Positions 1 to 64,000 of a DNA stretch of 64,000 bases are shown one piece after another. The notes under the pieces were generated by a model. It was not told the origin of the DNA. It did not search any database and worked only from the letters and a program-made list of their open reading frames with translations. Both the position numbers and the translations under genes were made by a program. The stretch lies in the NCBI GenBank assembly GCA_963708075.1, contig OY970194.1, forward strand, positions 6,304,001 to 6,368,000, read 5' to 3'. The DNA is from Sedimentisphaerales bacterium (GTDB taxonomy: Bacteria > Planctomycetota > Phycisphaerae > Sedimentisphaerales > Anaerobacaceae). Within the stretch, counting starts at the first letter, position 1, and each line of letters begins with the position of its first letter.

Positions 1-892
1 AGCAGGTGGCGAACTGATAGCCGGAGAGCTTCTGGCCGACCATCTTGCAGTTCAGGTTCTTCATGACCTCGGCGGGGGCAAAGATTCGGTACGTGTTGCC
101 GATGGTTTCACGCATGGCCAGCGACTGCTTGAGGAAGATCGTCAGCAGGGCGGCAGGCATGGAGTGTCCCACGGCGTCGGCCAGGTAGAACCCGATATGC
201 TGCTCGTCAATCCTGGCGACGTCGTAAATGTCACCCGAGACCCATTCGGCCGGCATGAATGTGACCGCCCATTGGGCCTCGTTGCAGTTCGGCAGATGGG
301 AAGGCAGAAAGTCCCGCTGGACAAGACCGGCCAGACGCAACTGCTCCGTCAGGTTGTCCATGAGGGCCCCCGTGGCATCGGGTTGCCCCGCCATCTTAGT
401 GCTCAGGAGCCGTTCCGAGGAATTGACCAGGGCGGAGGGCTTCACGGCGATTCCGGCGTTGGGCCTCTTGCGGTAGACGAGATTGATGCAAATCTGCGCC
501 CAGAGGTCGTCGAGCGGGATGGAATCGGGGGACTCGCCCTGCGAGGGACTGTGATCGGAAGATGCCAGAGAAATACTCTTGCTGGGCTGTCTGACGGGCT
601 GGGTGAGCAGGATCGTGCCGATATTATCGCGCTCGAGGGATTCCATGATCCGGCCAAGTTCCGGATTCTCGGACATGTTCATGCCTTCCGCGTCAATGAC
701 GACGGTCCCGATCAGGTCGGGTCGGATGTGGATGGTCTGATACCCTGCGAGCGGAAGCAGGCGGTAGGTCAACTTCTTCTGCCGGAACAGCCGGCGGATT
801 TCCACGGGCAAGTCCATCTTATCGGACAGAAATACCACGTCGGTGAAGTCGCCCGACACGCCGATGCCCTTTTGTTCCCGCGTTTTATCCAT
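1..892 (-). CDS. SpoIIE/PP2C-family protein phosphatase (RsbU-like); 3' end runs off the window
   Basis: Manual translation from ATG at 892 (MDKTREQKG...) is open to the window edge. It contains VQRDFLP, WVSGDIYDV and FYLADAVGHSMPAAL, the PP2C/SpoIIE motifs. Not in the ORF track because it has no stop codon in the window. Confidence 0.88.
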   Translation of the reverse strand, partial: MDKTREQKGIGVSGDFTDVVFLSDKMDLPVEIRRLFRQKKLTYRLLPLAGYQTIHIRPDLIGTVVIDAEGMNMSENPELGRIMESLERDNIGTILLTQPVRQPSKSISLASSDHSPSQGESPDSIPLDDLWAQICINLVYRKRPNAGIAVKPSALVNSSERLLSTKMAGQPDATGALMDNLTEQLRLAGLVQRDFLPSHLPNCNEAQWAVTFMPAEWVSGDIYDVARIDEQHIGFYLADAVGHSMPAALLTIFLKQSLAMRETIGNTYRIFAPAEVMKNLNCKMVGQKLSGYQFATC

Positions 893-1070
893 AGAAACCG
901 CTCTGCGTCGTGCCGTAGGGTGCAATGCGCGCCCACAAGCTATGCCGACAAACCTAATGTCGTCGCGCAGAGGGTGTCACTTTGGGGGATTCTTCCGTTT
1001 TCTGCGATGCCGGAGGCGGCGGGTGGTTGGGTGGCACGGGAAAACTTGTTTGCCCGTGGGCTTTGGATGA

Positions 1071-1787
1071 TCAGGCGAAGATGGCTGATCCGATGCGCAG
1101 GATAGTCGCCCCTTCCTCGATGGCGATCTCATAATCGGAACTCATGCCCATACTCAGCTCGGTGAACTGCTGGCCGACGATCTTCTCTCCCCGCATCTCG
1201 TAGAAGAGCTCCCGGGCCCGGGTGAAGCACGCCCGGATGATGTCCTTGTTTCGGGTTAATGGGGCCATCGTCATCAGTCCGATAAGCTGGACGTTCGGCA
1301 GGGTCTCGATCTGCTCGGCCAGGTGGATGGCCGCCCCTACAGGGACCCCGTACTTCTGGGGCTCGTTGGAGGTGTTGACCTGGAGCAGGATTTTAGGACG
1401 CAGGTTCATCTTCGCGGCCGAGTTGCTGATCTCCTCGGCCAGGCGAAGCGTGTCCACCGAGTGGATCAGGGAGACCATCGGCAGGACCTGGCGAACCTTG
1501 TTGCGCTGCAGGTGCCCGATCATGTGCCAATGGATCTCGGGAGGCTGGCCGGTTCCGGATTCCTGCTGCAGGAATTCGCTCACCTGCGCCGCGACCTTTT
1601 TCAGTTGCTGGACGCGATTTTCGCCGAAATGGGTGTAACCGAGGTGAAGCACTTCCTTGATGGCCTCGAAGTCGGCCGATTTCGTCACCACGACGAGCCG
1701 GATATCACTGGGTTCTCTGCCGGAGCGCGCACAGGCCGCTGCGATCGTCTGCTCCACACGCGCCACCCGGTCCGTAAGTTTCAACAT
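1071..1787 (-). CDS. yggS: YggS family PLP-binding protein (PLP homeostasis)
   Basis: LVVVTKS (PLP lysine), FGENRVQ, WHMIGHLQRNKV, LSMGMSSDYEIAIEEGATILRIGS. The exact start Met is uncertain. Confidence 0.95.
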   Translation of the reverse strand: MLKLTDRVARVEQTIAAACARSGREPSDIRLVVVTKSADFEAIKEVLHLGYTHFGENRVQQLKKVAAQVSEFLQQESGTGQPPEIHWHMIGHLQRNKVRQVLPMVSLIHSVDTLRLAEEISNSAAKMNLRPKILLQVNTSNEPQKYGVPVGAAIHLAEQIETLPNVQLIGLMTMAPLTRNKDIIRACFTRARELFYEMRGEKIVGQQFTELSMGMSSDYEIAIEEGATILRIGSAIFA

Positions 1788-2071
1788 CTGCATCAGTTGC
1801 GAGCCACAGATCAAAGTATTCCATTACTTTGTACCAACATACCCACCAAGTGCGTAAGTCTATGCCAGTTTCACGCAAGTTACAAGAGCGCAGGTGCAAA
1901 AATGCCGTCGTCGTTTTCCATCAGGGCGGATATGCAGGAAGAAGCCCGTCGCGGGCCCGTTGCCATCACGGACGGCATGCACCTGGAATGGCATAACCAC
2001 CTGTCGCGACACAACTTACGTGACAGTGGACAGTGACACTGCGAAAAATCCAAAAAAACCAAGCTTTTGTC

Positions 2072-2101
2072 TTGCATTCTGGGGGACCGCCGGGGTATAA
2101 T
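2072..2101 (+). promoter_or_regulatory. sigma-70-type promoter pointing into an ORF-free gap
   Basis: TTGCAT-N18-TATAAT, preceded by an A/T-rich tract. Confidence 0.6.
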
Positions 2102-2105
2102 AATC

Positions 2106-2296
2106 GAGGAATGGGGTGGGAGGTTCACCCTGGTGCATGTTCAGTCTGTTTGGTGTGCTTGACATACGAATCGGAAGGGTTGTACGGTCTCTTTGAATTC
2201 ATACAAATAGCGTCTGTCTTTCTTTAGGTTAAACCTCGGCGAGGCAGCGTGGTCCACCGGTCTCCCCCCCAGCCGGTCCCACCACCTCGCCATTTT
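2106..2296 (+). ncRNA. ssrS: candidate 6S RNA (long irregular hairpin with central bubble)
   Basis: About 190 nt directly downstream of the promoter. Nested pairings by eye: GGGAG/CTCCC, CCTGGTG/CACCGG, CATG/CGTG, TTGAC/GTTAA, GAAGGG/TCTTTC, TTGTA/TACAA. A small CCTC-GGC-GAGG hairpin sits in the 3' bubble strand, and the region ends in a T-run. Confidence 0.45.
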
Positions 2297-3492
2297 TATT
2301 TTCGCGGCTCGACGGAGCGTTTCGCCCTCAGGGACAACCCGAATCCGATGAACAGAAGCACCGACAGCAGCCCAAGGCTAGCCCCGTAGAGGAATGTCAC
2401 CCGGGGCGAGAATCGCTCCCAGAGAAATCCTGCCAGCAGACCGCCGGGCAGGGCGGCCAGACCCGTGGCCGTGTGGAATGTCCCCAGGGCGGTCGCCTTC
2501 ATACCCTCGCGGGCCAAGTCGGCCACAAGGGCTCGCTGGGTCCCATCGATCGCCGCCTTGTACCCTCCGTACAAGGCAAAGAGGATCACGAACGCCACCG
2601 GGGAACTGAAGAAGGCAAAGCCGGCCGCCGTGAGGACAAACAGAAGATATCCGAACACGATCACCTTTTCCCGGCCGATCTTGTCCGAGAGGATGCCCAG
2701 CGGTGCCGCCAGAATCGCATAGACGACATTGAACATCGCGTATAGCAGGATGGGGGCCGCCTGCGAAAACCTGCCCGGGAAAAGCGTATTGGCCTTGAGG
2801 ACGAAGAACATGTAACTGAAGTTCCCAAGCGCGAAGACGCTGGCGACCAGAATGAACAATATCAGCGGAGCGGACAGGCCGGTGATTCCCAGCTTCAGCG
2901 TGATCTTCTGCGGCTTGCCCCGGGGCTCGGAGACAAAGCGGATGGGGACCAGCGCGGCAAACCCGATGATGCCCGCGATCAGAACGATACGCCGGAAGCT
3001 CAGTTGCAGGAACCAGAACAGAACGAAGGCGACAAGTGTGCCCAGGACGGCGCCGGCCGTCTCCAGCGATCTGTGAATGCCGAACCCCTTGCCCCGCTCG
3101 GTCGTCATGGACTCGGCGATGATCGCGTCCCGCGGCGCGGTGCGCAGGCCCTTGCCCACGCGTTCAAGTCCCGAGTATAGCACGGCGCTGGGCCACGCCC
3201 TCGACGTCGCCAACAGGAGCTTGAATATACTGGATACAAAGTACCCGCCATAAACAAAAAGCTTCCGCTCCCCGGTCTTGTCGGACCAGTAGCCGCAGAA
3301 GATCTTGAGGATGTTGGAAACGGCGTCCCGCAGGCCGCCGACCAGTCCGATGGTTTCGCCGCCGCCGCCCAGCGATTGCAGGAACATCGGGAGGATTGGC
3401 ATGATCATCTCGCTGCTCAGATCGTTCAGGAAGCTGACGATGCTAAGCAGAATGACATTCGGTGATATCCTTTTGCGAGGCGTGTCTTCCAT
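2296..3492 (-). CDS. MFS transporter
   Basis: About 12 hydrophobic segments; MFS motif-A-like GYWSDKTGERK and GILSDKIGREK; GKGLRTAPRDA. Confidence 0.92.
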   Translation of the reverse strand: MEDTPRKRISPNVILLSIVSFLNDLSSEMIMPILPMFLQSLGGGGETIGLVGGLRDAVSNILKIFCGYWSDKTGERKLFVYGGYFVSSIFKLLLATSRAWPSAVLYSGLERVGKGLRTAPRDAIIAESMTTERGKGFGIHRSLETAGAVLGTLVAFVLFWFLQLSFRRIVLIAGIIGFAALVPIRFVSEPRGKPQKITLKLGITGLSAPLILFILVASVFALGNFSYMFFVLKANTLFPGRFSQAAPILLYAMFNVVYAILAAPLGILSDKIGREKVIVFGYLLFVLTAAGFAFFSSPVAFVILFALYGGYKAAIDGTQRALVADLAREGMKATALGTFHTATGLAALPGGLLAGFLWERFSPRVTFLYGASLGLLSVLLFIGFGLSLRAKRSVEPRK

Positions 3493-3528
3493 GCTGATCT
3501 TACCCGAGGCGGCGAACCGCTGTGATGA

Positions 3529-3939
3529 CTACTCTCCCTGCACCTGAACGATCACCCGCCGGCTTCGCGGGCCGTCGAACTCGCAAAAATAGACGGCCTG
3601 CCAGGTGCCCAGGGTGAGACGACCATCGTGAATGAGGACCTGCTCGCTGCAGCCGACGAGCGAGCTCTTGCAGTGCGCGTCGGAATTGCCCTCGGAATGC
3701 TGGAAACCACGGTTGGATCTCGGCACGATCTCGTCGAGAGCCAGAAGGACGTCGTGGACCACGTCGGGGTCGGCGTTCTCATTGATCGTAATGGCGGCGG
3801 TGGTGTGGGGACAGAACACGATGACACTGCCGTTGGTGACGCCCGACTGGCGGACCATCGCATCCACCTGGCCGGTGATATCGACCATCTCCGTCCGGCC
3901 CCGCGTGCTCACGTGGAATTCCGTCTGGACAATCTTCAT
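3529..3939 (-). CDS. yjbQ: YjbQ family (secondary thiamine-phosphate synthase) protein
   Basis: CPHTTAAITINENADP, HSEGNSDAH, LGTWQAVYFCEFDGPRSR. Confidence 0.93.
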   Translation of the reverse strand: MKIVQTEFHVSTRGRTEMVDITGQVDAMVRQSGVTNGSVIVFCPHTTAAITINENADPDVVHDVLLALDEIVPRSNRGFQHSEGNSDAHCKSSLVGCSEQVLIHDGRLTLGTWQAVYFCEFDGPRSRRVIVQVQGE

Positions 3940-3961
3940 GACAGCTTCCTTTGTCGGCCTG

Positions 3962-5572
3962 CTATCGCCTGCACACATTCGTGATGAAGCGGCTCAACTC
4001 GCTGAGTCCCGAACCCATATCGGCCCGGTTGAACTTGACCGCAGAGTGCATGCTCATCTCGCTGGGCAAGTCGTCATAGGAGACATCCGATACGAAGTTG
4101 ATGAAGGGAGATGTGGGGGGCTTGCGTCCCTCGGCGATGGCGTTCAGGAAGGTCACCCACTCGAACATCACGCCTTCACGCCTCAGGTGCGCGGGTTGTG
4201 TGGCAATGACGATCATGCCGCGCGACTCATGGATGGCCTTGCGGATCTCATCCGCAAATGTGGTGAGCATCGGCGTCCTCTTGTCGAAGAACACATGGAA
4301 CCGGTTCTCTTCGTTGGTGAGGTGCTCGTACGCGGTGCGGGCACAGTCCTCATCGGGAGAGGCATAGCACAGAAAGAAGTCAAAGGGGCCTTTTCTCTCC
4401 TTGGCTCTGCACGCCTGCTCTTCTTTATGCTTGATGAACCTGGAGATGATGGCATGAGTGACAGGACACAGACAGTAGGCCTTGCCGTCTGTTTCCGCTC
4501 TTTGCCAGGCACTCACGTCGCCATCCGACAGCACCTGTGTTCTGAGAAGGCGACGAATATACACATCTCGAACCAGGTCCTGCAAGTGACCCTGTGAATT
4601 GTCATAACGCTTGGCATCGTAGAAGAACTTCGTCGGGAAAGCTGTGGTGCGCGTGCTCGCCGGCTCACCCGATTCATCGCTCTCGGCGTTGGCCCGTTTG
4701 ACAATGGCGTCCAGATCTTCCACAGGGAACAGTCCAATCGGGGCTCCCACCGGGATGTTATCGGAAATCTCGCCGTCGAATATAATCGCCTTATCGCTCA
4801 CGGAAACGTTCGCGACCCTGTCGATCTCGATTCCGAAATCGGTAGCGTTAATATTCACGAAGCAATCTGTAACCAGGCGGGGTTCGTTCTCCTCATAGGA
4901 GACCCAGAGCGAATCCGGGCCATCCAGCCAGTCAGGTTTGGTGCGCAATTCCTCACATGCGCCGAGGCCCAGATCCGGGTATTGTCCCTGAAACAAGCGA
5001 CGGGCCACTTTGAACCCGGGCCAATCCACGAGCTCACTCTTGTCCCACTCGAACACGTAGCGCTTCTTGTCCTCTGGGCTCACAATCAAGAGTTCTTCAC
5101 CTAGTTCTCGCCTCACCACATCCATCGGGTCCAGCAACTCGTGGACGCTGTCGGCGGCACCATTGGCGATGTTCCACCCGATAGGGTACACCTCGCGATA
5201 GAACAGGCAGTAGTACTGCTGTTTGCCAATGGTGAGAACTGGAAGCGTCCCTCCACTGATATATCGGAACGGAAAGAGTGGGTCATTGAAGGGGTCGAAC
5301 GGCGTGATGCTACTTGCCCCCCTCAAGAGGATATGATCCAACTTCCGTTGGTAGCTGCGTGCGCGCGTATGGAAATCCGGAATACGTGCGAGGATTTCGT
5401 CCTTGGCATCACGGCTCCAGATGCTGCGCGTGTTGCGGTCGAAGCGCACTTGGAGCTTGACCCCGCCGCCTTGCCGGGTGAGGTTGAATTGGGTCACGAG
5501 GACCTGCAGGAAGTAGTTTTGGGCACGCCACAAGGGCTGAACCCAGTCCGAATCCGACACGAACTCTGTCAT
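3962..5572 (-). CDS. Fusion of an N-terminal Nudix-like region and a C-terminal TIR domain
   Basis: C-terminus FDFFLCYASPD...VFFD...EIRKAIHESRGMIVI...VMFEW matches the TIR pattern including the catalytic-position Glu. The N-terminal WNIANG...E...RRELGEELLI resembles a Nudix box. GGAGG lies before ATG 5572. Confidence 0.75.
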   Translation of the reverse strand: MTEFVSDSDWVQPLWRAQNYFLQVLVTQFNLTRQGGGVKLQVRFDRNTRSIWSRDAKDEILARIPDFHTRARSYQRKLDHILLRGASSITPFDPFNDPLFPFRYISGGTLPVLTIGKQQYYCLFYREVYPIGWNIANGAADSVHELLDPMDVVRRELGEELLIVSPEDKKRYVFEWDKSELVDWPGFKVARRLFQGQYPDLGLGACEELRTKPDWLDGPDSLWVSYEENEPRLVTDCFVNINATDFGIEIDRVANVSVSDKAIIFDGEISDNIPVGAPIGLFPVEDLDAIVKRANAESDESGEPASTRTTAFPTKFFYDAKRYDNSQGHLQDLVRDVYIRRLLRTQVLSDGDVSAWQRAETDGKAYCLCPVTHAIISRFIKHKEEQACRAKERKGPFDFFLCYASPDEDCARTAYEHLTNEENRFHVFFDKRTPMLTTFADEIRKAIHESRGMIVIATQPAHLRREGVMFEWVTFLNAIAEGRKPPTSPFINFVSDVSYDDLPSEMSMHSAVKFNRADMGSGLSELSRFITNVCRR

Positions 5573-5618
5573 AGCAGCCTCCACAGGCCAGTGCTTTCCA
5601 AGCGGTGATTCTGTGAAG

Positions 5619-5648
5619 ATACTACTGCCCCGGACGCGGAATTGTCAA
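5619..5648 (-). promoter_or_regulatory. sigma-70-type promoter of the TIR fusion gene
   Basis: Minus strand TTGACA-N18-TAGTAT in the argS-TIR gap. Confidence 0.55.
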
Positions 5649-5663
5649 CAGGAGATCCGCTCT

Positions 5664-7454
5664 TTACATCTGGTCGACAACCTCGATCCCCAGTAGCCGG
5701 CTCAGACCGTGCTTGATCGTGTCGGCCGTCAGGTCGCACAGGAGCAATCGCGTCGGCCTCTTGTCGGGCGGTGCATCGAGGACCGGGCAATTCGTGTAGA
5801 ACGCGCTGAACTTCGTGGCTAGCTCGTACAGGTACGACGTGAGGAAGTTCGGCCGGTAGTCGGCGGACGCAGATTCCACCGCCTCGGCGTAACGCACGAG
5901 GTGCTTGGCAAGGTCCAACTCCGACGGGTCATCCAGCTTGAGGCTCTGTATGCCTGTCAACTCCTCCTGCACGGGAACGCCTCGGGTCTGGGCCTTGCGC
6001 TCGATGGACTTGATGCGGGCGTACGCGTACTGCATATAAGGCGCCGTATTGCCATCCATCGCCAGCATCTTGTCGAAGCTGAACACGTAATCGCTGGTCC
6101 GGCTATTGGAGTAATCGGCATATTTGACCGCCCCGATCCCCACAGCTTTCGCGATCTCCACTTTCTGCTCCGGCGGCAGGTCAGGGTTCTTCTCCTCCAC
6201 GACGCCTCTCGCCCGCTCCACGGCCTCATCGAGCAGGTCCTTGAGTTTGACGTTCTCGCCGGAGCGCGTCTTCAGGGGCTTGCCGTCCTCGCCGAGAACG
6301 CTGCCGAACGGGACATGCACAAGCTCGATTCTCTTGCCGTCGCGGTGGTCCCAGCCCACCATCTCCGCCACCTTGAAGAGCATCTGGAAATGCTGAATCT
6401 GCCGAGCGTCCGTGACATAGACAATCCTGTCCGCTTTCAGCTCATTGACGCGATACCGCAGCGCCGCCAAGTCCGTGGTCGCATAGAGATAAGCCCCATC
6501 GGACTTCTGAATGATGAACGGCAGCGGCTCGCCCTCCTTCGTCTTGAACCCCGGCGGAAACACGCACGTCGCCCCGTCCGATTTCACCGCCAGGCCGGCC
6601 TTCTGCAGGTCGTCGACGACCGCGGGCAGCTTGTCGTTGTAGAAGCTCTCCCCGCGGACGTCTTCGGGGTGAAGCGTCACATGTAACTGATCATAAATCT
6701 CCTGGGAGTGATCAAGCGAATACTCCCGTATTGTTTGCCAGTGCCTCGTCCACATCCAATCGCCCGACTGTAGGCCAACGACTGCCGCCCGGGCCCTTCT
6801 TGCGAATGCTTCATCTGTATCATACAGTGCCTTTGCCTCTCGGTAGAAGGCCTCGATATCAGCCAGTGGAGCTCCGCTTCTCATGGTCTCCCCCGAGCGG
6901 CTGGTCTCGGTAAGCTTGTTGTGATAGAGTACGATCAGCATTCCGAACTGGGTGCCCCAGTCGCCGATGTGGTTTTGGCGGATGACCTTGTGGCCGAGGA
7001 ATTCGAGCAGCCGGCAGATGGCGTCTCCGATGATCGTGCTGCGTAGGTGGCCGACATGCATTTGCTTGGCTATGTTCGGACTGGAGAAATCCACAACGAT
7101 GGTCTGAGGCTCGGGGGCAGGAGCGAAGCCGAGCCGGTCCTGCGTGTCACTGTGGATGCGCAGGAGTTGTTCGGCGATGTACTGCGGTTTCAGTCGCAGG
7201 TTGATGAATCCGGGTCCGGCTACCTCCGGTGGCTCACAAATGTCGCTGAGGTCAAGCTGCCCGACCACGGATTCCGCCAGCTTGCGGGGGTTGGTCTTGA
7301 GCTGCTTGGCCAGGGCCATTACGCCGTTGGCCTGGTAATCCCCGAACTTCGGATCGGTCGTCGGCCTCACAATCGCGGCACAATCCGACTGCCCGGTTGC
7401 TCTCGCCATCACGGCGGATATTCGTTCCTCAAGCACATCTGTGGTAGATTTCAT
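5664..7454 (-). CDS. argS: arginine--tRNA ligase
   Basis: FGDYQAN, GPGFIN, SSPNIAKQMHVGHLRS (HIGH), LKTRSG, GNTAPYMQYAYARI. Confidence 0.97.
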   Translation of the reverse strand: MKSTTDVLEERISAVMARATGQSDCAAIVRPTTDPKFGDYQANGVMALAKQLKTNPRKLAESVVGQLDLSDICEPPEVAGPGFINLRLKPQYIAEQLLRIHSDTQDRLGFAPAPEPQTIVVDFSSPNIAKQMHVGHLRSTIIGDAICRLLEFLGHKVIRQNHIGDWGTQFGMLIVLYHNKLTETSRSGETMRSGAPLADIEAFYREAKALYDTDEAFARRARAAVVGLQSGDWMWTRHWQTIREYSLDHSQEIYDQLHVTLHPEDVRGESFYNDKLPAVVDDLQKAGLAVKSDGATCVFPPGFKTKEGEPLPFIIQKSDGAYLYATTDLAALRYRVNELKADRIVYVTDARQIQHFQMLFKVAEMVGWDHRDGKRIELVHVPFGSVLGEDGKPLKTRSGENVKLKDLLDEAVERARGVVEEKNPDLPPEQKVEIAKAVGIGAVKYADYSNSRTSDYVFSFDKMLAMDGNTAPYMQYAYARIKSIERKAQTRGVPVQEELTGIQSLKLDDPSELDLAKHLVRYAEAVESASADYRPNFLTSYLYELATKFSAFYTNCPVLDAPPDKRPTRLLLCDLTADTIKHGLSRLLGIEVVDQM

Positions 7455-7490
7455 GCCGTCAATCACTCAGGCTCAGGCGAGGTCAGCTCT

Positions 7491-7516
7491 ACGCGTGGGT
7501 TGAGAACCCACCCTAC
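7491..7516 (-). repeat. GTAG-type REP palindrome
   Basis: Minus strand GTAGGGTGGGTTCTCAACCCACGCG, identical to the copy at 35928. Confidence 0.75.
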
Positions 7517-7570
7517 AGGATCGTTGAGTATGTCGATCGCGGACTTCACGAAATAATCAATGATCCATCA

Positions 7571-7939
7571 TCAATAATCAATCTTCTCAGCGTCTCCCCA
7601 GAGGAGTTCGAGGTCGTAGAACTCGCGGTATTCGGGGTCGAAGAGGTGCACGACGACGTCGACAAAATCGAGCAGGATCCATCGGCCCTGTTCGTAGCCC
7701 GCCCGGCCGAACCGGTACATATCCTGTTCCCGGCCCAACTGAGAGACCTCGTCGGCGACCGTACGCCTCTGCCGGTCGCTGGTTCCCGTGGCAATCACGA
7801 AGTAATCCGTGGCCGAGGACAGGCCTCGCAGGTCGAGCACGACGATATCGGTGCAACGGCGCTCTTGGGCGATTCTCGCCGCCGCCTGCGCGAACTCTTT
7901 CGCCTTCTTATTCGGTTTTCTTCTCGCCAATCCGTACAT
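7571..7939 (-). CDS. rsfS: ribosome silencing factor
   Basis: DIVVLDLRGLSSATDYFVIATGTS, WILLDFVDVVVHLF, REFYDLELLWGDA. Confidence 0.95.
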   Translation of the reverse strand: MYGLARRKPNKKAKEFAQAAARIAQERRCTDIVVLDLRGLSSATDYFVIATGTSDRQRRTVADEVSQLGREQDMYRFGRAGYEQGRWILLDFVDVVVHLFDPEYREFYDLELLWGDAEKIDY

Positions 7940-8056
7940 CCTTACAATGGAAGAGAGATGCACGGCCATCGATAGGCCGCTCCCTTAGAGTATTCATTAA
8001 CTCGGGCCGCGTCAATCACCAGGCCAATGCTTTTACCGTACCGCGCGGGATAAAAC

Positions 8057-8085
8057 AAAAAGGGGGCACGAAGAAGCGTGCCCCC
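8057..8085 (-). terminator. intrinsic terminator of hppA
   Basis: GGGGGCACG/CGTGCCCCC stem followed by a T-run on the minus strand. Confidence 0.8.
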
Positions 8086-8109
8086 GGAACTTGTGCTTTG
8101 CCGATTCGA

Positions 8110-10680
<2,571 letters not shown>

Positions 10681-10813
10681 AAATACCTCATGAAAAGACT
10701 CTGACTGACCTGTCCAACCACGAACACGAACGAAGCGTCATACTGTAAACAAAACCCCACACTTTTCAAGTGTTTTCGCGTTTTTTTCCGCGAACGGCTT
10801 GGCGACCGGGTTT

Positions 10814-12015
10814 TTACGTATGATAATCCGCGTTTATCCGGACGTACTCCGCACTGAGGTCGCAGCCATAATAAAAGTCACTGCATCGCCCAACGCCCAG
10901 GTCCACGGTGATCGTGTGCTCCCGTTGCGAGACGATCCGGGCGGCTTTCGCCTGGTCGAATTTCGTCGGGGCCCCGTTCCGAAAGACGTACAGCTCATTG
11001 AGCTTGCAGGAAAGCCTCTCGGGGTTCAGATTCACGCCGGATGAGCCTGCGGCGCAGATAATTCGGCCCCAATTCGGGTCTCCCCGTGCACGGCGCACTT
11101 GAACAGGGGGTAATCCGCAATGGCCCGCGCGGCCCGGGTCGCATCGGCCTTCGTGGCCGCCCCTTTGATGACGACCTTGAACATCTTCGTCGCCCCTTCG
11201 GCGTCCAGGGCCATCTGCCGGACCAGATCGGTGCACAGGTCCGTCAGGGCCTCGGCGAATTTCCCGTACGCCCCGGATGGTCCCGTGATTCGCGGGTTGC
11301 CCGCCAGGCCGGAGGCGAGAAGGATACCGGTGTCGTTCGTGCTCTGGTGGCCGTCCACCGTGAGCTTATTGAGCGACTCGCCGACCGCTCCTTTCAAAGC
11401 CCTGCCGAGCAGCGGTTTGCTGATCGCCGCATCGGTCGTGACGAACAACAACGTGGTTGCCATATTGGGCCCGATCATGCCGGCGCCCTTGACCGTACCG
11501 GCGATTCGCACCTTGGTTCGCGATAGTGTCACTTCCCGATGGGCTTGCTTGCATTTCGTGTCCGTGGTCATGATCGCCTGGGCGAAAGCAAAGCCGGCCT
11601 CTTGCGAGTAAGAAAGACGCGCGGCGGCCTTTGCAATTCCGTTGGTTATGTTCTCCATGGGCAACTGGTGCCCGATGACGCCGGTGGAGGCGACGAGCAC
11701 CTCGTCCGGCTCGACCCCCAGATGCGTGGCCGTCAAAGCACACATTCTCCTCGCGTTAGCCAGGCCGATCTTGCCCGTGCAGGCGTTGGCACAGCCGGAG
11801 TTGACCACCACGGCATGCGTCGTTCGGTTTCCTGTATGCTCTCTACTGACCATTACCGCCGCCGAGACGATCTTGTTCGTCGTGAACACCGCCGCCGCCG
11901 TAGCCCCCGTCGGACATACGAGCAGCCCCAAGTCCGGCTTCCCCGATATCTTGATCCCGCACGCCAACCCCGCCGCCAGAAACCCCTTCGGCCCTGTTAC
12001 CGTACCATTTGCCAT
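10814..12015 (-). CDS. argJ: ornithine acetyltransferase/N-acetylglutamate synthase; one frameshift near 11082
   Basis: NSGCANACTG, KGAGMIGPNMATTL, STNDT. After a 1-nt deletion the frame continues DPNWGRII...GCDLSAEYVRINADYHT. Confidence 0.93.
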
Positions 12016-12124
12016 ACCAACTCCGAGAAAGTACCGATCACTAGAACGTGAGAAAGGCCATCAATATAGACAAAGGCGTCAGGTCATGAAAGGAAAAAGC
12101 ATGACGTATCACTACGTGGATCTG

Positions 12125-12976
12125 TCAGAGCACAGACGTATCCCTGGATCGCGGGTCGTTGAGGGGGCCGGGGCCGTTGGTGAGGCTGCCGGCGAGGGCC
12201 ATTTCGCGAAAGCCGGCCATGGGGTCGTAGAAGTCGCGGTTGAGATCGACGGTGTTGACCATCATGCCGGGACGGTTGGCCCGGAGCTGGGCGGTGATCA
12301 CGCCATCGGGCTGGATGAAGCAGGATGGGTAGGGGGAGTAGTAGCCGCTGGAGTTGGTCATGCTCACCCACAGGTGGTTCGTCGCGGCGTGACATTGCAT
12401 CGTTTGCCGCATGATGTGGGTGTGCACGCTGGGGCCCTTCTGCCGGGCGTTGTAGAACGACTGAAAGACGCACTGCACGCCTTGCTTGTAAAGCTGGCGG
12501 TACAACTCCGGGAAACGCAGATCGAAGCAGATCAGCAGGGAGCAGACGACGCCGTTGAGGGTGAACGTGACGAATCGGTCGCCGGGCGTGTAATGGTCCA
12601 GGTCGCCGGGCGTGCCGAATCGCTTGTCGTAGCGGTCCGCGATCTTACCCTCGGGGCTGATCAGGTACAGGCTGTTGTGCGGCTTGTTGGGCGGGGTCAG
12701 CGGATGCGTGCTGCCTAGGACGACCCAGAGGCCCAGCCGGCCCGCCAAGTCCATAATCTCAAGCGTCTCCTGCCGGAGCAGATCCCAATCGTAATCGGTA
12801 AAGCCGGCCAGGTCCACGCCCGCATACCCGCTCAACGCGCACTCGGAGAAGTGCACGATGTCCGCATCCGCCTCGCGAGCCTTCTGCATGAACCGGCGGA
12901 TATGGCGGGCATTCTCCGCCACCGACTCGCTGACGGCAAACTGACACGCGGCGATCCTCAATATATTGGCTCTCAT
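12125..12976 (-). CDS. carbon-nitrogen hydrolase (nitrilase family)
   Basis: Glu-Lys-Cys triad contexts HFSECALSGY, YDKRF, ICFDLRFPE. Confidence 0.9.
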   Translation of the reverse strand: MRANILRIAACQFAVSESVAENARHIRRFMQKAREADADIVHFSECALSGYAGVDLAGFTDYDWDLLRQETLEIMDLAGRLGLWVVLGSTHPLTPPNKPHNSLYLISPEGKIADRYDKRFGTPGDLDHYTPGDRFVTFTLNGVVCSLLICFDLRFPELYRQLYKQGVQCVFQSFYNARQKGPSVHTHIMRQTMQCHAATNHLWVSMTNSSGYYSPYPSCFIQPDGVITAQLRANRPGMMVNTVDLNRDFYDPMAGFREMALAGSLTNGPGPLNDPRSRDTSVL

Positions 12977-13006
12977 ATACCTTCACTACTCACGTGTGAT
13001 GGCGAC

Positions 13007-13435
13007 TTACGCAGAGTCGAGCTTTGGCAGCATGTCTACCACTTCCACACATACTGCACGCCATCGCTCATTATCCAATTGCCCCGCAAACGCCTTGTCC
13101 ATCACATCGAGTGCGAACCGTGCGGAGACCGTGGCCGGGCCGCCGCCCATCTCGATGCCGACCTCCACGGCCTCCAGGACCTCCTGCTGCGTGGCCCCCG
13201 CCTTGGCCGCCTGCTCGATGTGCCATTGCATGCACGACTCGCAATCGATCACGACGGAGATACCTACGGCAATAAGTTCTTTCTGTTTCTTCGGCAGGGC
13301 CCCGTCCTCATACGCGGCCTTCTCCATCTCCAGGAAAGCCCTATAGACCCTGGATTTCATGAACAGCAGCTTCTTGTGTGCCTGTTCCCTTTTGCGGCAG
13401 ATTTCATCGAGTCGATCCATAGTGTCCCGTGACAT
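13007..13435 (-). CDS. carboxymuconolactone decarboxylase/AhpD-like protein
   Basis: GALPKKQKELIAVGISVVIDCESCMQWH...GATQQEVLEA, with a CxxC motif. Confidence 0.88.
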   Translation of the reverse strand: MSRDTMDRLDEICRKREQAHKKLLFMKSRVYRAFLEMEKAAYEDGALPKKQKELIAVGISVVIDCESCMQWHIEQAAKAGATQQEVLEAVEVGIEMGGGPATVSARFALDVMDKAFAGQLDNERWRAVCVEVVDMLPKLDSA

Positions 13436-13444
13436 GTGGATTGC

Positions 13445-14461
13445 CTATTTCAGCCCCATCGTCTCCTCGACGCCGAAGAGGATGTTCATGTTCTGGATCG
13501 CCTGGCCGGAGGCGCCTTTGGTCAGGTTGTCGATCACGGAGAAGACCACGACCGTGTCTTTGACGACCGTTGGGAACAGGTGACAGTAGTTCGTTCCCGT
13601 GACATCCTTGACCGCCGGGGCGCCCTTGCAGACCTGGACGAAGTGCTCGCGTTTGTAGAAATCAGCGTACAGCGACAGGAGCTGCTCGCTCTTCACTTCG
13701 GCCTTGGGCCTGCAGTACACGGTCGCGAGCATGCCGCGGTCGAACGGACCCACGTGCGGCTGAAACAGGATTCGCACGGGCGAGCCCGCCACTTCGCCGG
13801 CGATCTGCTCCATCTCGGGCATGTGCCGATGAACGCCGATCCCGTAGGCGTAGAGGTTCTCGTTCATGTACGGGAAATGGAACTTCGGCGTGGCGTTCTT
13901 GCCGCCGCCGGAGACACCCGTCACGGAATTGACGATCATGGAGCTCGTTTCCACGAGGCTTTCCCGCAGCAGGGGGGCCAGCGCGAGCATCGAGCAAGTC
14001 GGGAAGCAGCCGGGGTTCGCCACCAGCTTGGTCTTCTTGATCTGCTTGCGGAACAGCTCGGGCAGCCCGTACACCGCCTTGGCCAGGTTCGCCGTGTCGG
14101 TGTGAGGCGTCTTGTAGAACTGCTCGTACACCTTCACGTCCTTGAGCCGGTAATCGGCGCTGAAGTCGATCACCTTGACGCCGGCTTTGAGCAACTCTGG
14201 CACGAACTGCATCGAGACCTTGTGCGGCAGGCAGCACAGAGCCACGTCCGCCGAGTCGGCAAGCTTCTTCAGGTCCAGCGGCTCAACGGGCAGCTCGCAG
14301 CGGCCCCGGAACTCCGGAAAGATCTCCTGCATCGGCCCGCATTCCTCCGGCAGGGCGGTCAGGTAGGTCACTTTGGCCTCGCCATGCCGCAGGATGATTC
14401 GAATGGACTCGGCGCCCGTATACCCGCTGGCGCCAATGATGGCAACTCGTATCATAGTCAT
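13445..14461 (-). CDS. argC: N-acetyl-gamma-glutamyl-phosphate reductase
   Basis: IIGASGYTG, IDFSADYRL, VANPGCFPT, IDNLTKGASGQAIQNMN. Confidence 0.97.
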   Translation of the reverse strand: MTMIRVAIIGASGYTGAESIRIILRHGEAKVTYLTALPEECGPMQEIFPEFRGRCELPVEPLDLKKLADSADVALCCLPHKVSMQFVPELLKAGVKVIDFSADYRLKDVKVYEQFYKTPHTDTANLAKAVYGLPELFRKQIKKTKLVANPGCFPTCSMLALAPLLRESLVETSSMIVNSVTGVSGGGKNATPKFHFPYMNENLYAYGIGVHRHMPEMEQIAGEVAGSPVRILFQPHVGPFDRGMLATVYCRPKAEVKSEQLLSLYADFYKREHFVQVCKGAPAVKDVTGTNYCHLFPTVVKDTVVVFSVIDNLTKGASGQAIQNMNILFGVEETMGLK

Positions 14462-14466
14462 CCCCT

Positions 14467-14549
14467 GTAGGGCGAGCGTCCCCGCTCGCCTGAAGTAGCA
14501 CGGGATCTTGCCCGTGGTCCCGAATACATGGGCTGGATGCCCATGCCAC
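14467..14549 (+). repeat. cluster of three REP-like hairpins
   Basis: GTAG-GGCGAGCG-TCCC-CGCTCGCC; GTAG-CACGGG...CCCGTG; an inverted CATGGG...CCCATG-CCAC. Confidence 0.65.
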
Positions 14550-14640
14550 GTGTCGTGCGAGGACACACGACCCACCTAAGAAAACAGCCGCTAAGGTTAC
14601 CTCGGCGGCTGTCATAATCCAGTAAGTTGTTGGACGTTGA

Positions 14641-15132
14641 TTAACGTTTCGAGAACTGGAATCTCCGCCTGGCGCCTGCCTGCCCGGGCTTCTTCCTCTC
14701 GACCATTCTCGGGTCGCGGGTCAGGTGTCCGCTGTCGCGCAGGGTCTGGAGGTAGTTCTCGTCGTAGCTCTTCAGAGCTCTCGCCACTCCCAGCAGGGCA
14801 GCGCCGGCCTGGCCGGTGATTCCGCCGCCTTTGACGTTGACGAATACGTCGAAGGCCTTCTCGGCATTGACGGCCTTGAGCGGCGCCAGGACAGCCGAGC
14901 GGTCCTGCTCTCTCAGGAAGTACTTGTCCAACTCTCGCTTATTGATGACGAGCTTTCCGCTGCCCGGGCGAATCCGCACGCGTGCCACGGAGGTCTTGCG
15001 TCGCCCAGTGCCCCACCAGTAGCCGTACTTCTGCTTGCCCTGGTTGCCCGATCGAATGGTTTGCTTCGGCTCGGGGGCTTCCGTCTTCGGTTTCTGCTCG
15101 ACCGCTGCGTTCTGTTCCTGCATGTCTGCCAT
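14641..15132 (-). CDS. rpsI: 30S ribosomal protein S9
   Basis: GTGRRKTSVARV, GGGITGQAGA, ERKKPGQAGARRRFQFSKR. Confidence 0.98.
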   Translation of the reverse strand: MADMQEQNAAVEQKPKTEAPEPKQTIRSGNQGKQKYGYWWGTGRRKTSVARVRIRPGSGKLVINKRELDKYFLREQDRSAVLAPLKAVNAEKAFDVFVNVKGGGITGQAGAALLGVARALKSYDENYLQTLRDSGHLTRDPRMVERKKPGQAGARRRFQFSKR

Positions 15133-15147
15133 ATTCGTCTATTCCGC

Positions 15148-15582
15148 TTATAACTCGATCTTTTGAGGTTGCTGCGCCTGGTGCGCGTGTGTGGGACCAG
15201 CGTATACCTTGAGCCTTCGGAACATGAACCGGCCCGACCGGGTCTTCGGCAGCATTCGGCGGACCGCCAGCTCGATGACCTCTGCCGGCCTCATCTCCTT
15301 CTGATGCTGGTAGCTCCTGTATTTGTGACCGCCCGGATAGCCGGTGTACCAGTCATATTCCTTCGTCTCTTCCTTGTTGCCGGTCATGCGCACCTTTTCG
15401 GCGTTGATCACGATCACGAAATCGCCGCAGTCCGCCTGGGGCGTGTACGTCACCTTCGTCTTGCCCATCAGGTACGGCGCGATCTTCGCCGCCAGCCGGC
15501 CCAGAACCGCCCCGTCGGCGTCGAACAACACCCACTTGCGCTCCACCTCTTGCATTTTGGCCATGTACGTCTTCATAGGCAT
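15148..15582 (-). CDS. rplM: 50S ribosomal protein L13
   Basis: RKWVLFDADGAVLGRLA, GDFVIVINAEKV, VRRMLPK, LKVYAGPTHAH. Start taken at MPMKTY. Confidence 0.97.
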   Translation of the reverse strand: MPMKTYMAKMQEVERKWVLFDADGAVLGRLAAKIAPYLMGKTKVTYTPQADCGDFVIVINAEKVRMTGNKEETKEYDWYTGYPGGHKYRSYQHQKEMRPAEVIELAVRRMLPKTRSGRFMFRRLKVYAGPTHAHQAQQPQKIEL

Positions 15583-15844
15583 ACTCTCTTCTCTTTTAGG
15601 CATAGAAACCCTGAATTGTAGCAACCTTCCGCCCGATGTCAACCATTTTATAACGAATTCCGATGATTTTGGTTCACCCGGTTTCGCGACCCCGTACAAC
15701 ATTTCCGACGGGCAGGATGGCTCCAGAGCCAGGTGCCCCAGCGGGGCCAAGGTTGTCCCGGCACCGCAATCGCCATTGACGCAACAGGAGAGGCTTCCTA
15801 TACTTACAGCAGTGGCGTTCAATCCTATTGAAGAGAGCAACACA

Positions 15845-16168
15845 ATGACCGGACACATCAGCCAGGTGGCCAGGAGACTCATAGATGGGCTCAGCCCGGA
15901 CATTGAAGTCGTTCGAGCATATGCCTACGGCTCACGCGTCAGAGGCGATGAGGATCTCGGATCGGACCTTGATCTGCTCGTCGAATTACGGGAAGTAACT
16001 CGAACGGCCAAACGCCAAATCCTGGATCGCGCCTGGGAATTGAGCCTGGAAGAGGGCTATGTGGTCTCTGTCGTGATCGTGAGCCAGGAAGCATTCGAGC
16101 GAGGCCCTCTGTCCGCCTCGGAATTCGCCCGGACCGTCCGCCGAGACGGTGTCGAGATCGCCGCATGA
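15845..16168 (+). CDS. minimal nucleotidyltransferase (MNT) antitoxin
   Basis: YGSRVRGDEDLGSDLDLL (GSx10DxD); overlaps the downstream HEPN gene via ATGA. Confidence 0.88.
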   Translation: MTGHISQVARRLIDGLSPDIEVVRAYAYGSRVRGDEDLGSDLDLLVELREVTRTAKRQILDRAWELSLEEGYVVSVVIVSQEAFERGPLSASEFARTVRRDGVEIAA

Positions 16169-16563
16169 GAGAGCAGGACATCCAAGCTTTGATCGAGTAT
16201 CGCCTGAACGAAGCCAATGAGGCTCTGAAGGACGCAGAACTCCTGCTGGATGCCAGCCGTTACAGAAGTGCTGCCAACCGAATGTACTATGCTGCCTTCT
16301 ATTCGGCCGTTGCAGTTCTCCTGACAAAGCACCTGGACTATTCAAAGCACTCCGCCGTAATCGCCTTTTTCGACAAGGAATTCATTCGGACCGGCGTTCT
16401 TCCGAAGGAGTATTCACGGACCTTGCATCAAGCCTTCAACGAAAGACAGCAGGATGACTACATGCCTTTCGTCGAAATGGACCCGGACGAACTCGCGCAA
16501 CTCTTGGAGGACGTTCGGAACATGGTCAACGGCATCTCCACATACGTCAAGGAAGATGCCTGA
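16165..16563 (+). CDS. HEPN domain protein (UPF0332-like), toxin partner of MNT
   Basis: SAANRMYYAAFY, SKHSAVI, FNERQQDDY. Confidence 0.88.
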   Translation: MREQDIQALIEYRLNEANEALKDAELLLDASRYRSAANRMYYAAFYSAVAVLLTKHLDYSKHSAVIAFFDKEFIRTGVLPKEYSRTLHQAFNERQQDDYMPFVEMDPDELAQLLEDVRNMVNGISTYVKEDA

Positions 16564-16640
16564 TCGATGGGAGTGGAGCGAAGCCGCCCGCCTTGTAGAC
16601 CGGGTGTGGAATCGTCCTCCCAAATCATCAATCATCAATC

Positions 16641-19741
<3,101 letters not shown>

Positions 19742-19770
19742 TATGCGCCTCCATGCGGAAAATATAAGAC

Positions 19771-19817
19771 CCACTACATATAGTCAGGGAGAACTGGGAT
19801 ATCCCCAGATATAGTTG
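19771..19817. promoter_or_regulatory. tandem NrdR boxes
   Basis: ccaCTAcATATAGtca (19771-19786) and tccCCAgATATAGttg (19802-19817) resemble the consensus acaCwAtATaTwGtgt. They are 31 bp apart and directly upstream of nrdJ. Confidence 0.75.
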
Positions 19818-19976
19818 CTACGTTCATAAAAACTGTATCGGCAGACTAATGACAATCCGGTCACGTGTAAAGGTGAAAAAATCAGAATTCTGCTCGTTTG
19901 CATCACAGCTTTTCTCTTAGTCCTTGCGATGCCTGAATCTATGAAGCAAAAAATTTTTTCGCGCGGTGACACACGA

Positions 19977-20621
19977 CTACAAACCCGTGGCTTCCAGCCA
20001 GCGCAGCGCGATCCACGCATGTGCCCAAAGGTAAGGATGCACCGCATCGCCGGACCACTTTTCCGGCGGGATTTCTGCGATCTGCCGATCGATTTCCTGC
20101 TGCAGAGGCACCAGCACGGCATTGTATTTGGCCGCCAATCCACGCACGATCTCAATATATGACATCAGTGCGTTGAATACCGCGTTGCTTCGGTCCCGGC
20201 AGAACATGAACGGCTCCATCAGCACGAATTGACAATCGTACCGCTTCTTCGTGCGTGAAAGTAACTCGTCATATGTTACTTCGTATTCACTCGGAGTTGA
20301 GGCCGTCCGGGCAAGCGCAGGTTCCATCGTCAACTGCCACACGTCATTGATGCCCACGAGGATACAGACGACGTTCGGCCCATGCGCGATGCAATCCTTC
20401 TCCCATCGATGTTCCAGGTCGCGGATCGTATCTCCACTGACGCCCGTATTGACGATGGACAGGTTCAGTTCCGGGCGTCTGGCCCACAGGAGGTTGCCGA
20501 CGAAGTGCACATAGCCGAGCCCGAGCGGCTTGTAGGCCTGGCGGTGCCGCTCCGCATCGGTGATGCTGTCACCGATGAAGACAATCGTATCGGCTGTCTT
20601 CAAATGCATGCCCGGTTTCAT
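19977..20621 (-). CDS. SGNH/GDSL hydrolase
   Basis: FIGDSITD, NTGVSG, LVGINDV, GDAVHP blocks. Confidence 0.93.
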   Translation of the reverse strand: MKPGMHLKTADTIVFIGDSITDAERHRQAYKPLGLGYVHFVGNLLWARRPELNLSIVNTGVSGDTIRDLEHRWEKDCIAHGPNVVCILVGINDVWQLTMEPALARTASTPSEYEVTYDELLSRTKKRYDCQFVLMEPFMFCRDRSNAVFNALMSYIEIVRGLAAKYNAVLVPLQQEIDRQIAEIPPEKWSGDAVHPYLWAHAWIALRWLEATGL

Positions 20622-21092
20622 CCTTTCTCCCGTTGGCGAACTACGCGAGCCGCTATTGTCATCCGTGTGTGCCTCTTTGCCAAGAGCCTTGTCGCACATT
20701 TTTCGGGACTCTATGCGATATGTCGGAACGATGTGAGCAAAACACCACCAGGGATTCAGGGTTTCCCCGATTAAGACTCAGCCGTCTGCCTGTTATTTCT
20801 ATTGGCGAAACGCGGATGTGCAGCGTTGTTGCCTGTGACCGCAGGCCTCGCCGAGGAGATTCGCTCGGTCATCATTGCTGAGGATTGTTACGGCCTGCAG
20901 ACCCGTACTCGCAGCAGCATGGCCGAGCGATAGCGGCAGCAATCACCCGGAGGAGGGTGATGCCTGCCGCGACTTCCCAACTCTTCAAGCTATCCCTATT
21001 CCCGATTCATCCGCCTCTTGCATACCTTTCGTCGAGCGACAGTTCCGGCTCTTCGGGCCCGGTACATGCCTGACCCGATGCCCCCTCGCCTT

Positions 21093-21347
21093 GGGTGGCG
21101 CCGCCAAACTCGTTGGGTTCGTCCCAAGTTGTTGAGTTTTGGGTGGCAGCGTCAAGCGCAGCTTGGCGATGGTCTTGCCCATTCGCCATCGCCAAGGCCT
21201 TCGGCCTTGACGCTGCCACCCGACTGCGCAGCTTGCACAGGCTCGATCTCAAGGATTTGGGACGAAGCCAACTCGTTTGACGGTGCTGCTTCAGCGGAGC
21301 CTGATCCCGCGAAACCCCACGGGCAAACGAGTTTGCCCGTGCCACCC
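21093..21347. repeat. nested inverted-repeat (REPIN-like) cluster of GGGTGGC-headed palindromes
   Basis: GGGTGGCAGCGTCAAG/CTTGACGCTGCCACCC lies inside a longer imperfect outer inverted repeat. A CACGGGCAAAC/GTTTGCCCGTG hairpin follows, which also matches 1029-1060. Confidence 0.75.
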
Positions 21348-21575
21348 GGACTGTACCTTCTCACGTTAAGCATGTACCTTGGATCGAGAGAATCACCTGA
21401 CCGCGGGGGAAAGCGAGTGCGTGGCGCTGACGATATACTCCCAGGCAGCCCAACTTCCCCGCGCCGCTATCGGATGTTGCCGGAGGTCAAACTCTTTTGC
21501 GGCCGCCGGCGTACCTTTATAATAGATCAGCGATGGGGAAGGAGAAGGTCTTGGCAGTACTGAAAACAGGGGTCC

Positions 21576-22958
21576 ATGGCAGACAACGGCGATAACGGCA
21601 GGCTCGAAGCGATTCGACAGCGGGTCAAGGAACTCCCGACGGTTCCCGGCGTGTACTTCATGAAGGGCGTCGATGAAGTTGTTCTTTACATCGGCAAAGC
21701 TAAAAATCTGCGCTCTCGCGTATCGAGCTACTTTCAGCCGTCGAGCAATCTGGAGGCCTCGCGCGGGCCGCATATCGTGGAAATGGTCGCCAAGGTCCAG
21801 TCGGTCGACTACCTGGAGACGGAGTCGGAGGTCGATGCCATGCTCAAGGAGGCCCGGCTGATCAAGGACATCCGTCCGCCCTACAACATCGACCTGATGG
21901 ACGACAAGACGTTCCCGTACCTGGAGATCACGATCCGCGAGGACTTCCCGGGCGTCTATATCACCCGCAAGCCGCAACACAGTGGCACTCGCCTGTTTGG
22001 ACCTTTTGCCAGCGCCACCGACCTGCGGGGCGTGCTCGTCGAATTGCAGAAGATCTTTCGGTTTCGCACGTGCAGTCTGGATATCCGGGAGGATGATCCC
22101 AAGCGTCCGTTCTTTCGGCCGTGCCTGCTCTACCATATCCGGCAGTGCACCGCCCCGTGCGGTGCCCGGATTGACAAAGCCGAGTACCGCAAGAGCATCC
22201 GCGATATGATCCGATTCCTCCGCTCGAAGCGATCCATTGTGCTGCGCGAGCTGCAGGTACAGATGGAAGAGGCATCGAAGCACTTCGAATACGAGAAGGC
22301 GGGGATGTTCCGCGACCGTATCCGGCTGATTGAGAGCCTCGATGACCGTGGCACGCCGGATGAGCACGTCCAGCCGGAAGTCTTTGCCGCCGATCCCACT
22401 GAGGCCCTCGTCAAGCTCCGCGACATCCTGCAGACGCCGAACCAAGTCCGCATCATCGAAGGCATCGACATCGCCAACATCAGCGGGGAGGAAGCCGTTG
22501 GCTCGCTGGTCAAATTCATCGACGGCCGGCCCTTCAAGAGCGGCTACCGCCGATTCCGCATCCGAACTGTCCACGGGATCGATGATTACGCCATGATCGC
22601 CGAGGTCGTCCGGCGGCGCTACAAGTACGCCCTTCGGGGCGAGGAACTCTGGCCCGATCTTATCCTCATTGACGGCGGGCTCGGCCACCTGAGAGCTGCC
22701 GAGGCCGCATTCCAGGAGATGATCACCGAGGCCATGGCCAGTGGCGAGGAGGACGTCGAGATGCCTCACACCAAGATCGCCTCCATCGCCAAACGCGAGG
22801 AGGACATTTACCTCCAGGGCAGCTCGCAGCCGTTGAAGCTGCCGGCCCATTCCCCCGTCCGCAAACTCCTGCAGTACGTCCGTGACGAGGCCCACCGCTT
22901 CGCCCAGCACTACCACCACATCCTGCGGGACAAGAAGATGTTCAACGAGACCCGCTGA
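21576..22958 (+). CDS. uvrC: excinuclease ABC subunit C (compact form, no C-terminal HhH)
   Basis: GIY-YIG region (PGVYFMK...YIGKAKNLRSRVSSYF), CLLYHIRQCTAPC, UVR domain, EGIDIANI, PDLILIDGG, VRDEAHRFA. Confidence 0.93.
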   Translation: MADNGDNGRLEAIRQRVKELPTVPGVYFMKGVDEVVLYIGKAKNLRSRVSSYFQPSSNLEASRGPHIVEMVAKVQSVDYLETESEVDAMLKEARLIKDIRPPYNIDLMDDKTFPYLEITIREDFPGVYITRKPQHSGTRLFGPFASATDLRGVLVELQKIFRFRTCSLDIREDDPKRPFFRPCLLYHIRQCTAPCGARIDKAEYRKSIRDMIRFLRSKRSIVLRELQVQMEEASKHFEYEKAGMFRDRIRLIESLDDRGTPDEHVQPEVFAADPTEALVKLRDILQTPNQVRIIEGIDIANISGEEAVGSLVKFIDGRPFKSGYRRFRIRTVHGIDDYAMIAEVVRRRYKYALRGEELWPDLILIDGGLGHLRAAEAAFQEMITEAMASGEEDVEMPHTKIASIAKREEDIYLQGSSQPLKLPAHSPVRKLLQYVRDEAHRFAQHYHHILRDKKMFNETR

Positions 22959-23129
22959 TCGGCAGGCCCTGTGCGTGGCAAAGTGGCAATCGCAGAAGCA
23001 ACCGCGTCAGTAGAAAAGACGGTGACGGGCGGAAAAGGAGACGCGGCCATAAGTGCATGTATACAAAGGGCTTATCACCTGATGGCAGGCCGCCGTGGTC
23101 ACTAATTCCTGCGAGTTCCCTCATATTTC

Positions 23130-23158
23130 TTGACACGCTGGAGAGCGTTGCATAGAAT
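23130..23158 (+). promoter_or_regulatory. sigma-70-type promoter
   Basis: TTGACA-N17-TAGAAT. Confidence 0.7.
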
Positions 23159-23511
23159 TATCGTTATGGGACATGCACGTGTCTCGTGATGGAGGACGGG
23201 TACATGCGCACTGGACTTTCGCAGGAGGCATTCTGTCGTGCGCGATGAGAAGTCCCACCGTTGATCTGACAAGCAGGAAGAGGGTACTTGATTTGAATTG
23301 GGCACGTCATCTGCGATTTCTATTGGAAAGGAGGTGAAGAGACGCATCCATTGTGATCTGATGCGTGGGGGGAGCGTCGCGTCGGTGCGGCAGGGCGAGC
23401 GCCCACCGAAGAGCGGAAGGTGCGCGGCATTCAGAATTCCGGTTGGAGGGAATTGTGCCTTGGCGCGTGGTCAAGGGCACGGGACACTATCTTTTGGTGA
23501 GGAGGATCGTC

Positions 23512-26500
23512 ATGTATCGAAAACTGCTTTATGTGTTTGCCTTGGGCTTGGTCTGCACGGTGAGCGTCGCGCAGGCGGCGGACTGGGATCGTGCGGTCTA
23601 CTGGGACGCGCGCTGTCGGACGGGCTGGGCCGACAATGACTCGTCCATCGTCGTGCGGGATGGCTGCGTAGCGGCCGGGTACACGCTTCTGGACGCCGAT
23701 CAGCTCAAGACGTGGATGGACGGCCACATTGCCGATAAGGCATTGAGCGTGGTCGTGCTCGCCCGCGACAATGTCCCCAACACGGTAGTCGAGACACCAG
23801 ACGCGACTTGCACCCTCCGGAAGTATCTGGATGCCGGCGGCAAGATCGTGTTCTATGCGGATATTCCCTTCTGGGACATCGCACATACCGATGGCACGTG
23901 GGACAATCCGCAGACAGCAGCACAAAACGCCATTCTGGGAATCGGCACGGACCTCGTGTGGGACAGCGGCAATACGGTGCAGATCACGGGCGCCGGTGCC
24001 GCGTGGGGGTTGACCGCAACATGGGCCTCCCTCAGGGCAACGCCCGCCTCCAAGGTCAGTGTCGCGCTGGCTACGGATGGTGCCGGTAACGCCGCCGCGT
24101 GGGCAAAGTTCTTCGTCCCCGGCGACTGGTACCGAGGCTTCGTCCGGCTCTACGACCGGCCCGGTCGTCCTCCCGTCGAGGACATCATTCGTGCCGCAGA
24201 GTACCGGGGCCTCGAGGCCTATGGTCCCGTGCCGGCGGATGGAACCGTGGATGTGGTAACCCCCATATTCCGGTGGACGGCCAGTGGCGCCGCCAAGACG
24301 CAAAATGTGTATTTCGGCACGAACCCGGAGCCGGGCCAGGCGGAGTTCAAGATGCCTGTGCCGCCGGTAGCGTCGATATACGTGCAGCCGGTGCTTGAAC
24401 CGGGCGCCAAGTACTACTGGCGCGTGGACGCGGTCGCAGCCGATGGCACCGTGTACCCGGGCAAGGTGTGGAGCTTCACAGTGATGCCGGTGAAGGCGAC
24501 AGTGCCGAATCCGGTCGATGACGCCACCTTCATTGTGGAGAAGCCGACCCTGAGTTGGAAGGCCGGCCAGAACTCGCCCACGCACGATGTGTACTTCGGG
24601 ACGGACCCGAATCTCGTGACTGCCGGTGATGCCGGTGTCTTCAAGGGCAACCAGGCGGAGAACTCTTTTGCCGTTGCCGACGCTCTGGAGCGCAATACAG
24701 TCTACTACTGGCGTGTCGATGAGATCGACGCCATGGGCAACAAGTTCGTCGGCGATGTGTGGAGCTTCACGACCACCCTCCCGGGCCTTGGCACTGCCAA
24801 GCGTCAGGTGTGGGAGAACGTCGGCGGCACGGCAGTGGCCAATCTGCTCAGCGACCCGAACTACCCGTTCTCTCCGAGTTGGGCCGATGAGGTGACGGAG
24901 CTCAGGACGCCGCCCGATTTCGCCGACAACTACGGCGGACGCCTGTCGGCGTGGCTGCATGTCCCGGTCGCCGGCGACTACACCTTCTGGGTCGCCAGCG
25001 ATGATGACTCTCAGTTGTTCTTCGGTTCTCACCCCGGCAAGGCGAAGATGATTGCCGCCGTGTGGGGCTGGACCGCGGATCGGGCCTTCGATTGGCAGGC
25101 CACCCAGAAGTCCGCGACGATGAAGCTGGATGCCGGCGTGTACTTCATTGAGGCCCTCTGGAAAGAAGGCGGCGGCGGCGACAACTGCTCGGTGGCCTGG
25201 CAAGGTCCGGGTCTGCGCAGCAGGTCATCGGTGGCGGCTATCTTGAACCGTCCAGCGACCTGTGGGCTGTGAGTCCGAGTCCTGCCGACGGCGCCACGGG
25301 CGTCTATTTCGCGCCCGAGCTCAAGTGGGGCGCTGCCATGAGCGGCAAAGCGCTGGCTCACGACGTGTACTTCGGCGAGAGCGCATCGGCTGTGACCGGT
25401 GCTACGACCACGTCGAAGGAGTACAAGGGCCGGAAGACCGAGACGTCGTTCAAGCCGGGCGACCTCACGCTTGGCAAGACCTACTACTGGCGTGTGGACG
25501 AGGTCGGCGACCCCAATGAAGGCGTCCTGGGAGATGGCGCGGTCTGGAGCTTCAAGGTTTCGGATTACAGCCTCATCGACGATTTCGAGAGCTATGAATT
25601 CGCGAACGTGGCGCCGAAGGCGCCGATTGGCCTGTGGAAGCTCAACGGCGATCTCGTCGACAGCTCCGGCAAGGGCCATGATGGCAAGATGATTGGCACC
25701 GGCGGTTTCGAGGATGACCCCATTATGGGTAAGGTCCTGAGCCTGCCCGGCGGGGACAACCAGTATGTGGAAATCGGCGCAGTCGGTTCTCAGTGGCAAG
25801 ATGCCGACAACGATTGCCTGCTGGGCCAAGGCCGACCACACGAACATTCCGGACTGGACCCTGATCTTCGGGTTCACCGGGACCGAGGCCGGCGGCGGTG
25901 ACTGCGGCAGCCACTTCAATATCGACGTCATTGGCGGGCCCGGCGGCGTCGGCGCCCATGCCTGGTGCTGGGAAGAGACGATCTTCACGGATCAAGAGTC
26001 TCTCGAGTGGCACCACTATGCCATGACCTATGATGGAACCACCATCAAGTACTATGGCGACGGCCTTGCCAAGGACACCGATACCGGCAAGTCCAATGTA
26101 ATGGATCTGTCGATCCGCGGCGACCGCGTCTTCATTGGCAAGCGTGTAACGGCCGCCAACTCCTTCGCAGGCAACGTTGCGGATGCTCGCATCTACAACT
26201 ACGCACTCAGCCCGCTTGAGATCAAGAGCGTCGCTGGGTACGTTCCCACGAGTTTGCTGCCGGATGCCTGGAAGGGCGATGCCGTTGTGTCGGCGTCTCT
26301 CGCATCCAGCGCCGCCCACGCTGGCGGTCAGTCCCTGCAGCTTAAGTACAACACGCGTGTTGTACCCTGTGCCGGTGCGGCCAGCGTCACTCCGCCGTAC
26401 AAGGATCTGACCCGAGGCGGCGCCAACGCGATCTCGGTGTGGGTCAAGGGCGCTCCCAAGAACTACACCGACTGGCTGTTTGTCGCGGTGGCGGACACCG

Positions 26501-26703
26501 GTGGCGCCATGTTCCTGGCTACCTACAAGGACATGAGCGGTCTGTCGAACGGTGAGTGGGCGAACTGGGTAGTTCCTCTGCAGCTCTTCAGTGCCAACGG
26601 CGTGAAGACGACGTCTGCCGCGAAGGTCGGCGTCGGTGCTTTGGCTGGGCGGCCGGGACCCGGGACGTTCTACGTCGACGACGTCCGGTTGATCAAGAAG
26701 TAG
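23512..26703 (+). CDS. large secreted multidomain protein (YYWRVD repeats, PA14, LamG-like); frameshifts near 25216 and 25787
   Basis: Signal peptide; three P-x-P-x-D...VYFG...YYWRVD...VWSF modules; PA14-like YTFWVASDDDSQL...KEGGGGDN; LamG-like WHHYAMTYDG...DARIYNYALS. Confidence 0.85.
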
Positions 26704-26807
26704 TCTGTTAACAAGGGTAATTGAGGCGGTGTACCGCGGCGTCGAGGCAGGTGTTTCTCCTGCGCCGTGGGACCTGCTCACAGCACCCTCCGTGCAATGG
26801 CACGAAC

Positions 26808-26846
26808 CCGAGGCCTGTGTCGATCTGACACAGGCCTCGGTCTTTT
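26808..26846 (+). terminator. intrinsic terminator
   Basis: CCGAGGCCTGTGTC/GACACAGGCCTCGG stem followed by TCTTTT. Confidence 0.8.
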
Positions 26847-27238
26847 ATGGGGGATGCCGGACGACTCATACCCATTCTGGCGGAGTGTTTCCTCCTGCAA
26901 GAAGGCATGTCGGCTGCTGACTTCCGCCAAATCCTGTCACTCCCGTAGATCCGCTCCTTAGCTCCCTGAAGGTCCGAATTTCTTTGGCTTGCCTCCGGTG
27001 GTATGGGCTTTGAGGCCTGTAGAGACACTGAATATGGGATTTGTGCAGGGATGTCCGAGATTGCGAGGTGTCTTCGTCCGAAGACTAAACCGGCAGGCCC
27101 CACTGGACGATATTGCCAACGGATTTCGACTGGGCGGGCGGTAGGGCGAATGATGATTCGCCTGTACTCGGGCCCGCCGCAGAAATGGGGCTGGAAGCCA
27201 AAAAACGTATCGTGACTGAGGACGGGTGGTAACCGAAT

Positions 27239-28111
27239 TTGCCCTTGGTGGCTGGGGCCGAGAGGCTCGCAGTCGGGCGGGAGGACACTATCGTTTTCGA
27301 TGCAACTCTCAAAGATTATCTCAAGGAAATCGACGAGTCATCACTGCTGACGTGGGAGCAGGAGTACGAGCTGGGCAAGCGGGTGGTGGAGGACAACGAC
27401 CCCTTGGCCCGCGAGCAGCTCGTGCGAAGCAATCTGCGGCTGGTGGTCAACATTGCCAAGAAGTACGCCGGGCGGGGCATGGGTCTGAGCGACCTGATAG
27501 AGGAAGGCAACCTCGGCCTGATCAAGGCGGTGGACTACTTCGATCCCGAGCGGGGCACGCGCTTCAGCACGTACGCGGCGTGGTGGATCAAGCAGGGCAT
27601 CAAGCGGGCCCTGCTGGAGAACGTGCAGCCGGTGCACGTGCCGACGTACATGGTCTCGCTGATCAACCAGTGGCGTCACACGGCGGCGGAAGTGGAGGGC
27701 CGGCTCGGCAGGAAGCTGAGCGTCGAGGAGATGGCCCACCTGATGCACATGCCGCTGCGCAAGGCCAACGTCATCCATCACATCGTCGAGGTGCTCAGCA
27801 ACGCCGGGGAAAGCCTCAACGGCGACGACCAGGACGAGAACCAGGTGCTCGAATCGACGCTGGAGGATGAGCACGCCGGCCAGCCGGAGGACTCCCTCGT
27901 CCAGGACGAGGAAAAGGCCAAGGCCATCATGCTGCTCGATGAGATCGAGCCGCGAGAGGCCGAGGTGCTTCGGCTGCATTACGGCTTGGATGGCGGCCGC
28001 CCCCTCACCCTCAAGGAGATCGGCAAGAAGCTGGGCCTGACCCGCGAACGCATTCGGCAGATCCGGCGCGATGCCCTGATCAGCCTCTACGAGTACATGG
28101 AAGCGGAATAG
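27239..28111 (+). CDS. RNA polymerase sigma-70 factor, RpoD/RpoS-like, lacking region 1.1
   Basis: YLKEI, SNLRLVVNIAKKY, DLIEEGNLGLIKAV, RFSTYAAWWIKQ, LTRERIRQI. Start uncertain. Confidence 0.93.
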   Translation: MPLVAGAERLAVGREDTIVFDATLKDYLKEIDESSLLTWEQEYELGKRVVEDNDPLAREQLVRSNLRLVVNIAKKYAGRGMGLSDLIEEGNLGLIKAVDYFDPERGTRFSTYAAWWIKQGIKRALLENVQPVHVPTYMVSLINQWRHTAAEVEGRLGRKLSVEEMAHLMHMPLRKANVIHHIVEVLSNAGESLNGDDQDENQVLESTLEDEHAGQPEDSLVQDEEKAKAIMLLDEIEPREAEVLRLHYGLDGGRPLTLKEIGKKLGLTRERIRQIRRDALISLYEYMEAE

Positions 28112-28122
28112 CCGGATTTCGG

Positions 28123-28251
28123 TATTTACGATTTGCGATTTATGATTTATGATTTATGCGAGTGAGCGCGATGGTTTCTCCATCAGCTCATCGAATTGTG
28201 TCAGCCGCGTAAAGGCTGAATCGTAAATCATCAATTGTAAATCGTAAATCC
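28123..28251. repeat. inverted pair of 7-bp tandem repeat tracts
   Basis: (GATTTAT/GATTTGC-like)n at about 28123-28157 faces (ATCGTAA-like)n at about 28219-28251. Confidence 0.7.
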
Positions 28252-28263
28252 AAGGAGGGGCCG

Positions 28264-28791
28264 ATGACGACCGAACGCATCGCCCTGGCACGATTCATTC
28301 GTGACATTCCGGACTGGCCGAAGAAGGGCATCCTGTTCCGGGACATCACGCCACTGTTGGCCGATCCGCAGGCCTTCCCGGCCGCGATCGACGCCATGTG
28401 CGAGCCATTCGAGGACGCGGGCGTTGAGTATGTCGCCGCTGTCGAGGCTCGCGGATTCATCTTCGGAGCCGCCGCGGCCGCCAGGCTTCGCGCCGGCTTT
28501 GTCCCCATCCGCAAGAAGGGCAAGCTGCCCTGGCAAACGGAGAGCGCCACCTACGAGCTCGAGTACGGCGTGGACACGCTGGAGATGCACCGCGATGCGC
28601 TGCGCCCGGGAGCGAAGGTGCTCATGGTGGATGATCTCCTCGCCACCGGCGGCACGATGCGAGCGGCCTGCCACCTCGTCGAAAAAGTCGGCGGCAAAAT
28701 CGTCGGCGTCGCCTGTCTCGTGGAACTCAAAGCCCTCAACGGCCGAAAACGCCTCACCGGCTACGACGTCCACGCGGTCATCTGTTATTGA
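28264..28791 (+). CDS. apt: adenine phosphoribosyltransferase
   Basis: PDWPKKGILFRDITPLL, EARGF, RKKGKLP, YELEYG, VDDLLATGGT. Confidence 0.97.
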   Translation: MTTERIALARFIRDIPDWPKKGILFRDITPLLADPQAFPAAIDAMCEPFEDAGVEYVAAVEARGFIFGAAAAARLRAGFVPIRKKGKLPWQTESATYELEYGVDTLEMHRDALRPGAKVLMVDDLLATGGTMRAACHLVEKVGGKIVGVACLVELKALNGRKRLTGYDVHAVICY

Positions 28792-29669
28792 CTGCCACTT
28801 TTTCTTTGCCCCGTCACGACACGGTCGTGGCCGATCATGTCTTTGTCCACCTTGATGGACGGGAATAGACCCGTCTTCTCCAGAAGCTCGCGGACGGCGG
28901 GGCCCTGGGTGTAGCCGATCTCCAGGAGCAGGGCGCCGTCGGGCTTCAGGAAGCGGCCCACCTGCTCGCTGATTCTGCGATAGATGTCCAGGCCGTCCTG
29001 CCCGCCGTACAGGGCGAGCCGAGGCTCGTAATCCTTCACGTTTTTCTCCAGTTCCTCGTATTCGGCGGCGCTGACGTAGGGCGGATTGCACGCGATCAGG
29101 TCGAACTGCGTCACGTCGAGCGGCGGGAGCAGCGGCTCAAACAGGTCGCCGTGGAGCAGCTCGATCCGGTCTTCGAGTTGATACTTTTTGATGTTCCTGG
29201 CGGCCACGCCCAGTGCGGCCTCCGAGAGATCCGTGGCGACGACGCGTGCGTCCGGCACGTTCTTCGCGACGGCGACCGCGATTGTGCCGCAGCCCGTGCA
29301 CAGGTCGCAGACGTGGCGGGGCCCCGTGCGCTGCCGGAGAAATTCGATGGCCCGCTGCACGAGCAGCTCGGTCTCCGGCCGGGGAATCAGGCAGTCGGGC
29401 GTGACCTCGAATTCAATGGAGTAGAACTCCGTCCTGCCGACGAGGTAGGCGATGGGCTCGTGCTGGCCGGCACGCTTGACCAGCTCTCGCAGCTTGGCCA
29501 AGTACTCCTCCTCGACGACGCGGTTGTATTGCGTGTAGAGCTCGATCCGTTTCAACCCGAGCACGCTGGACAGCAGAAGCTCTGCGCTGAGGCGGGGTGC
29601 GTCCACCCCTTTCTGCGTCAGGTACTCCGTCGTCCACGTCAGGAGCTTCTGAATCGTCCATTCACTCAT
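28785..29669 (-). CDS. prmC: release factor glutamine methyltransferase
   Basis: EPIAYLVG, LIPRPETE, DLCTGCG, NPPYV. Confidence 0.96.
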   Translation of the reverse strand: MSEWTIQKLLTWTTEYLTQKGVDAPRLSAELLLSSVLGLKRIELYTQYNRVVEEEYLAKLRELVKRAGQHEPIAYLVGRTEFYSIEFEVTPDCLIPRPETELLVQRAIEFLRQRTGPRHVCDLCTGCGTIAVAVAKNVPDARVVATDLSEAALGVAARNIKKYQLEDRIELLHGDLFEPLLPPLDVTQFDLIACNPPYVSAAEYEELEKNVKDYEPRLALYGGQDGLDIYRRISEQVGRFLKPDGALLLEIGYTQGPAVRELLEKTGLFPSIKVDKDMIGHDRVVTGQRKSGSQ

Positions 29670-30352
29670 TCGTGTTGCCTCGCCACAAGAAGATTGTCCT
29701 GCCGGACGATGCGAATGGCGAAGTCATACTTGTCGATTTCCAGCGCCATCTCGACGTCCTGCGGATAGCAGTGCGGCGGATCGGGCTCGGCCAGCCTGGC
29801 AATCTCGCCGCTCTGCAGCACGAGTGTCCGGATCGCGTGCGTATCCTGTTGGCGGCCCTGCAGCAGGTTCCGCAGGTACAGGGCGCACAGCTCATCCTCA
29901 TCCGTGCGTATCAGCCCGTTGTATCCCATGGCCACAATCGTGACCAGCGGGGGGGCCTCGTCCAGGATGGCCCGCGCCGTGGCCTTGGCCGTGACGAGCG
30001 ATCCGGCATAGATCGCCGTCGCGCCTGTCGCCGCCTCGACCCCAACAGTCCCCGCCCGCGTCGACTGGATGACGACCTTATCTTTCAACGGGGCTCGTGC
30101 CATATCATGGGGCGAATTGCCGAAATCAAAGCCCTCCGGCCGCTTGCCGTCCACCTCGCCTACGCACACCTCCCCAACGCCGTTATCCCGAAGTCGCAGT
30201 GCATCATCCGGCTCGGCAACCATGACAATCCGGCTGGCCCCACGCGCCAGCGCAACCGCCGCCGTCGTGAAAGCCCGGAAAACATCTATGATGACTACCG
30301 TTCCCCGGGCCCGTCGTGCACCTTCAATGAGACTCTCTATCCTGATCTCCAT
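29666..30352 (-). CDS. 2-phosphosulfolactate phosphatase (ComB) family protein
   Basis: VVIIDVFRAFTT, GFDFGNSP, STRAGT, EDELCA. Confidence 0.9.
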   Translation of the reverse strand: MEIRIESLIEGARRARGTVVIIDVFRAFTTAAVALARGASRIVMVAEPDDALRLRDNGVGEVCVGEVDGKRPEGFDFGNSPHDMARAPLKDKVVIQSTRAGTVGVEAATGATAIYAGSLVTAKATARAILDEAPPLVTIVAMGYNGLIRTDEDELCALYLRNLLQGRQQDTHAIRTLVLQSGEIARLAEPDPPHCYPQDVEMALEIDKYDFAIRIVRQDNLLVARQHE

Positions 30353-30507
30353 AGAACTCCAAAGAATGCTACCCTGCTACCAACGCCGAGAATACACCAC
30401 CCCCGCCCCCAGGCAAGCAGAATTCCCCGCTGCCTCAGTCTCGCCCGCCCCCAAGCGACATGCCTGCCTGTGCCATAAATCACTGCCTGTAAAACAGTTA
30501 CATTCAG

Positions 30508-31251
30508 ATTGGCTTTGTTTCGCACGGTAGCCGCGGCCAGAAATTGGCTTTGTTTCGCGCAATCCGCCTGTCGTGTAGGGTGGGCTGTGCCCACCATTGT
30601 CCCAGCAGCAAATTGGCTTTGTTTCGCACACCACCCAGCCTGGAAATTGGCTTTGTTTCGCAAAGACCCTCCTTGGCCCTCCCGTAGGGTGTGCCATGCA
30701 CACCATCTGCCTGACAGGGGAGATTGGCTTTGTTTCATACCGGCCTTTGTTCGTAGTGACGCCGCAAGGCGTTTTTTCCGACGCCTGACAGAATTGGCTT
30801 TGTTTTACGCGCAGGCACGATCCGCACTTTCTCTCATAACCCTCTTTCCGACCAGCAGTTAGCATCCACCCTACCTCCTGCAGATTGGCTTTGTTTCGCA
30901 CGATAGCCCCAGCCCTGGTGGGCGGCCCCCCGACAAATTGGCTTTGTTTGGCACAATCAGGTCTTTCGTTCCCGCCCAACAAGCCTGGGCAAATTGGCTT
31001 TGTTTCGCACAGCACCTCCTCAGCCCCCTCTTGCGGTCCGCCGGGCAAAGGAATTGGCTTTGTTTTGCACAGCCGCCCGTCTGGCAATTGGCTTTGTTTC
31101 ACAGAATCAGCCACGCGGTTGTCTCCCGCCCGCTTGCCTGTCTCCTGCAATTGGCTTTGTTTCGCATAATCGGCTCGTTGGCTGTCCATGTTATTGTCAG
31201 GAGCAGAGCAACAAAGCAATCTCGACGCCGGGAATGGAATTGGCTTTGTTT
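30508..31251. repeat. array of 13 direct ATTGGCTTTGTTT repeats with variable spacers (non-CRISPR)
   Basis: Exact 13-mer starts at 30508, 30543, 30612, 30646, 30723, 30793, 30884, 30937, 30993, 31053, 31087, 31150 and 31239. It is commonly extended to AATTGGCTTTGTTTCGCA. Confidence 0.95.
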
Positions 31252-31382
31252 TACAGAATCAGCCATGCGTGGGTCCCCGGCTCTCTTCGTGTTGCCCCGA
31301 TTGGCAAAGATTTGGGCCTCGCTGACACGGTCTCCTATCGCCTCTTTCCTATCCAGGTTCTGTTGTATTTTGTTTAATGAAT

Positions 31383-31411
31383 ATCATACTCAGTGCGGCA
31401 ATATTAGTCAA
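31383..31411 (-). promoter_or_regulatory. sigma-70-type promoter pointing into the repeat array
   Basis: Minus strand TTGACT-N17-TATGAT in an AT-rich context. Confidence 0.7.
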
Positions 31412-31668
31412 GTGAAAAATCCGGAAATCTTCTCAGCCGCTGATCTGCCGGGACTCGCTGACGATTGCCGGTCACTGACAACCGATCTTCATCCCCAGAT
31501 TGCGCAGATTTCACAGATTCAAAAAGGGATTGCTGTGTGAGCTTAGACGCTTGTGCCACGGTGACTTATGTTATCACTACTTTAGGCCACCGAACATGTC
31601 CCGCCTGACAAATAGCACTTCAGTGGCGTCCTGACGTGCGTTTCAACACCTTCACGCAAGAAAGACCC

Positions 31669-31697
31669 TTGCCTACTCGGCATTCATCCGGCATAAT
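31669..31697 (+). promoter_or_regulatory. possible promoter of the REase-NTPase gene
   Basis: TTGCCT-N17-CATAAT. Confidence 0.45.
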
Positions 31698-31871
31698 ACA
31701 CGATTGATGGGCATCACTGATGAAGCTGCGGGGAAATGGTTCGAGGTATTAGCTGGCAACGTACCTGCAACAGCTCGGGGACCTGTCAGCTTATTCACGA
31801 TAATGAGATGTGGAACTTGGCCCCATTCTCCCGAGGCGGAAGGCCGTAGAGTTTAGCGAGACTTCTGAGCG

Positions 31872-34346
31872 ATGACAATTGACTACAGACTGGATGATCT
31901 CGGCTGGTTCGAATTTGAACAGCTCGTTCAGGCTCTCGTGAAGTCACACCTTGGTATGGGGATAGAGGCATGGGGCGGACATGGTGATTGGGGTCGCGAC
32001 GCCTATTTCGAGGGTGGCCTTCGATACCCGGCAGGCGAAGAGACTGAAGGCCCATTTGTATTTCAGTGCAAGTTCATTGAATCGGCAAATGCAGCAGGGG
32101 CAAAACCCAGGAAGCCTATTCTCAAAGCGGCGAGACAAGAGGCGGGGCGAATCAGAGAGCACCTCAAGAGTGGCAACTGGACTAGAGCACCGAGATGTTA
32201 CGCTCTATTTACTAACGCGCCATTTACACCTGCGATGCGCGACACGGCGCGCAGTGTGTTTGCCGATGTCCTTCCAGGCACAAGTGTCTTGATTCACGAC
32301 GGGAACGACATTTGTCAGTGGCTTCGGAATACCCCGCAGATTGCACGCAGCTTTCCTCAGCTACTTTCGCTTCGGGATCTCCAGGAGCTTCTGCGAGATG
32401 CAGTTCATTCAGACATCATTGCTCGCAGCGAACAAGCGATAGTTATGGCCCAGACGTACGCGCAGGCTTTCGTGCCCACGAGCGCTTACGCTTTGGCACA
32501 AGATAAACTTGCCGCCAATGGTTTTGTTGTCTTGGAAGGTCCACCGGAGATGGGAAAGACAACAATCGGGCGCATTATAGCTTTAGCTCAGATAGCCTGT
32601 GGATGGGAGGGCATCGAATGCCGCTCGCCTGCTGACATCCTGAAAATGTATCGGCGTGACCGGCGTCAAGTCTTTGTCGCTGATGATTTCTTCGGTCGAA
32701 CCGAATACGAGCCGATGCGTGTGAGCGAATGGCAAGCGGAGCTTGGATACATCCTACCGCTGCTTGGCCGCACACATTGGCTAATCTTGACGTGTCGTGC
32801 TCACCTGCTGCAAATGGCCAAGGCTAGCCTCGACATCGCAAATCAGCACAACCGGTTTCCAGAGCTTGGTGAAGTCGTCGTGAATGCGGGGAGTCTGAGT
32901 CCCTTGGAAAAGGCGCGTATTGTATATCGCCATGCAAAGGCGGTCGCTTTGGGATATTCAGCAAAAGAGGTAATAAGAACACATGCTACACAGATTGTCG
33001 GGCATCCACACTTCACACCCGAAAGAGTACGTCGGCTGATAGAAGAGCTTTCGGTGGAGTATAACGACAAACAGGGGGGATTGATAACAGAGTTGGTAGA
33101 GTCCAGAACGGGTGTTGCTCACTGCAAAGAATCTCTAGAGTTCATGACGCGACTCCAGAAGGTTCTTAGTAATCCAACACAACAGATGCGAGTTAGCTTC
33201 CGCAGACTCCCAGCCTGTCATCGCTGGCTGCTCTTCTCGCTCCTTGAAATAGACCAAAATACGAATATCTTCGAGGTAGGTTATCGTGAATTACGGGCCC
33301 GATATGATGCTTTATGTCCTGCCGAGGTTCATGAGCGATACGAACATGTACTTACTGAATTGACAGAGGCGTTTGTCCGGAAGTCGACTGGCTCATTTGG
33401 TGACAGAGTGAATTGGATCCATCCGAGTTGCCGTGATTTGAGTATCGATGAATTATCAGAGCACGCCCGCGACCGAGCACAATTCTTGGCAAATTGCGAC
33501 GAGTCTGGACTTACCCTAGCAATTTCCCTGGCAGGAGGTGCGGAAGGCCTGCGGCAATTGCCGCTTCTGCAAACAGAAAGCGATTGGAAGTGTTTCGTCA
33601 TTCACGCTCGCCAACTCGTCCAGGAGAAAGCCCACGTCTTTTGTGCGATCTGGCAAAGCTATCAGGTTATAAAGAAACAGATTGAGCCTAAGCCCGCACT
33701 GCGCGGTGCAGTTGCACGTCTGACCAAAATGATAAGAGAAGAGTTGGCGGATCTTGCTGCTTCGAAGCTGGGGCAATCAGGTTATTCTGATTTGGAATCG
33801 CTCAAAATGTTTCCTCATATCTGTGATGAGTTGCTGATCTCCCCTTCAATTGACTTCACTGGAGCGTGGGCAGATTGTGCGGAGGATGTGAAACGCTGGG
33901 TAGAGGAGCCGGACGTGATATGGGAAGATAGTAGAGTCCCGGCACGAGTTGCCACCTTTTGGAAAATCCTGAACGAATCCTTCCCCGCTTTTTTCGCAAA
34001 CGCTGATATACGACAACAGCTAAACGATATGCTCGATGCAATCCTAGATCGCACGGCGACTGACGACAATTCGTCTTACGACCCCCCGAAGGATTCAGAT
34101 GAGGCCGCAAATCGCGCAAGTGGTCTTGAGAACCAGCACAAGTCCTTTAAGAAACTCGCCGAGATTCCCATGTGGACTCAACGTCAGCAGAAAGCGTTGA
34201 GACAGTGTGCGGCTCACTTCAAAGCTGAGGCCGATTCATTATGGGAAGAGGTTCCTTCCGAGCAGGACTGCGATGACTGGAGGGATCAGCATCCCCCGTT
34301 ACCCGACGTAGACGTCAACATCGAGGGTCTCTTTTGTGACCTATGA
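31872..34346 (+). CDS. restriction-endonuclease-like domain fused to a STAND-class (nSTAND3-like) P-loop NTPase
   Basis: N-terminal EFEQLV...DWGRDA...VFQCKF (Mrr-like E/D/QxK nuclease pattern); Walker A LEGPPEMGKTT; Walker B region VFVADDFFG; ILTCR; HFTPE. Visibly more AT-rich than flanking genes. Confidence 0.8.
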   Translation: MTIDYRLDDLGWFEFEQLVQALVKSHLGMGIEAWGGHGDWGRDAYFEGGLRYPAGEETEGPFVFQCKFIESANAAGAKPRKPILKAARQEAGRIREHLKSGNWTRAPRCYALFTNAPFTPAMRDTARSVFADVLPGTSVLIHDGNDICQWLRNTPQIARSFPQLLSLRDLQELLRDAVHSDIIARSEQAIVMAQTYAQAFVPTSAYALAQDKLAANGFVVLEGPPEMGKTTIGRIIALAQIACGWEGIECRSPADILKMYRRDRRQVFVADDFFGRTEYEPMRVSEWQAELGYILPLLGRTHWLILTCRAHLLQMAKASLDIANQHNRFPELGEVVVNAGSLSPLEKARIVYRHAKAVALGYSAKEVIRTHATQIVGHPHFTPERVRRLIEELSVEYNDKQGGLITELVESRTGVAHCKESLEFMTRLQKVLSNPTQQMRVSFRRLPACHRWLLFSLLEIDQNTNIFEVGYRELRARYDALCPAEVHERYEHVLTELTEAFVRKSTGSFGDRVNWIHPSCRDLSIDELSEHARDRAQFLANCDESGLTLAISLAGGAEGLRQLPLLQTESDWKCFVIHARQLVQEKAHVFCAIWQSYQVIKKQIEPKPALRGAVARLTKMIREELADLAASKLGQSGYSDLESLKMFPHICDELLISPSIDFTGAWADCAEDVKRWVEEPDVIWEDSRVPARVATFWKILNESFPAFFANADIRQQLNDMLDAILDRTATDDNSSYDPPKDSDEAANRASGLENQHKSFKKLAEIPMWTQRQQKALRQCAAHFKAEADSLWEEVPSEQDCDDWRDQHPPLPDVDVNIEGLFCDL

Positions 34347-34376
34347 TATCACCTTACGGCGTCACTACGAGCGGGC

Positions 34377-35889
34377 TCAGATATAGACCTTGTCCATCAT
34401 TCTGGGGAAGGGGATGCACTGGCGGATGTGCTTTTCGCCGGTGATCCAGGCGACGGTTCGCTCGACGCCGAGGCCGAAGCCGCCGTGCGGGACGGAGCCG
34501 TACTTGCGCAGGTCCAGGTACCAGTCGTAGGTTTCGGGGTTGAGGCCCTGGTCTTTGATCTTGGCCAGGAGGCGGTCGTAGTCGTCCTCGCGGACGGAGC
34601 CGCCGATGATCTCGCCGAAGCCGGCGGGGGCCAGCAGGTCGAAGTTCTCCACGACCTTCTCGTTCTGGCGGTCGGTCCGCATGTAGAAGGCCTTGGCCTC
34701 GCGCGGGTAGTGCGTCACGAAGACCGGCTTGTCGTGCATCTGGGAGATGATCGTCTCGTCGGAGCCGCCGAGGTCCTTGCCCCACTCGAACTCGGCCGCA
34801 AGTTGGGCGTGCTTCGGGTTGTTCTCGATTCGCGTATTGACCTCTTCCAGGTCGCCTCGCAGCTCGATCAGCTCGGCGGCGATCTTGTCCTTCTGCCACT
34901 GCTTGATCTGGCCCGCCTGCTCCTTTTCGAGCTCGGCGATCCGGCCTTCGATCCGCTGCTTTTCGCTCTGCAGCTCGCTCAGCTCGCGGGCGAGGAACTC
35001 CTTCGCCTTCGGGCCCTTGAGAATCTCCACGGCTTGCGTGTACGTCAGGCGGTAGAAGGGCGGCGCGATTCGCTCCAGGGCCGGGATGTCCGCTCCGAGC
35101 GTCTGCAGCTCGCTGCGGTTGTCCTGCAGGACGCGGGCGGCGATGGAGGAGACGAGCCCCTCGGCCAGGTGGAGCAGGCCGTCGAGGTCGATGAACGCGA
35201 CCTCCGGCTCGACCATCCAGAACTCGGTCAGGTGCCGGCGGGTCTTGCTCTTTTCCGCGCGGAAGGTCGGGCCGAAGCAATAGACCCGGCCGTAAGCTCA
35301 TCGCCGCCGATTCCAGGTAGAGCTGGCCGGTCTGCGTCAGGTGCAGCGGCCGGCCGAAGTAGTCCACCTCGAACAGCGACGTCTGGTCCTCGCCGACGAT
35401 GGTCGTGAAGATCGGCGTATCGACGAGGATGAAGCCGTTGTCGTTGAAGTAGCGGCGGATCGCGTCGATCACGGTGTGGCGGACCTTGCCGATGGCCCAC
35501 TGCCTCTGCGAGCGCAGGTGCAGGTGGCGGTGCCTCATCAGGAATTCGACGCCGTGCGGCTTGGGCGTGATCGGATAGCCCTCGGCCGCAGCGACGACCT
35601 GGGCGCCGGTGACCGACATTTCGTAGCCGCCGACGCTTCGCTCATCGGCCCGGATCGTTCCCGTCACCGACAGCGATGACTCCTGCCCCAGCCGCTTAAG
35701 CTGCTCGAAGACCTCGTCAGGCACCTTGCCCTTCTCCACGATACACTGGCACAGCCCGGTGCCGTCGCGGATGATGAGAAACAGAATCTTGCCGCTGGCC
35801 CGGCTGTTATACAGCCAGCCGTGAAGTGTTACTTCCTGCCCGACATGATCCTTCAGTTCATTGATATAGACGTTCCTGCTCTCGGTCAT
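34377..35889 (-). CDS. asnS: asparagine--tRNA ligase; one frameshift near 35294
   Basis: [65 protein letters not shown]. Confidence 0.94.
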
Positions 35890-35927
35890 TTCTCTGGTTC
35901 CTTATTGGCATTGGGTCCAACCAACAT

Positions 35928-36002
35928 GTAGGGTGGGTTCTCAACCCACGCGGCGGTTTGCGCTTCGACTGGGTAACCGCGTGGGTCAAGGACCCACCCT
36001 AC
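35928..36002. repeat. inverted pair of GTAG-type REPs (REPIN/BIME-like)
   Basis: GTAGGGTGGGTTCTCAACCCACGCGG ... CCGCGTGGGTCAAGGACCCACCCTAC. Confidence 0.8.
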
Positions 36003-36005
36003 GAA

Positions 36006-37085
36006 TCATGGAGCCTTTATACCATATTGCGGCCAGAGGGGATAGTCGTCGGCCTTGCCTTGGTCTGATCCGTTTTCGTCAGTCCGATTTAGGCCCCTGG
36101 CGTAAAGGAGGAACGTGCCGTTGGACACTCTCCTATATACGAAGGTTCGTTCCGTGAACGGGTCGATCAGGGCCTGCTCCGGGACGAGCGTCTTGATCTC
36201 GTCGAGGCTGTCGGGCAAGCGGCTGTTCGCGTTGTAGTAGTGCTGCAGTCCCACCAGGACGCGCACACCCCGGCGGAGCGACAGCAAACGCAGATAGTAC
36301 TCCGCAATGCGTTGCTCCAGTTCCTCCTCGCGAGGAAATATGCCTAGGAACTTCTGCCCCCATTCCTCGATCCGATCCAGCGGAGCCTGTTTCGCCAGAT
36401 AGATCTTGGTGAAGATGGGCAGAGCCTCCGCCAGCGGCGCATATGCCTGCTCAAAGTCGTTGTCCAGGTCGCCTGCCATGGCCTCGGCTGTTCTAAGAAG
36501 CTCTTGCGGCGCGTCCGGGCGCATGACTGACTCGCAAAGTGTGCCCCATGCACTTGCCTCGATCTCCATGCCCGCACAGAAATCGGCCGGTGTAAGCTGC
36601 TGCCGAAGATGGCGTCCCATCTGGACCATACAGCGCAGCTTCTCGGCAGCGGCATCGATGCGGCCGTCGCCGATGTCCTTGGCGGCCGCACTGGCCAGCG
36701 CGCGGGCCCATTCTCGCATCGGGACGAAACGCGCACCATAATCCTTGGAGCCTAGCTCGGCGAGCGACAGGGGGAACCAGCAGAAGTCCATCTTTGATGC
36801 CTCGATCAGCATCCCAAAAGTGGCAGGGCCCAGGTTTGGATCGGCCGCATTCCCTGCCGGTACATAGGTGGCGGCCAATCGATCGTAGATCGTAGCGGCG
36901 TTCTTCTCAGGAGGCAGGGCGCGACGGGCATCCATCGCCGCGATCCGCTGCGCCAGCGACTTCCGAGACGGACGTGGGCCAAGAAAGACAGCCAGTGCCA
37001 ACAGGCATGCCAGGAGCACTATGCCAACAAGAACGTATCGCCTGTTGACCCATGACTTCTGCGGACTGCGATCATTCGACTTCAT
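36006..37085 (-). CDS. membrane-anchored hypothetical protein, tandem paralog 1 (GspG-like C-terminus)
   Basis: N-terminal TM segment; NAATIY; C-terminal LPDSLDEI...DPFT...FVYRR...FLLYARGLNRTDENG. Confidence 0.8.
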   Translation of the reverse strand: MKSNDRSPQKSWVNRRYVLVGIVLLACLLALAVFLGPRPSRKSLAQRIAAMDARRALPPEKNAATIYDRLAATYVPAGNAADPNLGPATFGMLIEASKMDFCWFPLSLAELGSKDYGARFVPMREWARALASAAAKDIGDGRIDAAAEKLRCMVQMGRHLRQQLTPADFCAGMEIEASAWGTLCESVMRPDAPQELLRTAEAMAGDLDNDFEQAYAPLAEALPIFTKIYLAKQAPLDRIEEWGQKFLGIFPREEELEQRIAEYYLRLLSLRRGVRVLVGLQHYYNANSRLPDSLDEIKTLVPEQALIDPFTERTFVYRRVSNGTFLLYARGLNRTDENGSDQGKADDYPLWPQYGIKAP

Positions 37086-38173
37086 GGAACCTCCTGGCCA
37101 GTTGGCTGAGGAGACGTCATACGACGCGGAAGCCAGATTTGGAAATCATCGGCCTTTTCGTGGTGCTGTCCGTTGTCATCTCGCCGGTTCGGCCCTTTCG
37201 AATAAAGAAGGAACTCGTCCGCCTCCCTTCGATAGATGAACATCTGTCCGGTGTAGGGGTCGATCAGGGCTTGCTCAGGGACGAGTGTTCGGATCTCCTC
37301 CAGGCTGTCCGGCCAGCGCCCATTCGCGTTGTGGTAGCGCCGCAGTCCCACCAGGAGGCGCGCGCCGCGGCGCTGCGACAGCAGACGCAGATAGGCCTCC
37401 TCGATCCTTTGGCCATCGCTCTTTTCCCCTCGCGATCGCCACCGGTTCTCCATCTGTTGTCGCAGAGTCCATTCTGCCGAGATGGTTCTCCAAACGAGAG
37501 GCTGGACCTCCAGAGTCAATTTCGCGACTTCTTTATAGTTGTTCTCAAGCTCCCGGGGCATCGCCTCGGCCATGCTCAGAAGTTCCTCCGAGGCGTCCGG
37601 CTGCATGACAAACTCGCCTAACGGAGTCCAAGCCCGCCCCTCGATCCCCGTGCCCGCCAGGAAGTCAGCCAGGAGGGCCTGCTGTTGAAGATGGTCTCCC
37701 ATCCGGACAAGACAAAGCAGCTTCTCGGTGGCGGCATCGATATGACCATCGGCGACATCCCGCCGGACGGCATTGACGAGCACGCCGGCCCACGCCCACA
37801 TGGGGTTAATGTGCTTCATATGGTTCATGTAGCACTGCTGGCCGGGCGACAGCGGGAACCAGCAGGATTCCACTTTCGATGCCTCGATCAGTCCTGAGAG
37901 GGCGGCGGGAGTAAGCTTTGTATCAGGTGACTCGCCTGTCAGCGTCTTTGTCGCGACGAGTTGGTCGTAGATCGTGGCGGCATTCTCCTCGGGCGCCAAG
38001 GTATGGGCAGCGTTGATCTCCGCGATGCGCTGCGCCAGCAACTCGCGGGATGGGCTGTGGCTGAAGATGAGAACCACCGCCGCGATTCCAAGGCAAGCCA
38101 GAAGAACGATACCGAGCAGGATGTATCGCCTGTTCGCCCGCAATTTCTTCAGATGCCCATGGCCTGGCTTCAT
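37082..38173 (-). CDS. membrane-anchored hypothetical protein, tandem paralog 2
   Basis: Same motifs as paralog 1 (NAATIY, CWFPLS, WPDSLEEI, LYSKGPN); 4-bp overlap with paralog 1. Confidence 0.8.
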   Translation of the reverse strand: MKPGHGHLKKLRANRRYILLGIVLLACLGIAAVVLIFSHSPSRELLAQRIAEINAAHTLAPEENAATIYDQLVATKTLTGESPDTKLTPAALSGLIEASKVESCWFPLSPGQQCYMNHMKHINPMWAWAGVLVNAVRRDVADGHIDAATEKLLCLVRMGDHLQQQALLADFLAGTGIEGRAWTPLGEFVMQPDASEELLSMAEAMPRELENNYKEVAKLTLEVQPLVWRTISAEWTLRQQMENRWRSRGEKSDGQRIEEAYLRLLSQRRGARLLVGLRRYHNANGRWPDSLEEIRTLVPEQALIDPYTGQMFIYRREADEFLLYSKGPNRRDDNGQHHEKADDFQIWLPRRMTSPQPTGQEVP

Positions 38174-38185
38174 TGTGCCTCCGGA

Positions 38186-38883
38186 CTATGACTTGCGCAG
38201 CATGACTGCTTCCAGGTTCTTGAACTGCTTTTCCTGCAGCCATTCCCAGATGCCTCGCCGGGGCCAGATTCCATAATCATCCCCGGCGGGCTCCTTTCTG
38301 CCGTTGGGTCCCGTGCTGTAGAGAAAGAACGCGTCACCGTCCGGGCGACGCAATGCAGCTTCTCCCTTGCGGCATCGAGCCGGCCCTGATCCAGATCGTC
38401 CAGGGCGGCCGCCATGATTGACCACGCCACCTGACGCATCACGCTCGTTCGCTTAAAGGTGGTGCTCCGCATCCATCTCATGGCCGCAACGGGTCCGGCG
38501 CCGTCGCAAAGTGCCGGGAAGAAGCACCGTGGCCGCGTGGCGGCCTCCAGGAGCACTCTCATACGTTCTTCCTCGCTGAACAGCAGAGAAGAAATAGTGT
38601 TGGAGTCCGTCGGCAGGCCCGCGGTAGGCACTCTCAGTTCCTTCCGCAGATAAGCCGTCAGCAGCCGGTTGTAGATCGTGGCAGCGTTCTCCTCCGGCGG
38701 CAGGACGCGGGCCGCATAGATGGCCGCGAGGCGATGCTCAACCGATCTCCGTCGCCACCCAGGGCCGAGACAGAGGACGGCAAGAATCGCCAACCCCAAA
38801 ACCACGGCCACAACGATCCATCGCCCGCGCCGAGGCCGTTTGAACCTTCCGGAGTCCCTGTTCTCTCGTGTTCGCTCCGCCAT
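38186..38883 (-). pseudogene. tandem paralog 3 with a large internal out-of-frame deletion
   Basis: The N-half (TM, NAATIY, REKLHC) joins near 38345, in another frame, directly to RRPDGDAFFLYSTGPNG. The central block present in the paralogs is absent. Confidence 0.7.
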
Positions 38884-38994
38884 GCCTGTGCTCCGAATGA
38901 CCACCTGCGGGAATAGATCATATGCGGAAAACTGGTGGCAGGAAAGTCCTTTTTGTTGCAGGCAAACCTGTCATCAAGACTTGGCGCGCGCAGG

Positions 38995-40209
38995 CTATTC
39001 GTTGGTATCTTGCTGTCCTGCTTCGGGGTCTCGGCCTCGCGAGGGCCAGATGGGCCAGTCGTCCGGGCCGTTCGGATCGTGTTGGCCGTTTTCGTCGATG
39101 CTGTTCCTGCCTTTCGAGTAGAGTGAGAATACGTCGGCCGCTGGTTTGTAGACGAACGGGCCGCAGTTGAGGGGATCGGTAAGAACCTCTTCAGGCAGCG
39201 ACGCCTTGATCTCGTTCAGGCTCGTGGGCCAGTGGCCGGTCGTGCTCCTGTATCGTTTCATCGCGATGAGGGTCCGGATCCCTCGCCCGGTCGCTATGCA
39301 ACGAAGATCCGCCTGGCGCGTCGTCTCATCGGTATCAGGCCCCTTAAGTGTCCCGAACACGGCATGATTGAAGCGGTATCGAAAGATGTGCGCACTGATG
39401 CGATCCAGGGGACCAAGGCCCTCCATCATCCTTTGTTCCTTGAGCCGGCTGACTTCCCGGATCTCCTGGATATCCCTGGCTGTACCGTCCGCTATTGGCA
39501 AGGGCATCGCTTCAAGCCTCCGGAGATGTGCGTCCGTTGGGTCGTCTTCGAGGATGAACCGGGCCATGCCCTCCAAAGCCAGTCTCTGGATGGAACTACC
39601 GACGAAGTGATCTGTAGGCACTGGTTGCTGCAAGAGGTGGTCCCCGATCCGAAGAAGGCATTGCCATTTCACCATGGCAGCGTCAAGGCGTCCCTCGGCG
39701 ATATCATTGTTCGCCGCCGCGCGTAGCAGGAATCCCCACCAACGCATTGGCGCCGCCCGATCCATGGAACTCGTGTCTCTGATATCGATGCTGATGGGGA
39801 ACCGGCATTTCTCGAATCGTGCGGCCTCCAGGAGTCTGTCGATGATATACCGGTGCTCCTTGAGCCATGCATCCGTCTCGGGCTGATCCCTGCTGAGCCA
39901 GGGCCCATGAAGCACGCGGTCAGAGAGCAGCGGCTCGCCGGCTTGAGAAGAGGCGTCTGACAACGACGTAGCCTTGGAATCGCGCAACAATTCGTTGTAG
40001 ATCATCGCCGCATTTTCGGAATCCGGGATCGCACGGGCGGCTTCTATTTCCGCGAGGCGATCATCGGCACTGTGCGACTTTGGCCAGAAGGCGGCCGCTC
40101 CAAGGATGCAGACGACGATGGCCGCAAGAGAGATAATAGCGGCGACGAGCCACACGCGTTTTCTGCGTCTGGCCTGTGGCTTGCCGGCGATTACAGGGCG
40201 ATCATCCAT
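38995..40209 (-). CDS. membrane-anchored hypothetical protein, tandem paralog 4
   Basis: TM segment; NAAMIY; CRFPIS; HWPTSLNEI...DPLN...FVYK...LYSKGRNSIDENG. Confidence 0.8.
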   Translation of the reverse strand: MDDRPVIAGKPQARRRKRVWLVAAIISLAAIVVCILGAAAFWPKSHSADDRLAEIEAARAIPDSENAAMIYNELLRDSKATSLSDASSQAGEPLLSDRVLHGPWLSRDQPETDAWLKEHRYIIDRLLEAARFEKCRFPISIDIRDTSSMDRAAPMRWWGFLLRAAANNDIAEGRLDAAMVKWQCLLRIGDHLLQQPVPTDHFVGSSIQRLALEGMARFILEDDPTDAHLRRLEAMPLPIADGTARDIQEIREVSRLKEQRMMEGLGPLDRISAHIFRYRFNHAVFGTLKGPDTDETTRQADLRCIATGRGIRTLIAMKRYRSTTGHWPTSLNEIKASLPEEVLTDPLNCGPFVYKPAADVFSLYSKGRNSIDENGQHDPNGPDDWPIWPSRGRDPEAGQQDTNE

Positions 40210-40456
40210 GGCTGCGTCTCCTATCTGAGCATACCTCAGGGACAGACGCATGGAAAGATGGTTTCTTCGAGGGAATCGCTGTCGTTTGGACGCGGTTCTC
40301 TTCGTGCCGGAGCACAGGGGTGTTGGCTATTATCGGCCCGGCTGTTGGCGTGGTGGGTGGGGGGATAGAAATCGTGTGGTTTTCCTCAATTGCCCCCGCC
40401 TCGACGCCGATAATACGGATGAAAATGGAAAATCATAGAACCTAAGGAGACCGAGT

Positions 40457-40792
40457 ATGGGGATTCAGAACTGGTCTGAGGATATCATTCTCGTCGATCT
40501 GCCGTCTGAGCCGGAGATGGGGGATGAGCTTAAGACTGTCACGGAAATGGTGCGGGACCGAGGCGATTGCGAGGTCGTCGTGGATTTCGCGAGGATCGAT
40601 ATCATCACGTCTTCGAGCCTCTCGAAGTTGTTGAAGTTGCGAAAACTGGTCGGTGACTGCGGCCACAGGCTCGTGTTCTGCAGCGTTGCCCCGGCGACAA
40701 AGGGGATTTTTACGGTCACGGGTCTTGACGGCGTCTTCGAAATCGTGGACGATAAGTTCATTGCCTTGGCCAGTCTGCAAATGGTCGGGTAG
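40457..40792 (+). CDS. STAS domain anti-sigma-factor antagonist
   Basis: VVVDFARIDIITSSSLSKLLKLRK, IFTVTGLD; AAGGAG SD. Confidence 0.88.
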   Translation: MGIQNWSEDIILVDLPSEPEMGDELKTVTEMVRDRGDCEVVVDFARIDIITSSSLSKLLKLRKLVGDCGHRLVFCSVAPATKGIFTVTGLDGVFEIVDDKFIALASLQMVG

Positions 40793-40997
40793 TTGATCCG
40801 GCCTGTCGGATGCCTGAGGCCGGACCAGTGTAGTCGCTTGGATGCAAGGGATCGGGCAAAGGCACGCATGGGTCGTGCCTGCCCGTTGCCCGTGGAGCGG
40901 GTCACGAACATCGCTCGAAGGACCGATATTCGTCATCTGCTCGCGGGATATATGGGTATCCGCTGGGATACCGTATTCGGGTGTGGTCTTTTGTCAG

Positions 40998-41712
40998 ATG
41001 GATATAGACGTTCTGCACCAGGTCGAGCAGGTTCTTGGACATGAATTCACCGATGAGGCGTTGATCGCCAAGGCCTTCACGCACTCCTCCGCGGTCGACA
41101 ACCGGCTCGAGAGCAACGAGCGGCTCGAATTCCTCGGTGATGCGGTTCTCTCCCTGGTGATTTGCCAGAGCCTGTTTGAGAAATTCCGCGAGTACCCGGA
41201 AGGCGAGCTGACGAAGATGAAGAGTATGCTGGTTTCCCGCGGGACCTGCGCGGGTGGCCCGCCGCATGGGCCTGCCGACGTACCTGTCGGTCGGTAAGGG
41301 TATGGTCTCCAGCAAGGCGTTGCCCGGGTCGCTGGCCGCCGGTTTGCTGGAGGCGGTCATCGCCGCCATCTACACCGACGGGGGATTCGAGGCGGCCCGC
41401 GGTTTCATCCTGCGCAATTTCGCCCCGCTCATCGAGCAGATGAATGCCGAGGAGGCGCACGGCAACTACAAATCCCTTTTGCAGCAGTATGCCCAGGAGC
41501 AGTTCAACGTGGCTCCGATGTACGTGCTGCTGGACGAGAAGGGTCCCGATCACAACAAATGCTTCGAGTCGGAAGTGGTGGTCGACCAGCGGCATTTTCC
41601 CAGCGCCTGGGGGGCCAACAAGAAGGAGGCGGAGCAGAAGGCCGCCTACAACGCCCTGGTGGAGCTGGGGGTCTTGAACCGGGCCGAAGTGCTGGAAGAC
41701 GGGTCGTACTAA
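40998..41712 (+). CDS. rnc: ribonuclease III; frameshift near 41253
   Basis: NERLEFLGDAVL signature, LEAVIAAIY, dsRBD NYKSLLQ...NKKEAEQKAA. Confidence 0.94.
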
Positions 41713-42002
41713 AAGGCGGATTTGTTCAAGAGGGTGGGCAGTTGGTCCGTCATGATCCAGGTCACGCCGTACAGGACCAGCGCGATCACAATGATGAATG
41801 CGAGAATCGACCCGAACAGAACCGCGGATTCTCTGATAAAAGGATACGGCCGGATCTTGTAGACCTTTGTGGCCTTGTAGACCACCACGAAGGACACCAG
41901 CAGGGGCAGCAGCCACAGCATCGATGCCGGGTTCGTATCGACGTGCATCGGAGTGGTGAAGCTCGCCAACAGCATCTCGTTGAAGGCCGTCATGTCAGTC
42001 AT
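41709..42002 (-). CDS. small membrane protein, hypothetical
   Basis: Two hydrophobic segments; overlaps the upstream gene in an operon. Confidence 0.7.
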   Translation of the reverse strand: MTDMTAFNEMLLASFTTPMHVDTNPASMLWLLPLLVSFVVVYKATKVYKIRPYPFIRESAVLFGSILAFIIVIALVLYGVTWIMTDQLPTLLNKSAF

Positions 42003-42396
42003 CCGTCCCTTCCGTCACTCGCATGTGGGCCATGTGAATCGCGTTCACGATACACAGGAGATTCAGCAGGCCGGCCGTGCTCGTGTAGATTTGCCCGATT
42101 TCATTGGGCCTGCCGTACACCGGAAAAGTCCCCGTCGCACTGAGGCGGCCGAGGAGGAAAACGACAGGGGAGTTCATGATCTGTGCGACGTACCAGGGCT
42201 TGGCGCCCACGGGATCGATGACGCCGATCGACCCGACGTACAAGCCGACCAGAAATGTCAGGATAATGGTCGCGCCGATGACGGCCGCCCGCCTGCGATC
42301 GTTCAACATGAGATGCCCCGCCCCCGGCATGAGCCACGCCAGCAGCCCGATGGTGACGAGATACAAGGCGTGATTGTCCTTCCACGACTGGGCCAT
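41995..42396 (-). CDS. membrane protein (DUF6677-like)
   Basis: LAWLMPGAGHL...GQIYTSTAGLLNLLCI. Start ATG 42396 overlaps the upstream stop. Confidence 0.7.
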   Translation of the reverse strand: MAQSWKDNHALYLVTIGLLAWLMPGAGHLMLNDRRRAAVIGATIILTFLVGLYVGSIGVIDPVGAKPWYVAQIMNSPVVFLLGRLSATGTFPVYGRPNEIGQIYTSTAGLLNLLCIVNAIHMAHMRVTEGTDD

Positions 42397-44636
42397 TATG
42401 CTGCATCCTTGGATTTCTGTTCGGCCGTATCCGCTTCCTGCGCCGGCTCTTCCGCCGGCCGGGCGGGCCTGTAGTTCAAACGCTTCAGGATGTTTGCGGG
42501 ATTGAAGTGCACAACCGCCAGGTTCTGTGTCTGGATGAAATCCTCCTGCTGCAGAAGCATGCCCTTCATACTGTCGTACTGCTGCTGATCGAGCCATTTG
42601 ACCGAGACGCTCTTGACCGCGTAGAAGCTCTGGCTGGGCTTGAACTCCAGGATCTGAGGCAGGTTCGCCGCCGAGTCCGCGTTGGCCGGTACGAGTGAGT
42701 AGAACCGGTCGATAAGCTGTTTCTCCGTCTGGGTCTGGTTGGCGATCATCGCCGCCGCCGGATTGCCGAGGGTCTGGGTGGCGACCACTTGCAGTTGGGC
42801 GTTGGAGATCCTCTGCAGGCCGTTCAGGTTGTCGAGCTTGAACACGTTCGGATCGTTCGGGTCCTTCTTGGCTTGCTTGCCGTAGAGATCGTTGAACTTG
42901 GTGATGGCGGGGTTCCAGCCCTCTGTCTTCGCCAGGGCGACGAATTCCTCGGCCCTGCTCTTGGTGGTATCCCACGCCGTCAGCCTCTGCACGTCTTCGG
43001 TCACCTTTTCGCGGACGGAATAGACATCGTCCTTCTTCGCGGAGGCATCCCCCAGATCGATCGTCCGGGTAGTGAAGATGACATTGAGGTTTTCCGGCTC
43101 CGCGGTCTTGCTGACGCCGGTGATCTTCACGACCATCATGATTTGCCCGGACAGGTCGGGGCTCATCGTCACCATGGGATCGCTGGCGGGCCCTATCGTC
43201 GTGTGCATCCTGGGCGCCTGAGCGAACATGAGAATGGCCGCGTTCTCTCCGAGGTCCTTGACGGAGAAGAGGAGCTGGCTCAGGCGAAGCGAGCTGGTGG
43301 CTCCCTGGCTCGATACGACCAGCCTGCCGAGGTACTTGTCCATCTGCATGTCCACCGCGTTCAGCCAGCCGGTCTGGCCGTTGAACATGGGGATGCTATA
43401 CTTGACGGTGAGCTCCTTAGTAATCCCGTCGTACTGGCCGGCCTTGTCCTTCAACTGTTCGACGCTCGGTTCCTTGCCTTCCACCGTGAGTTCCGCCAGT
43501 TTGGCGTCGGCTGTGGTCCGGACTTCCTCGAGGATCTGCGTCGCCTTGGTGATAATCCTCTCCTTGCGAAGCTGCTCCATGATCGTCTCGGCGACCTCCG
43601 CATAGCTGGTCACCTGCTGAGTCTTCGGCGAATTCGGATCGTTCGGATCGGAGGGCACCTCCCGGGTGTAAAGGCGCTGGCGATTCTGGCGATAGTGTAC
43701 CTCCGCCTCTTCCTGAGTAGGCGCCGGCACAATTCCGGCCACGTCCTGAAGCTTCAGGGCGACATACTCGAGTTGAAGGCGGTCCGGCAGCTTGTATCCG
43801 AAACCGAATGGATTATCCTGCGTTACCGCTCCGGGGAAACTGCCCTTGTACTTGTCGAACTGGGCCTGCAGTACATCGTCGGCGGGTTGATTCTGCTTAT
43901 CGACAAAGGTCTGGGCCGGCAGTTGAACGATTTCCGCGTCCAGGGTGCTGCCGCTGCGGCTGGCCATATGCGTCAACTGCGGGATCGTCACATCTTCAAC
44001 GGAGCAGATGGTCTGGGCGTACTGCAGCACGGCGAGCAGCTTGCCGAATACCTCCAGGATGTCCTCTTCCGAGACTCGGAACCGGTTGACCAAACCATTC
44101 ATTACAGTCTGATAGTTTTGGCCCTTGAAAAGCTGAGGGATGAGACGGCGGCCGAGCAGGTCACCCACGTCCGTCGTCGGTATCCGGATTCCTGCAGACT
44201 CTGCCTCTTGGGTCAGAAGGATCCAGTACACGGCGGGCAACGCCGTGCGATCGTACATCTCGCCCAGTTGTTTGTCGCTGATGAGGAACTGGTTCCTGCG
44301 AATCATCTGCATGACCTGGTTCATCAGGGCCGGCGAGTTCCGGCTCTGCGAAAACAGCAGCTCGCCCAGCAGAATCCCCCGAAGGTCCTGCTGTTGCAGC
44401 ACGGCATCGGCCTGCAACGCCTGCAGGATCTCGATCTCCGCATTGGCCTCGCCCACCATCATGTGCGTGATTCTTGCCTTCTTGCCGTAGAAGGCGTACG
44501 TGTTCTTGATGCCGCCGCTGGGTTGAAGAAGGTATTCCAGTGCCGAGCCGCCGACAAAGGCGAACATCAGCACGATGACGACCACCGCCATGATCTTCTT
44601 ATTGTTCCTTCTCAGCCACTTGATAGGATGACTCAT
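42396..44636 (-). CDS. membrane-anchored periplasmic protein, PpiD/SurA-N-terminal-like
   Basis: WLRRNNKKIMAVVVIVLMFAFVGG anchor followed by a long soluble domain. Confidence 0.65.
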   Translation of the reverse strand: MSHPIKWLRRNNKKIMAVVVIVLMFAFVGGSALEYLLQPSGGIKNTYAFYGKKARITHMMVGEANAEIEILQALQADAVLQQQDLRGILLGELLFSQSRNSPALMNQVMQMIRRNQFLISDKQLGEMYDRTALPAVYWILLTQEAESAGIRIPTTDVGDLLGRRLIPQLFKGQNYQTVMNGLVNRFRVSEEDILEVFGKLLAVLQYAQTICSVEDVTIPQLTHMASRSGSTLDAEIVQLPAQTFVDKQNQPADDVLQAQFDKYKGSFPGAVTQDNPFGFGYKLPDRLQLEYVALKLQDVAGIVPAPTQEEAEVHYRQNRQRLYTREVPSDPNDPNSPKTQQVTSYAEVAETIMEQLRKERIITKATQILEEVRTTADAKLAELTVEGKEPSVEQLKDKAGQYDGITKELTVKYSIPMFNGQTGWLNAVDMQMDKYLGRLVVSSQGATSSLRLSQLLFSVKDLGENAAILMFAQAPRMHTTIGPASDPMVTMSPDLSGQIMMVVKITGVSKTAEPENLNVIFTTRTIDLGDASAKKDDVYSVREKVTEDVQRLTAWDTTKSRAEEFVALAKTEGWNPAITKFNDLYGKQAKKDPNDPNVFKLDNLNGLQRISNAQLQVVATQTLGNPAAAMIANQTQTEKQLIDRFYSLVPANADSAANLPQILEFKPSQSFYAVKSVSVKWLDQQQYDSMKGMLLQQEDFIQTQNLAVVHFNPANILKRLNYRPARPAEEPAQEADTAEQKSKDAA

Positions 44637-44856
44637 TGCTCTGCTCCAGGTTGTAACGACGCCTGTTATCCTCTGAAACACAAAGGGCTTAACATTACTG
44701 TAAGGCCCCGCGGTTTGCAAGAAAAACGTTGAATTTACTGCCCATGATTTGCAATTGACAATCCCGGGCGAATCGTTGATATGTACCCTTTACGATCCGG
44801 CATCTATGGCTGTTTGCCGGGAAACCCAACAGTCCCTCATAAATGGTAAATCGTAA

Positions 44857-46155
44857 ATGGTAAATCGTAAATCCCAAGAGGCCTTTGCACAGGCCTGTCG
44901 GTATATCCCGGGCGGCGTCAACTCGCCGGTCCGTGCGTTCGGCGGTGTGGACCTCAAGCCCCTGTTCATCGCCTCGGCCAAAGGGTCCAGGATCTTCGAC
45001 ATCGACGGCAACGAGTACATTGACTACGTCGGCTCGTGGGGCCCGATGATCCTGGGCCATGCCCACCCGGCGGTGGTTGCCGCGATTCGAAAGGCGGCCG
45101 AGAAGGGGGCCTCCTTCGGCGCCCCGACCCTTGCGGAGACGGAATTAGCTACCCGCATTGTCGGCGCGTTCGGCTCGATCGAGAAGGTGCGGCTGCTGAG
45201 CAGCGGGACCGAGGCGGTGATGACCGCCATCCGGCTGGCCCGCGCCCATACCGGCCGGGACCTGATCGTCAAAATGGCCGGTTGTTACCACGGGCACAGT
45301 GATTCGCTGCTGGCCCTGGCCGGCTCCGGTCTGGCCGAGCGTGGCGTCGCCGCCAGTCCCGGCGTGCCGGATGCCTTGGCCAATCTCACGGTCGTGCTGC
45401 CCTATAACGATATCGAGGCGATCAGGCAGGCCTTCGCCAAGCACCGGGACAGGATTGCCGCTGTGCTGATCGAGCCCGTGGCTGCCAACATGGGGCTTGT
45501 CCTGCCCTTGCCGGACTATCTGGAAACGATTCGCAGCTTGTGCGACGAGCACGGCGCTGTGTTGATCTTTGACGAGGTGATCTCAGGGTTCCGCGTGGCG
45601 TACGGCGGGGCCCAGGAACGCTACGCCATCAAGGCAGACCTCACCTGCCTGGGCAAGATTGTGGGCGGCGGGCTGCCCCTGGCCGCATGTGGAGGTAAAG
45701 CCGAGATCCTGGATTTGCTGGCGCCGGTCGGTCGGGTGTACCAGGCCGGCACGTTGAGCGGCAATCCTATCGCGACGGCCGCCGCGATTGCCACACTGGA
45801 TATCCTTGCGGAAGGGCGGTGCTATCGCGAGCTGGAATCCGCCGCGGCCAACCTGGAGGCTGGACTGGCCCGGGCCGCCTCCGAGGCCGGCGTGCCCATC
45901 ACGATCAACCGAATCGGCTCCCTTTTGAGCTGCTTCTTCACGGATAAGGCCGTGCGGAACTTCGACGATGTCCGGGCGACCGACATCGCCGCTTTCAAGA
46001 AGTTCTTTGCCGAGATGCTCCAGCGGGGCATCTACCTTGCCCCGAGCGCCTACGAGGCCATGTTCCTTTCCCTCGCCCACACGAAGGACGATATCGAGCG
46101 GACCATTGAGGCCGCCGGCGAGAGCTTTCGGGCGGTTGCAGGAATGAAAGAGTAG
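44857..46155 (+). CDS. hemL: glutamate-1-semialdehyde 2,1-aminomutase
   Basis: PGGVNSPVRAF, SGTEA, YHGHSD, FDEVISGFR, GKIVGGGLP, QAGTLSGNP. Confidence 0.97.
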   Translation: MVNRKSQEAFAQACRYIPGGVNSPVRAFGGVDLKPLFIASAKGSRIFDIDGNEYIDYVGSWGPMILGHAHPAVVAAIRKAAEKGASFGAPTLAETELATRIVGAFGSIEKVRLLSSGTEAVMTAIRLARAHTGRDLIVKMAGCYHGHSDSLLALAGSGLAERGVAASPGVPDALANLTVVLPYNDIEAIRQAFAKHRDRIAAVLIEPVAANMGLVLPLPDYLETIRSLCDEHGAVLIFDEVISGFRVAYGGAQERYAIKADLTCLGKIVGGGLPLAACGGKAEILDLLAPVGRVYQAGTLSGNPIATAAAIATLDILAEGRCYRELESAAANLEAGLARAASEAGVPITINRIGSLLSCFFTDKAVRNFDDVRATDIAAFKKFFAEMLQRGIYLAPSAYEAMFLSLAHTKDDIERTIEAAGESFRAVAGMKE

Positions 46156-46169
46156 GACCTATAGGACTT

Positions 46170-47285
46170 ATGGGACTGATAGGACCTATAATCACGATCT
46201 TTTCCATTGTGTTGCTGAGCGTTGCTCAGTTGACCGGCGCAAAGGAACTGCCGGATGTCGTGGGCGTCACGCACGTGGCCGGGCGATACTACCTCACCGA
46301 GAAGGACTTCCTCAACGAGGGCGCTGATCAGATTCTGGCCCTGGGCTCGCGGGTCATCAAGGTCTGGTTCTACGGCAAGCGCCACGAGCATCCGATGGCT
46401 GCGTACTCCTACAACTCGCAGTGGCCCAACGTCGATTCGCTCGTCGAGGGCGCACAGATCCCGTACTTCAGGCAATTGTTCGGTAAGCCGTTCACCACGT
46501 ACATCATGGTCGTCACTTCGCTGGGCCGCGACGATGGCTATTGGCGCAACGGCATCAGCGAGGAGCAGAAGCGGGATGAGCAGCGACAATTCTACGAGCT
46601 CGCCAAGCATCTGCTGACGGAGTACAAGGGCACGGGCAAGACCTTCGTGCTCCAGCACTGGGAAGGCGACTGGATGGCTCGCGGCAATTTCGACGCCAAG
46701 GTCGAGCCGACGCCGCTGGCGCTCCAGAGCATGATCGAATGGCTCAACGCCCGCCAGGCGGGAGTCAACCAGGCCCGGCAGGAGGTGGGGGAACAGGGTG
46801 TCCACGTGTACCATGCGACCGAGGTCAACCTCGTGGTTCAGTCGATGCGGAATGGCGTCGCCGGCGTGGTCAACAAGGTCCTGCCGCACACACAGTTGGA
46901 TCTGGTCTCTTACTCGGCGTGGGACTCGGCCACCTCGCACTACAGCGATCCAAACGTCCTGCGGGACGCCCTGGATTTCATCGCGGCCAATGCCCCCGAC
47001 AGTCCCGCCTTCGGCAATCGCAACGTCTATCTGGGCGAATACGGGATGCCGGAGAACAACTACTCGCTCGCACAGATCCAGACGGCCATACCGAACGCCG
47101 TGCAGACCAGCCTCAAGTGGGGCTGTCCCTATATCGTCTATTGGCAGCTCTACTGCAACGAGCTGAAAGACCCCAGCATCAAGCCGCCGGTGAAGACCAA
47201 CGACGCCGTCCGAGGCTTCTGGCTCATCCGTCCCGACGGCACGAAGTCCTGGGTCTGGGACTACTTCCACGATCTGCTCGACTAA
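46170..47285 (+). CDS. secreted hypothetical protein, possibly a TIM-barrel glycoside hydrolase
   Basis: Signal peptide; DLVSYSAWD and VYLGEYG resemble the clan GH-A nucleophile context. Confidence 0.6.
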   Translation: MGLIGPIITIFSIVLLSVAQLTGAKELPDVVGVTHVAGRYYLTEKDFLNEGADQILALGSRVIKVWFYGKRHEHPMAAYSYNSQWPNVDSLVEGAQIPYFRQLFGKPFTTYIMVVTSLGRDDGYWRNGISEEQKRDEQRQFYELAKHLLTEYKGTGKTFVLQHWEGDWMARGNFDAKVEPTPLALQSMIEWLNARQAGVNQARQEVGEQGVHVYHATEVNLVVQSMRNGVAGVVNKVLPHTQLDLVSYSAWDSATSHYSDPNVLRDALDFIAANAPDSPAFGNRNVYLGEYGMPENNYSLAQIQTAIPNAVQTSLKWGCPYIVYWQLYCNELKDPSIKPPVKTNDAVRGFWLIRPDGTKSWVWDYFHDLLD

Positions 47286-49432
47286 TCGTCGAGTATGAAG
47301 TCCCAGATAAAGCCTCGGCTGATGCTGCCATCCTCGTTGACCTCGTCGATTCGCCAGAAGTGCGTCACGACCAACTCGGGCGGTGGTTCGGGCATGTAGC
47401 TTGTGTCGCTCAGGCGGCCGCGATAGATCCCCGTCGTATCCGAGACAGTCGCCTCGCTGACGGCGGCACGGTCGTCGCTCAGGTAGATGTCATGTGCGAT
47501 CGCCTTGTCGCCCGCCTGCCATGTCATCGGCAAAGCCTTGGACACGTCCATCCTGGCGCCACTCCCGGGCCATGGGTCCCATGCGAGCCACGGATCGGTG
47601 CGCATGGCGGCCTGGACTTGTGCTTCAGTCAGGGCCTTGTTGTAGATGCGAATCTCATCGATCAAACCATCCCAGGAGAAGCCGGAGAGATCCTTGCTGG
47701 CCCTGCCGACAATCATCGTGGAGTAACCCGCCAACCGTCCTGCGGCAGCACCGCTGGTGAAGGTGGGAGAATCGAGTTCCCCGTTGATGTAGAGCTGCAG
47801 AGCCTGCCCGCTGGCCCAGACCAGCGCCAGGTGCTGCCAATCTGTAGTCTGGCTGTCGTTCGAGCTTTCCAGTTGGAGGGTGGTGTCTGCACCGTCGGCG
47901 GAGATAGTGACGCCCACCTTGATTACGTTCACGCCGCCTCCGGTTATGCCTGCCGCATCATATCGCATATCCCTGTCGTCGTTGCCTATGGGCGGCTCGA
48001 AAATGAGGAAACCCTTGTCGGTATCCGTCACCTTTGACTTGACCCAGGCCGTGATTGTCAATGCGTCGAGTCCGTTAAGGAACGAGCCATCCTCGTACAC
48101 GGCACTTTCCCCGTTACCCGCAAACAGCAGGGCGCCGCCAAAGAACCCTGTGGCCCACGCTGGAGCGGGATCGGCGAACCGCGCATGGCGGCGGTGGCCG
48201 GACCAGTCCGCGGATTTGGCGCCCAGGCCTTCGTCCATCTTCCACCAGCCGAGCAGATTCGGATCCGTGATAGGGATGCTCCGAACCGTGCTGAAGGACC
48301 ACACCGGGCCGGCTTGCCTGGTGTCGTCAGCGGCGACCTCATCGACGCGCCAGAAGTAGGTCACGTCCATCTCAAGGGCCGGCGGCTTCCATGATGTATG
48401 GTGGGTGGTCTCCTGAAGGACACTCGCGGCGCCGCTTTCGACAGCGGCCTTGTCCGTGCCGAAGTACAGATCGTGCATGACGGTGTCCATGCCGGCCTTC
48501 CAGCTCAGCGTCGTGTCCAGGTCCATCCATGGAGTCCCGTCCGCCGGGACAGGATCGTAGGCGGTGAGGGACATGGCCTCGAAGGTCCATACGTCGCCCG
48601 TGTGGACCGTCGTCATATCCGCCTCGATCTCGTCCACACGCCAGTAGTATGTGACGCCGGGAGCCAAGTCCGGGCCGTATTGAAAAGAAGAGACCGACAG
48701 GCTTGGACCGACGAGATCGGCCTGGCCGAGTTCGGGACCCGTGCCTACGTACAGATTGTGCAAGGCCGCGCCAATTCCCGGAGTCCATTGCAGCAGGGGG
48801 GGAGCCACCACCGGAGCGCCATCGGCGGGCACGGGGTTCGTCGCCGTGGCGACCAATTTGGCCGCTACTCCATACATGTTCCTGTCGTAAGGGTTGCCGC
48901 CGGACCAATCGTTTTGAGCCTTCAGAACGATCACGCGGGGCATCACCTGCAACGAGAACACGGCGTAGTAGTTGTCGACGGTCCCATTGGCGTTTTCATC
49001 GATCGCCAACTTCATGCCCGTATCCACAAAGCCGAGCTCGGCGACCCAGTTCATTCCGGCGGCCGCGGGATTTGCGGTGGCTGTTGGCCCGCGGATACCG
49101 GTGCCAACGCGGACATCGATGTACAGGTACAGCGTCCCGGCTTGACCGATAGTGATGTGCAATTCGTGGTTGGGATTGTATTTATCCTCGTTGGACGTCA
49201 GGACGTACTGGGCGCCGATCATGGTCTTCGGTACGTTCTTCATTACATGGACTCGGTCTGCATAGAGCCTGGCGCCCTCCGCCAGCGGCTGCGGGGAGAG
49301 CCGCACCTGGGCCGCACTGCTGGCGGAATTGGGGTTACGGCGACTGACGTTGGTGATGACTTGCGCATTCGCCGGGAGCACAGCGGCCGCCGCGACCAGC
49401 ACGACAAACAGGGTGATGAGTCCTCTACTCAT
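47282..49432 (-). CDS. secreted LamG-domain protein with YYWRVDE repeats
   Basis: Signal peptide; three (Y/H)(Y/F)WR(V/I)DE modules; WQHLALVW...IDEIRIYNKALT. Confidence 0.85.
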   Translation of the reverse strand: MSRGLITLFVVLVAAAAVLPANAQVITNVSRRNPNSASSAAQVRLSPQPLAEGARLYADRVHVMKNVPKTMIGAQYVLTSNEDKYNPNHELHITIGQAGTLYLYIDVRVGTGIRGPTATANPAAAGMNWVAELGFVDTGMKLAIDENANGTVDNYYAVFSLQVMPRVIVLKAQNDWSGGNPYDRNMYGVAAKLVATATNPVPADGAPVVAPPLLQWTPGIGAALHNLYVGTGPELGQADLVGPSLSVSSFQYGPDLAPGVTYYWRVDEIEADMTTVHTGDVWTFEAMSLTAYDPVPADGTPWMDLDTTLSWKAGMDTVMHDLYFGTDKAAVESGAASVLQETTHHTSWKPPALEMDVTYFWRVDEVAADDTRQAGPVWSFSTVRSIPITDPNLLGWWKMDEGLGAKSADWSGHRRHARFADPAPAWATGFFGGALLFAGNGESAVYEDGSFLNGLDALTITAWVKSKVTDTDKGFLIFEPPIGNDDRDMRYDAAGITGGGVNVIKVGVTISADGADTTLQLESSNDSQTTDWQHLALVWASGQALQLYINGELDSPTFTSGAAAGRLAGYSTMIVGRASKDLSGFSWDGLIDEIRIYNKALTEAQVQAAMRTDPWLAWDPWPGSGARMDVSKALPMTWQAGDKAIAHDIYLSDDRAAVSEATVSDTTGIYRGRLSDTSYMPEPPPELVVTHFWRIDEVNEDGSISRGFIWDFILDD

Positions 49433-49701
49433 GGCAATCCTCCGTAGTAGCTGTGAACAAGAGTCTCTCGCCGACCTGGCACAGCAAGCGCATACATCAT
49501 GCGCTCATTCTCTCAGATGCTTATCTCGTCCTCCACATCCTCGCACCTCCTTATTCCTCTGCACGCCGGACCGTGACCCAATCGGTGCCTCTGGGCCAAA
49601 ACCCGCCGGTGCGAACAGAACCAAGTATAGCACACGGCGGGTCCACAGTCAAGGATGATACCGACCCGCATCCACCCCGGGTGCGACTGTGATACGGATA
49701 T

Positions 49702-52700
49702 CTATGGCAGCCGGGAGGTGAATTTGTAGGTGCCGGAGCCGACCTCAAAGACGGCGGCGTTGCCCTGCATTTCACGGAACTTGACGCCGGCTGACTTTGC
49801 CGCAGGCCTGAGGCTCTCTCGGACGGCCGCCGCATCCTTCGCGGGGATATAGACCGTCGCGACGGTATTCGTCGGGATCGTCACATTGAGCGAGAACGCG
49901 CCATCCTGCACCCTCCAATCCGTGGCAATCCTGCCCTGAATGGAGTCATAGGCGGTTTTGGCCCAGGAGACTCGTCCGCCCGGCTGGGGGTGGATGATGA
50001 TTCGCTGGTAGGCGCTGTCCTCGGTGTCGATGCCGCCGATGGTCTTGAACATCCACTCGGCGACAGCGCCGAAGGAGTAGTGGGCGAAGGAATTCATGCC
50101 GGCGTCCTGGAAGCCCTTTTCGGGGGTCCAGCCGTCCCAGCGCTCCCAGATGCTCGTCGCCCCGTGCTTGATGGAGAAGCCCCAGGAGGGGAAGCTCTCG
50201 TTGTGGAACAGGTGATAGGCCACGTTCGTCTGGCCGAAGCGAGTCAGCGTGGTCATCAGGTCCTTGGTGCCGACGAAGCCGGTGGACAGGTGCCAGTTGC
50301 GATCGCGGATGTTGGCCACGAGGTATTTCGTGGCGGTCTCTCTCTTTTCTTTGGGGAGCAGATCGAAGGCCAGCGCCAGGACGTAAACGGTCTGGGTGTC
50401 GCCCTTGATCCGGCCGTCCTCGGCGACATAGGCATCATTGAACGCCTGCCGGATGTCCTCGAACAACTGCTCGTACTTCTGAGCGTCGTCCTTCTTGCCG
50501 AGCACGGCGGCGATCTCGGCCACCAGCTTGGTGCTGCGGGCGAAGTAGGCGGTCGCCAGCACGTCCTTGGGCGTATCGGCCTGGATGCTCAGCCAGTCGC
50601 CATACCCTTCGGCCGGCCGGAGCAGGCCCTGCGAGGCGCCCTTGCAGTACTCGATCCACTTTTGCATCGCGTCGTAATGCTCAGCGAGCACGCGGGTATC
50701 GCCGTAGACTTTGTAGATTGTCCACGGGCAGATGACGCCGGCGTCGCCCCAGGCGGCAGTGCCCCCGCCAACCGCGACCTTTCGTGGCGAGACATCGGAG
50801 AATGCGCCGTTTTCAAGCTGTGCGTCCTCTACGTCCACGAGCCACTTTGTGAAGAACGCGGATACGTCGGTGTTGTAGGTGGCGGTGCGGACGTAGATCT
50901 GGGCGTCGCCCATCCAGCCAAGCCGCTCATCGCGCTGCGGGCAGTCCGTCGGGATGTCGATAAAGTTCGCCCGCTGCGTCTGGCAGATGTTGCGATACAG
51001 CGTGTTCGCCAGCGTGTCGGAGCACTCAAAGCTGCCGGTCACGGGCGTGGCCGACGTCAATTCCACACCAAGGATTGAATCGAGATCGGGCTTGCCCGGA
51101 TAGCCGGTGATCTCCACGTACTGGAATCCATGGAACGTGAATCGGGGCTGCCAGATTTCGGCGCCCTTGCCCTTGCAGATGTACGTATCGGTGGCCCGCG
51201 CGCTGCGCAGGTTGGTCGTGTAGATGGTGCCGTCGGTGTTCAGCCGCTCGGCAAAACGCAGCACGATCTTCTGGTCCGGCTTGGCATTGGCGACCTTCAG
51301 GCGAACGAAGCCTGCGAAGTTGGTCCCCATGTCATAGACAAACGCGCCCGGCTCCGGCTCCTTGATGCTTAGCGGCCTGATCTGCCGGAACTGGCGCACG
51401 AGCACGCTGGGATAGGCCTCGATCGCGGCGGGGGTAGCCTCCACGACTTTGACCGGCTTCCATTGGCCGGCGTCGAAGTCTGCCGTGCTCCAGCCGGGCA
51501 TCTCCCGGCGGGCGTCGTACGTCTCGCCCATCAGGAAGTCGCCCTCGAGGATCGGTCCTGTGGCGGCGGTCCAGGTCTTGTCCGTGACGACGATCTCGGA
51601 CGTGCCGTCGGTGTACTCGACGTGCAGTTGGGCCATGAACCGCGGGTCTTTGCCGTAGTGGTCGCGAATGTGCATCCATCCGATGTGGCCGCTGTACCAG
51701 CCGTCGGCCAGGATGCCGCCAACCACGTTGAAGCCCCTGCGGAGCAGGCCGGTGACATCGAACGTGTTGTAATAGACCCGGACGTTGTAGTCGGTCCAGC
51801 CGGGCGTGAAGTAGGCGTCGCCCACCTGCCGGCCGTTGATGTGCAGCTCGTAATTGCCGAGGGCGGAGGCGTAAATCGTCGCCCGCTTGATCGGCTTCTC
51901 CAGGCTGAATTGCTTTCGCAGGTATTGTGCGGGCGGCAGGAACAAGTCGCCCGAAACAACATTCAACTCGCCCCAGGGCGCGGCGCCGTAAGCGCCGACG
52001 ACCTGCGCGCTGCGCCAGTTGCGAGCGTCGAAATCGACGTTCATCCAATCGGCCCCGGCAGACTCCGAAGCACGCCAGGTGGTGTCGGACACGAGGGTCG
52101 CGGATCCACCGTCGGTGAACTGAAGCCTCAGGATTGCCAGGACGCCCGCGGGGTTCGGGGCATCGCCCTCATTCCTTGCCTCGATCGCCACCACGTTCTT
52201 TCCCGGCAGCATGTGCTCCTTGACGTCGCCTGTCACGAGCTGTTTGAAGTTGTTTCCGTTGCGGATTCTGCGGCCGTTCAGAAACATTCTGAAGCTGTTG
52301 TCGGCCGTGACGGCGCAGTTGGCGGACAGGAGCTCGCGGGTCTGTGGAATGACGAATTCGTTGCGGAAGTACCGCGTGCCGATGGGGGCGCCCGCGGCGG
52401 CATTGCCCTCGCCGTACCAGATCCACTTCGCCTTGGACAGATCGAGTTTCTGGACCCCTTCAGGGCGCCGGCGGGAGGCGTCGAAGGCGATCCACCGGGC
52501 CCTCCAGTCGTCCGGACTGAGCAATCCCATCGTCCAGTAGGCCGGCTTGCTCCAAGGCGAAGGTTGGCCGTCTTCATCCCAGACGCGGACCTTCCAGTAG
52601 CACCGCATCTGTGATATCAGCGGAGCGCCGTCGTAGGCGATCTGGATCGACCCGTTCGACATGACCTTGCCGCTGTCCCAGAGATCGCCGGTGTCCCTCG

Positions 52701-52941
52701 TGAGGCGCCTGGGGTCGCCGGCCACGAGAATCTGGAATGCGCTCTGGGCCTTCGCGCGTCCGGTGGACTGGGTTGTCCAGCTCAGCCGGGGCTGGGCTTC
52801 GTCGATTCCGAGTGGATTGACCAGGTATTCACACCGCAGGTCTTCCGGCGTCAGCGCGCGTGCCTGCGCGACAGATCCGGGAACAAAACAGCCCAGGAAA
52901 CCCACTACGACCGCCAGGAGAATTGCACTACGCGTTCCCAT
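49702..52941 (-). CDS. alpha-L-rhamnosidase (GH78 family)
   Basis: LRCEYLVNPLGID, DLWDSGKV, PRFTFHGFQY, PTDCPQRDERLGWMGD, GATSIWERW, MNSFAHY. Confidence 0.93.
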   Translation of the reverse strand: MGTRSAILLAVVVGFLGCFVPGSVAQARALTPEDLRCEYLVNPLGIDEAQPRLSWTTQSTGRAKAQSAFQILVAGDPRRLTRDTGDLWDSGKVMSNGSIQIAYDGAPLISQMRCYWKVRVWDEDGQPSPWSKPAYWTMGLLSPDDWRARWIAFDASRRRPEGVQKLDLSKAKWIWYGEGNAAAGAPIGTRYFRNEFVIPQTRELLSANCAVTADNSFRMFLNGRRIRNGNNFKQLVTGDVKEHMLPGKNVVAIEARNEGDAPNPAGVLAILRLQFTDGGSATLVSDTTWRASESAGADWMNVDFDARNWRSAQVVGAYGAAPWGELNVVSGDLFLPPAQYLRKQFSLEKPIKRATIYASALGNYELHINGRQVGDAYFTPGWTDYNVRVYYNTFDVTGLLRRGFNVVGGILADGWYSGHIGWMHIRDHYGKDPRFMAQLHVEYTDGTSEIVVTDKTWTAATGPILEGDFLMGETYDARREMPGWSTADFDAGQWKPVKVVEATPAAIEAYPSVLVRQFRQIRPLSIKEPEPGAFVYDMGTNFAGFVRLKVANAKPDQKIVLRFAERLNTDGTIYTTNLRSARATDTYICKGKGAEIWQPRFTFHGFQYVEITGYPGKPDLDSILGVELTSATPVTGSFECSDTLANTLYRNICQTQRANFIDIPTDCPQRDERLGWMGDAQIYVRTATYNTDVSAFFTKWLVDVEDAQLENGAFSDVSPRKVAVGGGTAAWGDAGVICPWTIYKVYGDTRVLAEHYDAMQKWIEYCKGASQGLLRPAEGYGDWLSIQADTPKDVLATAYFARSTKLVAEIAAVLGKKDDAQKYEQLFEDIRQAFNDAYVAEDGRIKGDTQTVYVLALAFDLLPKEKRETATKYLVANIRDRNWHLSTGFVGTKDLMTTLTRFGQTNVAYHLFHNESFPSWGFSIKHGATSIWERWDGWTPEKGFQDAGMNSFAHYSFGAVAEWMFKTIGGIDTEDSAYQRIIIHPQPGGRVSWAKTAYDSIQGRIATDWRVQDGAFSLNVTIPTNTVATVYIPAKDAAAVRESLRPAAKSAGVKFREMQGNAAVFEVGSGTYKFTSRLP

Positions 52942-52964
52942 GATGATGACCTCCAAAAAGAGAG

Positions 52965-53044
52965 TGTGAAGTCTTAAGTGCGAAGTGTAAAGCCTCCAAT
53001 CCTGTAACGTTGGACTTCACACTTCAAACTTCACACTTCAAACT
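52965..53044. repeat. inverted pair of 7-bp tandem repeat tracts
   Basis: (AAGTGTG-like)n facing (ACTTCAC/ACTTCAA)n. Confidence 0.7.
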
Positions 53045-53056
53045 CGATCAATCACT

Positions 53057-54722
53057 TCACCCTGGACCCCGATTCGGGGCCGCAGTCTTGTCCTGCTCGA
53101 CTCCATCCGGGGGCGGTTCCGTCTTCCCCGTGCCGCCGCAGATGAAGCGCATCTGGCCGACGTTGGGAATCCATCGCAAGGAGACGAGTCCATGGGCCAG
53201 GCGTATCAGAGGGTTCCTGGCGTTCTGCATGAGGAAGGCTTTTACGCCCTGGGGCCAGGGAAATTCGAAACCGCTGGGCCAATAGACGAACAGGGCTCTG
53301 CCGACCATGTAGTAGCGTGGCACGATGCCGGCCCTCGGGGGCTGCCATCCGCGGTTGGCCACGGAGGGCTGGTACCACCACCGGCCATCCTCGCTGTTGG
53401 GACTGTTGTCGCCGAGGACAAAGAACTCGTCCTCGTGGAGTGTGAATGGATTGCCTTCGATGGCCCTGGCGCTGCGGCTGGCCTGGCCGTCGCCCGTGTA
53501 GTAGATGTCCCGGAAGACCGCCACGTGCGACAGCGTCAGTTTGCCGCTGCCGAAGATCGCCGCGCGGGGCGATGGCTCCGTACCGCGCTCCATCGCATCG
53601 GGGGAACGGCCCATGTCCACCGACAATTGGCTGCCGTTGCATTCGAACAGCAACTGGTGGTCCACGACGGCGAATTTGACCGGGGCAAACGCTCCCGCCG
53701 ACGGGGCATTCACGTCCCTGCGCTCCAGGACCGTTTCCTGTCCATCGCTGACTTTGCTGAGCACTATCTCGCCGGAGAAATCCAGCCGGGCATTATAGAT
53801 GATGCCGTTCTTGCTCAGCGCGATGCCGATCTGTCCCTGTTCACTGCCCGGCTGCAGGTAAAAGCGGACCATCAGATCGCTGCATTCCGGCTTACGGTAG
53901 TACCTGCGGACGTCGTTGTATGCATAGGTAATATTGAACCCGTTGGCCGAGGGGGCCCCGTACGTCAGCACGTTGACCTTCTCGGCCGGGGAGTCCAGCA
54001 CGAACTGCGTGGGATTGGCCGGATTGACCTTCCAGTCGGACTGGCCAAAATCGAAGGGCGGCTGCCATTGGTCCCCGTTGAACGCGCCCCGCTGGTTCGG
54101 GTGCACCGGCTGATAGTCATGGTCGTAGACAGGCATCCACAGCTCCTGCTGCACCCGGCCCGGTTTGCGCGATCTGGCCGTCGATGTAGATGTCGCCGTC
54201 GATGATCTCGATCGTATCGCCCGGCAGCCCGATCAGCCGCTTGATGTAGTTCTCAGAGGGGTTGATCGGGTTCTTGAAGACCACGACATCCCACCGATTC
54301 GGCTCTTTGAACTGGTAGATGCATTTGAGCACGAGGATCCGATCCCCGTTCGCCACCGGCATCACCTTGGTGGTCGGCGTGAAATACCCGCAACTGGGAC
54401 ACCGGGTCTGCTCACCGACCTGTATCGGCCCCGGAGGGATCGTGTCCTCCGGCAGGCCGTACAGTGGATTCGTCGGAACGAATCCATACTCATACCGGTA
54501 CCCGCACTCGGGACAACGCATCCGAAAATGCGCCCCCATCAGGGTGTCGGCCATGCTTCCGGTGGGGATGCGAAAGGCCTCCATCACGAATGCCCGGAAC
54601 ACGAAGGCCAGAATGAAGGCCGTAATGAGCCACTCAAAGGCATTCGCGATCTCCGTCGCCCGATCCCTTTTCCTCTGTGCCGGTTTGGTCCCATCCGGTT
54701 TGGGAGTCTTGCTTGCAGTCAT
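53057..54722 (-). CDS. lepB: signal peptidase I, large form with insertions; frameshift near 54166
   Basis: IPTGSMA (Ser), GDRILVLK, YIKRLIGLPGD (Lys), FVLGDNSPNSEDGR. Confidence 0.92.
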
Positions 54723-54962
54723 TACCGTCGATCCCGTTTACAGGCAGCCACATTGCCGGCGGTCGAATGGCGTTGAAGGATGGCTTCCTCGCCGCCTTCT
54801 ATCGCACCTGGGCTCGCCGGACGATTGCTGCTCGCCCGGCGGCGTCCCTACAAGCGTGCCATTATGCCGTTGAGAACGCATCCGGTCAACCTCAGTGTGT
54901 CAATCGTGACCTTGATTTTCCGCCCGCGAGGACGGGCGTAAATTTTTTTTGACCAAAAGCGC

Positions 54963-54991
54963 TTGCCGCATCGAAGTCTTTGCTGTATAGT
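54963..54991 (+). promoter_or_regulatory. sigma-70-type promoter upstream of the HU gene
   Basis: TTGCCG-N17-TATAGT, preceded by a T/A tract. Confidence 0.55.
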
Positions 54992-55215
54992 AGTTTGCAG
55001 AAGTTTGTCCTTTCCATTCCGGTGGTCTTTGCCTGGGAGTTGCCTGTGGAAGTCGTGGGCCAAGTCGCCGGAAAGGGCGTTTGTCGGCTATGAGGGTTCA
55101 GATGGCCCTGAATTGCTGTTGGGTAGGCCGGAGAAAATGCGTGTTGGACAGCAGCGCGCCGCACAGGGCCCGGGCCCTATCTCCTAATCGCTCTTCCCTT
55201 CAAGTGAGGTAATCT

Positions 55216-55530
55216 ATGGCGACAGTTACGAAGAAAGAACTCATCGACCGAATCGCGGAACATACGCAGGCCAAGCGTGTCTCGGTCAAGCGTATCGTTC
55301 AAGCTTTTCTCGACGAGGTGATCAAGGAACTGTGTCAAGACAACCGCTTGGAGTTCAGAGACTTTGGCGTGTTTGAAACGCGGACGCGGGCCTCGCGCAC
55401 CGCACAGAACCCGAAGACGCTGGAACGCGTGGACGTGCCGACGAAGCGCACCGTCAAGTTCAAGATGGGCCGGCTGATGCGGGAGCACCTGATGGCCGCC
55501 GCGGCAGCGCAGGCAAAACGGGGGATGTAG
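55216..55530 (+). CDS. HU/IHF family DNA-binding protein
   Basis: [34 protein letters not shown]. Confidence 0.94.
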
Positions 55531-55631
55531 AAGCCGAGCCGGCGGCCCGTGGCGGCACTGGATGGGCATCCGGCCGTCCGCCGCGAGAGCCGATGCAAAC
55601 ATTGCTGGAAGTCTTCCAAGAGGAGTTGCTC

Positions 55632-55856
55632 ATGGTGGAAGGGAAGGTCAAGTGGTTCAACCCGCGCAAGGGGTATGGATTCATTGGGACCACCGATGGC
55701 CGGGACGTGTTTGTTCATTATTCCAGCATTGCCAGCGAGGGATTCAAGACTCTGGACGAGGGCGACTGCGTGCTGTTTGACGTGGCCGAGGGTGAAAAGG
55801 GACTGCGGGCCACAAATGTCGTGCTGAAGTCCCCCGCAGAGAAGCAAACGCCGTAA
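55632..55856 (+). CDS. cold-shock domain protein
   Basis: GKVKWFN, KGYGFI (RNP1), VFVHY (RNP2). Confidence 0.95.
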
Positions 55857-55962
55857 GGCGATCGAGGGGAGTAGTGTTCGCCCGCTCATTTATGTTGGCA
55901 TCGGGCCCTTGCATCGGAGAAGCGGCCCGGGTATGATGAGTGGCGAATCGTGAGAAAAGACT

Positions 55963-56598
55963 ATGATCGGCGCCAGTTGCCAATCCGGACTTGATTGCAG
56001 CGTGCTGGTGCTTAACAAGCACTACATGGCCATCCGTATAGTCGGCGCAAGGCGGGCATTCTCGCTCCTGTGCCGGGATCTGGCCGAGGTCGTCGCCCTC
56101 GAGAAGGACAGCTACACCAACTATGATTTCCGGAGTTGGTGCGAAGTCAGCCGGTTCCGGCATGAGTTCGAGCCGGACGCCTATGACTGGGTCTCGACCG
56201 TCAACCTCTATGTGGCCGTGCCGAGAATCATCCGCCTGCTGTTTTACGATCGGCTGCCTCGCACCGAGGTCAAGTTCAACCGGCGCAACATCTACGCCCG
56301 CGACAAGAACCACTGCCAGTACTGCGGCAAGCGATTCCCCACCCCTGAGCTTTCGCTCGATCACGTCATCCCCCGCACCATGGGTGGCAAGGCCACCTGG
56401 GACAATATCGTCTGTGCCTGCTCGCAGTGCAACGCAAGAAAGGGCGGCCGGACCCCCAAGCAGGCCAACATGACCCTCATCCAAAAACCGATCAAACCCA
56501 AGCACAGCCCGCTCCTGCACATCCACCTCGGCCACCAGCGATACCACTCCTGGAAGCAGTTCCTCGACCACGCCTACTGGTCGGTCGAGCTGAAATAG
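55963..56598 (+). CDS. HNH endonuclease
   Basis: RDKNHCQYCG, DHVIPR, WDNIVCACSQCNARKG. Confidence 0.92.
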   Translation: MIGASCQSGLDCSVLVLNKHYMAIRIVGARRAFSLLCRDLAEVVALEKDSYTNYDFRSWCEVSRFRHEFEPDAYDWVSTVNLYVAVPRIIRLLFYDRLPRTEVKFNRRNIYARDKNHCQYCGKRFPTPELSLDHVIPRTMGGKATWDNIVCACSQCNARKGGRTPKQANMTLIQKPIKPKHSPLLHIHLGHQRYHSWKQFLDHAYWSVELK

Positions 56599-56718
56599 CC
56601 GTTTCGGGCAGCAGCCTCAATCTGCACGTCGGTTTCCACCGCCATAATTTGTCACCTTTGAGCCGCGTCTGCACTCTATGATAGTAGAATCCTATTGACG
56701 ATCTCGGAGCGATCGCAG

Positions 56719-58603
56719 ATGAACAACTTGGCAGGTGAAAACGAATTGCTGCAGGCCAGCCTGGCAGGAAGCAGAGAGGCTTTCGGTGCGGTTGTTGAGC
56801 GGTACCAGTCGCTGGTTTGCGCCATTGCTTATAGCGCCACCGGCGATATCGGCAAGAGCGAGGAACTGGCCCAGGAGACCTTCCTGCGGGCATGGCGGAA
56901 CCTGGGGCAACTGGAGGATGCGACGAAGTTTCGGGCCTGGCTGTGTACCATCGCGAGAAACCTCGCCAGGACCTCGCTTCGAGGCGGCTCGAAGGATGCC
57001 ATCGACGCAGCCGGGCCTCTGGAAGACGCCGATGCCATGGCGGCTCCCATACCGGATCCCGGTCAGGCGGCAATCGACAGGGAGCTGCAGGAAATCGTCT
57101 GGGCGGCGGTCGGACGCGTGCCGCAGAAGTACCGCGAGCCGCTCGTGCTCTTCTATCGTGAGCAGCGGTCCGTCAGTCAGGTGGCCGCCGACCTCGGCTT
57201 GTCCGAGCCCATGGTCCGCCAGAGGCTCCACCGCGGCCGGCGGTTCATTCGGGCCGAGATCGCTTCGCTCGTCGAGGATACGCTCACCCGCTCCGGGCCG
57301 GGCAAGGCCTTTACCCTCGCCGTTGTCGCCGCGCTGCCTGCGATCATTACACCAACCGCCGGCGCTGCCGTCGTCGGTATCGCCGCCAAGGGGACCCCGG
57401 CCGCAAAGACGGTCCTTGCCGCCGGTTCTCAGCGGCGCGACCCTTGGCTCGATCATTGGACTGCTCGGCGGCATCCTCGGCTCGATCATTGGAGTGCTCG
57501 GGGGCATCCTGGGTACACAGGCCAGCATCAGGAGAACGAAATCCCCCCATGAGCGTCGGTTCGTGATCCGGATATCGCTGTTCGGTTGGCTGCTGGTGAG
57601 CGTGTTGATTGTCTTGCCGGTGAGCCTGTCCATTGCCGGGATTATTCCTTGGTGGGTCTACTGGTCGTGTTGGGGTACATTCTTCGTCCTCCTGCTGCCT
57701 CTGATCTCTTGGGGCAATGCGCATCAGCACCGGATCCAGATCGAGGATGGCACGTACCGCCCTCCCGAACCGCCGCCGGCATACGCTGCTCGGTTGGGCA
57801 CCCGTCAGAGCTTCGTCGGCAAAATCTTCGGCCCTCTGATCTGGGTGTTCATCCCCGCAGCGATCACGGAGGACTGGATCACGGCTTTCGTCGTCTTAGT
57901 GTTGGCCTTCCTGGTGTTATTCATCACTCGCCGGGTTTCTGCGGCTCGACCCGAGCGGCCCTTTCTCGCGCTACTGGTTGCCTTGCTGGGCGTCGGAGCC
58001 ATCAGTCTCGGCGTGGTCTGCTTGCGCTGGCGGGCTTGGCAACAGGTCGCGGCGTTCAACGAGATGGGCGGGGCGGTCCCATTCTGGCTTGTGGCCCTGC
58101 TCGTCGTTGGCTGCGTGGCTGTCATGGCGATCAGCGTCATTGTGATGGATCGCCGACGCGCGACGCCCCCGACACACCCACTCGACGCCGGCTACGCCTC
58201 CAGGTCGGGATCTTCCGAGGCGCTTGCCGGCGCTGTCTTCGGGTCGGTGGCCTGGCTGTTCATGATGTCGCTGATGGCCCGCGACTGGATCGCCGTCGTC
58301 GTGGTGCTCTATGCTGTCGTTGTCTTCTTCATCAGTGCCGCGATTTGTGCCGCTCGGCCACACCGACTTTGGCCCGTCTTTCTGACAGACGTCGCGGCCC
58401 TGTACGTGCTGCACCTGCTCGTCTTGAACCTTCGCTGGAGTCGCTGGATGGCGTCCTTCGGGCACACCGGGCATCAGGCTCTGTACCACGAGGTCTCCTT
58501 GACAGAGGTGAATGTCATTGTTACCGCTGTGGCCGTGGCCGTGGCTCTGTTCTGCGCCCTGCACTGGGCTGCCGACCGACGGCGGCACAGGGCAGAGAGA
58601 TGA
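56719..58603 (+). CDS. ECF sigma factor fused to a multi-pass membrane domain; frameshift near 57427
   Basis: EELAQETFLRAW, FRAWLCTIARN, VRQRLHRGR. Removing one T joins this frame to about ten hydrophobic segments. Confidence 0.8.
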
Positions 58604-58633
58604 ATCGTGTCGGTTGTCCGGATTGCGAAAAGG

Positions 58634-58981
58634 TCACCGCATTAGGTGCTCGTCGTGGGGATCGCAGGGACCCTGGCGCGAGGGGAATAAGATCGATTTG
58701 CCGCAGGTCTTGATCCAGGTCCAGTGCAGAATGAGGTGGACGAGGATCAGAGAGATGAACACGAGAGCCAGGGTGAAGTGAATGTCGCCCCAGTCGTGTC
58801 GGCCGAGACCGAGCAGCTCTTTGACCTCACCGGGGTCGCGGCCGCCGCGAAAGCCGTGACCCTGCCCGCCCCCTGAGCCCGGCGGCAGCACCCATCTCAT
58901 AATCGTCCCCGTCGCCGCTAGCGAGAGCAGATTCAGAAAGCTGATCGTATCCAGGATGAGATTCCATGTCGTGCGTTTCAT
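58634..58981 (-). CDS. DUF4405-like membrane protein
   Basis: ATG...LGLGRHDWGDIHFTLALVFISLILVHLILHWTWI. Confidence 0.75.
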   Translation of the reverse strand: MKRTTWNLILDTISFLNLLSLAATGTIMRWVLPPGSGGGQGHGFRGGRDPGEVKELLGLGRHDWGDIHFTLALVFISLILVHLILHWTWIKTCGKSILFPSRQGPCDPHDEHLMR

Positions 58982-59148
58982 CCGTGTGCCTCGCAATTGT
59001 ATCATCTTCGTTTGCATCCTCGCAGGCTACGGCCGGTCCTTCTATCTTACGCGTTTCGGGAGATTCTTCAATTCCTGCTTGAACGCGTCCGCCGAAACGC
59101 CATCCTTATAGGTAGAAGACAAGATCTTGTCAGCAGTGAGGGCGTCAG

Positions 59149-59688
59149 ATGGATTTCGAGGGCCAGTTGCAGGATGTGGTCCGCCGTTGCCAGCGTGGCG
59201 AGCGGGCGGCGTTTGAGGCGATCTTCCGGCAGTTTCAGCCGAGGCTTCGATACTATCTTCGACGCCTGGACACCGGCGGCGACCATATCGATGACACGCT
59301 CCAGGATATCTGGGTCAAAGTTGTTCGCCGGATCGGCTCCCTGCGCGATTCCACGGCCTTCGTAGCCTGGCTCTACACCATTGCTCGCAATGAGGTGTAT
59401 GGCCGGGCAAAGGCCAGGGACCCGTTCGTGGGACTGACGGATGAGCATCTGGAATTGGTCGCGGATGATCATGAGCCCGTGTTCGGCGATGAAGAGGCGG
59501 CCCGCATCCATGTGGCCCTTGGGAGACTCCCGCCGGCGCATCGCGAAATCCTGACGCTGCATTTTCTCGAAGATCTCCCGCCCAAGCAGATCGCCGGGAT
59601 CCTCGGCCTCCGTGCCGGCACTGTCAGGTCCCGCATCTATTACGCCAAACAGGCTCTTCGTAAAGAACTGGAGAAAGATAATGGATAA
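59149..59688 (+). CDS. ECF sigma factor
   Basis: DDTLQDIW, FVAWLYTIARN, LPPAHRE, GTVRSRIYYAK. Confidence 0.92.
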   Translation: MDFEGQLQDVVRRCQRGERAAFEAIFRQFQPRLRYYLRRLDTGGDHIDDTLQDIWVKVVRRIGSLRDSTAFVAWLYTIARNEVYGRAKARDPFVGLTDEHLELVADDHEPVFGDEEAARIHVALGRLPPAHREILTLHFLEDLPPKQIAGILGLRAGTVRSRIYYAKQALRKELEKDNG

Positions 59689-61481
59689 TCGTGAAATCCT
59701 TCGAGACAAGCTGCTGCGTGCCGATGGCATCGATCCATCGGCATCGCCCGAGACCGAGATGGTCCGGTTCCGGCAGCTTCTGGACGGAACGAAATCGGTC
59801 GAATTGTCATGGAGAAAAGCCATGAAGACTCCCATAATGAAGTTTGCAGTTGCCGCTGGCGTCGTGCTGGCCGTCCTGCTCGGGATGTATTTTCTCGGCG
59901 GGACCTCCAGCACCACCTGGGCGGCCGTGCTGAATAAAGTGATGGACTTCGATACCTGTGTATCTCGCAGCCGCGACGTCGACACGACTGGCCCCCGGCC
60001 CGATGGTTTCGAATTTGCGTCCGAACACACCGCCACGATCTATTACTCGGAACAATACGGACGGTACTCCGAAGGCCACAAGAACGGTGAACTCTTCTCC
60101 CGCAGCTACACGCTGCTCCAGGACAACGAGTTTGTGTTCATCTGCTACCCGCTCAAGATCTACAAGCGGGCTCCGCTCACCGAGGAGCAGATTCGCGAGT
60201 TCCACGAAAAGAGTCCGAAACAGATCATCGCGAAGATCCTCGAACACGACTACACCGAGCTCGGGGACTCGACGATGGAAGGAAGGCGCGTGCGGGGGCT
60301 TGAGCTGCGCGATCCCAATGCGCTTTCCGACGGTCAGTCGCTAGCGCCGCTGCTCGATGATTTCAGCGCCCGGTTTTGGATCGACGTGGACACGCAGTTG
60401 CCCGTGTGGGTGGAGGTCAGCTTCGTGCCCAAGGGGTCGAAGATGCGGCACACCGGGGTCTGGGACCAGTTCCAATGGGGCGTGGCGCTGGACCCGAACC
60501 TGTTCAAACCGACGGTCCCCGCTGACTTCGAGGCCGATGCCATGGGGGACGGGCCGCGTCCTGATTCCGCCCCCAAGACACAGCCGGCGGAAGCCTTTGC
60601 CGCCAACACGCAGGCTGAGCCATACTTGCGCGACTTCGATCATCTCAAGCTCCCGGACCTGAGCAAGCTGGTGCTCCTCGGCGTGGACGTGAACATCCCC
60701 AGGGACAATGTGCGCCTCCTCTCCCACAGCCAGATCTGGGAGTTCCAGGACAAGGTCATGGCCACGTGGCCGGCCTTCGAGCAGGTCCAGGCCCAACTGC
60801 ACCGCGAGCTCCAGGAGAAACTCGGCATTGAACAGCTTGGCGTCGATGACCTTGTCACGACGGGAATCGCCCTGCGCGAGCGATTTTGGGAATTAGCCGG
60901 GTGTTTCTCCGAGAACCTCCTATCCTTACGCCTATGCTGCTCGGATCGTGACGGAAATGGCGCACGAGAAAGCCCCGGACAACCTCGCCGTGATGGACCA
61001 GTTCGTCGAGTCGATCACCACCTATGCCGTGACACGGACCTGGCATGAGGACGAGAGCCAGGCGGTGAGGAATCCCATCTACTCCGGCCTGTTGACCGAC
61101 CTTCGCCTGGCCCAGTTTGAGCAGATCAAGAGCGAAGTCGCCCGGGGACACGTCCCCACGTGGAAGGACTTCGTCCGCATGCACGATCTGGTCATACTGC
61201 TCAACGCGAGTCGCAAGGATTACAGGCAGGCGACACAGGTCGCCCAGTGGCTGATCGAGCAGGCGCCCACCGCAGGCTGGACGTACTACCTCGCCTCGCT
61301 CAAGGAAATGGAGCAGGCCTTCTCAAAAGGAGAGAGCTATAAGAGCGGCCTCTTCATGCACGGCTCGGACGTCTTCCCCGCGGAGTACCAGTACTCGCGT
61401 CGTCTCTTCTCGTTCCAAGGCCCGCGCCAGCGAGCCGAAACGCTCTGGCCGGTACACCTGCGCCACCTCAAAGGCTGGTAG
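59681..61481 (+). CDS. putative anti-sigma factor (single TM plus LolA-like periplasmic region); frameshift near 60914
   Basis: Overlaps the ECF stop; TM segment KFAVAAGVVLAVLLG; WIDVDTQLPV...LDPNLF. Removing one A joins it to the 60948 ORF. Confidence 0.7.
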
Positions 61482-61510
61482 CCACCGACGTCGTCTCCTA
61501 TCACAACCGA

Positions 61511-61541
61511 AAAAGGGCCGGACCCACACGTCCGGCCCTTT
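61511..61541. terminator. intrinsic terminator, possibly bidirectional
   Basis: AAAAGGGCCGGAC/GTCCGGCCCTTT hairpin. Confidence 0.7.
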
Positions 61542-61976
61542 GCCTGTTCCACCTCACATCGATGCGCGAAACCGGCAGTTCGAGGACCTCCGGCCGCAAC
61601 CGGCGGCACGTAAACCCGTGACACGTATGGATTTACAGTTGGCAATCTGCCTCCGAACCGAACCTGGTATCATTGGAGATTTATACACGAAATTACGTAT
61701 TTCTACGGATTGACAAAATCAGTCGAACGTGGGAGTCTGGTCCATGTAGCCAGGCAAGTGTTCGCCTCATTCGAGGTTGGTTCAGGCAGGCAGTGACACG
61801 ATTACGATCCAGATCCAGTGCACTGCGCCGGGTGGATTCCGGCGCGCAGCATGGCTCGCCTGCTCGGGAACACTTAACGGGAAAGGAGGTGACAGCGCGA
61901 TCCGATATTCACGAGACGTCGTTCCACGAACGGATTCGAATCAGGGATGTCGAAACGAGAAGGGAGTCGGTGAATT

Positions 61977-63314
61977 ATGAAGTACAGGATGGAAGGCAGG
62001 AGATTTTGGGCCGGGATAGCATTCGCGGTGATTTTGACGTTGATCTTGGGACCCGTGTTGCAGGCTCGCCCGGATCGGGCATTTTCCGTGGCAATCAGTC
62101 CGACGACGGCCACCGTCGGTGAGACCAAACCCTACACGATCACCATCACGAACGAGGGCTCCGGCGGCGGGGCCTCAGCAAACCTCGGCTCAGCCACAAT
62201 CCAGGTCCCGGCCGGCTTCACGGTGGTGGTGCCGCCCGCATTGAGCGTGACGACCTCTCCCACCAAGTCGTGGACGGCTGCCCTGAATGGGGCGGGCACG
62301 GAGATCCTGCTCTGCGGTGACCAGGGCAACGACACATTCTCCGGCGGCGACTATGTGGCCGTCACATTCACCGCCACAGCGCCAGGTACACCGGGCGTCT
62401 GCGAGTGGACGACTACGCTGCGAAAGAACACGAACTGGCATGGTCCCACGCCGGCCTTGGTGGGCACGCAACCAGTAGTGACCGTGCAGGACGATGTGAC
62501 GCCCCCTGATCCCGAGGGCCCAGCATCGATCTGCGGCGCCAAATTCTATGATACGGACACTGACGGTGTTTGGGAGGAAGGCGAACCCGGGATTGAGGGC
62601 TGGAAGATCCATCTGGTCGGCGACACCGTCAACGCGTATGCCTTCACCAATAGCGACGGCGAGTTCTGCTTCCCGGACCTCGAAGCGGGCAGTTATGTCG
62701 CCAGTGAAGTCTTTCCGCTGATGCCTCCGACGTGGATACCGACCACGGAGACATCGTTCAGCACGACAGTGGACGATTGCGAGATCGATGTTGGTGACTT
62801 TGGCAACGTCTGCCTGGGCGCCGGCGGCGGGCACACGCTCGGCTACTGGTCGAACAAGAACGGCCATGCGAGCATGACAACATACGGCTTGTCCTCTGCA
62901 TGGTCGGCACTCGCGGATCTGAACCTGGTCAACGGCAGTGGGGCACCGTTCAATCCGGCCGGATACCCAGCGTTCCGGACCTGGCTGCTCAGTGCGACGG
63001 CCACGAACATGGCCTACATGCTCTCGGCCCAGCTCGCGGCGATGAAACTCAACGTCCTCACCGAATTCGTGGATGGCGATGCCCTGGTCTACGCGCCGGG
63101 CGTGCCGGGTACAAATCCGGCCGGATTCATCTCCGTGAACGCTCTGATCACCGCAGCGAACACCAGCTTGGGAGCAGACGGCTACACGCCCGCTGATGAC
63201 CCGAATCGCAGCGTGCAGGAGAGCATCAAGAACGCACTCGACCAGGCGAACAATAACCAGAACTTCGTCAGCCCAGCGCCCTGTTTGCCTATAGTATATA
63301 TCGTAATACTGTAA
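61977..63314 (+). CDS. secreted protein with an SdrD B-like domain
   Basis: Signal peptide; ICGAKFYDTDTDGVWEEGEPGIEGWKIHL...TNSDGEFCF. Confidence 0.75.
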   Translation: MKYRMEGRRFWAGIAFAVILTLILGPVLQARPDRAFSVAISPTTATVGETKPYTITITNEGSGGGASANLGSATIQVPAGFTVVVPPALSVTTSPTKSWTAALNGAGTEILLCGDQGNDTFSGGDYVAVTFTATAPGTPGVCEWTTTLRKNTNWHGPTPALVGTQPVVTVQDDVTPPDPEGPASICGAKFYDTDTDGVWEEGEPGIEGWKIHLVGDTVNAYAFTNSDGEFCFPDLEAGSYVASEVFPLMPPTWIPTTETSFSTTVDDCEIDVGDFGNVCLGAGGGHTLGYWSNKNGHASMTTYGLSSAWSALADLNLVNGSGAPFNPAGYPAFRTWLLSATATNMAYMLSAQLAAMKLNVLTEFVDGDALVYAPGVPGTNPAGFISVNALITAANTSLGADGYTPADDPNRSVQESIKNALDQANNNQNFVSPAPCLPIVYIVIL

Positions 63315-63763
63315 AGGCGCAGCGCGGCTGTTAAGTATTGCTCAGGACAACGTAGGCCGGGACACTGTCCGGCCGCGGCTCCGAAATATCGTCATTCGGA
63401 AGGCAGAGGCTCACATGCGCTCTGCCTTCCGAATGCGCTGTCATACACCCGATTCATGGAAGCTCTGATCCATCTGGATCCTGGCGGCCGGAAAGATCCG
63501 CCCACGATCATAATGTGCACCCCTTGAGACAAGAATTCCTGAAAACTCATTGCACCACTTGAACAAAAGGATAGCATGAGACATTGTCCCGGCAGGGATT
63601 CGTGCGCCGTTTGCTGAAGGAGCTGCCAGACGCAGGCTCCACGCCTTTTTCGTCATGATACATCTGACCGCTGAGTAGCAGGACACACAGTCATGTTGCG
63701 GCTCACGTCGATGTCGCGACAACTTAGTGGATATCGTGGAAGTCTGGCTTGAAAGGAGCATGT

Positions 63764-64000
63764 ATGCCTCTGAACAAACGGTTGGCAGCGGAGACGATAG
63801 GTACATTCTGGCTCGTGTTTGGCGGCTGCGGCAGCGCCGTGCTCGCAGCAGCATTCCCCGAGGTGGGTATCGGCCTGCTCGGCGTAGCCCTGGCATTCGG
63901 ATTGACCGTGCTGACGATGGCCTTTGCCATCGGCCACATCTCCGGGTGCCATCTCAACCCGGCGGTGACGCTGGGTCTGGCCACGGGCCGGCGCTTCCCG
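63764..64000 (+). CDS. aqpZ: aquaporin Z (partial; runs off the window)
   Basis: Manual translation [32 protein letters not shown]...[20 protein letters not shown]. Confidence 0.95.

Follow-up and report, generated by a model that had tools for sequence, protein, structure and literature searches.

The sponge RNAs CsrB/RsmZ and CrcZ are promoter-led and non-coding and carry many copies of one short motif, and in CRISPR loci the repeats measure about 23-50 nt and the spacers are nearly constant in length. The NIME arrays of Neisseria are described as dRS3 20-bp inverted repeats separated by RS elements, and are proposed to be recombination substrates (PMC1797815). In BIME-1 elements, a linker in which an IHF site is frequently present separates two conserved units (PMC3333891). 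The cosB site of phage lambda has the layout R3-I1-R2-R1 and is bound by IHF and by TerS, the latter through a winged helix (PMC4856287). Multicopy putative IHF/HU sites and heptamer elements have been reported from Geobacter in a paper whose available portion does not mention a link between motif and gene (PMC2700814); these elements may overlap with the box or the spacer classes treated below.

The array described here lies in a window (the whole stretch of DNA that was analysed, 64,000 nucleotides) of a 7.5-Mb genome (G000), for which the names of homologues suggest a placement in Phycisphaerae/Sedimentisphaerales. It is one of a family of mosaic arrays that is real, linked to a gene and apparently undescribed. 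It works most like the Neisseria NIME and BIME-1, and its core recalls lambda cosB, but it lacks a defining feature of each of these and is filed under no known system. The best explanation is that it is a gene-less copy of a dispersed element consisting of a box, a promoter, a gene of an unnamed family (here called STGP) and an array of A-rich motifs. The parts of the array and its neighbours, in window positions, are as follows.

28785-29669, same operon: prmC, next after the PF04029 gene
29666-30352, minus strand: downstream host gene of the 2-phosphosulpholactate phosphatase family (PF04029), with an orthologue in 21 of 23 same-genus genomes
30389-30416, minus strand: sigma70-like host promoter of the downstream genes, TTGCCT-N16-TATTCT, outside the element; a similar site lies here in relatives
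30475-30499, unstranded: second box, immediately after the final motif and 84 bp before the host promoter (profile, 14.7 bits)
30508-31251, minus strand: motif array, 13 copies of about 18 nt with flanks, (T)GYG-AAACAAAGCCAAT-T (profile from 291 genomic copies)
30575-30596, plus strand: REP-like GTAG hairpin in a spacer (5 matches outside arrays)
30684-30704, plus strand: REP-like GTAG hairpin in a spacer (17 matches outside arrays)
30749-30774, plus strand: REP-like GTAG hairpin in a spacer, common to 9 spacers of other arrays (34 matches outside arrays)
30793-30896, minus strand: core unit, 91 bp start to start, consisting of motif, 22 nt, IHF-like box and motif (profile from other genomes, 25.5 bits, offset +35)
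30836-30860, unstranded: 25-bp box of the core unit, TAA-N19-TTA, with arms resembling the IHF consensus (pattern and profile), a putative IHF/HU binding site
31383-31411, minus strand: predicted sigma70-like promoter of the array leader, TTCACTTGAC-N17-TATGAT class (TTGACT-17-TATGAT, 10/12)
31544-31568, minus strand: upstream IHF-like box, 25 bp, TAA-N19-CTA, degenerate (recognised by eye; fails the strict pattern)
31872-34346, plus strand: nSTAND3 NTPase, divergent upstream neighbour and candidate anti-phage gene (PF20720; PADLOC PDC-S73, E 1.9e-30; GC 0.51)

The spacer hairpins are termed REP-like for their likeness to GTAG-type REPs. The 13 exact copies of ATTGGCTTTGTTT (starting at 30508, 30543, 30612, 30646, 30723, 30793, 30884, 30937, 30993, 31053, 31087, 31150 and 31239) all lie on a single strand, at exactly the spacings of 35, 69, 34, 77, 70, 91, 53, 56, 60, 34, 63 and 89 bp that the earlier note had given; none of 100 shuffles reached 14 matches, and the chance expectation at up to two mismatches is 0.67 matches. 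The minus-strand TTGACT-N17-TATGAT site claimed at 31411-31383 is likewise present, with 10 of 12 consensus positions, and three promoter-like sites lie in 2 kb as compared with 1.1 in shuffles. This type of leader also stands at the head of other arrays, the same class is present in low-GC relatives, and boxes equivalent to that at 31544-31568 precede the promoters of other arrays and of linked STGP genes. Several gene-less leaders match, by eye, the leader and first codons of the STGP gene; the leader in the window shows no such decayed gene start, and the 25-codon frame present there has no evident relation to one. Between the array promoter and the upstream box is a short run of 9-nt repeats of the CAGATTGCG/CAGATTTCA type (31495-31525), resembling repeats that occur before GxxExxY genes.

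Several other features of the window were noted. The low-GC nSTAND3 gene (31872-34346) is inserted between asnS and the array. The asparaginyl-tRNA synthetase gene occupies two frames (34354-35889 and 34377-35216, minus strand), which implies a frameshift or a sequence error near 35200, and an RNase III-like gene near 40842-41712 may be similarly split. Four tandem paralogues (36006-40251, minus strand) encode membrane-anchored proteins ending in 'P.SL.E...DP...F.Y'; the third is in pieces, and the member that was scanned had no Pfam match. A large secreted repeat-protein gene extends across three frames (23365-26703, plus strand: 23365-25272, 25269-25901 and 25765-26703).

Like a CRISPR locus, the array consists of a leader followed by direct repeats with spacers, and it has an IHF-like site upstream. 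Unlike CRISPR, its repeats have a core of only 13 nt (about 18 nt with flanks), its spacers vary from 21 to 78 nt and are self repeats common to several arrays, not unique foreign sequences, and no match to cas1 (PF01867) was found in the genome, which is 92.8% complete. The view of the earlier note that this is not a CRISPR array is borne out.

The genome contains 218 exact copies of the motif (296 with one mismatch), clustered in 42 intergenic arrays of two or more copies, each array being one-stranded; the 41 further arrays, like the linked protein family and the core unit, go beyond the earlier note. The motif and arrays of it are found in related genomes as well. Gene-less copies outnumber gene-bearing ones: 32 of the 42 arrays, including that of the window, have no linked gene. 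The gene downstream is co-oriented with the array in 32 of 42 cases (30 of 41 in a cruder count). A sigma70-like site lies 12-114 bp past the last copy in 15 of 25 co-oriented gene-less arrays as compared with 0 of 31 windows inside arrays. Insertion sequences are found in or beside several arrays; at one locus (G000:C1:4778158-4780454) an insertion sequence splits a gene-linked array whose STGP gene is frameshifted.

The spacers had been described as mostly unrelated, which proved wrong: five of nine testable spacers in the window match spacers of other arrays, and four of nine match repeats elsewhere in the genome. Among all arrays, 159 of 228 testable spacers fall into families common to several arrays, with their order changing from array to array. 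The host-genome part of the spacer search suggested in the earlier note returned self repeats, with 120 of 228 spacers matching repeats outside the arrays (GTAG hairpins and heptamer runs). By this host-genome comparison, the spacers consist of native REP-like and heptamer repeats and not of foreign DNA. The spacings in G000 overall have no helical phasing (T 10.2-10.5, p 0.15-0.76, 209 gene-less units), and the idea of phasing is retained solely for the core unit and for short tandem cores.

These arrays resemble the Neisseria NIME in that a short conserved repeat alternates with variable families of spacers (about 20-200 bp) in dynamic intergenic arrays, in that array length varies between genomes, and in that other repeats and insertion sequences are taken in. 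They differ from it in that the motif is non-palindromic and one-directional, not a 20-bp inverted repeat, and in having a promoter leader, a protein gene linked in cis and an IHF-like core. With BIME-1/RIB and BIME-2 of E. coli they have in common a mosaic intergenic character, GTAG-type hairpins (here in the spacers) and a genome with 13 matches to Y1 transposases. The BIME or REPIN unit is an inverted REP/iREP pair, whereas the unit here is a direct A-rich repeat in which REP-like hairpins are passengers, and the arrays here lie 5' of host promoters with a promoter and gene of their own. Compared with the BIME-1/RIB linker, the box here is at a fixed place and, judged from its letters, partly IHF-like.

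The gene linked to the motif belongs to an unnamed family, the proteins of which start with 'ANRRNAxKSTGP[RK]T' ('NAxKSTGPRT', hence STGP) and form 23,063 clusters at 50% identity, with up to 22 matches per genome. G000 has nine STGP genes, 50-94% identical, each of which sits between unrelated host genes and continues into an array; one carries a frameshift, and an insertion sequence interrupts its array. Among 80 STGP loci from four phyla (including Alphaproteobacteria, Acidobacteriota and Verrucomicrobiota), 61 have the motif behind the gene, in sense orientation (117 copies, by a looser pattern), and there was no copy upstream of the gene in 87 kb. The gene was present in 27 of 30 motif-rich relatives as compared with 3 of 30 motif-poor ones, kin that are not independent, and outside the genus in 6 of 7 motif-rich as compared with 3 of 30 motif-poor genomes. 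Three relatives depart from this pattern: G033 (87% complete) has 184 motifs and no STGP gene that could be found even by profile, G011 has 21 motifs and no gene found, and G006 has only a gene fragment at a contig end. Two variations in placement were seen. A single inverted copy lies downstream of the gene start in 14 of loci L112-L191 (for example L115, L128, L132 and L138), usually together with a sense copy; the third site of lambda cosB is also inverted. In one subfamily (L196, L197, L209) the motif stands about 30 bp upstream of the gene start and not downstream.

The motif is kept as nucleotides, because the sense frames of gene-less arrays are mostly closed and codon scores are negative. 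Nucleotide-level selection, as the earlier note had it, is supported, and in the gene-linked loci the motif is read in any frame (11, 23 and 19 copies in frames 0, 1 and 2) or lies past the stop codon (64 copies). The STGP protein itself has no Pfam, NCBIfam, PHROG or PADLOC family and no solved relative, and its Atlas clusters are unnamed. No description of the motif or of the STGP family was found in the open literature, with most subscription journals outside this coverage, which is consistent with the undescribed repeat family that had been proposed.

The site that the array occupies in the window was compared among relatives. Upstream of the same host promoter, the motif is present in 5 of 21 relatives (two strict, three variants). 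Relative G013 has an array there with a different leader and different spacers; G018 and G023 have a core-like unit alone, its box 93-95 bp upstream of the host promoter; others have toxin-antitoxin-like or unrelated genes, including toxin-antitoxin-like gene ends, recognised by eye, upstream of the PF04029 gene in four relatives (L051, L058, L060, L062). Judged by eye, the site upstream of the PF04029 gene is an insertion hot spot. When the 3 kb preceding each of the 32 gene-less arrays were examined, 7 had a PADLOC match (4 clear, 3 weak or generic) and 6 a transposase, these being counts with no background rate from Pfam searches of 78 of 89 candidate frames and PADLOC searches of 28 proteins.

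The core unit was defined from 480 distinct motif-to-motif units taken from all fetched loci. Of the 96 units that measure 89-93 bp, 79 contain a box of the YAA-N19-TTR type, which almost without exception begins at +34 to +37 relative to the first motif; units of any other length rarely contain one. The geometry is fixed while the sequence drifts: from AT-rich to GC-rich genomes, the DNA between motif and box shifts with genomic GC and the distances hold. A profile trained on other genomes alone and then run on G000 found 20 box units, 19 of them at +34 to +36, with lengths of 89-92 bp (12), 81-82 bp (7) and 77 bp (1); units of 98-102 bp occur in some relatives. Length steps of about 10 bp suggest helical turns, the outer classes being few and related. 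In other genomes, 97 short core spacings include 44 of 10 bp and 31 of 11 bp, with differing linker letters. Among the 32 gene-less arrays, 18 have one core unit (as in the window, at 30793-30896), one has two and 13 have none, so that 31 of 32 have at most one box unit (permutation p 0.007). No box unit is present in the 10 gene-linked array pieces of G000; in relatives, the unit is often found immediately behind the gene.

The E. coli IHF consensus is WATCAANNNNTTR. The arms of the box match it partially (mode 6 of 9 positions in the right arm and 5 of 9 in the left), and G000 has three genes of the HU/IHF family (PF00216). Over the whole genome, the loose 25-bp palindrome shows no enrichment (214 sites, as compared with 438 in a reversed control), and with 37 sites near arrays the weight falls on its local concentration and fixed offset. 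An RNA hairpin in the box was rejected for lack of covariation: 67 non-redundant modules gave neither covariation across the box nor a consensus structure with RNAalifold. The box unit is narrower in range than the STGP gene family, because a search of 301 genomes of the phylum yielded the strict unit in only 2, both of this order.

An AlphaFold2 model of STGP (pLDDT 90) consists of two short helices at the N terminus and of a long helical hairpin. A fold search with this model returned generic coiled coils alone (best Z 8.2), with small terminase absent among the top 50 matches. A four-copy model scored 0.75 as compared with 0.01 for the best control, with at least 90% of contacts shared between runs and partner pLDDT of at least 73; among solved pairs 20 of 30 pass the mark applied, and among single chains 1 of 23, counts that hold roughly here on account of a custom alignment and four copies. 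In the model, contacts involve two distinct faces of the hairpin and residues 1-41 lie outside the interface, so that STGP is predicted to pack side by side, ring- or filament-like, with a 41-residue basic arm free.

Residues 2-45 of STGP match a module of phage proteins (99% probability, 55% identity, 44 columns), and the likeness stops at residue 45. Proteins with this module precede a gene of the terminase-large type in 11 of 22 viral loci (a phrog_2 match in one of two tested), and 4 of 9 aligned phage members match PF05119 (small terminase), a family that STGP itself does not match. At nine phage loci (L198, L200, L204-L208, L210, L213), small-terminase-like proteins that combine the STGP arm, a four-cysteine motif and a PF05119-like tail, and which PHROGs lists as family unknown (phrog_26872), lie immediately ahead of terminase large genes. 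In one family (f41) of the phylum, the STGP hairpin has a single-copy homologue that lacks the N-terminal arm, and no sense motif was found downstream of it in five fetched loci. This pairing of arm loss with motif absence is suggestive only, the one full-length copy fetched from the same family (L219) also having no downstream motif. At L216, L217, L220 and L221 (about 3100-3900), the armless homologue was seen by eye at a fixed place after exosortase-like and before fatty-acid-synthesis-like genes. It is possibly a domesticated form.

We consider the chances about even that the array is a BIME/NIME-like DNA docking array for its own STGP protein, bent by IHF/HU. The array would act mainly as double-stranded DNA. 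A host IHF/HU protein may bend the 25-bp box and draw the two flanking motifs together, an STGP oligomer could bind these and further motifs through its N-terminal arms, and the complexes formed may hold or pair arrays and favour ectopic exchange between them, by which the element would spread and its spacers would be shuffled. The complexes may also mark the junction between the promoter of a host operon and variable cargo. The docking array is favoured by the position of the motif (behind the gene in 61 of 80 loci, never upstream), by the presence of the gene in 27 of 30 as compared with 3 of 30 relatives, by the fixed offset of the box, the single box unit per array, the lack of covariation and the short spacings of 10 or 11 bp, and also by bare core units at host promoters, shared spacer families, the oligomer model and the phage-module match. 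It is weakened by the unphased spacings in G000, the derivation of the length classes 10 bp above and below from few, related units, the partial IHF match, the 0 of 10 gene-linked pieces with a box unit and the 2 of 301 phylum genomes, by the 184 motifs of G033 without a found gene and the failure to find element ends or an enzyme, and by promoter-like sites at 23 of 32 gene-less arrays, which would be superfluous for a site acting purely as DNA.

That the array instead yields a multi-site sponge or scaffold RNA, a promoter-made transcript showing single-stranded A-rich motifs to an STGP oligomer or to a host RNA-binding protein, is unlikely. Three classes of promoter-like leaders, predicted by pattern, point into those 23 arrays (12 sigma70-like, 9 ECF-like and 2 sigma54-like, the classes being assigned from their consensus sequences). 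The promoter-like leader, the repeated short motif and the sigma54-like character of some leaders recall CsrB/RsmZ and CrcZ, and oligomers packed side by side could bind RNA as well as DNA. The motif is always in the sense of the linked gene, an orientation that descent alone would explain. In 40 of 42 arrays the sense strand of the spacers is rich in G (+0.21, as compared with +0.04 in other intergenic DNA) independently of the replichore, but the skew is reversed in G033 (-0.29) and G035 (-0.21). Unlike CsrB/RsmZ and CrcZ, the arrays have no Rfam match or conserved fold, occupy 42 loci per genome, have a length-constrained core and derive from the 3' end of a gene. No excess folding was found relative to shuffles (z -0.11 for the window transcript, mean z -0.28 over 220 spacers), the core conserves length and not pairing, and bare core units abut a host promoter with no recognised leader (array 4 of G000; relative G018). 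An RNA role is thus weakened by the fold and skew tests. Among the options raised in the earlier note, a protein-binding scaffold or recombination-site array fits better and a processed multi-unit ncRNA fits less well, because the core keeps its length and box position and no base pairs, and the spacers and transcript fold like shuffles.

Some other roles for the arrays were rejected. Avoidance of Rho does not hold as a general trait of the family, since the G skew is reversed in two relatives, and for a replichore-oriented signal (KOPS/Chi-like) the sense strand would have to be the locally G-rich strand more often than in 16 of 42 arrays. A one-way terminator on the opposite strand was rejected, since the hairpins of the motif are no stabler than those of shuffles and have no covariation; a terminator scan was uninformative, its positive control giving 18 of 120 as compared with 15 of 120 in mid-gene positions.

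It is improbable that the arrays are function-less mosaic debris, in which gene conversion copied remains of the tails of STGP genes from one repeat-rich intergenic hot spot to another and also kept the motif uniform. The range of copy number within one genus (about 20 to 1193), the make-up of spacers from common genomic repeats, the insertion sequences at several arrays, and the orthologous site, where the motif is present in 5 of 21 relatives alone with differing leaders and spacers, would be expected of debris. The persistence of the motif and of its position behind the gene over four phyla, the constant core length between AT-rich and GC-rich genomes despite sequence turnover, and the single core per array, which random copying would not predict, argue against it. 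The alignment of nine gene-bearing copies, inspected by eye, revealed no element ends, terminal inverted repeats, target duplication or enzyme. Of the genome's 13 Y1-transposase and four tyrosine-recombinase matches, none is tied to the motif. Retro-mobility is disfavoured, as the genome has one reverse transcriptase and shared copies include DNA upstream of the promoter.

The phage-module match raises a further explanation, quite improbable in our estimation: that STGP is a host mimic of the small terminase and the arrays are chromosomal cos-like sites, so that an STGP ring on motif, IHF and motif, like lambda TerS on R3-I1-R2 in cosB, would draw the large terminase of a phage onto host DNA, with packaging interference or transduction of the element and the genes downstream. 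The 44-column match to proteins encoded just before terminase genes would fit such a mimic, as would the many divergent STGP paralogues and the defence-like genes upstream of several arrays. Small terminases have a free arm plus a hairpin, the layout predicted for STGP. The core unit is also comparable to cosB, in that repeated putative protein sites flank an IHF-like site and the linked protein has a small-terminase module. In cosB an IHF site lies between two TerS sites (PMC4856287). The arrays differ from cosB in being chromosomal and multicopy, with no known cosN-like site or large terminase, and no winged helix is seen in STGP. The likeness to phage proteins ends at residue 45, the motif is missing from all 11 terminase-linked viral loci, the strict core unit has no match in the viral collection, and no match was found among annotated phages or plasmids. 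No large terminase was found in G000 (no phrog_2 match), and no STGP gene lies beside one there, unlike in a phage packaging module.

A protein-coding low-complexity repeat is highly improbable, even with a 280-codon minus-strand frame (30377-31219) open over 12 of the 13 copies, a sense frame open through 7 of 8 gene-linked arrays and a similar end peptide in 7 of 8 intact STGP genes, since only 4 of 27 gene-less arrays keep a sense frame open (2 of 27 for the antisense strand), all three sense frames of the window array have negative codon scores, the 280-codon frame has no Pfam, NCBIfam or PHROG match, and the motif lies in all frames or past the stop. The earlier note was right in arguing against a protein repeat here; the three frames that it cited are all used, unevenly (6, 6 and 1 copies).

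STGP is one of the largest unnamed protein families and is linked here to a defined nucleotide motif with fixed geometry on the DNA, and its arrays are a mosaic intergenic family that differs from BIME and NIME in travelling together with a gene and a promoter of its own. Many of the 'hypothetical proteins' of Phycisphaerae with KQSQ, ETKP or NKPN tails are explained as read-through of a nucleotide element. In several phyla, a huge family of small-terminase-like ring proteins and dozens of chromosomal, IHF-bent, cosB-like docking arrays might even capture the viral packaging motor onto host DNA when a phage infects, providing decoy defence and phage-powered gene transfer from the arrays, a prospect that we regard as rather improbable. 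If the terminase link is functional, it would represent a new kind of interaction between phage and host.
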